42,615 nt of DNA, taken from positions 1 through 42,615 of the IMG/VR virus record IMGVR_UViG_3300029142_000008; one strand, 5' to 3'. The DNA comes from a virus. Taxonomy: Duplodnaviria > Caudoviricetes. The translations under genes and the position numbers were made by a program. Shown here piece by piece: positions 1 to 42,615 of this stretch (positions are counted from its first letter, which is position 1; every line of letters begins with the position of its first letter). The notes under the pieces were generated by a model that saw only the letters and a program-made list of their open reading frames with translations, was not told where the DNA came from and did not search any database.

Positions 1-71
1 GTGCCTCGCGCTCTTCTTTGTAGGCTTGCCACATAGCATAGAGAAACATCGGTATCGGCTTAATGTAGTTA

Positions 72-422
72 TCAATCAGCTTCATCTTTTTGGGGTAGCT
101 TGGACCGGAGGACATATAGCACATCGCTAATCGCCTTATTGAAGGCTCCAGCTTTCACCTGGTCTAGTGCATCCTCATATACGCGCAATTTTGTCAGCCC
201 CACTACAGAGGCTATACATTCCTCCCTCACACGCTGCTCTGTTTCACGTTCTACCCATGCAATAAATGCAATAATGTCTAGATTGCATGGAGCATCTTCA
301 TGCACATTGTCTTTCCAACACTTATCGCCGAAGTCTTTTCCAAACTCATCCTCCCACCATTTTGATTGTTTATTGGTCATTTTGAGGGGGTAAATAAGAT
401 TCATATTTTTCAATGCGTTCAC
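72..422 (-). CDS. hypothetical phage protein (true start may be an internal Met)
   Basis: ORF track, on the same strand as neighbours; WWEDEF...DIIAFI...EECI pattern resembles ORF 40874-41176. Confidence 0.6.
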   Translation of the reverse strand: MNALKNMNLIYPLKMTNKQSKWWEDEFGKDFGDKCWKDNVHEDAPCNLDIIAFIAWVERETEQRVREECIASVVGLTKLRVYEDALDQVKAGAFNKAISDVLYVLRSKLPQKDEAD

Positions 423-479
423 GCTCCTCTGCGCTTTCGTAGCCCTTCATGGCTTCATATTTTTCTAAGAATTCTTCAG

Positions 480-905
480 TCATTTCAATTCTTTGTTAAA
501 TACAGAGTGCTTTTTGATGTAGTCTTCTGCTTCTTGGATTTTGTTTTGTTGGAGAAGGTCGATGATCCATTGAGGATGAAACAGATAGCCTTTAATTGTT
601 GCATTCACACTACAATCCATTGCTTGGCAGCCAGAGCGATGAAAAACACCCTTGTATGCTTCGTGGCAAAACATCTTTTCCTCCCCCCAAAACTCCTTCG
701 CATAGGTCACTATGATGTCGTAGAAGGTGTAGGCGGGGGGCAGGCTTTCACTCCACAAAAAAGTGTCATCACCGTACCCGACCACCAGGTCGAATGGTTC
801 ACCACCAGAGGCTGGCGTATATGTAGCCCATACCCTGCTGCATTCTACCCGACACCCTCGTTCCTTCAACCACAGGGCTAGGTCTTTTGATATGTGTGTG
901 TTCAT
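480..905 (-). CDS. hypothetical phage protein
   Basis: 141-aa ORF with ATGA overlap to the denV stop. Confidence 0.7.
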   Translation of the reverse strand: MNTHISKDLALWLKERGCRVECSRVWATYTPASGGEPFDLVVGYGDDTFLWSESLPPAYTFYDIIVTYAKEFWGEEKMFCHEAYKGVFHRSGCQAMDCSVNATIKGYLFHPQWIIDLLQQNKIQEAEDYIKKHSVFNKELK

Positions 906-1282
906 AGTGTTTTAGAGTAAAAACCTGGGTCTTTTGCCATCAGGCGGTCTTTAATAAGCTGCACGTCGTCTGTATGCACATCAAGCCAGTCATTCATTAG
1001 CTCATGTGGCACCCCGTCCCAAGCCCCTCGATAGTCCTCGACCTTGTATCCACGCATGCAGCACTCATCATAAAGGCGAATATACCTCCACTTGAGATAC
1101 TGCAGCTTGTTGTAAAAAAACTTCACATGCCCTTTCCCAAGGCTAAACTTCTCAGGGATTCCATCGAGATTAGCACGCCCACTGGCTATCATGTTGGGGA
1201 TGCGCTTGATTTCACGGTGCTCAGCAAGCAAGTGCTGGCGTGAAAGCTTATGCGGCGGGATGCCGACGTTTATTCGCGTCAT
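902..1282 (-). CDS. denV: pyrimidine-dimer DNA glycosylase / T4 endonuclease V family
   Basis: N-terminal MTRIN (catalytic Thr2), L-x-x-QHLLAEHREIKRI (catalytic Glu) and FSLGKGHVKFFYNKL match T4 DenV motifs. Confidence 0.93.
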   Translation of the reverse strand: MTRINVGIPPHKLSRQHLLAEHREIKRIPNMIASGRANLDGIPEKFSLGKGHVKFFYNKLQYLKWRYIRLYDECCMRGYKVEDYRGAWDGVPHELMNDWLDVHTDDVQLIKDRLMAKDPGFYSKTL

Positions 1283-1422
1283 TGTGTTTTTTGTAAAAGT
1301 TCAATAATCAGGTCCAGCTTCTCAGCAATGCTGCCAATCAGGGCAGCAAAAAAGATCACAATCAAAAGCCACAAACACCCTGGGGATGTATCGGGAGTAT
1401 TTTCTACCTCAACTTTTTGCAT
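1279..1422 (-). CDS. small single-pass membrane protein (47 aa; not in ORF track)
   Basis: Manual translation MQKVEVENTPDTSPGCLWLLIVIFFAALIGSIAEKLDLIIELLQKTQ; its TGA overlaps the denV ATG. Confidence 0.6.
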   Translation of the reverse strand: MQKVEVENTPDTSPGCLWLLIVIFFAALIGSIAEKLDLIIELLQKTQ

Positions 1423-1482
1423 AGGTGGTTCATTGATTCTTGCACCTATCTTACATCATTGTGCGCGAGCGCCGCAAGGCCT

Positions 1483-1659
1483 TTATGAGAAGAAAACGAA
1501 TTTCACAAGACCGCCCATGAGAAGGGCGTCAAAGATGAAAGCTGCAGCCATCACAAAGCCAACAGAAAGCCAGCCGTAACGGTCTCCCATGGCGCGTATG
1601 AGCTCACCTGGTCGATGTTTTGAGATCATCATGAGCTGAGAAAGGATGAGTAGAAACAT
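1483..1659 (-). CDS. small hydrophobic protein (58 aa; not in ORF track)
   Basis: Manual translation MFLLILSQLMMISKHRPGELIRAMGDRYGWLSVGFVMAAAFIFDALLMGGLVKFVFFS; AT-rich leader. Confidence 0.55.
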   Translation of the reverse strand: MFLLILSQLMMISKHRPGELIRAMGDRYGWLSVGFVMAAAFIFDALLMGGLVKFVFFS

Positions 1660-1682
1660 AATTTGAATGTTTAATTGATATG

Positions 1683-2012
1683 GAGGCCACGCATGATTTG
1701 CCGGGAGGGCCGTGGGATCACCACCAGGCTAGCAGCACCCTCCCGGGACAGGATGAGTACAAACTGTACACACCCATTTTAGAATCGCATTACAGGAGTT
1801 TCACCTGTGGACACGCTCTGTTGCACCTTGCAGCCATTTGACCCATGGCTGGGATTCTCATTGTTGTGGGGCCTTTCACCTAGTGGATCAGGTCTTTCGA
1901 CTCACGCTTCACCCTCAGCCCCCAGGGCATTGAACTAGGTCAAGAAATGTTTCCGACAACGAGATTTCATATTGCTTGGGGTTCAGGTTCGGTCGGCTCC
2001 CATGCGTGCCTC
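1683..2012 (-). ncRNA. candidate ~330-nt multi-domain structured RNA of unknown family
   Basis: No ORF in the track; 12-bp closing stem GAGGCACGCATG / CATGCGTG(G)CCTC; nested helices ACCTAGT/ACTAGGT, CAGCCAT/ATGGCTG, ACAGG/CCTGT, CCGGGAGG/CCTCCCGG, AGAATC/GATTCT; GTC-GAAA-GAC tetraloop and a G-U pair favour the minus strand. Confidence 0.7.
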
Positions 2013-2029
2013 ACCGTCAAGCATGAATT

Positions 2030-2076
2030 GCTCCATGCAGTAGCCTTGTTTTAAGGCCTTTAGCGATTCATGGAGC
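2030..2076 (-). ncRNA. candidate hairpin RNA element
   Basis: 8-bp stem GCTCCATG/CATGGAGC enclosing GCCTT/AAGGC. Confidence 0.4.
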
Positions 2077-2082
2077 TAAGCT

Positions 2083-2175
2083 CCTGAGGAGGGGTGAAGA
2101 GAGAACTGCCATCTATAGATCGTCTCACTTTTACATTGCCTGGCAAATCGGCAACAACCTCATCTCCCCCTCAGG
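2083..2175 (-). ncRNA. candidate three-way-junction RNA with possible pseudoknot
   Basis: Closing stem CCTGAGG/CCTCAGG extended by GGAGATGA/TCACCCCT; inner stems TTGCC/GGCAA and GAGA/TCTC; loop TGCCA is complementary to downstream TGGCA. Confidence 0.5.
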
Positions 2176-2192
2176 GACCTAACTCGTATTTT

Positions 2193-2465
2193 TCAAAGAA
2201 CTACCTCCCAATCCTCTGAAAGAAGATCGGTCTGCGAGGCCAGCCACGGGACGACGTTACCCTGACTCGTTTTGATGGCGATGTAAGCCCCGTAAGGCAC
2301 CATGTCACCAAAAGCCTCCCTAGCCGCCTCTGTTTGAGCAGGGTATGAGTTGGACGGGACGTAATAAAGGAACATTCCCTTGCCATTCCACCCCTTTCGG
2401 GCGACCTTTTGCCCATGTTTTAAGGCGTGGAGCGCCGATTCAAACTTTCCATCAAACGGTGGCAT
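2193..2465 (-). CDS. DUF2829 family protein (Tad2/AcrIIA7-like anti-defence candidate)
   Basis: F-x-x-AL-x-ALK-x-G-x-KVARKGWNGKGMFL ... PWLASQTDLLSEDW signature. Confidence 0.85.
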   Translation of the reverse strand: MPPFDGKFESALHALKHGQKVARKGWNGKGMFLYYVPSNSYPAQTEAAREAFGDMVPYGAYIAIKTSQGNVVPWLASQTDLLSEDWEVVL

Positions 2466-2491
2466 ACTTTTTGGGGTTAGAGCTTATGAAT

Positions 2492-2587
2492 GCGTACGCG
2501 CTTTATTGGCTCTCTTTAGCCATTTAAGCAAGATGCGTACGCGTTTTCAAATTTTCAATATACTGGGCGCGTACGCGGTGCGTACGC
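2492..2587. repeat. four copies of the 8-bp palindrome GCGTACGC
   Basis: Copies at 2492-2499, 2535-2542, 2569-2576 and 2580-2587 in the intergenic gap. Confidence 0.9.
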
Positions 2588-2588
2588 A

Positions 2589-3206
2589 TCAATCAACTTC
2601 TTCATCATCAGAATTGATGATTTCCTCGAGAGTCGGTCCAACATCTGCCACAACACCCTTCTTATCAGAGTAGCCATGGTTAGATGTTAGACCAAGCTTG
2701 GCGATGGTCGGATTATACACGCCAGCAAGGCCCTGATTAAATAATCTTTCGTGCTGTTCATCAGATATAAGCTCCAAAGCGTCCGAAAACTCAGGATGCT
2801 TCTTGGCCCAATCATAAATCGTGCTCTTTGGGATTTTTGAATAAAGAGAGAAGCCACGAACAGAAGGGATCTTCACATGTAGCTGCTGCTTAACATTGAG
2901 TTTTTCCATTGGGCCGTCCTGCTCTCCCTCTTTGTACGATTGAATCTGTGGGTACCACTTATCTTCACAGGACTCCAAATATTTGTAGACGCGCAAAACA
3001 AGCTCTGGGCTGTATTCAGTTGGCCTACCCCCTGCCTTCGGGGAAAGATCTTCTTCTGGAGCCTCCTTGCACCTTCTCTTGTGTGAAGCTAAGCCCTGGG
3101 GGCCCTTGAAGCCCTTTCTCCCACAAAAGCCGCATACGAGAGCGTATCCTTCCTTGGTTCTAGCTTTTTGGGCCGCCGTTTTCTTCTTGGGTGCTTTCTT
3201 TGCCAT
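2589..3206 (-). CDS. terS: terminase small subunit (P22 gp3-like DNA-packaging protein) with N-terminal zinc finger
   Basis: GGRPTEY, HTH-like IPKSTIYDWAKKHPEFSDAL, GLAGVYNPTIAKLGL..NHGY; N-terminal CGFC...HKRRC. Confidence 0.8.
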   Translation of the reverse strand: MAKKAPKKKTAAQKARTKEGYALVCGFCGRKGFKGPQGLASHKRRCKEAPEEDLSPKAGGRPTEYSPELVLRVYKYLESCEDKWYPQIQSYKEGEQDGPMEKLNVKQQLHVKIPSVRGFSLYSKIPKSTIYDWAKKHPEFSDALELISDEQHERLFNQGLAGVYNPTIAKLGLTSNHGYSDKKGVVADVGPTLEEIINSDDEEVD

Positions 3207-3441
3207 GAACTAACTTTGGTTTACTGGCTTGATTCATTCTCTCTACCAACTCTTTGTACTCAGAGACCTTGACGACCTGGAACTTTGGCTTCTGCACCTT
3301 CATCAGGTACTCCTTGCCGCAGATCGGGAGCCAAAACTTGTACAAGTAGTCGGCTGCAGCTTGAGCAGTGGGGAAAACTTTGTCTCCCCACATGCCCTGC
3401 TTATTGATTATAACAAACCCCTCAGGAGCCAGTTCTTTCAT
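3160..3441 (-). CDS. hypothetical protein
   Basis: 93-aa ORF that abuts the cold-shock gene stop. Confidence 0.55.
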   Translation of the reverse strand: MKELAPEGFVIINKQGMWGDKVFPTAQAAADYLYKFWLPICGKEYLMKVQKPKFQVVKVSEYKELVERMNQASKPKLVHGKESTQEENGGPKS

Positions 3442-3660
3442 CTAAGACTCTGGGTTTGCTGAGCGAGTCACGACCACGTCGCAGCCTTCAGCTCCGCGGC
3501 GGCCCTCCATTACATCATAAGACACTTCGTCTCCCTTCTGCGGCTCGCGTCCTGACGTGTTGCGAACATGGAAGAAAAGGTCTTCAGATTCGTTTGGATC
3601 ATCTGGGATGATGAACCCGAATCCTCTTTCCGAGTTGTAGTATTTAATTTTTCCGAGCAT
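3442..3660 (-). CDS. cold-shock domain (CspA-family) nucleic-acid-binding protein
   Basis: GKIKYYNSERGFGFI (RNP1), DLFFH (RNP2), GDEVSY...GRRG. Confidence 0.92.
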   Translation of the reverse strand: MLGKIKYYNSERGFGFIIPDDPNESEDLFFHVRNTSGREPQKGDEVSYDVMEGRRGAEGCDVVVTRSANPES

Positions 3661-3787
3661 ATGATTTTCGGTTACGGGATAGTTTTCTGCAGCTCCGGCT
3701 ACAGTACTTCTGGATCTGACCAGGATTGTTGCGAGTGAGAGGCTTTCTGCACTCAGGACACGTCGGTGGCAGACCCAGAAGCTTCAT
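3644..3787 (-). CDS. small basic zinc-finger protein (47 aa; not in ORF track)
   Basis: Manual translation MKLLGLPPTCPECRKPLTRNNPGQIQKYCSRSCRKLSRNRKSYARKN (CxxC...YCSxxC). Confidence 0.65.
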   Translation of the reverse strand: MKLLGLPPTCPECRKPLTRNNPGQIQKYCSRSCRKLSRNRKSYARKN

Positions 3788-3789
3788 GA

Positions 3790-5439
3790 TTATTTTTTGG
3801 TTTCTTCCTCTTCAGGCTCGTTCGTGATTGAACACTCTGTAGTGATCAATGTCCCGGCCGCACTCACCGCATTCTGCAGTGTGAGCTTGAGAACCTTGAA
3901 TGGATCAATTACACCCGCCTTTACGAGGTTTGTGTGTTCGAGCGTGTTTACATCCACACCCTTTCCTGTCTTGAGGATTTCGACCAATACATCATCCACA
4001 TCTTCAACCCCCGCATTGCGCAAAATGAGCCGACAAGGTTTTTCACAGGCGTTTTTGAGGATTTTATAAGCAATTTTCGCATCTTCACCTTCAGGCTCAA
4101 CAATGCTATTCACAGCCTTAAGGAGGGCAACTCCTCCGCCCTCAACATATCCACTTTCAAGCGTAGCTTTAGCTGCAAACACAGCGTCATCAAGACGGTA
4201 TTTGAGCTCACGCTTTTCAACATCCGTGGCTGCCGAATAGCGAATGGTGGCCAAGCCACCCTCCAAGGCTGCAATCCGCTCATCATACTGCTTGATCTCC
4301 ACCTCGCTCTTGCTTTCTTCTCGAACGTTTTTGATGTACTCAACACGGTCAGCAACAACCTCTTCACTCAAAGGAACAAGAACTGTGTGCTCACGATCTG
4401 AGTAAGCAGATTTTACAGTTCCAAGATCGTCCAACTTGAAGTTTCGAACGTAATTCCCCTTCTCTTTGTCTGCAATTGTAGCCCCTGTTGCCGCGGCAAT
4501 ATCTTCCAAAATTGCCTCACGTCTACTCCCAAACGAAGGTGGCTTCACCCACACCCAGTCAAGAGGTCCACCGCGACCAACACTATTGTTGAACATGAAC
4601 TGAAGCACAGACGCATGCATGTGCTCAGCAATAATTACTAGCCGAGGCACATTCACCTTTTCGATATCCATCATCTCCTTCCCTGTTTGAGGATGCCGAA
4701 CCATCTTTCCCTCCACAAAGTACTGAGCCAGAGCTCCAAAATCTGTGAGTGAATTGATTTTCCCGTTCACAATAAGAACGCGCGCCTCTTCATTGTCGAA
4801 ATCATTCTCATGTCGGTTGTTCTTAAGGGTTCCATGCGTGATTCCATGATCCCACTTGATACCCTTCTGCTGAATAGCCTCTACTCCACTTCCAACGCCT
4901 TCTTCAAAAGAAATGGCGCTATTCTCACCAAGTTCGTACACAAGCTCACCTACCAACTTCCCAAGCTTTGGGTCTCGGCAAGAAATTGTTGCGATGTGAA
5001 CAAGGTCTTCAGCGCTCTTTACCAAATGCCGGTGTCGCGCAGCCTCATCAATAACTTGCTGAACAAGCTCTGTGAGCGCGTATTTTACCGCAACCGGGTT
5101 CATACCCTCCTCACCATCGAAAGCGGCCTCTACGAGCGCGTGCGCAAGCACTACGGCCGTTGTTGTACCATCCCCAGCTAAATCATTTGTGCGAAATGAG
5201 GCCTGTTTAACAATTTGACACCCCATGTCTTCAAATGGATCTTTGAGGCGCATTTCACGAGCAATGGTCACACCATCATTCGTAATTTGAGGTTTTTGCC
5301 AGATTGGTGATTCAAAAATCACATAGCGGCCGCGCGCCCCGAGCGTAACTGAAACTGCATCGGCAAGCTTGGTCACACCGGCGAGAAGCTTTTTACGAGC
5401 ATTTTTTCCATATTCCAGTCTTTTAGGAGAAACTTTCAT
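3790..5439 (-). CDS. groEL: chaperonin GroEL (Cpn60); start placed at MKVSPK (track ORF extends to 5475)
   Basis: LADAVSVTLGARGR, ITNDGVTIA, AGDGTTTAVVLA, GYVEGGGVALL, GVIDPFKV, NAVSAAGTLITTE. Confidence 0.96.
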   Translation of the reverse strand: MKVSPKRLEYGKNARKKLLAGVTKLADAVSVTLGARGRYVIFESPIWQKPQITNDGVTIAREMRLKDPFEDMGCQIVKQASFRTNDLAGDGTTTAVVLAHALVEAAFDGEEGMNPVAVKYALTELVQQVIDEAARHRHLVKSAEDLVHIATISCRDPKLGKLVGELVYELGENSAISFEEGVGSGVEAIQQKGIKWDHGITHGTLKNNRHENDFDNEEARVLIVNGKINSLTDFGALAQYFVEGKMVRHPQTGKEMMDIEKVNVPRLVIIAEHMHASVLQFMFNNSVGRGGPLDWVWVKPPSFGSRREAILEDIAAATGATIADKEKGNYVRNFKLDDLGTVKSAYSDREHTVLVPLSEEVVADRVEYIKNVREESKSEVEIKQYDERIAALEGGLATIRYSAATDVEKRELKYRLDDAVFAAKATLESGYVEGGGVALLKAVNSIVEPEGEDAKIAYKILKNACEKPCRLILRNAGVEDVDDVLVEILKTGKGVDVNTLEHTNLVKAGVIDPFKVLKLTLQNAVSAAGTLITTECSITNEPEEEETKK

Positions 5440-5468
5440 AAGAACAAGTTGAATTAGAAATACAAAAA

Positions 5469-5492
5469 CATTCATTCACTCATTCATTCATT
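5469..5492 (-). repeat. six tandem ARTG (AATG/AGTG) 4-mers between groES and groEL
   Basis: Plus strand catt catt cact catt catt catt. Confidence 0.85.
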
Positions 5493-5493
5493 C

Positions 5494-5814
5494 TCAAGCC
5501 CCGCTCACAGCGAGCACATCCTTTAGGTCAACATAGATGTATTCGTAGTCTGGTGTTTCAATCTTCACCGGACTGTAACGAACAAAGTGGATTTGGCGTC
5601 CAGGACGGATACCACGCACCCATTTGTTCCAAAATCCAATCTGCCCAACCTGCCTGATCACACCAATGTCCGGATGACACTCTCTCTTAAGCTCATCTGG
5701 CATCTTAAGGCCGCCAACATTTGGAGCTTTCCGAGAAACAACAATTCTTTTGCCCAACGGCGAAAAAACCGGCCCCTCAGTGAAACCAGTTCCTGACTTC
5801 AAATCATTCTGCAT
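5494..5814 (-). CDS. groES: co-chaperonin GroES (Cpn10), divergent
   Basis: FSPLGKRIVV, GGLKMPD mobile loop, GVIRQVG, YIYVDLKDVLAV; directly upstream of groEL. Confidence 0.88.
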   Translation of the reverse strand: MQNDLKSGTGFTEGPVFSPLGKRIVVSRKAPNVGGLKMPDELKRECHPDIGVIRQVGQIGFWNKWVRGIRPGRQIHFVRYSPVKIETPDYEYIYVDLKDVLAVSGA

Positions 5815-5856
5815 ATAGCATTTGGTTATGAACTAATTAATTTATGGCGCACGGAA

Positions 5857-5885
5857 AGGATATGTAAATGCCAAGCACGTTGCAA
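5857..5885 (-). promoter_or_regulatory. sigma70-type promoter candidate for groES-groEL
   Basis: TTGCAA-17 nt-TATCCT. Confidence 0.5.
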
Positions 5886-5973
5886 GAGCTTTTACAGATG
5901 TGATAAATATATTGTAGGTGTAAATCTAAGCACACTCACCCTTCGCATGCGCGCTTTTCACAGAATACTCAAC

Positions 5974-6129
5974 TCACTTCCACTCACAAAAACGAGTGTC
6001 ACAATATTGGAGGAAGCTTTCATACTCGCGTTTCACGTCGGTGAATTCGCTCTTCAAATTCTGGAATCTTACCATTTGAACTAACAACAACACGAACAAC
6101 GTAGCAACTATGCAGGAGCTGTTTTTCAT
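5974..6129 (-). CDS. small protein with N-terminal hydrophobic helix (51 aa; not in ORF track)
   Basis: Manual translation MKNSSCIVATLFVLLLVQMVRFQNLKSEFTDVKREYESFLQYCDTRFCEWK. Confidence 0.5.
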   Translation of the reverse strand: MKNSSCIVATLFVLLLVQMVRFQNLKSEFTDVKREYESFLQYCDTRFCEWK

Positions 6130-6138
6130 AGTGAGTGA

Positions 6139-6438
6139 TTATGATTTAATTAGAATTTCCGGGAATAATTCATGCAGGCGACGCTCCTCAACTATAGCAT
6201 TCCTATTCTCTTTTTTGAGGTGAAACCACTCATGACACCCCTGCGCCCCATCCACGCCTGTGCACACATGGATAAGATTCCTTTTGTTGTGAAGCTCTGG
6301 ATGCCTCCTTGCCTCACTTTTGTAAACAATATGATGGAAGTCGTATTTCATCGCATTTGACCGCCCACAATTTTGGCAAAAAACATACCCCTCCAAAAAA
6401 AGCATGTCTTCCACAATCTCGTTTGCACTCGTCTTCAT
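6139..6438 (-). CDS. HNH endonuclease (start placed at MKTSAN)
   Basis: CQNC...HHIVYKS...NLIHVC...CHEWFH zinc-binding HNH pattern. Confidence 0.85.
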   Translation of the reverse strand: MKTSANEIVEDMLFLEGYVFCQNCGRSNAMKYDFHHIVYKSEARRHPELHNKRNLIHVCTGVDGAQGCHEWFHLKKENRNAIVEERRLHELFPEILIKS

Positions 6439-6439
6439 C

Positions 6440-6559
6440 TTATTCTTCATCAGCATCAAAATTATATTTATCCCTTTCACCCGTTGGCTTGCGTATCCTC
6501 CCAATCACAACAAAGAGGACAACCGCTGCCACCATAATCGCTTCCAACTTCTCTTCCAT
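6440..6559 (-). CDS. small membrane protein (39 aa; not in ORF track)
   Basis: Manual translation MEEKLEAIMVAAVVLFVVIGRIRKPTGERDKYNFDADEE; stop lies 1 nt before the HNH start. Confidence 0.45.
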   Translation of the reverse strand: MEEKLEAIMVAAVVLFVVIGRIRKPTGERDKYNFDADEE

Positions 6560-6664
6560 TAAAACTGGTTTTAAGAAGGGACTCTATTGTATCACCTGTG
6601 GCGGAATCTTCCTCACGCCAGTAGGCCATAATTAATTTTGCTGCACTGGCAGTTTCATCAGAAA

Positions 6665-6985
6665 TCATTTCAATTTGAATTTAGAAGATAGTTTTTTAAG
6701 AAAACGAAAGTCTTGCTCGTAAGCGACCTTGTGGCCACACGGCTTATGAAGCCAAACGTCTGGCTGGGTGTGTACAACCTGAACATCTTGAAGGCAGTCT
6801 TCATATTCATCCCCACACCACGGGCAAGATTCAAAATATTTGCCAGTGTGCACGTCTCCACAATCACACTCACACTCCTCTTCCCTAATGTTGACCGCCT
6901 GGGCATCGCTCAGTGCAGAATCCCAACGCAGGAGCTTTATGGCCTCTGGATCACCAAACTCAAGTCGTTTTTTTGTTGTGCTCAT
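6665..6985 (-). CDS. Cys-rich hypothetical protein
   Basis: CECDCG, CPWCG and HKPCGH clusters. Confidence 0.65.
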   Translation of the reverse strand: MSTTKKRLEFGDPEAIKLLRWDSALSDAQAVNIREEECECDCGDVHTGKYFESCPWCGDEYEDCLQDVQVVHTQPDVWLHKPCGHKVAYEQDFRFLKKLSSKFKLK

Positions 6986-7205
6986 CTTTTAGGGTTTTAA
7001 TGAATTCTTCATATACGGTTGCCTCCGCCTTGTCTCCATCAAGATTTGGGACAATTTTCAGGTGCAAAAAGGTTTTGCATTCCAAGCAAGAACCATGCCC
7101 TGAATTATGGCCACACTCCATTGCCATAGATTTTGCGCACCACTGCTCGTAGCCGCACTTTGGGCAGGTGAACGTGTACTTCTTTCTTTCGTCTTTTTTA
7201 TTCAT
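6960..7205 (-). CDS. zinc-ribbon protein
   Basis: CPKCG...CLECK; ATGA overlap with upstream gene. Confidence 0.7.
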   Translation of the reverse strand: MNKKDERKKYTFTCPKCGYEQWCAKSMAMECGHNSGHGSCLECKTFLHLKIVPNLDGDKAEATVYEEFIKTLKDEHNKKTT

Positions 7206-7615
7206 GACTGAATTAGTTCAGGGTTGGCGTATATATTTCCGGTAATTTCCATACCAACTGCATGCATAAGCAGCCCCTCAAACCTGCTGTCATTAAAATC
7301 AACTGGCTTTGTCCAGAATGCCCCAGCACGCTCAATAACCTGCATTTTTTTACCTTCATACTCAACATCCCAACCACTTGCTTTTGTACTAAATGGGAAG
7401 CTGAGAATATCGCCCTCAAAAATTAAATCGTCATTCTTGTCTTTGAGGCCAGTAGATTGCACGATCGGGGTCCCCGCTGGCAAAAGCGCCACACTTGCCC
7501 CCATCGCCTGGAAGTCCAGGTCTTCAACCTCTCCAGCATGGCCACAATTATTTAGCACAGAGCATGGCCACATTTTCCCATTAAGCCAGGCTCGAAATTT
7601 CATTCTATCATTCAT
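7202..7615 (-). CDS. YopX family protein
   Basis: KFRAW...QSTGLKDKN...IFEGDIL...EITGNIYANPEL. Confidence 0.92.
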   Translation of the reverse strand: MNDRMKFRAWLNGKMWPCSVLNNCGHAGEVEDLDFQAMGASVALLPAGTPIVQSTGLKDKNDDLIFEGDILSFPFSTKASGWDVEYEGKKMQVIERAGAFWTKPVDFNDSRFEGLLMHAVGMEITGNIYANPELIQS

Positions 7616-7660
7616 AGTAAAAGGGTTTTAAGGTGCGCCGGGTATGGCGCGTAAATAAAC

Positions 7661-7861
7661 TTAATAAAACGGCGGGTACTCATCCTCACAAGCCTGTTTA
7701 GCCTCCCAGTCCAGCCTCATTAGCTCCGCCGAATCCTCCTGCCTGCGAACCTCTTCTTCTTCCTGCTCTTTCATTCTTTCCATCTGCCTATACTCCTCGT
7801 TTGTCATACGACCCGAATGCCATTTTTTTTCAAGCCCCGCTTTGGTATAAAATTTTGTCAT
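7661..7861 (-). CDS. small charged hypothetical protein (start placed at MTKFY)
   Basis: Non-overlapping part of track ORF 7661..7969. Confidence 0.55.
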   Translation of the reverse strand: MTKFYTKAGLEKKWHSGRMTNEEYRQMERMKEQEEEEVRRQEDSAELMRLDWEAKQACEDEYPPFY

Positions 7862-7871
7862 GCTGTTTTTA

Positions 7872-10079
7872 TTATCGAGAGAAACATTGAACGCGAACAG
7901 TTCCGGAATGGTTAGGTGAGACAAGCAGACCATCACCATTCCCGGCGAGCTTTTCAGCCCCATCTTCATCTAGCATCACTTGCGAATCGACCGCCTTCGC
8001 AGCTTTGAGCGCCAAACGAATTGTGAAGTTTGCTTTCACATCTCCTGTAAGAATCTTTGTTGAGAAGCGCTGGGCCGCGAGAACCAAATGAATCCCCGCA
8101 GACCGCGCCTTTTGTCCAAGAATCAATAAATTTTGTTCGAGAGTTTTGAAGCTTCTGTCTCGACGCTCCTTTGCCTTTGAAAAGGCCTCCCATTGGTCAC
8201 GCAGCATCTCTGCCTCAACCTGGCTTCTAGCCTCTGTAATCTTCTTTGCAGGCTGTTGAACCTCCTCACCATACTTATCCACAAGCACACGTCGCTCTTT
8301 GGTTTGTCGTGCAAGACAATCAGCAACCTCATCAAAGATGATCAGCTTCTTGTTTTCGGGCTGCAGGCGGTGTTTCTGGATTCTATCCATCTCTTCCACC
8401 AGCTCTTCAACCTGATTCTCGATGTCCTCTAAAGAAACGTACACCTGGCACAACTCCCTATAGGGATCAAACTTCTCTTCATTTTTTGGGTCAAAAATAA
8501 CCACATCCATGCCTGTTTTCAGGGCTCGGTCAATCATCGTAGCAAGCTGGTATGATTTACCACTACCTGAAGCTCCAGACACCATGAAGTGAGGCGTGGA
8601 TGCGTCGTCCAGATCCCAGAAGATTGCCTCACCAAAGTTGTCTGCACCAATTGGGAGAGTGTTCACCCCTTCATCCATAGCAGGAAGCTGGGCAGCCTGC
8701 CTCTGATCAACTGGCTTATTCACCTCAATAGCAACGTATGTTTGCCCCTCGTAAGGCACCAGGTCCGGCAATACGCGCACTGTCTCGGCCTCTAGGGCCT
8801 GAGCAATGTCTAGCTTGTGCCCCCTGATTGAGGAGATTTTCGTGCCCACACCAACACGCAGAAGGTATGTAGTACAAGAATAGCCATCTACAGTGTGGCG
8901 AACCTCAGCATTAACATTGAATGCACGGAGCACCAGCTGAATGCGCTCCTGAACTGCTTTGTCTTTCATGTTAGAGAAGTCAAATGATACAAATTTTTTG
9001 CTGCCCATTACAGATTCCACAACACTCTTTGGGACTTTCGCGAGTGCGGTTTTCTTCACATGACTCCTTCTCTTGCTGAGAAGAGCCTTTTGTTTCTCAT
9101 CCAGGTTTTGGAACTCACTTAGGTCATCCAGGTGTGTTTTCACCCAGAAATCCACCATTTCCCCAGCATCTTCATAATTGTCGGCTGGGTTCATCAGGTA
9201 AATGTAGTCCGGATCTTGAACTGCCTGAATTGTTCTCCAAACGGGCTCAAAAAACATGTTCTCGTAAAGCTCTCTTGTTTCAACCATGTCGATTTTATGC
9301 TTCTTGATTTGTGGACTCTTATCTCTGTTTTTTGTGTACTTGTTTTCGTAGAAGAAGAACCACTTCATCCCATTTGCAATCTTTGGGTATTTTTTGCGTA
9401 GAGCTTTGAACTCTGGACGCATGAGCCTGGCCGTCACCGTTTTGTCATAAGTTGTTGACTGGTAGGCAAAACTCAAGTGTGCCTCCCTTGCCTGGGTGTA
9501 TTTCCCTTTAGACTTGTGATCTAGGCCGCAAAGCTCATCTTCATGGTTTATGTAAACAATATCCGGAACCGCCTTAAATGGCAGCGGGATTGAAATGTCA
9601 CACAAAACAATGAACTCAATGATTCTCTCCTCAATAAAAACAACCTCTTTAATATCTTTCAAATATTCACCAACTTGCTCTAGAAACTGGTGAATCAAAT
9701 TGGTGATATGCATCTGACACTGATCTTTCACCTGAACAGAGGTCTTGTTTGCATAAACTTTGTAGTCAACCAGCTCAACTTTATCGAGCTCTCTATATGC
9801 AGTGTCGAGCAGACGTTCAAGTGGAAGTTGCTTTCCGTGGTCTCGGTAGGTCTCAAAGAACATTTCAAGCACTTTGTGGTAAACCGTTCCAATCACCTTG
9901 GGCGCAGAAAGGCCAACATCCGAGTAGTTTTTGAAGACATAGTATTTCTCAAACGCCTTCTCGTTTCGTATGAAGGTGCTCACAGCGCTCACAGAAAGGT
10001 GCTCAACAAGAAAGTTCTGCAAATGAGCATCCAGCTTTTCAGGAGCTAATTTTTCGTAGGTATTATTCATTGTTTTCAT
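7872..10079 (-). CDS. fusion of a PD-(D/E)XK (RecB-like) nuclease and an FtsK/SpoIIIE-type ATPase
   Basis: N-half: LSVSAV, GTVYHKVLE, PDIVY, DHK, QSTTY. C-half: FtsK-alpha-like region (DIAQAL...VAIEV), TPHFMVSGASGSGKS (Walker A), IIFDEVAD (Walker B), KARSAGIHLVLAAQR, GAEKLAGNGDGL. Confidence 0.88.
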   Translation of the reverse strand: MKTMNNTYEKLAPEKLDAHLQNFLVEHLSVSAVSTFIRNEKAFEKYYVFKNYSDVGLSAPKVIGTVYHKVLEMFFETYRDHGKQLPLERLLDTAYRELDKVELVDYKVYANKTSVQVKDQCQMHITNLIHQFLEQVGEYLKDIKEVVFIEERIIEFIVLCDISIPLPFKAVPDIVYINHEDELCGLDHKSKGKYTQAREAHLSFAYQSTTYDKTVTARLMRPEFKALRKKYPKIANGMKWFFFYENKYTKNRDKSPQIKKHKIDMVETRELYENMFFEPVWRTIQAVQDPDYIYLMNPADNYEDAGEMVDFWVKTHLDDLSEFQNLDEKQKALLSKRRSHVKKTALAKVPKSVVESVMGSKKFVSFDFSNMKDKAVQERIQLVLRAFNVNAEVRHTVDGYSCTTYLLRVGVGTKISSIRGHKLDIAQALEAETVRVLPDLVPYEGQTYVAIEVNKPVDQRQAAQLPAMDEGVNTLPIGADNFGEAIFWDLDDASTPHFMVSGASGSGKSYQLATMIDRALKTGMDVVIFDPKNEEKFDPYRELCQVYVSLEDIENQVEELVEEMDRIQKHRLQPENKKLIIFDEVADCLARQTKERRVLVDKYGEEVQQPAKKITEARSQVEAEMLRDQWEAFSKAKERRDRSFKTLEQNLLILGQKARSAGIHLVLAAQRFSTKILTGDVKANFTIRLALKAAKAVDSQVMLDEDGAEKLAGNGDGLLVSPNHSGTVRVQCFSR

Positions 10080-10893
10080 TGGTTACCGCTGCCTTCTTCT
10101 TTCGCAGCTCTTCTTTTTTGTCTTTCACCTCGTTGATTTTTTGTTCTGGGGACTTCCTAAATGGAACCTCAACAACCTCTGTCTCACTCTCGATGTATCC
10201 GCCGCGCTCACTTATGTTGTCCAGCATGATTGCGCGCGCACCCTTGTCATCCGAGGGGAGCATCTTGCCAAGCTGTTTGAATACGGTTTTTTTCCACATC
10301 CAGAGCTGAGGATCGTTTTTGCCAGACCAAGGGCTGTAGTCGGTGTTGCCACCCGGGGACATGGCTTTGATGGCCATGATCTGATCTTTAGTCATGTACT
10401 CGGAAATGGTATTTCCTTTTGTCACTTCAGCCCACGCATAGGCTCCAACAGGCTCGCCACGGTCTCCACTCGCCGGAATATGCTCAATACGAGGGTTTGT
10501 ACCAAGGAACCGCTGAAACTGATCGTTGTCATAAACAACCTCTGCACCAAGACGCAAAACCCCAGCGCGATAGCCAATGGTCCGCACCCCTTTGTACCCA
10601 AGTTGAAATTGAGCTTTCATCCCATACTTGGTTTTGTAAGGGAGCACATAACACTCACCACTTGGGCCGCCCGGATAAAGGTTTACCGTTGCGCACTCCA
10701 TAAACGCCCCCAGAAGGCTTTCCTGATCACATTGCAGGAGCTTTGGTGTTTTTTGTATAGAGTGCATAACTGCGGACATGAACTTAAGTGCGTTGTCCTC
10801 ACTACCTAGGAAATTCTTCAGCGCAGCATTTCGCGTGCTGATAATGCGCTTGAAGTCATCCTGGGCCATTAATGTTGTATTCTCTTGAGTCAT
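10063..10893 (-). CDS. recT: RecT-family single-strand annealing recombinase
   Basis: PKLLQCDQESLLGA, ECYVLPY, AQFQLGYKG, VGAYA, SPW...MWKKTVFKQLGKMLP. Confidence 0.93.
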   Translation of the reverse strand: MTQENTTLMAQDDFKRIISTRNAALKNFLGSEDNALKFMSAVMHSIQKTPKLLQCDQESLLGAFMECATVNLYPGGPSGECYVLPYKTKYGMKAQFQLGYKGVRTIGYRAGVLRLGAEVVYDNDQFQRFLGTNPRIEHIPASGDRGEPVGAYAWAEVTKGNTISEYMTKDQIMAIKAMSPGGNTDYSPWSGKNDPQLWMWKKTVFKQLGKMLPSDDKGARAIMLDNISERGGYIESETEVVEVPFRKSPEQKINEVKDKKEELRKKKAAVTNENNE

Positions 10894-10903
10894 GTTTCAA
10901 AAA

Positions 10904-11005
10904 TTAAGATTGTGGATAAGGTTGATCAAGAAAGGCTTCATGCTGTTCATGCATCCAAGCATCATGAGCACGCTCTTCCATATCAGTGTATTCGTCGTAT
11001 TCCAT
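10904..11005 (-). CDS. 33-aa acidic peptide leading the recT operon (not in ORF track)
   Basis: Manual translation MEYDEYTDMEERAHDAWMHEQHEAFLDQPYPQS; follows a promoter and a TAACC leader. Confidence 0.5.
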   Translation of the reverse strand: MEYDEYTDMEERAHDAWMHEQHEAFLDQPYPQS

Positions 11006-11033
11006 ATGAGGGGGGGGGTTAGAATGTACTCAC

Positions 11034-11062
11034 AGTGTAAGGCAGCTGTTAGTGGCAGTCAA
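11034..11062 (-). promoter_or_regulatory. sigma70-type promoter for the recT operon
   Basis: TTGACT-17 nt-TACACT. Confidence 0.7.
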
Positions 11063-11087
11063 GAGCCTTACAATTTATTTTGTTGAC

Positions 11088-11116
11088 AAAAAGAGCCCTG
11101 CTCTCGCAGGACCCTT
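11088..11116 (-). terminator. intrinsic terminator after the HTH gene
   Basis: GGGTCCTGC-GAGA-GCAGGGCTC followed by TTTTT. Confidence 0.75.
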
Positions 11117-11138
11117 ACTCAAACTCCCCCTCCAGGAG

Positions 11139-11372
11139 CTATTCATAGGTAAATATTTCCTCTCTAGAGGCACCAAGCTCTCGGCCAAAGTAATCCACCA
11201 ATGCCTTTTGGCTTCTTGGTGAGATGCCATTAACATTTTGCTCCCAATTTGCCACAGCCCTTTGAGTCAAAGGTTTTGGTAGGAATTCCGCCAAAGCTTG
11301 ACCTAACTCTTTTTGACTGAGGCCAAGCTCAAACCGCAGTTCTGCCACTCGATGGCTTTTGATTTTTTTCAT
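11139..11372 (-). CDS. XRE/Cro-like helix-turn-helix regulator
   Basis: LRFELGLSQKELG...TQRAVANWEQ...P. Confidence 0.88.
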   Translation of the reverse strand: MKKIKSHRVAELRFELGLSQKELGQALAEFLPKPLTQRAVANWEQNVNGISPRSQKALVDYFGRELGASREEIFTYE

Positions 11373-11394
11373 CTATAAAACTTAATGTGAGAAC

Positions 11395-11423
11395 ATTATA
11401 AGCCCGCCAAAAGTAGCAGTCAA
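11395..11423 (-). promoter_or_regulatory. sigma70-type promoter for the HTH gene
   Basis: TTGACT-17 nt-TATAAT. Confidence 0.8.
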
Positions 11424-11440
11424 GTTGTTAACAAGAAGAT

Positions 11441-11509
11441 AACGTCCTCTCCCCGAATCGAACGGGCTGGATGGCCACTTCCAGTTTCCCATGAAACCAA
11501 GAGGACGTT
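11441..11509 (-). ncRNA. minimal tRNA-like RNA (not a canonical tRNA)
   Basis: 10-bp terminal stem AACGTCCTCT/AGAGGACGTT; TG linker; D-like arm GTTT-CATGGG-AAAC; arm TGGA-AGTGGCCA-TCCA; T-arm CCCG-TTCGATT-CGGG; no variable loop, no encoded CCA. Confidence 0.7.
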
Positions 11510-11524
11510 TCAACACAGCTATTG

Positions 11525-11688
11525 TAAGGGAGGTGTTAGTTAATTGCAAGTCTGGCTCAACAAACTACCTTGAAAGAATCCCAAAATGACCGATGATTTT
11601 GCTTTCTTGATTCCGATGGCTGAGCCTGTAGCTTCGCTTTATTATCTACTATTAGGTGATTGTCTAATAATGACGCAATTGTCCCTTA
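11525..11688 (-). ncRNA. candidate ~165-nt nested-stem structured RNA
   Basis: Nested inverted repeats TAAGGGA/TCCCTTA, AATTGC/GCAATT, GGCTCA/TGAGCC, GAAAG/CTTTC, CAAAAT/ATTTTG, TATTAG/CTAATA; strand inferred from neighbours. Confidence 0.5.
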
Positions 11689-11708
11689 TAAACATCACAC
11701 TCTATAAC

Positions 11709-11933
11709 AATTTGGGAAGGCCAAGGATTTGCACCTTGGATGCTGGTATTTATCCGTGGGGAGCTTTCGCTTGCTAGTTCGGAATCCAACCGAGAAAGGC
11801 TAGTTATGCGTTTTAGTGGTCTGATTCGCCTGACCGCTCACCAACAGTTATGATTTCCCGTTGGTCGCCCCTACGCTCCACCCCCAGCCATAACGGTGTT
11901 TTGGCGTTACCTATTCCGCCACCTTCCCAAATT
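11709..11933 (-). ncRNA. tRNA-like scaffold with ~160-nt structured insert replacing the anticodon arm
   Basis: 12-bp terminal stem AATTTGGGAAGG/CCTTCCCAAATT; TG; Leu-type D-arm GCG-GAATAGGTAA-CGC; T-arm CCAAGG-TGCAAAT-CCTTGG; insert closed by GCTGG/CCAGC with several hairpins. Confidence 0.75.
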
Positions 11934-11994
11934 ATCTAAGAGCATATAAGACTTCTTTCATGGCTTTATGTGCCTTGCTTTGCCAGAGATTTAG

Positions 11995-12150
11995 CGTGTG
12001 AGTCTACTTTAATGTTTCCACACGTCCACTTAAGGAGGGCCAAGCTTTCCTTTCATCGTCAGGATCACCAGGCAGCATTCTGTACTCAGGTTCTTTTACA
12101 CCCCCTGGTGGCACGCTGCAAGCCTCGCTAGGTGTGGTCAAAAAATGACC
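11995..12150 (-). ncRNA. hairpin-rich non-coding segment, possible 5' part of the ncRNA cluster
   Basis: Stems CGTGTG/CACACG (11995-12024), CACCAGG/CCTGGTG (12066-12110), GGTCA/TGACC (12136-12150). Confidence 0.35.
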
Positions 12151-12275
12151 CTTGTGCTATGACAACGGCCTTGACCCCATATCTAGTAGGGAGTACTGTG
12201 TTGGCGCGTTTTTGTAGCAAAAAACAATGTAGCAAGGCGGCTCTGCGACAGCAAGGCCTTTTTGCTCTGCTTAAG

Positions 12276-12309
12276 TTTTCCACAAGTTTTCCACAATCAT
12301 TGTGCAAAA
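12276..12309. promoter_or_regulatory. three DnaA-box consensus matches; origin candidate
   Basis: TTTTCCACA at 12276-12284 and 12287-12295 (+) and TTTTGCACA at 12301-12309 (-); all fit TTWTNCACA. Confidence 0.5.
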
Positions 12310-12356
12310 GTATGTTCAAAACTCATCCGGGGTGCTATCCATGGCGGAATTGAACA

Positions 12357-12398
12357 TGGTTCGAATCTAGCTTGGGCACCCACATTGGATTCGAACCA
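12357..12398. repeat. 11-bp inverted repeat built from the tRNA T-loop consensus
   Basis: TGGTTCGAATC (12357-12367) and GATTCGAACCA (12388-12398). Confidence 0.75.
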
Positions 12399-12439
12399 AC
12401 ATGTAAAACACATGTAAAAATGTTACATATTCAACCTGT

Positions 12440-12476
12440 AAAAAACAAAAGAGGGCCGGTCGAAAGCCCCCTTTGT
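12440..12476 (-). terminator. intrinsic terminator ending the late/lysis operon
   Basis: GGGGGC-TTTCGACCG-GCCCTC followed by TTTTGTTTTTT, ~30 nt after the holin-candidate stop. Confidence 0.7.
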
Positions 12477-12506
12477 TGATTTGACCTTCCTCCCCTCAGA
12501 GAAGAT

Positions 12507-12782
12507 CTAGCTCTTTGAGCTTCGTATAGGAAATGAATCACCCATGAGGGCGAATAAAATACCAGCAACCACAGAGCGCACAAATGCGTCCAGAACATCT
12601 TTAGCAAACATGGCCCACTCAATTACCTCTGGACTGAATAGCGTCTCAGAAAAGCCCATTTGAGCTGCAAAAATGATAAAACTGGCTGTGAACCCGGCAA
12701 CAAGTGTTGTCAGGAAAGACTTCAGCTCATCTTTTCCGCGAGCCTGAAAGTAACGAACGAATCCTTCTATGATGTTGTTCAT
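12507..12782 (-). CDS. holin-like membrane protein (start placed at MNNIIEG)
   Basis: Two hydrophobic helices; last gene of the late operon, downstream of the lysin. Confidence 0.55.
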   Translation of the reverse strand: MNNIIEGFVRYFQARGKDELKSFLTTLVAGFTASFIIFAAQMGFSETLFSPEVIEWAMFAKDVLDAFVRSVVAGILFALMGDSFPIRSSKS

Positions 12783-12792
12783 GGTGTTTTTT

Positions 12793-13005
12793 TTAAGAAT
12801 CGTCATCTTCTTTCGCCTGCCTAAGGGCCTTAGAGAGCATTGCCTGCTTCTTGGTCCGCCGGTTGTAGCTTGACCCATCGGCAAGCACCTTCTCTTCATA
12901 ATCTTTCTGCTTCATGCCAGCCTTTTTGGCTCTAGCCCGAATACTTCTATCTTCAGAAGCAAATTTATTGCCCCATTCCTTTTTTTCCATATTAGTGTCT
13001 GGCAT
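12793..13005 (-). CDS. small charged hypothetical protein
   Basis: 70-aa ORF filling the gap between lysin and holin candidate. Confidence 0.65.
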   Translation of the reverse strand: MPDTNMEKKEWGNKFASEDRSIRARAKKAGMKQKDYEEKVLADGSSYNRRTKKQAMLSKALRQAKEDDDS

Positions 13006-13030
13006 AGTTTCTAGATTATGAACTTCAGGT

Positions 13031-13654
13031 TTATTTTACCAAAAGACTTGCGAGTCTGTACAGCACCACAATGAGTTCACCCCACGTCACGGGACCATTT
13101 GGGTCTTTTGGCTTTGTGATTAGCTTTTCTGAAGTTGCCCACTTCATCGCTTCATCAGCCCAATGAGCCGGCTTTTCTTGCGATTTCAGCTCTTCTTTTT
13201 CAAACAAGGTATATCCAGTCACTTTGTAGTCGTTTTCCCCAGGAGAGGCGAATTCTTTTCCACCCCACGGGTCAATAATAACCGGAGCACCGTTTACGAA
13301 TTCCTTGACCGCAACCCAGTGCTTTCCGCCATCCACCTCCAAAATCACCCCTTTGTTCGGGTCGTTCGCATATTTTTCGATCTCAACCATGTTTGCCCAA
13401 TATCCACGCTTCACAAACTTCATGCCCTGGTAATTGCATTGAGTCCAGATGATGAGCCCATTTTTGTCCCCAGGAAGGCCGTAGGTGTATTTGAATGTGC
13501 GTGCTGCCTCTCGCGGAAGGAGCCCCCCCCCATAGAACTTGCTGTGCACCATGCAAATTGCCGTTGTTGTACATCCGTACTTTCCAACAGTTAGCTCGGA
13601 CCGCCCGAGTCTTTCATGCGCCCAACGAGGGTCGCGCTGGCTGTATTTCTCCAT
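13031..13654 (-). CDS. C39-like cysteine peptidase with C-terminal SLH-like motif; putative endolysin
   Basis: YSQRDPRW, GCTTTA (Cys), KHWV (His), IIDPW (Asp); HWADEAMKWA...PNGPVTWGELIVVLYR. Confidence 0.82.
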   Translation of the reverse strand: MEKYSQRDPRWAHERLGRSELTVGKYGCTTTAICMVHSKFYGGGLLPREAARTFKYTYGLPGDKNGLIIWTQCNYQGMKFVKRGYWANMVEIEKYANDPNKGVILEVDGGKHWVAVKEFVNGAPVIIDPWGGKEFASPGENDYKVTGYTLFEKEELKSQEKPAHWADEAMKWATSEKLITKPKDPNGPVTWGELIVVLYRLASLLVK

Positions 13655-13664
13655 GTTTTATGGG

Positions 13665-16514
13665 TTAGAAGTATTGTTTGCGGATTTCCGCGAATGTTGA
13701 TTCATTATTTATGTATTTCGCCATCGCTGTTTGCGCCTCTTTTTCTGTGATCTTCGCCACCCACTTTTGACCAGTAAGGAGCATGCTGAGCTTGTCCTTC
13801 TCAGTATAGGCGTCCTCAATAGCCTCTTTCACTTCTTCAGCAGTGATGGTCTGATTTACCTTAAAATTAAGCTCGAGCTCTTCAACCTCCTCTCGTGTCA
13901 TAGCCGTGTCCTTCACTGCATCAATCAAAAGAACATCAACAGCCGTGTAGAAATCGTGAAGCTCTTTCGTGATGACCTGCTTGTTTGCATCGCTGTTGTC
14001 TCCACCAGCCTTCACCGGAACAATGTGATCAATCTCATATTTTTCGCGATTCTCATCTGTCCACTCAATGCCTGCTTCAGCGAACAGCCGCTTTCTATCT
14101 TCAATCAGTTGCGCCGTGTCTTGCGGGTATTCAAGCCCGTAGTCACGCTGGAGCTCAACAAGATTCCCCTGCACCTTCCCCAGCCTCTCAGGCCCAACAA
14201 GCGCCTTCCACGCGTTCTCAGGATCTTTTATGAAGGCCATCGTGTAATCTGAGACGAGTCCAAACACACCCCTCTGATCAACATATTTATCTGTTGGCAA
14301 AGCTTGGACATTTTGTTTTTGCCACTCCTTCACACTTCCTGCAGCCTTGATCTCATCAACCTGGCTTTTCACAGTCCACCCGCTACCAGTCTTCTTTCCG
14401 TCCTTGGTTTTGCCCATATCCAGCAAGCCTTTATCTATCAAGCTTTGGATGTATGCGTTTTTCTCCTCAGCAGTCTCCATCCCCTCTGTCTGATTGTATA
14501 TGTACATCGCACGCTCACCATTTGATACACCAAGATTCTTCAGCGCCTTTTCTGCGGGGCTAACCTCTAAACGGTACGCTGCCTCTGCTTCCTGGATCTC
14601 CTTGTACAAGTCTGGGTCTGTCTCTTTGAGCTTCTTTTGCTGTTCAATAAATGCTTCGCGCTCTTCTCCATCAAGCTCAAGAGCCTGGTTGAATATCTCT
14701 TCTCCCTTTGTTTTCTTTGGCCCATATGTGTTGGTACCAAATCCAAGTCCGTCTGCAATCACTGCCAAAAGGAACGGTGCAGACTCTGGGTCTTTTAGAA
14801 CTTCATATGCGCTTTGAACCGGGATTGGAATGGCCGCCTGGATGATCGCATCAATTCTGCCTATAGGCTCTCCAGCCCAGTCTTCACCCTCCCAAAGTTG
14901 CTTCAGCAGGGAGGCCCCTGGAGAGAATTTGTTTTCAACAAAGTCCCACAAAATATCCATTTTGTCTGATCCAAACTGATCACCAACTTTTTTAATCATT
15001 CCTGTGCTTGTTGATTTGGTTCTACCCCCGGACAAAACCCTGGCCAAGAGTGTCACATAGCTTGCCATACCACCCGTAATGTCTATACGAGTGTTTCCAA
15101 TTTTGATTTTTCCGAAATCTGAGCTGAGGGGGTTCCATTCAACAGCATCTGGCCACAAAGCCTCTGTAATTCCCATCACAGTTCCAACATGCGCAACGGT
15201 GTAGAAAAGATTTTTAGCCGCTTCACGCTTCGCAAACTTTGAAACACCAGCCCCTGTTATTTGATGTGCTGTCAAAAAGTCTAAATTGGATTTTGCATTC
15301 TTCACCGAGAACAAAGCTACGTTGAGCATTTTTTGGTACTTCTCTCCGGCAGGGATGGCCCCTCTTCCGGTGAGAGAATTTGTAAGTTGGTTCAGAGAGC
15401 CAACTTCAAATTTGTCACTCAAGTCTATTCCGGCCTTTTCGGCATTTTTGTATAGGGTGTCTGCAACATCTGCACGCAGCCTCATTGCTCCAGCTTCATA
15501 TGCAACTTCGGAGGCCTTAAACACTCGCCCTAAAAGGGGGATTTTTTCTGGTGCAGAGGTTGGGAACTCTTCTTCTTTGATCCCAACAGCAAGCTTGGTG
15601 CCCATTTCATATCGACCACTTAAGTAGCCAGGCCTGGAATAAATCTCGGCCTTCACCAGGCGGAGTATGTTGTTTCCCTTCTCAATGTATTTTCCCGGCT
15701 TTGCTACAGCGATTTTTGCAGCATCTGCAAAGGATTTTGCGAAGTTTTTGGCCCAATCCTTTTGATATTTTGGGTTGGTCATTGCCTTGAACCCCTGTCT
15801 CCCCCAAAAGCTATTGTCCCAGGAGGCCTGAATTGCCCGATAAAATTCCGCAGTTGTTTTTGCGGTGAGACCAAGGTCTTCTTTTACGGCGTCAACAAAA
15901 TCCTGCACATCGTCTGCCTTTAGCGGATTCACCAATTCACGCTTTGTCGCCCCTTCCTTTAATCCACCAACATATTCATCCAACAGAACCTTATTCATTC
16001 CATACTCTATTCCAAGAGTAAGCTGATCCTCAGGATTTTTATATGTTCCATCTTCATTTAAGTTCAATTTCGCTCTTGCGTCAGAGACAGCCTTTCCGAG
16101 CTCGGTGATCCGCTGAGCTTCTTCCAGAGTCACATCTGTACGATACTTTTTGGAGTAAATTTCACTCGTGAGTTCATTCAAAAAAGCCTCGTCCTCTTCA
16201 GGACTAAATTTTCGTCTGCGCTTTTCGGCATATGTAGCTTTGATTTTTGCAGCAGTCGCCTCCTTTTCGGCCTTAGAGAGCCCTGTGATTTCACGGGCCC
16301 AATTCACCATCGCCAGCTCCTGGTTTTTCAGCAATAACTTTCGTTCAAAAGCGAGATTCACCTCTTTTGCGTTTTCCTTGCCCATAATTCCCGCAAAAAA
16401 ATCTCTCCTCTGGGCGGAAGTCATTTTCACAAGCTTATCTGGGTCAAGAGTGCCATTTACGATAGCACTCTTGACCTTCGCTGCGATTTGTTTTGGTAAA
16501 CAGAATGTTGCCAT
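13665..16514 (-). CDS. large internal virion/ejection protein with C-terminal HNH motif
   Basis: 949 aa, last of three large helical proteins after the tail genes; YEIDHIVPVKAGGDNSDANKQVITKELH. Confidence 0.7.
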   Translation of the reverse strand: MATFCLPKQIAAKVKSAIVNGTLDPDKLVKMTSAQRRDFFAGIMGKENAKEVNLAFERKLLLKNQELAMVNWAREITGLSKAEKEATAAKIKATYAEKRRRKFSPEEDEAFLNELTSEIYSKKYRTDVTLEEAQRITELGKAVSDARAKLNLNEDGTYKNPEDQLTLGIEYGMNKVLLDEYVGGLKEGATKRELVNPLKADDVQDFVDAVKEDLGLTAKTTAEFYRAIQASWDNSFWGRQGFKAMTNPKYQKDWAKNFAKSFADAAKIAVAKPGKYIEKGNNILRLVKAEIYSRPGYLSGRYEMGTKLAVGIKEEEFPTSAPEKIPLLGRVFKASEVAYEAGAMRLRADVADTLYKNAEKAGIDLSDKFEVGSLNQLTNSLTGRGAIPAGEKYQKMLNVALFSVKNAKSNLDFLTAHQITGAGVSKFAKREAAKNLFYTVAHVGTVMGITEALWPDAVEWNPLSSDFGKIKIGNTRIDITGGMASYVTLLARVLSGGRTKSTSTGMIKKVGDQFGSDKMDILWDFVENKFSPGASLLKQLWEGEDWAGEPIGRIDAIIQAAIPIPVQSAYEVLKDPESAPFLLAVIADGLGFGTNTYGPKKTKGEEIFNQALELDGEEREAFIEQQKKLKETDPDLYKEIQEAEAAYRLEVSPAEKALKNLGVSNGERAMYIYNQTEGMETAEEKNAYIQSLIDKGLLDMGKTKDGKKTGSGWTVKSQVDEIKAAGSVKEWQKQNVQALPTDKYVDQRGVFGLVSDYTMAFIKDPENAWKALVGPERLGKVQGNLVELQRDYGLEYPQDTAQLIEDRKRLFAEAGIEWTDENREKYEIDHIVPVKAGGDNSDANKQVITKELHDFYTAVDVLLIDAVKDTAMTREEVEELELNFKVNQTITAEEVKEAIEDAYTEKDKLSMLLTGQKWVAKITEKEAQTAMAKYINNESTFAEIRKQYF

Positions 16515-16630
16515 TAGCCTTCGATGCTTTTAAGTATCCCACCAACAATCATACAGATAATCAAAATTATAATCACTCCGCACCCCACATCTACCGGATC
16601 AGTGTTTGGCTCATTTGGATAGTGTTTCAT
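16514..16630 (-). CDS. 38-aa single-pass membrane protein (not in ORF track)
   Basis: Manual translation MKHYPNEPNTDPVDVGCGVIIILIICMIVGGILKSIEG; TAATG overlap with the next gene. Confidence 0.65.
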   Translation of the reverse strand: MKHYPNEPNTDPVDVGCGVIIILIICMIVGGILKSIEG

Positions 16631-16633
16631 AAT

Positions 16634-18829
16634 CTAACAGGTTAATTCATCAATAAGAGCAGTCCATGTTTTGGGTTTCACAATTTTAGGTTTTGAAATT
16701 CGCTTTTTGATTTGAGACTTCATCTTAGACTTCACCTTTTCAGGGGACCTTCCCTTTGTCTTCTTCTTCACAGCTTCTTCACGAGCCTTCACAACCTCCC
16801 TCATTTTTGTGACAGGGGAGTTTGGCTCGCGTTCTCTCAGAATCCGCAGTGTTTGCCCGGATTCTTTGATGGCTTCATCGTGAAGAGCAGACTTTGTTGC
16901 CAGGTCTCGGAGCGTTTTCACGTCTCCTTCCTGTAGAGCTTTTTCCTCAAGTTGTTTAAGGAAGCTCACAGCGTTCAGGCCTTCAGGAGCTGTCTTTTTG
17001 CCCATGGCAATATCAACTGCACCCTGGTAGTCCTTGCTTATGAATGAATCAACAGCAGCAAATTCATCTTTAAGATTTTTAACGGACTGCTGTTTTAGAT
17101 CAAAGCCTTTGGTTAACCCTTTCTCGACCGCAAGGGCCTCCATCTTTCTAGCGGTTTCACCTACTTTCGTTTTCCCATTTGTATCAAAGAGCTGCATTTG
17201 CTGTTGTACCGGACTAGCACCTTTCTTGTCAACATCTTGTACTTTCTCAATCTTTGCTGGGTAGTCGATACCGGGCCTTCCACCAGGCTTGTTCAGCCCT
17301 TTGAGGTAGGCATATCTTGTGTGTTCAAAAGCATCGAACAATCTTTGCCCTCCAAATTCAAAATCCTTCAATGAGTGTATGTGCCCAGAGTCACGGACGT
17401 TGGCCTCCATCTTTCTCACAACGCCCTTTAAAGCAACCGTATCAAACGTTTTTCCCGCAATTGAAAGCCCTCCGGCCATACCGGCACCCATCATAAGCCC
17501 AGCCACAAAATCACTGAATGTGTATTCTTGGCCAGTACCCTTTCGAATAAGGGCCTCTGTGATTTCTTCAAAAGTGTTGAAGGCGGTCAGCTCTGCGAGC
17601 ACAGGGGCGTTTTTTGAAGCCCAGGTAATTCCTTGAGCTAGCTTTTGAGCCCCCTTAAACAGCCTTGGGACGTCCTTCGCTCTTGCAACTGCAAATACAC
17701 CCTTTTTCAATGCACTCGAGATTCCGGCGTAAGGGGCCACGGACCCGGTGAATCTAGCCACAAGATCCGTAGCCATGGCCACCTGCCTAGCCTCATCATT
17801 TATGTACTCACCCGCAACCTCAAACCCTCTGTAGTAAATCTTGTCTCCCTTCACATAAACGTCTTGGCCAATATTTGCGATGTCTTCAAAGTTGATGATG
17901 TCAAGAGTCATAGCAGTGAGCGTTGTTTTTGGGTCACCACCACCAAGTAAGGCTTGATTGATTTCCATTTCCTTCACTTTGTCCTCACCATAAAGACTCA
18001 CGATGTCTTGATCCACGGACTTGATCGCAAGCCCCATATAGGCGGACGCAGATTTCGTTTGGTAATACTCTTTCTCGGCCGCCGCATACCATTCAGGAAA
18101 GTTTGTTGCCAAATCCGCAAGGGAGAGCTTCTTGAGGGTACCCTTGGACGTTGCCGGCCCCTTAATTTCATCGGTCAGCTTCTCCTTCATCCACTCTTCC
18201 TTAAATTCATTTTCTTTTATCAAAGATTCCTCGGCAACAGTCTCAAGAGACGGAACGAGTTTATCTCGGTCTTTCTCCCAAAGCTGATCCCATTTCCCAT
18301 AAGCATCTGCGGCAATTTTTTCAAAAAAGGGCGTGCCGGCCACTTCATCAAAAGTGAGATTCGGGTTCTGGTAGATTGTACGAATCTTGGTTTCCTCCAT
18401 GATCCACTCTTTTCTGATTTCATCAATTTCTTGTTGAGCCTTTCCTGATCGAACAAACTCCATGGCCTCTTCCTTGCCAATTTTAGAGCTGCCTCCACTG
18501 AACAAGCTTTTTGACCCAGGGGACTGGAAAGCCGTCTCACCATACTTTCCCCACTGCTTAGTCGTGTCTATTTTGGGAATTTCTGTTTTTCCCTTAAAGA
18601 TAATGCTCACCTGCTCATCGCTCTTTTTATTCGCAATTGACTCAACCTCTTTGAAAGTTGGAGCAAAAGTCTGCTTGCCCACCAAACGCAGCTGAGAAGT
18701 AAGTTCCTTCACCCCGGCAGCATATGGGTTGGTTTTAGCACTTTCTTCCAAATCTTTCTGAAGATGGACTCCCGCCCCCTTCAGCTTTGTAGAAAGATTG
18801 CTGAGTAGGTTGTTGAATAGGTTTGGCAT
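16634..18829 (-). CDS. large virion/ejection protein
   Basis: 731 aa; position; Gly/Ala-rich hydrophobic stretch FVAGLMMGAGMAGGLSIAG. Confidence 0.6.
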   Translation of the reverse strand: MPNLFNNLLSNLSTKLKGAGVHLQKDLEESAKTNPYAAGVKELTSQLRLVGKQTFAPTFKEVESIANKKSDEQVSIIFKGKTEIPKIDTTKQWGKYGETAFQSPGSKSLFSGGSSKIGKEEAMEFVRSGKAQQEIDEIRKEWIMEETKIRTIYQNPNLTFDEVAGTPFFEKIAADAYGKWDQLWEKDRDKLVPSLETVAEESLIKENEFKEEWMKEKLTDEIKGPATSKGTLKKLSLADLATNFPEWYAAAEKEYYQTKSASAYMGLAIKSVDQDIVSLYGEDKVKEMEINQALLGGGDPKTTLTAMTLDIINFEDIANIGQDVYVKGDKIYYRGFEVAGEYINDEARQVAMATDLVARFTGSVAPYAGISSALKKGVFAVARAKDVPRLFKGAQKLAQGITWASKNAPVLAELTAFNTFEEITEALIRKGTGQEYTFSDFVAGLMMGAGMAGGLSIAGKTFDTVALKGVVRKMEANVRDSGHIHSLKDFEFGGQRLFDAFEHTRYAYLKGLNKPGGRPGIDYPAKIEKVQDVDKKGASPVQQQMQLFDTNGKTKVGETARKMEALAVEKGLTKGFDLKQQSVKNLKDEFAAVDSFISKDYQGAVDIAMGKKTAPEGLNAVSFLKQLEEKALQEGDVKTLRDLATKSALHDEAIKESGQTLRILREREPNSPVTKMREVVKAREEAVKKKTKGRSPEKVKSKMKSQIKKRISKPKIVKPKTWTALIDELTC

Positions 18830-18840
18830 TCATTTGATGA

Positions 18841-21021
18841 TTAGAACCATAGATCATTGCCTGTGGTTTCGTCTTTCTCTTCCTCTGCATCTTCTTCCGA
18901 TGAATCTGAAGCTGCTGCGTCCTCGGTTTTTGTGCCCTCGGATGAAGAAGCCTCTTCACCAACTCCAACATCCAGGAATCCAGTCATTTGAGCAATTGGA
19001 ATGTCATGAGTCATCACGACCTCAGGATTTGATGTGCTCTTCCAGTTGGAATCCTTCACCGTTGCCATGTCATCTTTTCCGTCACCATCTGAATCGTAAG
19101 TTGACTTGATGAATCCAATGTGGCCGTTCTCGCTCCCCTGAATAGGCATCACAAACACCATGCCTGCAGCAGGAGTCGTGATAGAGCTGTCCATCTTATC
19201 TAGTTTAGATTGGTAGCTGTCCCCAACACCTATTCCAGTGTACTGATTCACAAAGTGCCCACACTGGCCGCCCCATGATCCATCAGGCACGCTGAGTGCA
19301 TCATCTGGGGTTCCAGAGTCTCCACCGTATTGACCTTGAACCCGAACCTCACCGGTCGCTTCATTCAGCAAGATTATGTTCCCGTCCTCATCAGTTCCGG
19401 CCTTTGTCCAAACGCTTTGTGGGTTTTCTTCCTCAAGAGCTCCAAGCTTCAAGGTTTCCACTTTCCCCGTATCGAAGTTGTAGCGAACGGCCGTAACCTC
19501 ACCGGTCACGCTGTTCACATACTCTCTCACGATCTCTCCAGCTTTGGCTTCGTTTGTCTTCACTGCCTCCATCATGGCTGCTGCAGCCCCCTCGGGCAGA
19601 TCGGCGGCTTTTTCAAGCTCTGTCATCTTTGCCAAAACATCTGGCGGCAACTGATCGTATTCGTCATTGATGTAGGTGGTCATGAGAAGATCAAGGTCCT
19701 CACGGGCGGTGTTGATCTCAAGACGGTTCTTTTCGTATTCAAACGCCTCCGCTGCTCGCGCCTCCTCCGCTGCAATAATTTGATTGTTGAATTCTTGCTG
19801 CTTGAGATCATCGGCACGGTTGATGAGCTGCAAACTTAAATTCATCCGGCTCTCTGCAACTGCAGCACTGATTCCGGCAACCTTTTCATTGTAATCGGCA
19901 ACTGCCTCTGCAATGGCCTGGGATTTCTCTGCACCGGCCATGTTTTTATCGGCAGTGACCTCTTGGACATATCCAGCTAGCTGCGCATAAACCTCCGCAG
20001 TTTGCTCCGCCTTCCATTGTTCAATTTTACGAACATCAAGCTCATAGGCCTTGTTTAGGTTCACCACTTCATTTTGAAGCTCTGTGTCCTTGTTTATCGC
20101 CTCTGTGCTGATACTCATGAGCTCCCTTTCCCCACGGATGATCGTCTCTTCAAGGTTCTTGTTTGCTGCAACGCTACCAAAACCACCATAAATGAGCCCG
20201 ATTGAAGTTTCCTCACGGACCTTTCTTTGCGTGTTGAGCAACTGCTGCTCTTGCTTCATTTCTTCGTATGCTTCAGCCACACGCTTCTTTTGTAGCTCAA
20301 TGGCTGCAAGGTTCGCATCGTAAGCATTTTTTGCTTCTTGCTTCTGAATTTCAGTGGCAGAGGCGATCAAGGCAGCCTGCTTGGCCGCCAACTCTTCTTG
20401 CAGGGCCTGTGCATCCTCCAGGTTTTTGATCTCTAGATTGTATCTCTCTTCTGCCGCAGCAGTTAAAACATCTTGAGATTCTTGGTAAGTGTCCTTTAGA
20501 TCGGACATTGTTTTCTCATACTCACTTTGAGCCTCATCAAATCCAGCCGTTTCCGACTCTGCAGTTGAAGTTGGACTTGTCTCTGCAGCGGAGTCTTTAC
20601 CATCTACCGTTTGCTCTCCAGAAGCAGCATTCGTGGCGTCATCCACCGCCCCCTGTGGGTTTATGTTTCGCTGTAGCCATCTTTTCGCACCCCCAATGTC
20701 CAAATACCCATCTCTCATGGCCTGCAATCCCTCCTGAATGGAATTTTCATCCATTCCAGAAGCACGGGCCTCTGAAAGAAGCTGGTCAATTGTTTTTCCA
20801 AATGGAGTTGCCAAGTCTTGAGCAGAAGGTGTTGCGGGTTGCGTTGCCTTTGGCTCTGTTGTTTCTGCACGCTGTGGAGTCGTCTGGGGAGTTGTTTCAG
20901 AACCACTCTTGATTTCCTCAGCCGTTTCAGTTGCTGTTGTTTCTTTTGCAATTGACTTTGGTGTTCCAGCGTCTGCAATTCCAGTGGTCGCTCCGGTCTG
21001 ATTTGGTGTAGATTCAGGCAT
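18841..21021 (-). CDS. coiled-coil ejection protein with C-terminal CHAP (Cys/His amidase) domain
   Basis: Long heptad region; GQCGHFVN...PAAGMVFVM...NGHIGFI...VKDSNW. Confidence 0.75.
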   Translation of the reverse strand: MPESTPNQTGATTGIADAGTPKSIAKETTATETAEEIKSGSETTPQTTPQRAETTEPKATQPATPSAQDLATPFGKTIDQLLSEARASGMDENSIQEGLQAMRDGYLDIGGAKRWLQRNINPQGAVDDATNAASGEQTVDGKDSAAETSPTSTAESETAGFDEAQSEYEKTMSDLKDTYQESQDVLTAAAEERYNLEIKNLEDAQALQEELAAKQAALIASATEIQKQEAKNAYDANLAAIELQKKRVAEAYEEMKQEQQLLNTQRKVREETSIGLIYGGFGSVAANKNLEETIIRGERELMSISTEAINKDTELQNEVVNLNKAYELDVRKIEQWKAEQTAEVYAQLAGYVQEVTADKNMAGAEKSQAIAEAVADYNEKVAGISAAVAESRMNLSLQLINRADDLKQQEFNNQIIAAEEARAAEAFEYEKNRLEINTAREDLDLLMTTYINDEYDQLPPDVLAKMTELEKAADLPEGAAAAMMEAVKTNEAKAGEIVREYVNSVTGEVTAVRYNFDTGKVETLKLGALEEENPQSVWTKAGTDEDGNIILLNEATGEVRVQGQYGGDSGTPDDALSVPDGSWGGQCGHFVNQYTGIGVGDSYQSKLDKMDSSITTPAAGMVFVMPIQGSENGHIGFIKSTYDSDGDGKDDMATVKDSNWKSTSNPEVVMTHDIPIAQMTGFLDVGVGEEASSSEGTKTEDAAASDSSEEDAEEEKDETTGNDLWF

Positions 21022-21045
21022 TTGTAGGATTTTCAGTTTGTAATT

Positions 21046-22689
21046 TTAGGCCCAAGCTTCCCAAAGGATTTTGGTGTCTCGGTTTGAAGCACTAACACCT
21101 GATCCGTAGGTGTCACACTCAATGATGACGTTTGTTGAATTAAAGGTGGTCACCGTTGCGGTCCACTGCCCATTTGCCGTACTTTCTGCATCTGAAATGA
21201 TCATCTTACTTGTGGACGTCAAGGCTCCATTTCCAGGAGACCCACCGCTTTGATCATCAAGCTCATAAAGAAGCGCATAGCTTGACCCATCATAAACTCC
21301 AACCCCAGAAACCTTATCTGGTTGGTTTGCGTTCATGTATGAAATCTTGAAGAAGTTTGGCGTTGTCCCCAGTCCATGTGCAATGGTCACATCGTCACCC
21401 GTTGTGGTTGGTGCAAAGCTAGTGACACCAAATGTGTGTTGCACGCGATCCACCCATTCCATTCCTGTGGCCTCACTACTGTTTGCAGCAAGAACTTGCC
21501 CATTAGACCCAACGCTTCTTCTAGAGGTCACCCCAGAGGCTGTCGCAGCATACAAATCACCTTTTGTTGTGAGCGTATCTTTGAGCTGAACATTGCTGGT
21601 CAACAAATCATCATTAATATCCCCAGTCGTGGCATCCAATTTAACAATTTTCCCGGCATCAGCAGTTTCATCAACTACGGCATTGGTCACCGTTCCGTTT
21701 CCTGAGTCTGCATCCATGGTTGGAGGTCCAGCGGCAACACCAGAAATGTCCGTTCCAGATCCTCCAGAAACAGCAGAAAGCACAGTGATTGCACTGGCGG
21801 ATGTTGTGTTCCCAGATGTGATCACAAAGGCAGACCCATTCCAAACCACTGTCTCACTTCCACTTGTAACAGCACGCACTCTTGCCTGAATGGCCGCTGC
21901 CACGTCGACCATGCTGGTCACGCTACCGAAATTTATTGCAGTAATGTCGTGTGCAACACCATCAATGGTGATAGCAAACTCACCATCAGTTGTTCCTACC
22001 CATAAGGTGTAGTTAGAAGTCCCCGCACCACCCCCGGTCAGATAGGCTGGAGTGTAAATGTCATGACTGTCCACAGAATTGCTCGCAAGCCCGCTTGAAA
22101 CGGAATCATCTACATATTTTTTGTTGGCCAGTTTTTTGTCCGAGGTTGGCGCAGCATTTGTTGCTGTTTCAGCCCCGTCATCGGCAAAGACAGCTGTGGC
22201 ACCACTGAAATCCTGAGCTCCGGTCCATGTGTTTCCACCAGCAAGATTTGCTTTCAACGCATCTGCAGCATCCACATAGGTTTTTGTAGTGAGGTCAGTT
22301 CCTCCGGATGGTGTTTGTGTGGACGTTGGAAGACTCACATTGAAGTTCCACGCTCCAGTGATCGCTTCGTCAGAGCTTTTTGAAGCTTTGTCATTGACGA
22401 TGTAATGCAGCAAGGTCCCTTCGAACTGAGCTCCATCTGCATGAGGAAGCTTGTTTCCGGCGACCTCTGTATTTGTCAGGGCTGTTTTGGAAAGCCCCCT
22501 CAAAACACTTGTCAATTGAAGTCCGGAAAGCCCACCCCAATAAACGTCCTCCTCATTGGCCGTCCCACGCTCGAGTGTTCCATAGCCGGTTGTGAATGCA
22601 GGGGCAGCATCAAGAGTGAGACTGGTTGCAATATCTGTAATCCCCCCATTTAAGGTGGTGTCGAATCTTGTTTGCGTGTTTACCCCCAT
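21046..22689 (-). CDS. tail fibre / receptor-binding structural protein
   Basis: G/T/S-rich; fibre-type repeats TTKTYVD and ANKKYVD; LTTKGDL...GSNGQVL; TIAHGLGTTP. Confidence 0.72.
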   Translation of the reverse strand: MGVNTQTRFDTTLNGGITDIATSLTLDAAPAFTTGYGTLERGTANEEDVYWGGLSGLQLTSVLRGLSKTALTNTEVAGNKLPHADGAQFEGTLLHYIVNDKASKSSDEAITGAWNFNVSLPTSTQTPSGGTDLTTKTYVDAADALKANLAGGNTWTGAQDFSGATAVFADDGAETATNAAPTSDKKLANKKYVDDSVSSGLASNSVDSHDIYTPAYLTGGGAGTSNYTLWVGTTDGEFAITIDGVAHDITAINFGSVTSMVDVAAAIQARVRAVTSGSETVVWNGSAFVITSGNTTSASAITVLSAVSGGSGTDISGVAAGPPTMDADSGNGTVTNAVVDETADAGKIVKLDATTGDINDDLLTSNVQLKDTLTTKGDLYAATASGVTSRRSVGSNGQVLAANSSEATGMEWVDRVQHTFGVTSFAPTTTGDDVTIAHGLGTTPNFFKISYMNANQPDKVSGVGVYDGSSYALLYELDDQSGGSPGNGALTSTSKMIISDAESTANGQWTATVTTFNSTNVIIECDTYGSGVSASNRDTKILWEAWA

Positions 22690-22706
22690 GATTTTCCAGT
22701 TAGAGA

Positions 22707-24284
22707 TTAAGCGTCTACGGGTGTGTACCCATCCCCTCTGGGGATATATTGCAGGGCGGCTTCATCAATAGAAGCTCTCTGCCCAAGTAATGAACTCTTG
22801 AACTCTATTCCGAACATTCTTGCATTTTGTCCAATGCTGAATTTTCGATTGAACCGGTAAACTGGAGGCTCACCTGTTTCTTCTCCAGTATACCCCTCAC
22901 CTCCAACAATGTCTCCTATTTGTGGATTTAGGCCTCCAACAGTGACCGCTCCTGCCGCAATTTCCGCTGCAGTTGGCTCAGTAATTGTGAATTCCTCGAG
23001 CCTTTCAAAGTCCTCCCCAAGGAGCCACCCTGTGATCACGACACCCTCGCTCCGCACACCACGAACATGTAGATATCTTCCATATTTGTACATTTTGGCT
23101 TGTCCATCGTCTCTGAGGCCAGTCTTCCCGGCCCATCGCATGGGGAACCCGTTATCTGAGTACCCATTCTCATCTCTATACAGTTGTCCGTTGTTCCCAC
23201 TCACACCAAAGAAAGATTTTCCATCTGCTGTGCAGGCAACTTGTGGTGAAGTTGAGAAGTCAAAGCCCCAACCTCCTGAATCTCTGTCATAAGAGAAAAT
23301 GATGTTGTTTTGGCTTGAGCCCCTTTGCTTCAACGCAAGCTTGTAGATTCCGTCATTGTACCAAGAAACCGCTCCAGACTGATCGGAATCAAGATCTGAT
23401 TTGTAGCGCTGAATCACAACCGACATATCCTTAACGCGCTGCTCCTCAAAATAGTTCGCCTCATTCCCAAGACTTCGGATTTCCAGGTTCGGAGCAACAA
23501 ACCAAATGTCATTTTCCACAATGGTCGTGGATCTGTGGTTTATGGCTCCAGTGACCTGCGTAACTGATTCAAGGTTTGGAACTGGATTGGCGGAATCAGT
23601 GTAGAAGTTGGTGATCACATCAATTTGATTCTGCTTGAAAATGTAGAGCCCCCTGTCCTTCAAATTCCTCAAGGATTCTATGCGTCCCCCTTTCCCTACG
23701 AGCTGAGCTCCTGAGCCACCCCCAGTCCAATCTTCAATATTTGCGGGCGTACCCGCTGTGGCCGTTGCAGTGTATTGCACAGTTGCCGGGGCAACATTAT
23801 CTACCCCCCACATTTTATTTGCCCAGGATTCCATAATTCGGCAGCTTGGCGAGCCGGCGATGGTGCTAAAGGCCGTATCATTGATTTTCCCAACCAAGTT
23901 TGACCCATCACAAACAAACAAATCACCATTGTAGCTAACCCCTTCGACCTCCGTATCTGTTGCAGTCCATCCCGTCGGAGTAATGGAAGTTGGTGTTCCA
24001 CCAGAAACATCAAATCTCTCAAATTGAGAATTGTAATATGCCATGACGTATGGAGTCTCTATGCCACCAGGGAATCGTGTGTACTCCATGAGACCCTTGA
24101 TGTTTGACCCACCAGAAAGCTCATCTCCAAACGCAGTGTAGCCTTTTCTTGAGCTCCATCTTCCCCCAACAAAACGGGAATTTTCTGCATAGTACAGAGC
24201 GTCGCTGGGAATCCTGTTGCCTTCACGGTAAGCATTCACCCCTTCGAAAAGATAGAAATTTGTGTCAGTTAGTCCACGCTGCAT
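22707..24284 (-). CDS. tail nozzle / DNA stabilization protein (P22 gp10-like position)
   Basis: 525-aa beta-rich protein immediately after the adaptor gene. Confidence 0.65.
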   Translation of the reverse strand: MQRGLTDTNFYLFEGVNAYREGNRIPSDALYYAENSRFVGGRWSSRKGYTAFGDELSGGSNIKGLMEYTRFPGGIETPYVMAYYNSQFERFDVSGGTPTSITPTGWTATDTEVEGVSYNGDLFVCDGSNLVGKINDTAFSTIAGSPSCRIMESWANKMWGVDNVAPATVQYTATATAGTPANIEDWTGGGSGAQLVGKGGRIESLRNLKDRGLYIFKQNQIDVITNFYTDSANPVPNLESVTQVTGAINHRSTTIVENDIWFVAPNLEIRSLGNEANYFEEQRVKDMSVVIQRYKSDLDSDQSGAVSWYNDGIYKLALKQRGSSQNNIIFSYDRDSGGWGFDFSTSPQVACTADGKSFFGVSGNNGQLYRDENGYSDNGFPMRWAGKTGLRDDGQAKMYKYGRYLHVRGVRSEGVVITGWLLGEDFERLEEFTITEPTAAEIAAGAVTVGGLNPQIGDIVGGEGYTGEETGEPPVYRFNRKFSIGQNARMFGIEFKSSLLGQRASIDEAALQYIPRGDGYTPVDA

Positions 24285-24295
24285 TTATTGTGTGT

Positions 24296-25144
24296 TTAGT
24301 CATAAACAGAACCTCTACGAATAGGGGTTTTGGTTTTGATTCGATTGTTTCCAGTTGCATAAAATTTCTTGATTGTAGTGTTGAACTCATTCTTGTGGTA
24401 ATCCCAGCCAGTTCGCATGTCATCACGCACCCCAATCTTTGCAACAGCACCACTCACAAGAAGCGGCACCCTGTATTTATTTGGGATGAGAGTCGGCTTG
24501 TCAGTTGTGTTGGCCATCAACGTCACCTTTTTGTCATAAATCATTTGTACATACTGTGCAGCAGAGGTTCGAGGGAAGAACATGTAGCCGTCAAAAATGG
24601 TGTAGTGCTGATACTGATAGCTGGAAACATTCAGCCAAACAGAGGGGTCTTTGAATTTGTATTCAACCCCGTCAACACGAACTGAATTGATTTCTTGTTC
24701 GTCAATATCAGTAATGTCAGACAGCGGGTAGCCCACCTGAACCGACTCACCTTCGCTGTGAGCCGTTTGAACCCCGGTCACCCCGCTCAGGGTCGTAGCA
24801 AGGTCATTTGACGTGTATGTGGCGAATTCCCGCCCATTTATGAGCACTTTTCGCTCGGCATTCGGAAGGTTGGATGAGTCCTGAAGCACAATAGACGTGG
24901 CTCCAACGGCAATCCCACCGCTTCCAACATAGGCGTCTGGAATGGTCGCAAACTCGTAATTTGCCTCCCTTAAGTAAGATGCATCTGCCGGCTCATTAAA
25001 AATGTCATAATAGGTGGTATTCACCATGTCCTCAACAAGATCCAGGGATACAGCGGTACTTCCCGTCACAGGCTCTTTATATTCTCTGAGCACAAGGGAG
25101 CAAAGGTCACCGAAAGTCATGTCTGAATTTACATAGTTTGCCAT
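24296..25144 (-). CDS. head-tail adaptor protein with inserted beta domain
   Basis: MTFGDL..LV start, FPR...Y, DKPTLIPNKYRVPLLVSGAV pattern; podovirus synteny. Confidence 0.65.
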   Translation of the reverse strand: MANYVNSDMTFGDLCSLVLREYKEPVTGSTAVSLDLVEDMVNTTYYDIFNEPADASYLREANYEFATIPDAYVGSGGIAVGATSIVLQDSSNLPNAERKVLINGREFATYTSNDLATTLSGVTGVQTAHSEGESVQVGYPLSDITDIDEQEINSVRVDGVEYKFKDPSVWLNVSSYQYQHYTIFDGYMFFPRTSAAQYVQMIYDKKVTLMANTTDKPTLIPNKYRVPLLVSGAVAKIGVRDDMRTGWDYHKNEFNTTIKKFYATGNNRIKTKTPIRRGSVYD

Positions 25145-25145
25145 T

Positions 25146-25400
25146 TTAAGCCGGTTTAGATTTTACTGGAGTGCTAAACACTCTTTTGACTGCGAGGCCT
25201 ATGATTGCCGCAGCAATTGCACCCCATATCCAGGTGTTCACTTGTATGTGAGCTTCAATTGCATCCATTCGATAGCTCATTTCAATTTGAGCGTCACGCA
25301 GGTCACCCATCTCATCGTTTTGATTTGCAATGTGGCACGCGTTTTTTCTGGTCAGGGACCATTCATAATCAATAGCAAGAGACTCACAATCTTGGATCAT
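25146..25400 (-). CDS. small coiled-coil protein with C-terminal transmembrane helix (start placed at MIQDCE)
   Basis: Non-overlapping part of track ORF 25146..25835; WIWGAIAAAIIGLAV. Confidence 0.6.
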   Translation of the reverse strand: MIQDCESLAIDYEWSLTRKNACHIANQNDEMGDLRDAQIEMSYRMDAIEAHIQVNTWIWGAIAAAIIGLAVKRVFSTPVKSKPA

Positions 25401-25401
25401 T

Positions 25402-26757
25402 TTAAGCAGATTTAATTGCCTCGTATGGTCGAACCTCCTGAGAAAGCCCAAAGGTTGTGTCCGTACCGGTTGAGGTGTTGTTGTAAACAAATTTTGAGTT
25501 TCCACTATCCCAGTAAACCTGGTAGAGCCCAGCCACAGAGGCGACATACTCAACATTTTGAAACCTATTGTCCTCGCCTTGAACTGGCGGGATAACAAAA
25601 TCAAAAGCCAAGAAGTTTTGCTTGAGACGATTGGCAGGATCAGATTCGGTTGGATCAATGTAGAGCTTAACTGGGATTTGACTTCCATATGCTCCATCGT
25701 TTGACCCCCCTCCCTCTTCAATACTTGTAACTGAAACGTTTCCAGATCCAGAGTTGTCCACACGCAGGCGGTCATCGGCATTCCCTTGGGAGTCATCAAA
25801 GTACACCCACTCATCCGATCCAGTTTTGGACCCAACGGAAAGCTTTAATGCCTTTTCACTGGCACTTAGTGCGTAAGAGTTTGCATAAGCATTTCCTTCC
25901 CCCACAAAGTTTAGATTGCTTGATGAGTCGACAAAAACCCTGTTGTAACCCTCAAAACCAACATATCGGACCGCAACCCGGAATTGAGCAGAGGAGAGGT
26001 CTGTAGGCGTTCCGTTCCCCGTGATCGTCAATGAAAGGACATCTCCCTTTGAAAATTCCCGGTTTTGATCACATCCGAGATTGTAGGCGGTGTCGGCAGA
26101 AATTTCAGCACCATTTGTGCTCTTTGCAGAGGCAAGAAGATTTAGCGTGTCCGTTTCATTTACCACCTGGAAGGTTAAATTATTACTAGCATCACTCGAC
26201 GTTCCAGTGTCCGAAAGAAGAACAATGTCATCAATGATTCCATCACAAGGCATGACGGCCAAGAGTCTATTTACATTTCCCCCACCTGTTGGATTGAAAC
26301 TCTCAACAACAACAGGGATTGAATCCGCTGGCATCTTTTGAACAGCCATTCGAGAATCGCCTGTGGCTCCAGATGCTGCCTCAAAGTATGAAGGTGCAAC
26401 GCCGGAAAGACACGGTGCGTAGAATTCACCTCCTCTTGCCGGAAGAGGCTTGAAGAATAGAGGTTCACCGTTCGGCGTACCGTTGTCGTCAATCAAAGAG
26501 TATGTGGCAAGCCCATTATTCATTGAGGTTGCGAGCAAAGTCTCTCCACCTCCATATGTCTTTAGAATAGACCCACTACCGCTGTGAGCGAAGCGAGAAG
26601 AAAGATTATCAAGAGAGATGGTGAAATACACTGAGTCGTGCGTTGCCGCAGCCGCATCGTGCTCCACAGCTATTGTGGAGGCCGGAACCGTTGGCTTTAG
26701 GTTTTCGTTCGTGAAGGAGGCTGAACCCCCAGGCTGTGAAATATTTGAGTTTCCCAT
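25402..26757 (-). CDS. virion-associated beta-rich protein
   Basis: 451 aa within the structural operon. Confidence 0.6.
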   Translation of the reverse strand: MGNSNISQPGGSASFTNENLKPTVPASTIAVEHDAAAATHDSVYFTISLDNLSSRFAHSGSGSILKTYGGGETLLATSMNNGLATYSLIDDNGTPNGEPLFFKPLPARGGEFYAPCLSGVAPSYFEAASGATGDSRMAVQKMPADSIPVVVESFNPTGGGNVNRLLAVMPCDGIIDDIVLLSDTGTSSDASNNLTFQVVNETDTLNLLASAKSTNGAEISADTAYNLGCDQNREFSKGDVLSLTITGNGTPTDLSSAQFRVAVRYVGFEGYNRVFVDSSSNLNFVGEGNAYANSYALSASEKALKLSVGSKTGSDEWVYFDDSQGNADDRLRVDNSGSGNVSVTSIEEGGGSNDGAYGSQIPVKLYIDPTESDPANRLKQNFLAFDFVIPPVQGEDNRFQNVEYVASVAGLYQVYWDSGNSKFVYNNTSTGTDTTFGLSQEVRPYEAIKSA

Positions 26758-26759
26758 GA

Positions 26760-27833
26760 TTAAAGGTAGTAATTGAATCTAACTCCATCTCCATTATTCA
26801 AAACATCCAAGAAAACCTTGGAAAGATCGTCAACATGTATGGTGTAGGAACCACCAGGCTGAAGAATCACACCTGTTCCCGTGTTGAGCGTTGCTGAGGC
26901 GTCCACAGAAGAATCACCAAGAGCGATATTCCCTGCGTTCCCGAAGTAGGCCTGAACATCAACATAAGCACATGGCGTTGGATCATCAACAAGAGCCTCT
27001 GGGCTACCTGCCGTGGTAATCACCTTCTTTCCAGAAGTCGGCCCATCGGTTGAGTACTCAGAGCAATCACCTGAAACATATGTCTTGTATGTGATTGCTT
27101 CAGTGTTGTCTGCATCTCCCTTCCGAACGAGGATTTTCCCGTTTTTGTAGTCAACACCATACTCACCATCAGAAAGGCTCTTCAAGAAATTGAATTCCGT
27201 TTGCCCAACCTGATTTTGGTTTAGTGGCGCTCGGTATGGCTTTTCTTCAAGGAAGGTGTCTGCCGTTCCGAACACAATTGAGCTTGTGTATCTGTAAATT
27301 TCAACAATCTTGATCCCATTTGCGGCGAAATCAAAATTTGTAGCACCTCCTTGGAACCAGTTTTGCGTGCCAAGGCCAACACCATTGTAGATGTCAAAAG
27401 TGTAGAGACCTGAGGCAACCGCTACACCACCAATCCACCCATAGAGCTCATTTCCGGCTCCATCAGTGATTTTTGCGACATAACGTGCAGACCCTGTGCT
27501 TTCAAAAAGCTTTTCAAGATCAACATTTGAATCTCGCACAGAGAAGGCGGCAGAGCCATCAGCCTCAGTCACGGCTTCAACGGCAGAGCTGAAGTATTGC
27601 CGATTTCTTGGCAACCCCCAGAAGCTTCCTATTTCACCACCAGACTGGCTCAAAATGGGCCCAAACTGGAGATCAATAACTAACGTAGAACCCTGGGCAT
27701 CTTTAACAAATGCCGGGGCTACTAGGTTCACTGTTTCAGTTTTTGAAACATGTCTTCCTCCACCCTTAACGTTCTGCATGAACTGTGGAGATTGTGGGGA
27801 GAATGCTCCCTCTTCGATGTGGTAATCGTCCAT
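26760..27833 (-). CDS. virion-associated beta-rich protein
   Basis: 357 aa within the structural operon; TAACC leader. Confidence 0.6.
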   Translation of the reverse strand: MDDYHIEEGAFSPQSPQFMQNVKGGGRHVSKTETVNLVAPAFVKDAQGSTLVIDLQFGPILSQSGGEIGSFWGLPRNRQYFSSAVEAVTEADGSAAFSVRDSNVDLEKLFESTGSARYVAKITDGAGNELYGWIGGVAVASGLYTFDIYNGVGLGTQNWFQGGATNFDFAANGIKIVEIYRYTSSIVFGTADTFLEEKPYRAPLNQNQVGQTEFNFLKSLSDGEYGVDYKNGKILVRKGDADNTEAITYKTYVSGDCSEYSTDGPTSGKKVITTAGSPEALVDDPTPCAYVDVQAYFGNAGNIALGDSSVDASATLNTGTGVILQPGGSYTIHVDDLSKVFLDVLNNGDGVRFNYYL

Positions 27834-27889
27834 ATATTCTATGGGTTATAGGCCGTATGCTGGCCAAAATAAAATCACTCACAAACTCA

Positions 27890-28540
27890 TTATTCCGGTT
27901 TATTTTTTGGGAAAAATTTTATCGCAACAACATTCCCACAAATTTCTGTCAATCTTGCTGCATCCAAGGCTCTAAACTGCTCAACAGTTGTGATCCCTGC
28001 GTCATGCAGCTTTGTTAGGGACTTTGGCCCAATACCTTTCACGTCAGATAGAGCGCTAGTTTCGCCATTCATCTCAATTTTTGCTCCCTGTGGTTGCTGC
28101 ATGGCTGCGGCCGGAGCAGGGGCTCCATTTATCCCAAATTGTGCAGCACGATCCTTCTTGAGCTGTGCAGCACGCTCTCTATCTTTAAGGCGCGCGGATT
28201 GAAGCTTAGCTTCCCACTCTGCCTCCATTTCAGGAGAGTCGATTTCAACGCCCTTGGCGGCCAGTTCAGCCATCTCTTGGCGCACTTTAGATTCTTCTGT
28301 TTGCCCAAGCTTAGAAGGTTCGATCCCATCCAAGGCGAGTTGCAATAGAGCTTCCTCTACTGGGCTTTGTACCTCGTAAGATCGGAGCCATGTTGCTTTG
28401 TCCGTTCCATTCAATTTGTCATAACGCTCCATGAATCGCGGCTTGATTTTCCGCAACTCATCAACTGGGTTGATTGTCGAGAAGTCGATTTCACTCACTG
28501 ACATTTCCATCAATGGTCGTTCCATAGTGGCTGTAGACAT
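27890..28540 (-). CDS. protein with C-terminal helix-hairpin-helix DNA-binding motif
   Basis: LSDVKGIGPKSLTKLHDAGITTVEQF. Confidence 0.75.
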   Translation of the reverse strand: MSTATMERPLMEMSVSEIDFSTINPVDELRKIKPRFMERYDKLNGTDKATWLRSYEVQSPVEEALLQLALDGIEPSKLGQTEESKVRQEMAELAAKGVEIDSPEMEAEWEAKLQSARLKDRERAAQLKKDRAAQFGINGAPAPAAAMQQPQGAKIEMNGETSALSDVKGIGPKSLTKLHDAGITTVEQFRALDAARLTEICGNVVAIKFFPKNKPE

Positions 28541-28561
28541 ACATTCTTGGGTTATTAGTAC

Positions 28562-28597
28562 TCACCAGAAGGGGCAAGTGTTGCCCCCTCGTGGTGA
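28562..28597 (-). other. intergenic stem-loop (attenuator/processing or stability element)
   Basis: TCACCA(C)GAGGGGGCAA-CAC-TTGCCCCTTCTGGTGA, with no downstream U tract. Confidence 0.55.
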
Positions 28598-28600
28598 AAA

Positions 28601-30226
28601 CTAAGCCGCTGCGATTGCTGCGCCAGAGTCCAGTACCATGTACCAAACCTCTGCAGAAATCAAAGCTCCGCCAGTTCCAGCGTCCGCACTAGAAACAACG
28701 TCGATTGTTCCTTCTGGGACAATGACTCCCTTAGGCTCCATACCAACCTGAGCACCTGAAGCAACCCCCTGAAGGGCATCTGCAAATGTTCCAGTGATCG
28801 TGTAAAGAGTTCCAATTTCATCATTTTGAACGTTCAAGTTTGCACAAAGGTCTACTGTCGTCCCCAAAGTTGGGTTGGATTGTAGTTTTGTGTTTGAAAC
28901 GGTGTTGTCCACTTGAGCACCAGTCACTTCAAGTTCAACGTGGGTGATCAAAACCCGGCCACCTGAAACGGTGAATAGGCTTGTGGTCGTCCCGTCGAAG
29001 ATGTCTGCCGCCGCACGAGTAACCTTCTTCCCAAGAATTGGGTTGCTGAGGTCACTAGCACCACTTACAACATCATAAAGTGACGTACTTGCTGGCAATG
29101 CCGTTCCGAGGGCAGTCCCCCCAGAAGCAACATACGCTGCAAGTGAACTTGCGTTTGGAGAAGCAGCCAAAGCACCAGAGTCAATCTTTTGACCGTTGCC
29201 AACATTTTGCTTGGCGTAGGCCATCAAAGATTTTGTCCCTGTAGGTGCTCCAGTTGAGGCAGCATCTGCCTTGCTACCAACAACATCACGCATTTGCGCA
29301 TTGTTTACTGAGTCAGTAGCAGGAACGTCGTGGTACCCGTCAATCACAGCAACTGCTGCAGAAACGGCTCCAACGTCATCCCCAGCAAGAGCTGCTGCAG
29401 ATCCACCGGAAGCTTTGTATCCAGCGGCTCCATCTCGGAATTCAGCCCACCATGTAGATCCAGTCGCTGTATCTACAACTGATTTGCTGAGGTCTGTGGT
29501 TCCTGAGTTGTACATGTAACCTTCTACGTTACAGTTTTCAACTGCAGTTGTGTGGAATTCCACAACAGCTGTAGAGGCTTTTCCGTAGAAATCAACATCT
29601 ACACGCGCATTTGAACCACCTACGAGACGAACAGCATTCACACAGGCATTCCCTGCAGTGAATCCAACGTATCGTAGTTTGAGGTCAAGACCGTCTGCAT
29701 CTGCAGTGGTGAGTACACCACGCACAAACTCAACAGTGCTTGACGCATCGCGCATTTCCACATCGACCGTACAGTCGGCTGCAGAAATTACGAGTGGGCT
29801 AACCACAGAATCAACACTTGGAGTGAAGATCACATTTTTGAGGACAGAGTTTGCCGCAGCCATAGTCCATGTTGCAGCAACATCGCTGAACGTGAACACT
29901 GGGCGGTCCGCCCCTTCACCGAGACCAATGATGCTAATTCCTTCAGCATCTTGATCAACTCCGCTAGCAGCAGAGATTGTTTCGGCGTATCCCTCAGAAA
30001 TATAAATGGTGTCACCCAAATTAGTTCGACTTCCGTTGCTTACAGCATTAATTGCTGAGTCAACACTTGCGAACAACAAAGTTTTTCCGTCGATTGGGTC
30101 TGTCTTATAACCGAATGTATCTCGGAGTGTGGCCATGTCACCAGCACTTGTGTTCTTTACGAGCACTTTGCGGCCCGGCGTGCCACGCTGAGCAGTTCCC
30201 AATCCTAGTCCGTTTTGATCGTGCAT
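28601..30226 (-). CDS. capsid-associated protein with probable beta-helix region
   Basis: FASVDSAIN...GDTIYISEGYAET...GISIIGLG pattern typical of beta-helix starts; follows the capsid gene. Confidence 0.6.
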   Translation of the reverse strand: MHDQNGLGLGTAQRGTPGRKVLVKNTSAGDMATLRDTFGYKTDPIDGKTLLFASVDSAINAVSNGSRTNLGDTIYISEGYAETISAASGVDQDAEGISIIGLGEGADRPVFTFSDVAATWTMAAANSVLKNVIFTPSVDSVVSPLVISAADCTVDVEMRDASSTVEFVRGVLTTADADGLDLKLRYVGFTAGNACVNAVRLVGGSNARVDVDFYGKASTAVVEFHTTAVENCNVEGYMYNSGTTDLSKSVVDTATGSTWWAEFRDGAAGYKASGGSAAALAGDDVGAVSAAVAVIDGYHDVPATDSVNNAQMRDVVGSKADAASTGAPTGTKSLMAYAKQNVGNGQKIDSGALAASPNASSLAAYVASGGTALGTALPASTSLYDVVSGASDLSNPILGKKVTRAAADIFDGTTTSLFTVSGGRVLITHVELEVTGAQVDNTVSNTKLQSNPTLGTTVDLCANLNVQNDEIGTLYTITGTFADALQGVASGAQVGMEPKGVIVPEGTIDVVSSADAGTGGALISAEVWYMVLDSGAAIAAA

Positions 30227-30261
30227 AATTGCGTATTTTTAGGAGTAAGAAAGGAAACTCA

Positions 30262-31227
30262 TTAACTCGAGATAACGGAGTTATCACCCTTAGAGGCGTA
30301 CATCCACTGCCAGCCGCGGAAACCAGTTTGCATGTACACAGAACCAGGCTTGTAGAAAGTCCCGTTCTTGTACTCAGTTTCGCTCATGACACGAGGTTTC
30401 CATCCCCATAGACACTTGGCATCACGCTTCATTCGTTTTTTATCAACGAGAGCCCAGTAAGTGTCATATGAAGAAGGTTGCCAGTCTACAACTTGAAGCT
30501 TGATTCCACTCAAAGTGTTGTCATCGTTCAAGTCCGTTCCAGCTAGCTTCTTAGAGTAAAGGATGCGACGAGCGTCGTCTTCAAGTTCAAGTGGAACCAT
30601 AAGAGTAAGCTCACGACATCTCTTCATTTGCACACCCTTAAGATCGTAGAAACGATTCATTCGGTTTCGTGCGTTTTTGAGCGCTGTGTATGAAAGCGCA
30701 ACGTTTCCTTCAGTAGTGAGAGGAATGTTACGTTGTGCAGCAACTCCAGGCTCTGTTGAAGGATGAGCCGCATTGGCTAGAGACACGCCATCCCCACCAG
30801 TTTGGTGAGTAGTCGTGTGTGCGAGGTAGAGAACGCGAGCAGCTTGAGTGTCAATACGTTCGTAAAGAGATTGCTGCACAGCCTCTACATTTTCACGGAA
30901 TTCTTGAGCCTTTTCCTTGTTCCCTTCCATGATCCAGTGAATCAATTCTTCAGAATAAGTACACATCTTTGTCCATTTCTGAACTGTGATTTGCACATCA
31001 TACCCTTGCGTCCGATCTTCTTGGCTGTAAGGAGTCCCTTCTAGGGTCAATTGAGCCACAGATAGACCAGAGACGGCTGAGAACTTAGGATCTGGGATTG
31101 AAGGCGTGTAGTCCTCAAACCCGAGCTTTTTGTACTGAAGCTCAGACGAAAGTTGTTCCTTTTCTTGAGAGAAGATCTCAACGATCTCAGGATCAACGAT
31201 GTCTGGCAGTCTGCTGAGAGTATCCAT
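30262..31227 (-). CDS. major capsid protein (HK97 fold, Mu gpT-like)
   Basis: 321 aa; GGDGVSL...HP, ALSYTALKNA, LMVPLELEDDARRILYS, YW-x-L, GFRGWQ; synteny after scaffold. Confidence 0.82.
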   Translation of the reverse strand: MDTLSRLPDIVDPEIVEIFSQEKEQLSSELQYKKLGFEDYTPSIPDPKFSAVSGLSVAQLTLEGTPYSQEDRTQGYDVQITVQKWTKMCTYSEELIHWIMEGNKEKAQEFRENVEAVQQSLYERIDTQAARVLYLAHTTTHQTGGDGVSLANAAHPSTEPGVAAQRNIPLTTEGNVALSYTALKNARNRMNRFYDLKGVQMKRCRELTLMVPLELEDDARRILYSKKLAGTDLNDDNTLSGIKLQVVDWQPSSYDTYWALVDKKRMKRDAKCLWGWKPRVMSETEYKNGTFYKPGSVYMQTGFRGWQWMYASKGDNSVISS

Positions 31228-31281
31228 TTGAGACTAAGTTTAGTAGTAAGATGATCTTCATTCACTAATTCCTAGTCACGT

Positions 31282-31743
31282 CTAGCTAGCAGCAGCTGTA
31301 GTAGATGCTCGGAATGTTACTTCCGCAAGAACGCGAGTTGTTGAACTTTCTCCACGAGGATCAAGCTCCGCAATACGGAATTGACCAACAGTCGTAGAAA
31401 GAGACGTTTGGTCAAGTTGTTGGGCTCCTGTAGCTCCCGTGAGGGTTGCGTACTTCCCAACATCAGCCTGCGTGATCGCAGCACTCATATCACACTCAAA
31501 CTTGAAGCCTTCGTATGCAGGCACCATTTCAAGAGTGTCTTGTGCAACAGTTTCATTGTCACTTGCAAAGGTCTTGCCTTCATTTGCAAAACCAAGGAGG
31601 CGTTGTGTTGCCCCAGCAACATCAGCGAATCCAGCGTTTGTATACACTGCATCACCAATTGTGAACTGTTCACTGTTTTTTCCGATTTCATTGATGAGTC
31701 CGCTAGTGTTAGCCCTCTCATCACGCACATGGAATCCAAACAT
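31282..31743 (-). CDS. capsid decoration/cement protein (start placed at MFGFHV)
   Basis: Small Gly/Ala/Thr beta protein between scaffold and capsid; GDAV...ITQADVGK. Confidence 0.65.
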   Translation of the reverse strand: MFGFHVRDERANTSGLINEIGKNSEQFTIGDAVYTNAGFADVAGATQRLLGFANEGKTFASDNETVAQDTLEMVPAYEGFKFECDMSAAITQADVGKYATLTGATGAQQLDQTSLSTTVGQFRIAELDPRGESSTTRVLAEVTFRASTTAAAS

Positions 31744-31768
31744 AGTGAGTTGGTTTATTGATATTAAA

Positions 31769-31784
31769 CACTCACTCATTCATT
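31769..31784 (-). repeat. four tandem ARTG 4-mers after the scaffold stop
   Basis: Plus strand cact cact catt catt. Confidence 0.75.
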
Positions 31785-31785
31785 C

Positions 31786-32559
31786 CTATTTTCCGGTGAG
31801 CTTGGCCATTTGATTTCTAAATGCTTTTGCTCCGTCGGATTTACCACTTGGTGCACCTGTTCCAGCTCCAGTTGAGAGTCCGCCTTTCTTGCTAGTGTTA
31901 CCGGCAAGTGCAGCGTCTGCCTTCTCCTTGTTTGGATCAGAACTTCCAGGGAATGCAAGGCTGTGAGCCTTCTTGAGCGCTTCAATTGGGTTTTCCTCCA
32001 CATAAGCGGGATTCAACATATTGAGTTCAGCTTGTAGCTTTTGATAGTCGGGGTCGAAAGTACTATCTTTGATCCCCTTCTCAGCTAGGAACGCTGCTCG
32101 CTCTTTCTTCTCCTGGTTGGCTAGCTTGCTCTCAGTTTTCCTGAGCCGCTTTTCCCTCTCATATGCATCTGGATCATTTTTGCGAAGGCTTTCGAGTTCA
32201 ACATCTTTTTGATATTCCTCGAAGCTCTTGCCGTGCAACTTTTGAGACACTTCATCTGCTAATTCAGGATCTGTGTCCGCCAAGTCATCCAAGATGGATG
32301 GGTTTTTTTCCACGAGTTTCACTTGCGCCTTAACTGTGCGCTCGTGCTTCTCGCTTAGCTGCTTGTGCGCCTGGCTAGTCCCTTCGTACCGTTTTTTCCA
32401 GTCATGCTCTTGCAGATTCGCTTGAGGTTCTGATGGATTCGGTTCAGAAGGCTTGTCCTCTGCACCCCCAGCCGGTTGACCTTCCTCAGGGTTTGCACCA
32501 GGTGCTGCCTCAGGAATTTCTCCGTTGCCTGCTCCTGCAGGGTTCACGTTGTTTTCCAT
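31786..32559 (-). CDS. capsid scaffolding protein
   Basis: Disordered acidic/Pro N-terminus, DWKKRY coiled coil; position between portal and capsid. Confidence 0.75.
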   Translation of the reverse strand: MENNVNPAGAGNGEIPEAAPGANPEEGQPAGGAEDKPSEPNPSEPQANLQEHDWKKRYEGTSQAHKQLSEKHERTVKAQVKLVEKNPSILDDLADTDPELADEVSQKLHGKSFEEYQKDVELESLRKNDPDAYEREKRLRKTESKLANQEKKERAAFLAEKGIKDSTFDPDYQKLQAELNMLNPAYVEENPIEALKKAHSLAFPGSSDPNKEKADAALAGNTSKKGGLSTGAGTGAPSGKSDGAKAFRNQMAKLTGK

Positions 32560-32660
32560 AAAAAATGGTTAGTGTTGTTTAAGTGGTAAAGCCACTTTGA
32601 GAGCCTATGTCCACGCCAAGCATAAGCTCACAGCGAGGCTTTACCCGGATTTTCAAGGAA

Positions 32661-33053
32661 CTACCAACCCAATCCGTTCAATGTCTTTCTTTTCTCTTTC
32701 TCTTCAGCTTTAGTCTGCATTTTTTGGATAAATGTGTTGTGAATCGCTTGATGGATGGCAGTCATCATTTGAACGCCACCCTGCTTCATCGCCTTTCGCC
32801 CCATGTTTTCTTCATGGAACCCTTCTCTAATCCATTTTGAGATTGTGTTGTTCTCTAGCTTCCTGAGGCTCAAATACTTCTGGTCCGTGAGTAGTGCCGC
32901 AATATTTTCCCTGTCCTCGTCAGCCAAAGCGATGATCTCCAGTCGAAACGCCTTGTAAGCTCCCAATAATTTATACGCTAGGCGGCGCTCCTTCTCCTCC
33001 CATTCCTTCTGGGCTTGTCGCTCCCTCAGCCATGATTTGATTCTTTTTAGCAT
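32661..33053 (-). CDS. hypothetical protein following the portal
   Basis: 130-aa ORF overlapping the portal end. Confidence 0.6.
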   Translation of the reverse strand: MLKRIKSWLRERQAQKEWEEKERRLAYKLLGAYKAFRLEIIALADEDRENIAALLTDQKYLSLRKLENNTISKWIREGFHEENMGRKAMKQGGVQMMTAIHQAIHNTFIQKMQTKAEEKEKRKTLNGLGW

Positions 33054-34959
33054 CTTTGAAGTCTTGAATTACCTTTTGATCCTCTGGAATTATAGCACCA
33101 CTCTTCTTTAGAAGGCTAGCAATCTTGTCATCTTCTGTTTCCATTTCCGGCTGAACGGCTTGTTGCGGCTCTTCACGCTGCTTGAGCACCGTCTTTGGAA
33201 GGTCAGAAAGAGATCGTAGGTATTCAGCCATTCCAAATGGATCAACTGCATCTGGAGTGAGGGTGGTCATTTGTTCAACAGTTTCCATCTTCATGTTCTT
33301 CTCAAGCTGGTCAGAGATGGCAATATTTCCAACGTTCAAGATTGGCTCGAAGTCGTGATCAATGTCCTCACCCTTGTACTCAAACGTGTGTGATCCTTGC
33401 GCTTCTTCCTCAATAAAGGCAGTTGGCGTCTTCTCGTTTCTTGAGCGGAAAAGCTTGCTCCCTTCGGTGGTAACCTGCTTCACTCCATCTTTGTTTCCAA
33501 ACTGAGGGGCTCGCAGGTGAAGGCGTAAAATGTTCGCATTGATTCGGTGAAGCCTCTTGAGGCCAGCAACGGTGTTTAAGTAAAGCCCTAGGTCAACAAG
33601 AGCAACCTGAGATTCCTTCCGAACAACCGTTTTAGTGGCGGTTTCATCGGAAGGTGGAGATGTGGTGTCTTTGATGTTGATACCACTCACCATAGTCACA
33701 TCATTGTCCGTCATTTCATCCAGTCTGAGCGGCGCATCCAAGTTGGACACGATTGGGATGGGTGCCATGTCATTTGGCGCAACACGGACAAAATCTTGCC
33801 CAAATGTGTATGTTTCTTCACTGAACGTAGAAAGGGGGTCTACTGCCAATGTTGGCTTAGCACCCTTCTTGGTGACATCGTAAATGAGGTTTCTGTTTTT
33901 ATTCTTGATTTCGCGGAATGCCTTGATCACTGCAGGCTCACCGTACCCATATGGTTGCCCGGGAATTTTGTTGTCAATAATCAGAGCGAGAGGGATCTTC
34001 TTTTTCCCTCGGAAACTTCTCATTGGAATTGGAGACCTGCGAACGGTCACACCGTTCAGCATCACGTCATAAGTGTCTGTGATTTCATTGTAGCAATTCA
34101 TCGCCTCATAAAAACTCTTCGCATCACCTCCATTGAGCTCATTAATATCCTGGAAAAGCTGTTTCTTAGGCATTGCCTTGATTCCAAGCGCGTCAAAATC
34201 GACATCCGAAAACTCCTTCTTGGCTCGGTCCTCTGTGTAGTATTCCGTCACAATTGCATCCTCACAATCCCCAAGGCTCGACATTGTACACCCGTCATCC
34301 AGGAGGACATGACGCAGGTCCATTGTGGTAGTTCTAAACTCACGAACCTGGTGAGTCTTTTTTGTATATGTAACCTGGCCATCATCGCTAACTGATGGCT
34401 CTTGGATTGTGTTTTCAAAGCTCACCATTCTTGACCAGCGAATTGCGCTCCCAAAAATATTCTTCTGGAGCATTGTTTCAAAATCTTCATAATCTGCCTC
34501 TGCTTCGTCCATCGCCTGTGCGTACACACTCTTCCAGAGCTTGGCTGGACTTTGGTCATCTGCCCCGGGAATTCTCCAGTCTGGAGTTGGCAAGTTCTTA
34601 ATTTCTGCCGCAAGCTTCCTCATGACAACTGCGAACTCTAGAGGGTAGCGCATGTCAGTAAATTTGAACCCATATGTGGCATATTTGCTGTTGTAGTACC
34701 CCTGCAGTTCTGGCGCAGTGTCTGGGTCAAAAGAAAGTCGTTCACTCTGATCACCCTGAACGGCGAAGGCAACAAAAGAAAAGAGCCCATCCCTCCAGAT
34801 GTTCTCAAAGTGTTCTCGACGAATCTTCATTTCAGATGCACGCTGGAGCCAGTGGTGAGACGGGCTTTCCACCTCCTCCTTGCTACCATCCGCATTGACA
34901 ACAGTGATCTTGTCTTCTTTGAAGTCGGAAAGGTCACGATCGTAGTATTTTCTTGCCAT
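32971..34959 (-). CDS. portal protein (P22-like)
   Basis: 662 aa; IFGSAI, PGQPYGYG, NKNRNLIYD, VSGIN...ETAT; synteny after terL. Confidence 0.82.
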   Translation of the reverse strand: MARKYYDRDLSDFKEDKITVVNADGSKEEVESPSHHWLQRASEMKIRREHFENIWRDGLFSFVAFAVQGDQSERLSFDPDTAPELQGYYNSKYATYGFKFTDMRYPLEFAVVMRKLAAEIKNLPTPDWRIPGADDQSPAKLWKSVYAQAMDEAEADYEDFETMLQKNIFGSAIRWSRMVSFENTIQEPSVSDDGQVTYTKKTHQVREFRTTTMDLRHVLLDDGCTMSSLGDCEDAIVTEYYTEDRAKKEFSDVDFDALGIKAMPKKQLFQDINELNGGDAKSFYEAMNCYNEITDTYDVMLNGVTVRRSPIPMRSFRGKKKIPLALIIDNKIPGQPYGYGEPAVIKAFREIKNKNRNLIYDVTKKGAKPTLAVDPLSTFSEETYTFGQDFVRVAPNDMAPIPIVSNLDAPLRLDEMTDNDVTMVSGINIKDTTSPPSDETATKTVVRKESQVALVDLGLYLNTVAGLKRLHRINANILRLHLRAPQFGNKDGVKQVTTEGSKLFRSRNEKTPTAFIEEEAQGSHTFEYKGEDIDHDFEPILNVGNIAISDQLEKNMKMETVEQMTTLTPDAVDPFGMAEYLRSLSDLPKTVLKQREEPQQAVQPEMETEDDKIASLLKKSGAIIPEDQKVIQDFKDAKKNQIMAEGATSPEGMGGEGAPPSV

Positions 34960-35378
34960 TATTCAGCTTTGTTATCAGATGAAGGACGATGTTTTGTTTG
35001 CAGGTGAGCAATCATCTCTGCATTCTTTTTGTCCGAAAGGTACTCAAATTTGTTTACTCCAATGTCAGTGCCAGCTTCCTCAGGGATAATGATCAAAATA
35101 GGAATTCCCTTTGAGTTAAAAAGCGTTTCTCGCGGGAGATCATCTTCACTAAAGAAGTACTCCTCCTGGGTGTCTGCGAGATCCCACACTGATAGCAGCG
35201 GCAAATATCTAAACTTCTCAGCGCGGTTTGGCGTGTACTTCTTGTTTGACTCCGCAACCAAAGAATTCAGATAGGGCAAAAGAGCAGAGTGCTTAATGGA
35301 AAGTACCTGTTCTACGTTCACCCCCTTGTCACTTGTAAAAGTATTGGTGATGCGCACCTGAGCGGTGGATTCTGACAT
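34959..35378 (-). CDS. hypothetical protein between terL and portal (start placed at MSEST)
   Basis: TAACC leader; TAATG overlap with the portal start. Confidence 0.7.
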   Translation of the reverse strand: MSESTAQVRITNTFTSDKGVNVEQVLSIKHSALLPYLNSLVAESNKKYTPNRAEKFRYLPLLSVWDLADTQEEYFFSEDDLPRETLFNSKGIPILIIIPEEAGTDIGVNKFEYLSDKKNAEMIAHLQTKHRPSSDNKAE

Positions 35379-35401
35379 AAGCACTGGTTAGGCTATTTGC
35401 T

Positions 35402-35434
35402 CATTCATTCACTCACTCCTTTACACTCATTATA
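35402..35434 (-). promoter_or_regulatory. -10 box followed by ARTG repeats at the head of the portal operon
   Basis: TATAAT at 35429-35434 with no good -35; plus strand catt catt cact cact at 35402-35417. Confidence 0.5.
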
Positions 35435-35442
35435 GGCCAAGC

Positions 35443-37119
35443 CTACCAATTTGGGGAAGTCTTCTTTTGCTTCAGCTTGTCTCTCAGCTTCTCCTCTTGT
35501 GTTTTGGGCTGCTTGGGCTCTACGGCATAGTCAAAAATGTAGGTGGCAATGGCCAAAGAAATCACGGCATCGTCGTGACAACCCTCTTGCGCCTGGTACT
35601 TCCCCTTTTCGTCCCTCACAAACGTCATACACTCCAAGATGGTGTTTTCGTCATTGAGCGCAAACTCACCCTCATTGATCCAGTCTGCAAGCTTGTCGAG
35701 CACAACTGCACGCGTCCTATTATTTGTGTGAAACCCGAGCTTGTACTCTCCTCGCTCACTTTGGCGGTCCACGGTTCTTCTCATAAACAAAGACGGATAC
35801 ATGATGTCTTTCTGCAAAACACGGTTTGTGGTGATCCCACCTTTATTCACCTCAATCCCAACAAATGCGCATGAATGGGCACCACCATAAAAATATCCAA
35901 GCCTGGCTGCATCATAGGCGAACTCTGTTGGGTTGATTTTACCCCTAAGCGTGGCACAAAGGTCTCCAGACCCCTTCTCCAAAACCTGCAAAACAGAGTA
36001 ATCCGAATTGGGCGTACCCTTCGCCGTATCCCCCCCAATGACATAGGTTTTCTTTGGATTTGGCCATTTGTAGATGCGCAAATGACCCTTGTGATGTTTG
36101 TTCAGCTCTGGCGTCTTTACCTTGGCAGCGGTGTTCTCTGAATCCAAATTTCCAACCCATCTGGGCTTTGGACAGTAATCGTGATAGATGTTGAGGTTCT
36201 GCATATTGAACTTCGGCGCACCCGAAACGATGAACGCCTCCCTGTCCGAAGAGGGGTATTCTTGCTTGAATTTATTCTCATCCCCTCCACACTTATTTGC
36301 AATCGCCCAACGCCTCCAGTTCAGCTGGTCGTTCGTAAGCCCATACATCTCTTTAAGATCTTCTTCCTCCTGGGTTGGCTTGAAATCATCCGGGGCTTTC
36401 CGGGAGTACTCCGGAAACAAGTGCCACGGCAAGAAGATAGCCTCAAAATCATTCTCACCTCGCTTTGCGGCCCAGTACATGTTGTAGAAATACCCCCCCA
36501 CACCATTTGCCGTGGACTCCAAAATAACCGTGGTGTCTGGATGATCTGGAATTTCCTGCAGAGCGGCGAGCATAAGACGCTCTGCATCGGGCCAGAATGC
36601 CACCTCAGAAGCGTGAAAGTTTTGTGCTGTAGACCCACGCTGCTCCTTTTTGTTTGCCGTCGCAACCTGAAGGCTTGAGCGCAGCCCAGGCTTCACTTTC
36701 CGCTCTTCATCATCTGGATTCTCAAACACAAGCCGTTTCGCACTGTCATAGCGCTTCACCGGGGTGGCACTTGCAGGCAAATTATCATAAAAAAGCTTCG
36801 TCATCTCAAAGATTGAGCTGGTTGAATCAGGATCATGGGCAACAATCTTGGACTTCCTGTTTTCCCTGGTTGCCGTATCGTGAAAGATTAGAGCCTCTGA
36901 ATACGTTGAAATCCCCTGCTGCCGGGCCTTCAGGATAACAAGCTTCACGGGAATGTTGTTCTTCCGAAGCTCCTTCACCCGATTGTGAACAATTCTTTGC
37001 GCAGCATTCATTTTGAGGGGCACAATCTCACCCTTCTTTGTTTTGATCTTGAGTAGCTTTCGCGCATACCACTCGAAATCACTGAGGTATTTTTTCTTTT
37101 CTTTATTGCTGAGTGCCAT
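35443..37119 (-). CDS. terL: terminase large subunit
   Basis: ILKARQQGIST (Walker A), FHASEVAFW (Walker B), ILESTANG, FKQEYP, YVIGGDTAKG...DYS, HDDAVISLAIA. Confidence 0.95.
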   Translation of the reverse strand: MALSNKEKKKYLSDFEWYARKLLKIKTKKGEIVPLKMNAAQRIVHNRVKELRKNNIPVKLVILKARQQGISTYSEALIFHDTATRENRKSKIVAHDPDSTSSIFEMTKLFYDNLPASATPVKRYDSAKRLVFENPDDEERKVKPGLRSSLQVATANKKEQRGSTAQNFHASEVAFWPDAERLMLAALQEIPDHPDTTVILESTANGVGGYFYNMYWAAKRGENDFEAIFLPWHLFPEYSRKAPDDFKPTQEEEDLKEMYGLTNDQLNWRRWAIANKCGGDENKFKQEYPSSDREAFIVSGAPKFNMQNLNIYHDYCPKPRWVGNLDSENTAAKVKTPELNKHHKGHLRIYKWPNPKKTYVIGGDTAKGTPNSDYSVLQVLEKGSGDLCATLRGKINPTEFAYDAARLGYFYGGAHSCAFVGIEVNKGGITTNRVLQKDIMYPSLFMRRTVDRQSERGEYKLGFHTNNRTRAVVLDKLADWINEGEFALNDENTILECMTFVRDEKGKYQAQEGCHDDAVISLAIATYIFDYAVEPKQPKTQEEKLRDKLKQKKTSPNW

Positions 37120-37387
37120 TGTTTCTATTGTTCAATTGGGAATAACGCCTGTTTATTTCAAAAGCCATGTTTGTCAGATCTTGTGGGGACGATGCGCCGG
37201 AAATGCTCACACACGACGCCATTCTTTGTTTCTCCTCATCAATCACAGCAAATGAGACAAGACACCTCCTACCAACATATCGCTCCAGCGTGCTCACGAA
37301 AACCTTCGAGGCTTTGACCATCTCTTTGAGGGCCTTGTCCTTGTCGTCACCACTAGAGCTTGTTGTCTTTGGAGGAGTCCATCGCAT
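37103..37387 (-). CDS. hypothetical protein
   Basis: ORF track; tight packing. Confidence 0.55.
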   Translation of the reverse strand: MRWTPPKTTSSSGDDKDKALKEMVKASKVFVSTLERYVGRRCLVSFAVIDEEKQRMASCVSISGASSPQDLTNMAFEINRRYSQLNNRNNGTQQ

Positions 37388-37619
37388 AGTTTTTGATCAC
37401 CCTTATGAATTTAGTTACCCCCTCTATATTTGGAGGCGAAACATACCAGCCCCGCTCCCTGAAGTAGAAATCTACTTGTTTCACCATGCTCATGCGCTCG
37501 GAGCTCATTTCGAGCGCAACAACCTCCTTAATCCTGGCCATGCTTGCCTGGTCAATGTCTAAAGCTGCACCAAGACGGTCCAGTTTAGTCTTCCATAAAA
37601 CGTTTGAGTCGTTTTGCAT
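37353..37619 (-). CDS. hypothetical protein
   Basis: ORF track; tight packing. Confidence 0.55.
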   Translation of the reverse strand: MQNDSNVLWKTKLDRLGAALDIDQASMARIKEVVALEMSSERMSMVKQVDFYFRERGWYVSPPNIEGVTKFIRVIKNYAMDSSKDNKL

Positions 37620-37800
37620 AAATTTCTGGTTTAATTATAACATATCCTGGCTCGCGCCAATTTGACTGCCACACCCCACATGAACACCTGTATGGCATGC
37701 CAAGGCTATTGTCTCCAAACAATCGCTCTTTGCACTTGGGGCAATGTGGAGCTCGAGCTTTTACGGCCCTCCACACCGGCCATATTCTTTTTTCAGTCAT
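37585..37800 (-). CDS. zinc-ribbon protein
   Basis: CPKCK...CSCG; ATGA overlap. Confidence 0.6.
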   Translation of the reverse strand: MTEKRIWPVWRAVKARAPHCPKCKERLFGDNSLGMPYRCSCGVWQSNWREPGYVIIKPEIYAKRLKRFMED

Positions 37801-38132
37801 AAAAGCTTTAGCCTGTTAATTGTATCATCCGGCGTGTGCCCATCAAACTCTGGGGCCAGCACCAATGTTTTTGCAAAATACGCCTCATCCCACCTAGAGA
37901 GAGGTAAGTGGTATGTGATCTGCTCTCCAGCCTCAAAACCAATACCCATGACAAACCACCCCTCCCACATTGTTCCATCTGAATGCTTCTTTGAACGCCA
38001 AACCCTTTTTCTACTCAAAAACCTACCAAGAGCCAAAAACAAGGTGATTCTGTGGTCATAGAGCTCATCAAAGGTATGGTACCCATCGCAAACACATGGG
38101 TCTTTTGAGCATTTCGGAGCGTGATCTTTCAT
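37797..38132 (-). CDS. conserved phage protein, WDGH-like family
   Basis: DGYHTFDELYDHR...WRSKKHSDG...GWFVMGI...QITYHLP...APEFDGHT. Confidence 0.75.
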   Translation of the reverse strand: MKDHAPKCSKDPCVCDGYHTFDELYDHRITLFLALGRFLSRKRVWRSKKHSDGTMWEGWFVMGIGFEAGEQITYHLPLSRWDEAYFAKTLVLAPEFDGHTPDDTINRLKLL

Positions 38133-38317
38133 TTGCTTAATTGGTCACAAATTTTAAGAAAGTTTTTGTATGAGGTGCATGCAGAGTGCTTCAGCGCACG
38201 CCTGATCACCTGAGGCGAGTAGGTGTCGCGCACATGGGCAAATTTTCCAGGAAAGTTGTCTTTATCCTGCTTTTTAAGCCACGCCATCAAAACCTGCTTG
38301 GTTGTCCTTTTGGTCAT
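38129..38317 (-). CDS. small basic hypothetical protein (start placed at MTKRTT)
   Basis: Part of track ORF 38129..38365; ATGA overlap downstream. Confidence 0.5.
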   Translation of the reverse strand: MTKRTTKQVLMAWLKKQDKDNFPGKFAHVRDTYSPQVIRRALKHSACTSYKNFLKICDQLSK

Positions 38318-38615
38318 GTTGAATGTTTTTAATTGCCCAGGACATACTTTTGATGTCATGCGCATTTGATTCTACCTTTGAGGCAAGATTGAGAACATCC
38401 TTCTTCTCCATTAGCCTACCCACCTCAACAAAGATCTTCTCCCAACTTGGCGTTACCACAACAAGATTGTCATCATAGCGGCCAGCCTTCTTGACCCAGC
38501 CAAATGTTTTCCCGAACTCCTCTCGAAGCCGTTGATCCTCAGCTATCTGGCTGGCCTGCTGAGACTCAAGCACTGCAACCCTCTTTATAAGCTCCTCCTT
38601 GGTGATTTTAGACAT
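38274..38615 (-). CDS. coiled-coil hypothetical protein (start placed at MSKITK)
   Basis: TAACC leader. Confidence 0.65.
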   Translation of the reverse strand: MSKITKEELIKRVAVLESQQASQIAEDQRLREEFGKTFGWVKKAGRYDDNLVVVTPSWEKIFVEVGRLMEKKDVLNLASKVESNAHDIKSMSWAIKNIQHDQKDNQAGFDGVA

Positions 38616-38625
38616 TTTGAATGGG

Positions 38626-38862
38626 TTATGAACGCCTACCCCGGCCATAAATCTTCATTCGAGCACTTCCTGCTGTTTTGAAGTCATGAACCTTTACTGG
38701 GACGGTTTTGCTTGCGAATTTTTGTTTTAGCCGATCACAATCATGGTATTCCTTGGCAACGCGTGCATTCATGCGAGATGCAGAGCAATCCAAACATTTC
38801 CACCCAGCCTGCACCTGCTTTACTCGCCGACCATGTTTGTTTTTCACAATTCTTTTTATCAT
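38626..38862 (-). CDS. basic zinc-finger-like protein
   Basis: CLDC...HDC; ATGA overlap. Confidence 0.55.
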   Translation of the reverse strand: MIKRIVKNKHGRRVKQVQAGWKCLDCSASRMNARVAKEYHDCDRLKQKFASKTVPVKVHDFKTAGSARMKIYGRGRRS

Positions 38863-39515
38863 TTCTTTTTTTTCTTACTTCCACATTTAACACAAAGCTT
38901 GGAATTTCTCGAGGCGGCAGCACACTTGCACTTGATGCAATAATTAACAGCACGGTCTTTGTTCATTTGCGCAGGCTTGCGCAGTACAACCGCCGTTGGA
39001 GCTGCACTCACAAGCTTCGGCTCAACCTTATTCATTTCACAAATATACTTCTTTGCGTGTTTTCCTAACTTTGCCTTAAGGCAGTCCTCACAAAACTCGT
39101 AGTCCTCGCCATTCTCATAAAACTTATAAAGTTGTTTTGACTTTCCACACATCCCACAAGGGCTGTGCTCACATGGAGGTCCGATGTAGGATGTCACATC
39201 CTTGCCTCCCGCATCTATAGCTACAGTTCCACGGCCAGCCTGGATGCCGTCAATCATCTCTTGAAGCTCCACTTGGCCAGGCAGGGGGTCGCCTTCGCAC
39301 AAGTCTTTGAATGGGCGTTTCATATTTTTATAATCTGGTCGTGGGTCATAAATCATGGTGCTTCTTCCTTTGATCACTGCAGTCACCTCCTCTTCACTTT
39401 TCTCAATTAAACAAAGCACCCTGTCTCTCACCTCAAATACCTCCCCCTGCTCCATTCGGTCAAGAATCCCCTTTAAGTTTGTGCGCAGCTCGCGGAATGT
39501 GAGTTTATTTGTCAT
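38859..39515 (-). CDS. protein with Phd/YefM-like N-terminus and C-terminal Cys clusters
   Basis: LTFRELRTNLKGILDRMEQGEVFEV; CGMC, CEDC, CIKC, CVKC. Confidence 0.65.
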   Translation of the reverse strand: MTNKLTFRELRTNLKGILDRMEQGEVFEVRDRVLCLIEKSEEEVTAVIKGRSTMIYDPRPDYKNMKRPFKDLCEGDPLPGQVELQEMIDGIQAGRGTVAIDAGGKDVTSYIGPPCEHSPCGMCGKSKQLYKFYENGEDYEFCEDCLKAKLGKHAKKYICEMNKVEPKLVSAAPTAVVLRKPAQMNKDRAVNYCIKCKCAAASRNSKLCVKCGSKKKKK

Positions 39516-39687
39516 AAATCAACTGGCAATTTTATATTTGGATTCAGGGCCACAACTGCGTCAATCCACTTAAGTAAGTTGGCTAGATCTACCCCATTTC
39601 TTTCGCATTGGCAATTACGAGCTCCGCAAGGATCTGACCAGGAAAACTCATAGTTCTTTTCAATAATTTGTGACGGCTTTGGACTCA

Positions 39688-39864
39688 TCATTTATTTGTT
39701 AAGGGTACCTGGCCGCCCACCAACTGTTTGTAGATCCCACACTCCTTCACCACATCGGAATTTGGGCACAAATCCCTGCGTGCAAGCTCACAATGCCTTG
39801 CCGTCGCGCAAACCTCCTTGGCTCGATCAAAACCTACTGGCCTCGTTTTTCTTTCTTTTCCCAT
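39688..39864 (-). CDS. small Cys-containing protein (58 aa; not in ORF track)
   Basis: Manual translation MGKERKTRPVGFDRAKEVCATARHCELARRDLCPNSDVVKECGIYKQLVGGQVPLTNK. Confidence 0.45.
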   Translation of the reverse strand: MGKERKTRPVGFDRAKEVCATARHCELARRDLCPNSDVVKECGIYKQLVGGQVPLTNK

Positions 39865-40301
39865 GCTGAAATAAGGTAAGAGAATAATTCAAATGCGGCC
39901 TTGGTCTCATTTACTTCATCCGGCCGGTCGATGAATTCAAAAAATATATGCTGAAGAGAGTGATCCATGGACCCACATGAAGACCAATGCTCCATGACGT
40001 CCAAAGTGTGCATGGCTATCTCATTGTCATCACTCTGGACAAGTATCTCATTCAAAGCCCAGCCTATCTTCACAGGATGCCCAAATATATTCACTGCCTC
40101 CAGCGTAGTGTCCCACACCTTGTCACCATCAAAAAACGTGATGTCCTCACCTCTCTGCTTCAGCAGCGTGTACACAATTGGCCGCCCAGTTGCTGTTTTG
40201 AACTGCTTGAGCTCAACCAAACATCCAACCGAAGGGGTCAAATTAGCCACCTCACGGATAAAATCCCGGATCTTTTCAGCACTTGGAGGCTCTTCATTCA
40301 T
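39834..40301 (-). CDS. hypothetical protein, paralogue of 41173-41688
   Basis: GCLV...IFGHPVKIG...W...G...SL...ELFSYL. Confidence 0.7.
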   Translation of the reverse strand: MNEEPPSAEKIRDFIREVANLTPSVGCLVELKQFKTATGRPIVYTLLKQRGEDITFFDGDKVWDTTLEAVNIFGHPVKIGWALNEILVQSDDNEIAMHTLDVMEHWSSCGSMDHSLQHIFFEFIDRPDEVNETKAAFELFSYLISAWEKKEKRGQ

Positions 40302-40323
40302 GAGTTCGAATAACGTTAAACAG

Positions 40324-40352
40324 ATTGTAGCCTATCTACCCTCTTGTGCCAA
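40324..40352 (-). promoter_or_regulatory. sigma70-type promoter candidate
   Basis: TTGGCA-17 nt-TACAAT, 22 nt upstream of the ATG at 40301. Confidence 0.6.
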
Positions 40353-40489
40353 GGGGTTAGTATGCTTGTAGCAGTTTGTACGCATGACACTCCGGATTAT
40401 CGCAAATCACAAAGGGCTCAAAACCAAACTCTGTTACCACTTGCACCTGAGACATCTGCCACCTTTTGCAGTGTACGCACTGATCAAGG

Positions 40490-40729
40490 CTATCTGTTTT
40501 TCTGGACATTTTTGCGGTTTTTAAGAATAAAGTTCTGCACTTTCTTGTGCGTAATGATTCTTTGCTCATCTGGCGTGTGAAGCCTTGCCTCCATTGGGGT
40601 ATACCCCTCAATCACGCCAAGATGCCGAACCATAGTTAAGTTACTCTGGATCTCGGAAAGAATCTCTATGGCTTCTTCAAGCTTTTCGATTTCTGGCTCT
40701 GCGTCAAAGTCAAACAGATCAATCCTCAT
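40490..40729 (-). CDS. hypothetical protein
   Basis: 79-aa ORF with TAAACC leader. Confidence 0.6.
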   Translation of the reverse strand: MRIDLFDFDAEPEIEKLEEAIEILSEIQSNLTMVRHLGVIEGYTPMEARLHTPDEQRIITHKKVQNFILKNRKNVQKNR

Positions 40730-40873
40730 GGCTCATTCGGTTTATTGCGTCTCTTTTCCCTAGTGCATACGCCATTTGCATCAAATCTTGAAACTCCTGC
40801 CGTAGCTCTGGGAGAAGTTTGTCCTCGAAAATCCTGGAATTTTGCAAAACGACATCTATCGTGACTTCAGTTT

Positions 40874-41176
40874 TCATTCTTTAGGAGTTAGATCGTCTAA
40901 ATTTACTTTGGACAGAGCTTCCCTCCAGTCGGGATTGAGCAAAAACGTAAGTCCATCATCAGACAAATACATTTCTTCCTCCAGAGCATTAATGCATCCC
41001 TCCACCGCCTCTCTTCGGCCACGCTCGTACATTATGCGGCCAACATTACCTTCTTTCAATCCGCGTTCGTAGGCTTTGCGAACAAAGGCCTCAATGTCAT
41101 TTGTGCACCACTCACCTGCTTCATTTTTCACGAGGAAGGCCTCTAGCTCCTCCTCCCAGGTATTTGTGTTAGTCAT
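40874..41176 (-). CDS. hypothetical protein (start placed at MTNTNT)
   Basis: ATGA overlap with upstream stop; AYERG/MYERG internal repeat. Confidence 0.65.
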   Translation of the reverse strand: MTNTNTWEEELEAFLVKNEAGEWCTNDIEAFVRKAYERGLKEGNVGRIMYERGRREAVEGCINALEEEMYLSDDGLTFLLNPDWREALSKVNLDDLTPKE

Positions 41177-41688
41177 TTTGCAAGATTTAACGAAAGTAAA
41201 AACTCGAATAGCTCTCGGTGGTGTTTTTGCTTGGGTACCTGCCACAATGGAGCAAGGTTGTCGATGACACCGCCTGATGCACGAACGCCAGCCAAATATG
41301 CCTCTTTAATAGCTTCATCTTCAACCCACTCAACTTCATTTACCATCTCTTTGAGGGATTTGGTGAAGCCCAGCCACCGCCAAGTGTCGCAAAGACTTCT
41401 GCATTGCTCACTATTGAAATGGATACTAGCGGAACCATCTTGCCATAATCTCTCAAGCACATCCCCAATGAGGATTGGGTGGCCGAGGATTTGATAATCC
41501 GCTTCTTCATTCACCTCCAAGTAAAGGTTCTCCTCTTGCCGGTAGAGGCGGTTGAACTGCCGCTTCTTATTGTCCATGTAATTCTCGTACATGAAAACGT
41601 ATTCTTCTCCTCTTGCCTTCACCCTGCACCCAAAGGTCAGGGATTTATCCGCAAGAGAATCTATGAGTTGTTCAATTTGTTTCTTCAT
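41173..41688 (-). CDS. hypothetical protein, paralogue of 39834-40301
   Basis: GCRV...ILGHPILIG...W...G...SL...ELFEFL. Confidence 0.7.
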   Translation of the reverse strand: MKKQIEQLIDSLADKSLTFGCRVKARGEEYVFMYENYMDNKKRQFNRLYRQEENLYLEVNEEADYQILGHPILIGDVLERLWQDGSASIHFNSEQCRSLCDTWRWLGFTKSLKEMVNEVEWVEDEAIKEAYLAGVRASGGVIDNLAPLWQVPKQKHHRELFEFLLSLNLAK

Positions 41689-41700
41689 AAGGTTTAAGTG

Positions 41701-41949
41701 TTATTGGGGTGGGTTTTTGTAAAAGGCGTATATTCTTTTGGCGTGACCAATACAGCCCCATCTCGGGTCGTAACAGCCCCTCCTCTTGCATGAGCATTCG
41801 GTCGCAGGGGCTAAAGTTGACGCCCTCCAGCCAAACTCGAGCCAGCCTACTCTTTCCTCGTCCCACAAATATCTTGGCTTCAGAAGAAATGCCCGCTCAA
41901 GCCTGTTCGCGCCATGTATTGTTTGTGAGTAGGACCTCATAATAATCAA
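41701..41949 (-). CDS. hypothetical protein
   Basis: 82-aa ORF filling the gap on the coding strand. Confidence 0.45.
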   Translation of the reverse strand: MIIMRSYSQTIHGANRLERAFLLKPRYLWDEERVGWLEFGWRASTLAPATECSCKRRGCYDPRWGCIGHAKRIYAFYKNPPQ

Positions 41950-41969
41950 TTGTTAGTGCCGTGGGGCGG

Positions 41970-42161
41970 TTAAAAGTAACAACGCAGCCTATTTATTTTA
42001 TTCCTTTCCGCGATAGCCTCGGACATCAAACCCCTTTCCATCAAATCATCTATATGATCGGAGAATCTTTGTTCGTCACATGAACTATGATACTCGCCAG
42101 CTCCACCGAATGACGGTTGCCAGAACCAGACTCTTTTGCTACACAATTTGCATTTTTTCAT
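41970..42161 (-). CDS. small Cys/His protein
   Basis: CKLC...HSSC. Confidence 0.55.
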   Translation of the reverse strand: MKKCKLCSKRVWFWQPSFGGAGEYHSSCDEQRFSDHIDDLMERGLMSEAIAERNKINRLRCYF

Positions 42162-42193
42162 TCCTTATAGGTGTTAGGCCACAAAGGGCGGGG

Positions 42194-42502
42194 TTAAGAG
42201 CTTTTAGGTTGATATTTCTTGCCGAATGTCTTTGAGTCAAAAGTTCTATCATGAACTAATTTTGCAACAACATCTACATAAACAGCGACTGCCTCCAAAC
42301 TGCTATTGGCATAAAAGGGCTTACCTTCGCCGTTAACTAACACATAGTCAGCAGCCCCACCGTCCTTTCTGCGGAATACCCTACATTTGAGATGCTTGAG
42401 TGGATGTATAGGGTTTCCCATTGCCCATTCTTCTATACTCTTGGTTGCGTCGTTAATGACAACCTGCATGACATCAGTTTCCTGGACGACTTCTTCACTC
42501 AT
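42194..42502 (-). CDS. hypothetical protein
   Basis: 102-aa ORF with ATGA overlap to a truncated upstream ORF. Confidence 0.65.
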   Translation of the reverse strand: MSEEVVQETDVMQVVINDATKSIEEWAMGNPIHPLKHLKCRVFRRKDGGAADYVLVNGEGKPFYANSSLEAVAVYVDVVAKLVHDRTFDSKTFGKKYQPKSS

Positions 42503-42615
42503 TTCACATCAGTTAAAGGCCAAAGATCATTCTCCAGCAAATATTCAGCTAGGGCGGAGAATGCAGCAAGAGCTGTTTTGCCTGACGCTGAAAGATCGCA
42601 TCTTTTGAGCTGCCT

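Follow-up and report, generated by a model that had tools for sequence, protein, structure and literature searches.

A candidate 330-nt RNA with one T-loop-type hairpin in the longest ORF-free gap of a small tailed phage

What does the longest ORF-free gap of a gene-dense phage genome contain? The window studied here, a virus record of 42,615 nt analysed in full, belongs to a tailed phage in which every identified gene lies on the minus strand. The minus strand is free of ORFs of at least 45 aa from 1660 to 2192 (533 nt), and no other stretch of the window is free of them for so long (the next is 454 nt); the longest ORF inside the gap on either strand, of 53 aa, is on the plus strand. A first-pass annotation had placed in this ORF-free segment, which the present analysis confirms, a highly structured RNA of about 330 nt with two T-loop-type motifs. 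The GC content of the proposed RNA is 54.5%, against 46.8% for the genome. From the predicted fold and the setting we tentatively suggest, at a little less than an even chance, that the gap encodes a stand-alone, non-catalytic minus-strand phage RNA of about 330 nt, whose single T-loop would pack the molecule's own fold rather than grip tRNA. That the segment is a functional structured RNA of some kind, with a gene, an operon spacer and descent from either of two known RNAs all counted, is very probable. The elements of the candidate, from its 5′ end, are as follows.

1683-2012, minus strand: candidate non-coding RNA of 330 nt, bounded by its own closing stem and proposed from the gap, the GC content and the fold
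2000-2012, minus strand: 5′ strand of the closing stem (13 bp, one bulge; 10 pairs with p > 0.9)
1904-1920, minus strand: 17-nt string, 15/17 shared with 11873-11889 inside a tRNA-framed RNA
1892-1901, minus strand: GUC-GAAA-GAC tetraloop hairpin, pair probability 0.64
1831-1851, minus strand: 7-bp hairpin with a 7-nt loop at 1838-1844, stem p 0.96
1821-1832, minus strand: 12-nt string, the same as the 5′ half of the T-arm in phage tRNA-framed RNAs (L429, L432-L434)
1816-1827, minus strand: string GGTGCAACAGAG, like conserved region II of RNase P RNA, with C next, where T-loop 1 needs A
1792-1808, minus strand: T-arm-shaped hairpin with a 5-bp stem, G-C closure and the loop UGAAACU, p 0.99
1751-1775, minus strand: 10-bp interrupted hairpin, 9 pairs with p > 0.9
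1701-1746, minus strand: 10-bp GC-rich helix, p 0.42 and 0.59 as nested alternatives with loop pairing
1683-1696, minus strand: 3′ strand of the closing stem; 24 nt separate its end from the start codon at 1659

The following genes define the surroundings.

35443-37119, minus strand: terminase large subunit
2589-3206, minus strand: terminase small subunit
2193-2465, minus strand: Tad2-like (Thoeris anti-defence 2-like) gene, the upstream neighbour of the RNA (Pfam PF11195, E 2.5e-26)
1483-1659, minus strand: 58-aa hydrophobic ORF, the downstream neighbour of the RNA

Also identified were the genes for capsid, RecT, endonuclease V, a cold-shock protein, GroEL/GroES and an FtsK-nuclease fusion. 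GroEL, GroES and the cold-shock gene (3442-5814) stand before the small terminase gene in this 42-kb phage; the GroEL, kept in the related genomes G003 and G004, marks a phage clade with about 15 relatives at 43-64% identity. A single minus-strand ORF at 7872-10079 joins a PD-(D/E)XK nuclease domain to an FtsK-type ATPase and adjoins RecT. Four copies of the palindrome GCGTACGC lie within 96 nt (2492-2587), immediately after the stop codon of the small terminase gene, and the rest of the window has none (0.11 expected); they are candidate packaging or protein-binding sites. Since 8/10 of the organism-named GroEL relatives among the 120 matches listed are Patescibacteria (36-38% identity), the host is likely a member of that group. 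The closest relative that could be reached, G003, has 64-68% nucleotide identity over several genes, and its interval from the cold-shock gene to the terminase large subunit is only about 1.1 kb. If the ends of the window join, as we infer, the block holding the 330-nt RNA is accessory, about 8 kb being missing from G003 at that place.

How well does the sequence fold? The closing stem, annotated as 12 bp, is present, with its length corrected to 13 bp and one bulged base, and an AU-rich stretch lies between it and the start codon at 1659. A long-range stem as strong arose in 9/150 shuffles of the gap. The annotated GAAA tetraloop on the minus strand is likewise present. The 1701-1746 helix and a pairing between 1721-1729, in its loop, and 1878-1886 are the strongest and second-strongest helices, and the latter is a possible pseudoknot; loop 1838-1844 is complementary to 1937-1943 and makes a second candidate. 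A model combining both pseudoknots is self-consistent but no better than shuffles, and it was set aside. More hairpins lie at 2026-2190 on the minus strand, between the Tad2-like gene and the closing stem; one of them, at about 2022-2039, has a GCAA loop on a stem of 7 bp. On its 5′ side the RNA may reach beyond 2012.

The most unusual feature of the RNA is the T-arm-shaped hairpin at 1792-1808. A 5-bp stem and 7-nt loop of this shape is expected by chance 0.008 times per 330-nt strand; the window contains seven T-arm-shaped hairpins against a control mean of 2.2, and of the four on the minus strand three lie outside long ORFs, one within the tRNA-framed RNA. The string GGTGAAA by itself is common enough (13 found in the window, 10.25 expected).

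The proposal of a stand-alone RNA thus draws on several observations: the longest ORF-free gap in a gene-dense genome, with raised GC; a 13-bp closing stem together with the confidently predicted T-arm-shaped hairpin; a coding strand shared with all identified genes, in a phage that has other RNA-like genes; and the accessory nature of the block as judged against G003. It also has a precedent in raiA RNA, in which, according to the accessible part of its description, a lone T-loop with an intercalated A serves as a packing motif (10.1101/2024.12.08.627333). The RNA would be co-transcribed with the genes for the terminase small subunit, the Tad2-like protein and the small ORF, and the closing stem may protect the ends of a processed, stable product. 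Its UGAAA loop would capture an adenosine from elsewhere in the molecule, as the lone raiA T-loop does, and one or two pseudoknots might compact the fold. As to function, the genomic context hints faintly at a folded decoy or scaffold, abundant during infection, that would engage RNA-binding proteins or nucleases of the host and would be one component of an accessory block, next to an anti-defence gene. Weighing against a stand-alone RNA are its marginal folding relative to shuffled sequence, a plus strand that folds as well, the want of homologues and hence of covariation, and the lack of a framing promoter or terminator.

The last of these points bears on the first rival reading, which we consider unlikely although it deserves attention: that the segment is a cis-acting structured spacer or leader in an operon mRNA, with the stem as a site of processing or stabilisation through which the level or translation of the small ORFs, whose start lies 24 nt downstream, is set. 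A search for a promoter or terminator of its own framing the RNA found none, as expected of a spacer between co-oriented genes, and the position of the stem just ahead of the start codon at 1659, with the AU-rich stretch next, fits this reading too. However, 330 nt plus a T-loop hairpin exceeds what such spacers generally need, and a search with the 58-aa downstream ORF returned only the ORF itself, so that no conserved pairing of element and gene can be demonstrated.

The folding statistics speak to a second rival, namely that the segment is a spacer without function, or one in decay, and that its motifs are chance matches singled out after the fact. The minus-strand minimum free energy has a z score of -1.69, with 7/100 shuffles as good; for the plus strand the values are -1.86 and 3/100, and that strand has more confident pairs (58 vs. 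29 for the minus strand). As controls, the 12 Patescibacteria RNase P loci folded (of 40) gave z scores from -1.7 to -7.1. The best compatible set of helices, pseudoknots allowed, was equalled by 138/400 shuffles. With a z score near -1.7 and a helix content the same as that of shuffles, the first-pass term "highly structured" was an overstatement. The motifs, too, are open to coincidence: a GUGCAA core fits the tRNA T-arm when extended leftwards (over 12 nt) and region II of RNase P when extended rightwards, which means that one likeness or the other, if not both, is due to chance, and 52 viral loci have both strings with no further likeness to the RNA. We nevertheless regard the chance reading as decidedly unlikely, since a compact phage would be carrying 533 ORF-free bases with raised GC, and a closing stem, a GNRA hairpin and a T-arm hairpin would have to occur together.

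Homologues would allow a test by covariation, and the search for them came up empty in related phages, in motif scans and in Patescibacteria samples, as far as single-sequence models and a metagenome scan of little use could reach. Motif scans of viral contigs returned 36, 19 and 52 loci, none of which, by eye, resembled the RNA beyond the pattern itself; nhmmer on the 52 found no resemblance either, and Rfam matched none of the loci tested (15/36, 19/19 and 20/52). The small terminase and GroEL as single protein queries yielded no viral locus, and a metagenome scan with GroEL gave a single locus, 32% identical, which leaves the RNA effectively unsearched in that collection. A terminase alignment search, represented by the best 80 of 590 loci from 22/64 parts, had a best nhmmer E of 0.34, which is unconvincing. 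Family-specific protein patterns gave 5 and 7 loci, with two contigs in common, and ten related or pattern-bearing virus records (five whole and five further ones) held no real match to the RNA. In genome contigs the terminase pattern found nothing, and the RNA pattern found at least 120 loci out of about 7000 stretches. No match in annotated phages and plasmids spanned more than 9% of the query.

The Patescibacteria were covered by five samples of 151-401 genomes each. There, blastn gave 21/401 at E ≤ 0.05, and the 20 inspected were chance matches of 18-43 nt. Two single-sequence models of parts of the RNA, R1 and R2, both of low sensitivity, each matched 1/151, R1 at E 0.0054 (about 0.8 expected; judged chance) and R2 at E 0.017. 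Class-level searches gave 0/151 and 0/401, and R1 run over 98 sources recovered only the window. One run of a second study (X3) contains an identical 207-nt contig covering 1827-2033 at depth 2, with no other long piece matching over 20 kb; this run was found with this very stretch and is not evidence for the RNA. Among the sequencing runs listed for the stretch, none is an RNA run.

The third rival is a derivative of RNase P RNA that binds tRNA elbows. The double T-loop module stacks on the G19-C56 elbow of tRNA. Its core is AGNNA followed by UGNNA, in which the six nearly invariant bases make up two triples and one loop is A-closed, the other U-closed, as given in the accessible part of PMC3664808. 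The first-pass annotation had claimed interdigitated T-loops of this kind, and the sequences that it named are where it put them, GGTGCAACAGAG at 1816-1827 and the hairpin ACAGG-TGAAACT-CCTGT at 1792-1808. Of its two T-loop motifs one stands: T-loop 2, of the form UGNNA and located 3′ of the other, reads UGAAA at 1799-1803 and is supported by the stem that closes it. The other falls, since T-loop 1 reads AGAGC rather than AGNNA, with C at 1815; the annotated string ends one base short of the invariant A position. Among the 120 RNase P-pattern loci listed, gathered with a pattern that left this base free, it is A in 119, and the sole exception (L255) does not look like RNase P. It is also A in 61/63 Patescibacteria RNase P RNAs, the two others being regex mislocations whose true sites have A. 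In the candidate RNA, AGNNA occurs only at its positions 2, 37 and 163, the last within a helix, and there is none near the loop outside a helix.

The predicted folds agree. Closing the module by a P11-like helix gives -13.2/-11.8 kcal/mol against -21.0/-22.0 for the plain hairpin; these energies describe secondary structure and ignore tertiary stabilisation. Freeing both loops under such a helix thus costs about 8-10 kcal/mol. The P11 pair probability is 0.0, and in no favoured fold are both loops freed together under enclosing helices. The RF00010 covariance model gave 0/1 on the window at E ≤ 10, with matches in 11/14 control genomes and 144/151 Patescibacteria genomes (one of which, G120, has two matches above the cut-off). 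Neither the profiles built on 120 and on 101 RNase P sequences nor those built on 19 without P13/P14 and on 5 and 17 Patescibacteria cores matched the site. The annotated absence of the RNase P catalytic signatures is borne out as well: the catalytic strand GAAAGUCC is missing, and so is the P4 pseudoknot that it forms with a 3′ GGCU strand. The window has GAAAGGCC, found in 0/120 of the listed comparator loci, whereas GAAAGTCC is present in 120/120; the listed pairing partners of GAAAGGCC are found upstream or within the closing stem rather than immediately ahead of it. The RNase P reading fails at the missing T-loop 1 A; the catalytic strand is missing too, and neither RF00010 nor any profile matches. 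The claim of interdigitated T-loops gripping tRNA elbows is not supported.

A derivative that had kept elbow binding is a separate matter. RNase P RNAs lacking P12 exist in Patescibacteria, as the accessible part of PMC8172020 indicates, and L397, L405, L406, L407 and L421 are Patescibacteria RNase P RNAs in which P12 is cut to 10-11 nt between the T-loops. The candidate resembles the J11/12-J12/13 region of the specificity domain, especially in such P12-less forms, in having GCAACAGAG and then UGAAAC 12 nt later (10-11 nt in the five RNAs just named). A hairpin precedes the module, a 6-bp helix is able to enclose it, and the total length is similar. On a two-block weight matrix from 63 Patescibacteria RNAs the site scores 19.8 bits; 15 of 2.39 million phage positions score as high, which corresponds to 0.004 sites expected in 330 nt and 0.53 over the window. 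Model R1 aligns to L408 in the specificity-domain register at E 0.12. This resemblance is suggestive, not significant. A site inside the window's 726-aa ORF scores higher (21.4 bits), the median for true RNase P RNAs is 29.9 bits, and the C in T-loop 1, the energetic cost of opening both loops and the silence of RF00010 and the profiles all stand against an elbow-binding derivative, which we judge very unlikely.

Could the RNA instead be related to the tRNA-like elements elsewhere in the same genome? Two of these lie at 11.4-11.9 kb.

11709-11933, minus strand: tRNA-framed RNA, with acceptor stem, D-arm and T-arm around an insert of about 150 nt; z -2.7
11441-11509, minus strand: small tRNA-like form of 69 nt, with a long acceptor stem and a T-arm, missed by ARAGORN; z -2.3

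Annotated as tRNA mimics, they are real as sequence elements; the accompanying idea that they are ligands of the 330-nt RNA found no link. The insert of 11709-11933 contains no usable anticodon arm, and the element has no Rfam match. Elements with the same D- and T-arms and other inserts occur, unannotated, in Enterococcus phages 113 and EA1, Listeria phage LP-114 and Paenibacillus phage Pd_22F, and a two-member profile (L429+L431) matches 11719-11922 at E 4e-6 and leaves the 330-nt RNA unmatched. As an RNA gene, 11709-11933 is better supported than the candidate.

The fourth rival holds that the 330-nt RNA is a rearranged, enlarged relative of this element, itself a tRNA-like decoy, in which the same insert module and what is left of the T-arm sit in a different frame. 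The 330-nt and 225-nt elements have collinear strings in common: the 15/17-nt match, then GYGAAAG, CCCCAC, CCAGC and CAAGGUGCAA. With the phage tRNA-framed RNAs, whose inserts are swapped, the candidate shares the 12-nt T-arm string, and with the window's own copy the 17-nt string. Under four settings with cheap long gaps, 35-104 of 3000 shuffles reach the whole-element similarity score; with ordinary gaps, however, 613/3000 do, and 10-18 of 742 genome windows score as well. The candidate lacks the acceptor stem, D-arm and T-arm around a variable insert: there is no D-arm or acceptor frame, and no T-stem partner stands next to UGCAA to complete the arm. The shared strings are a lead only, and kinship of this sort seems to us quite improbable.

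There is a slender chance for the boldest reading: a phage of ultra-small bacteria would have taken over the P12-less RNase P RNA of its host, keeping the half that reads tRNA and dropping the catalytic half. As a free-standing trap for tRNA elbows, with a double T-loop of non-canonical form, the RNA would compete with host RNase P or shield the phage's own tRNA-framed RNAs, a fourth use of the module that is neither regulatory nor catalytic.

The candidate can also be compared with RNAs outside these two lines of descent. Like the apex of T-box stem I and the L1 stalk of 23S rRNA, it has an AG-rich stretch 5′ of a UGNNA hairpin loop (as far as the accessible part of PMC3664808 describes them); unlike them, it has no AGNNA partner, no amino-acid gene downstream and no T-box or rRNA match in Rfam. 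It is like raiA, ROOL, GOLLD and OLE in being a phage- or bacterium-borne RNA without an assigned job, and its lone T-loop recalls that of raiA. The same partly accessible source reports that ROOL and GOLLD are often near tRNA islands and gives example lengths of 659 nt for ROOL and 800 nt for GOLLD (10.1101/2024.12.08.627333). The candidate is shorter than these examples, has no Rfam match to any of the four, and has a fold that is so far a predicted one, where theirs are ornate.

The first-pass label "unclassified RNA" therefore holds, the Rfam check having returned no family. A scan of the whole window with Rfam 15 gave nothing at E ≤ 1, with T-box, raiA, ROOL, GOLLD and OLE included, and over 1600-2250 gave five unrelated noise matches at E 3-9; ARAGORN at default settings found nothing. 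A group I intron, a circularly permuted RNase P RNA, a 23S rRNA fragment and tmRNA were each rejected by eye for lack of core helices or Rfam signal. Among the literature matches listed, PMC10690425, PMC12974513, PMC5389517 and 10.64898/2026.09.22.753630 included, the main texts, as far as accessible, contain no description of the 330-nt RNA; the tables of 10,006 viral candidates that belong to PMC10690425 could contain it. It is an uncatalogued candidate, and phage structured RNAs without a known job are already a recognised kind. Provided that it is real, it is a further uncatalogued structured RNA in a small phage whose genome has a Tad2-like gene, a cold-shock protein, GroEL/GroES and tRNA-framed RNAs as well, and the RNA genes of such phages are barely annotated. 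A singleton so far, the 330-nt RNA teaches little yet.

Other tRNA-like features were seen along the way. A weak promoter-like site at 11521-11549 lies just upstream of the small form at 11441-11509. An inverted repeat at 12357-12400 on the minus strand, downstream of a predicted terminator at 12448-12474, holds a third T-arm-shaped hairpin with a canonical TTCGAAT loop. In G003, two unusual tRNA-like genes occur at L147:10345-10570, one of them nested in an outer hairpin.
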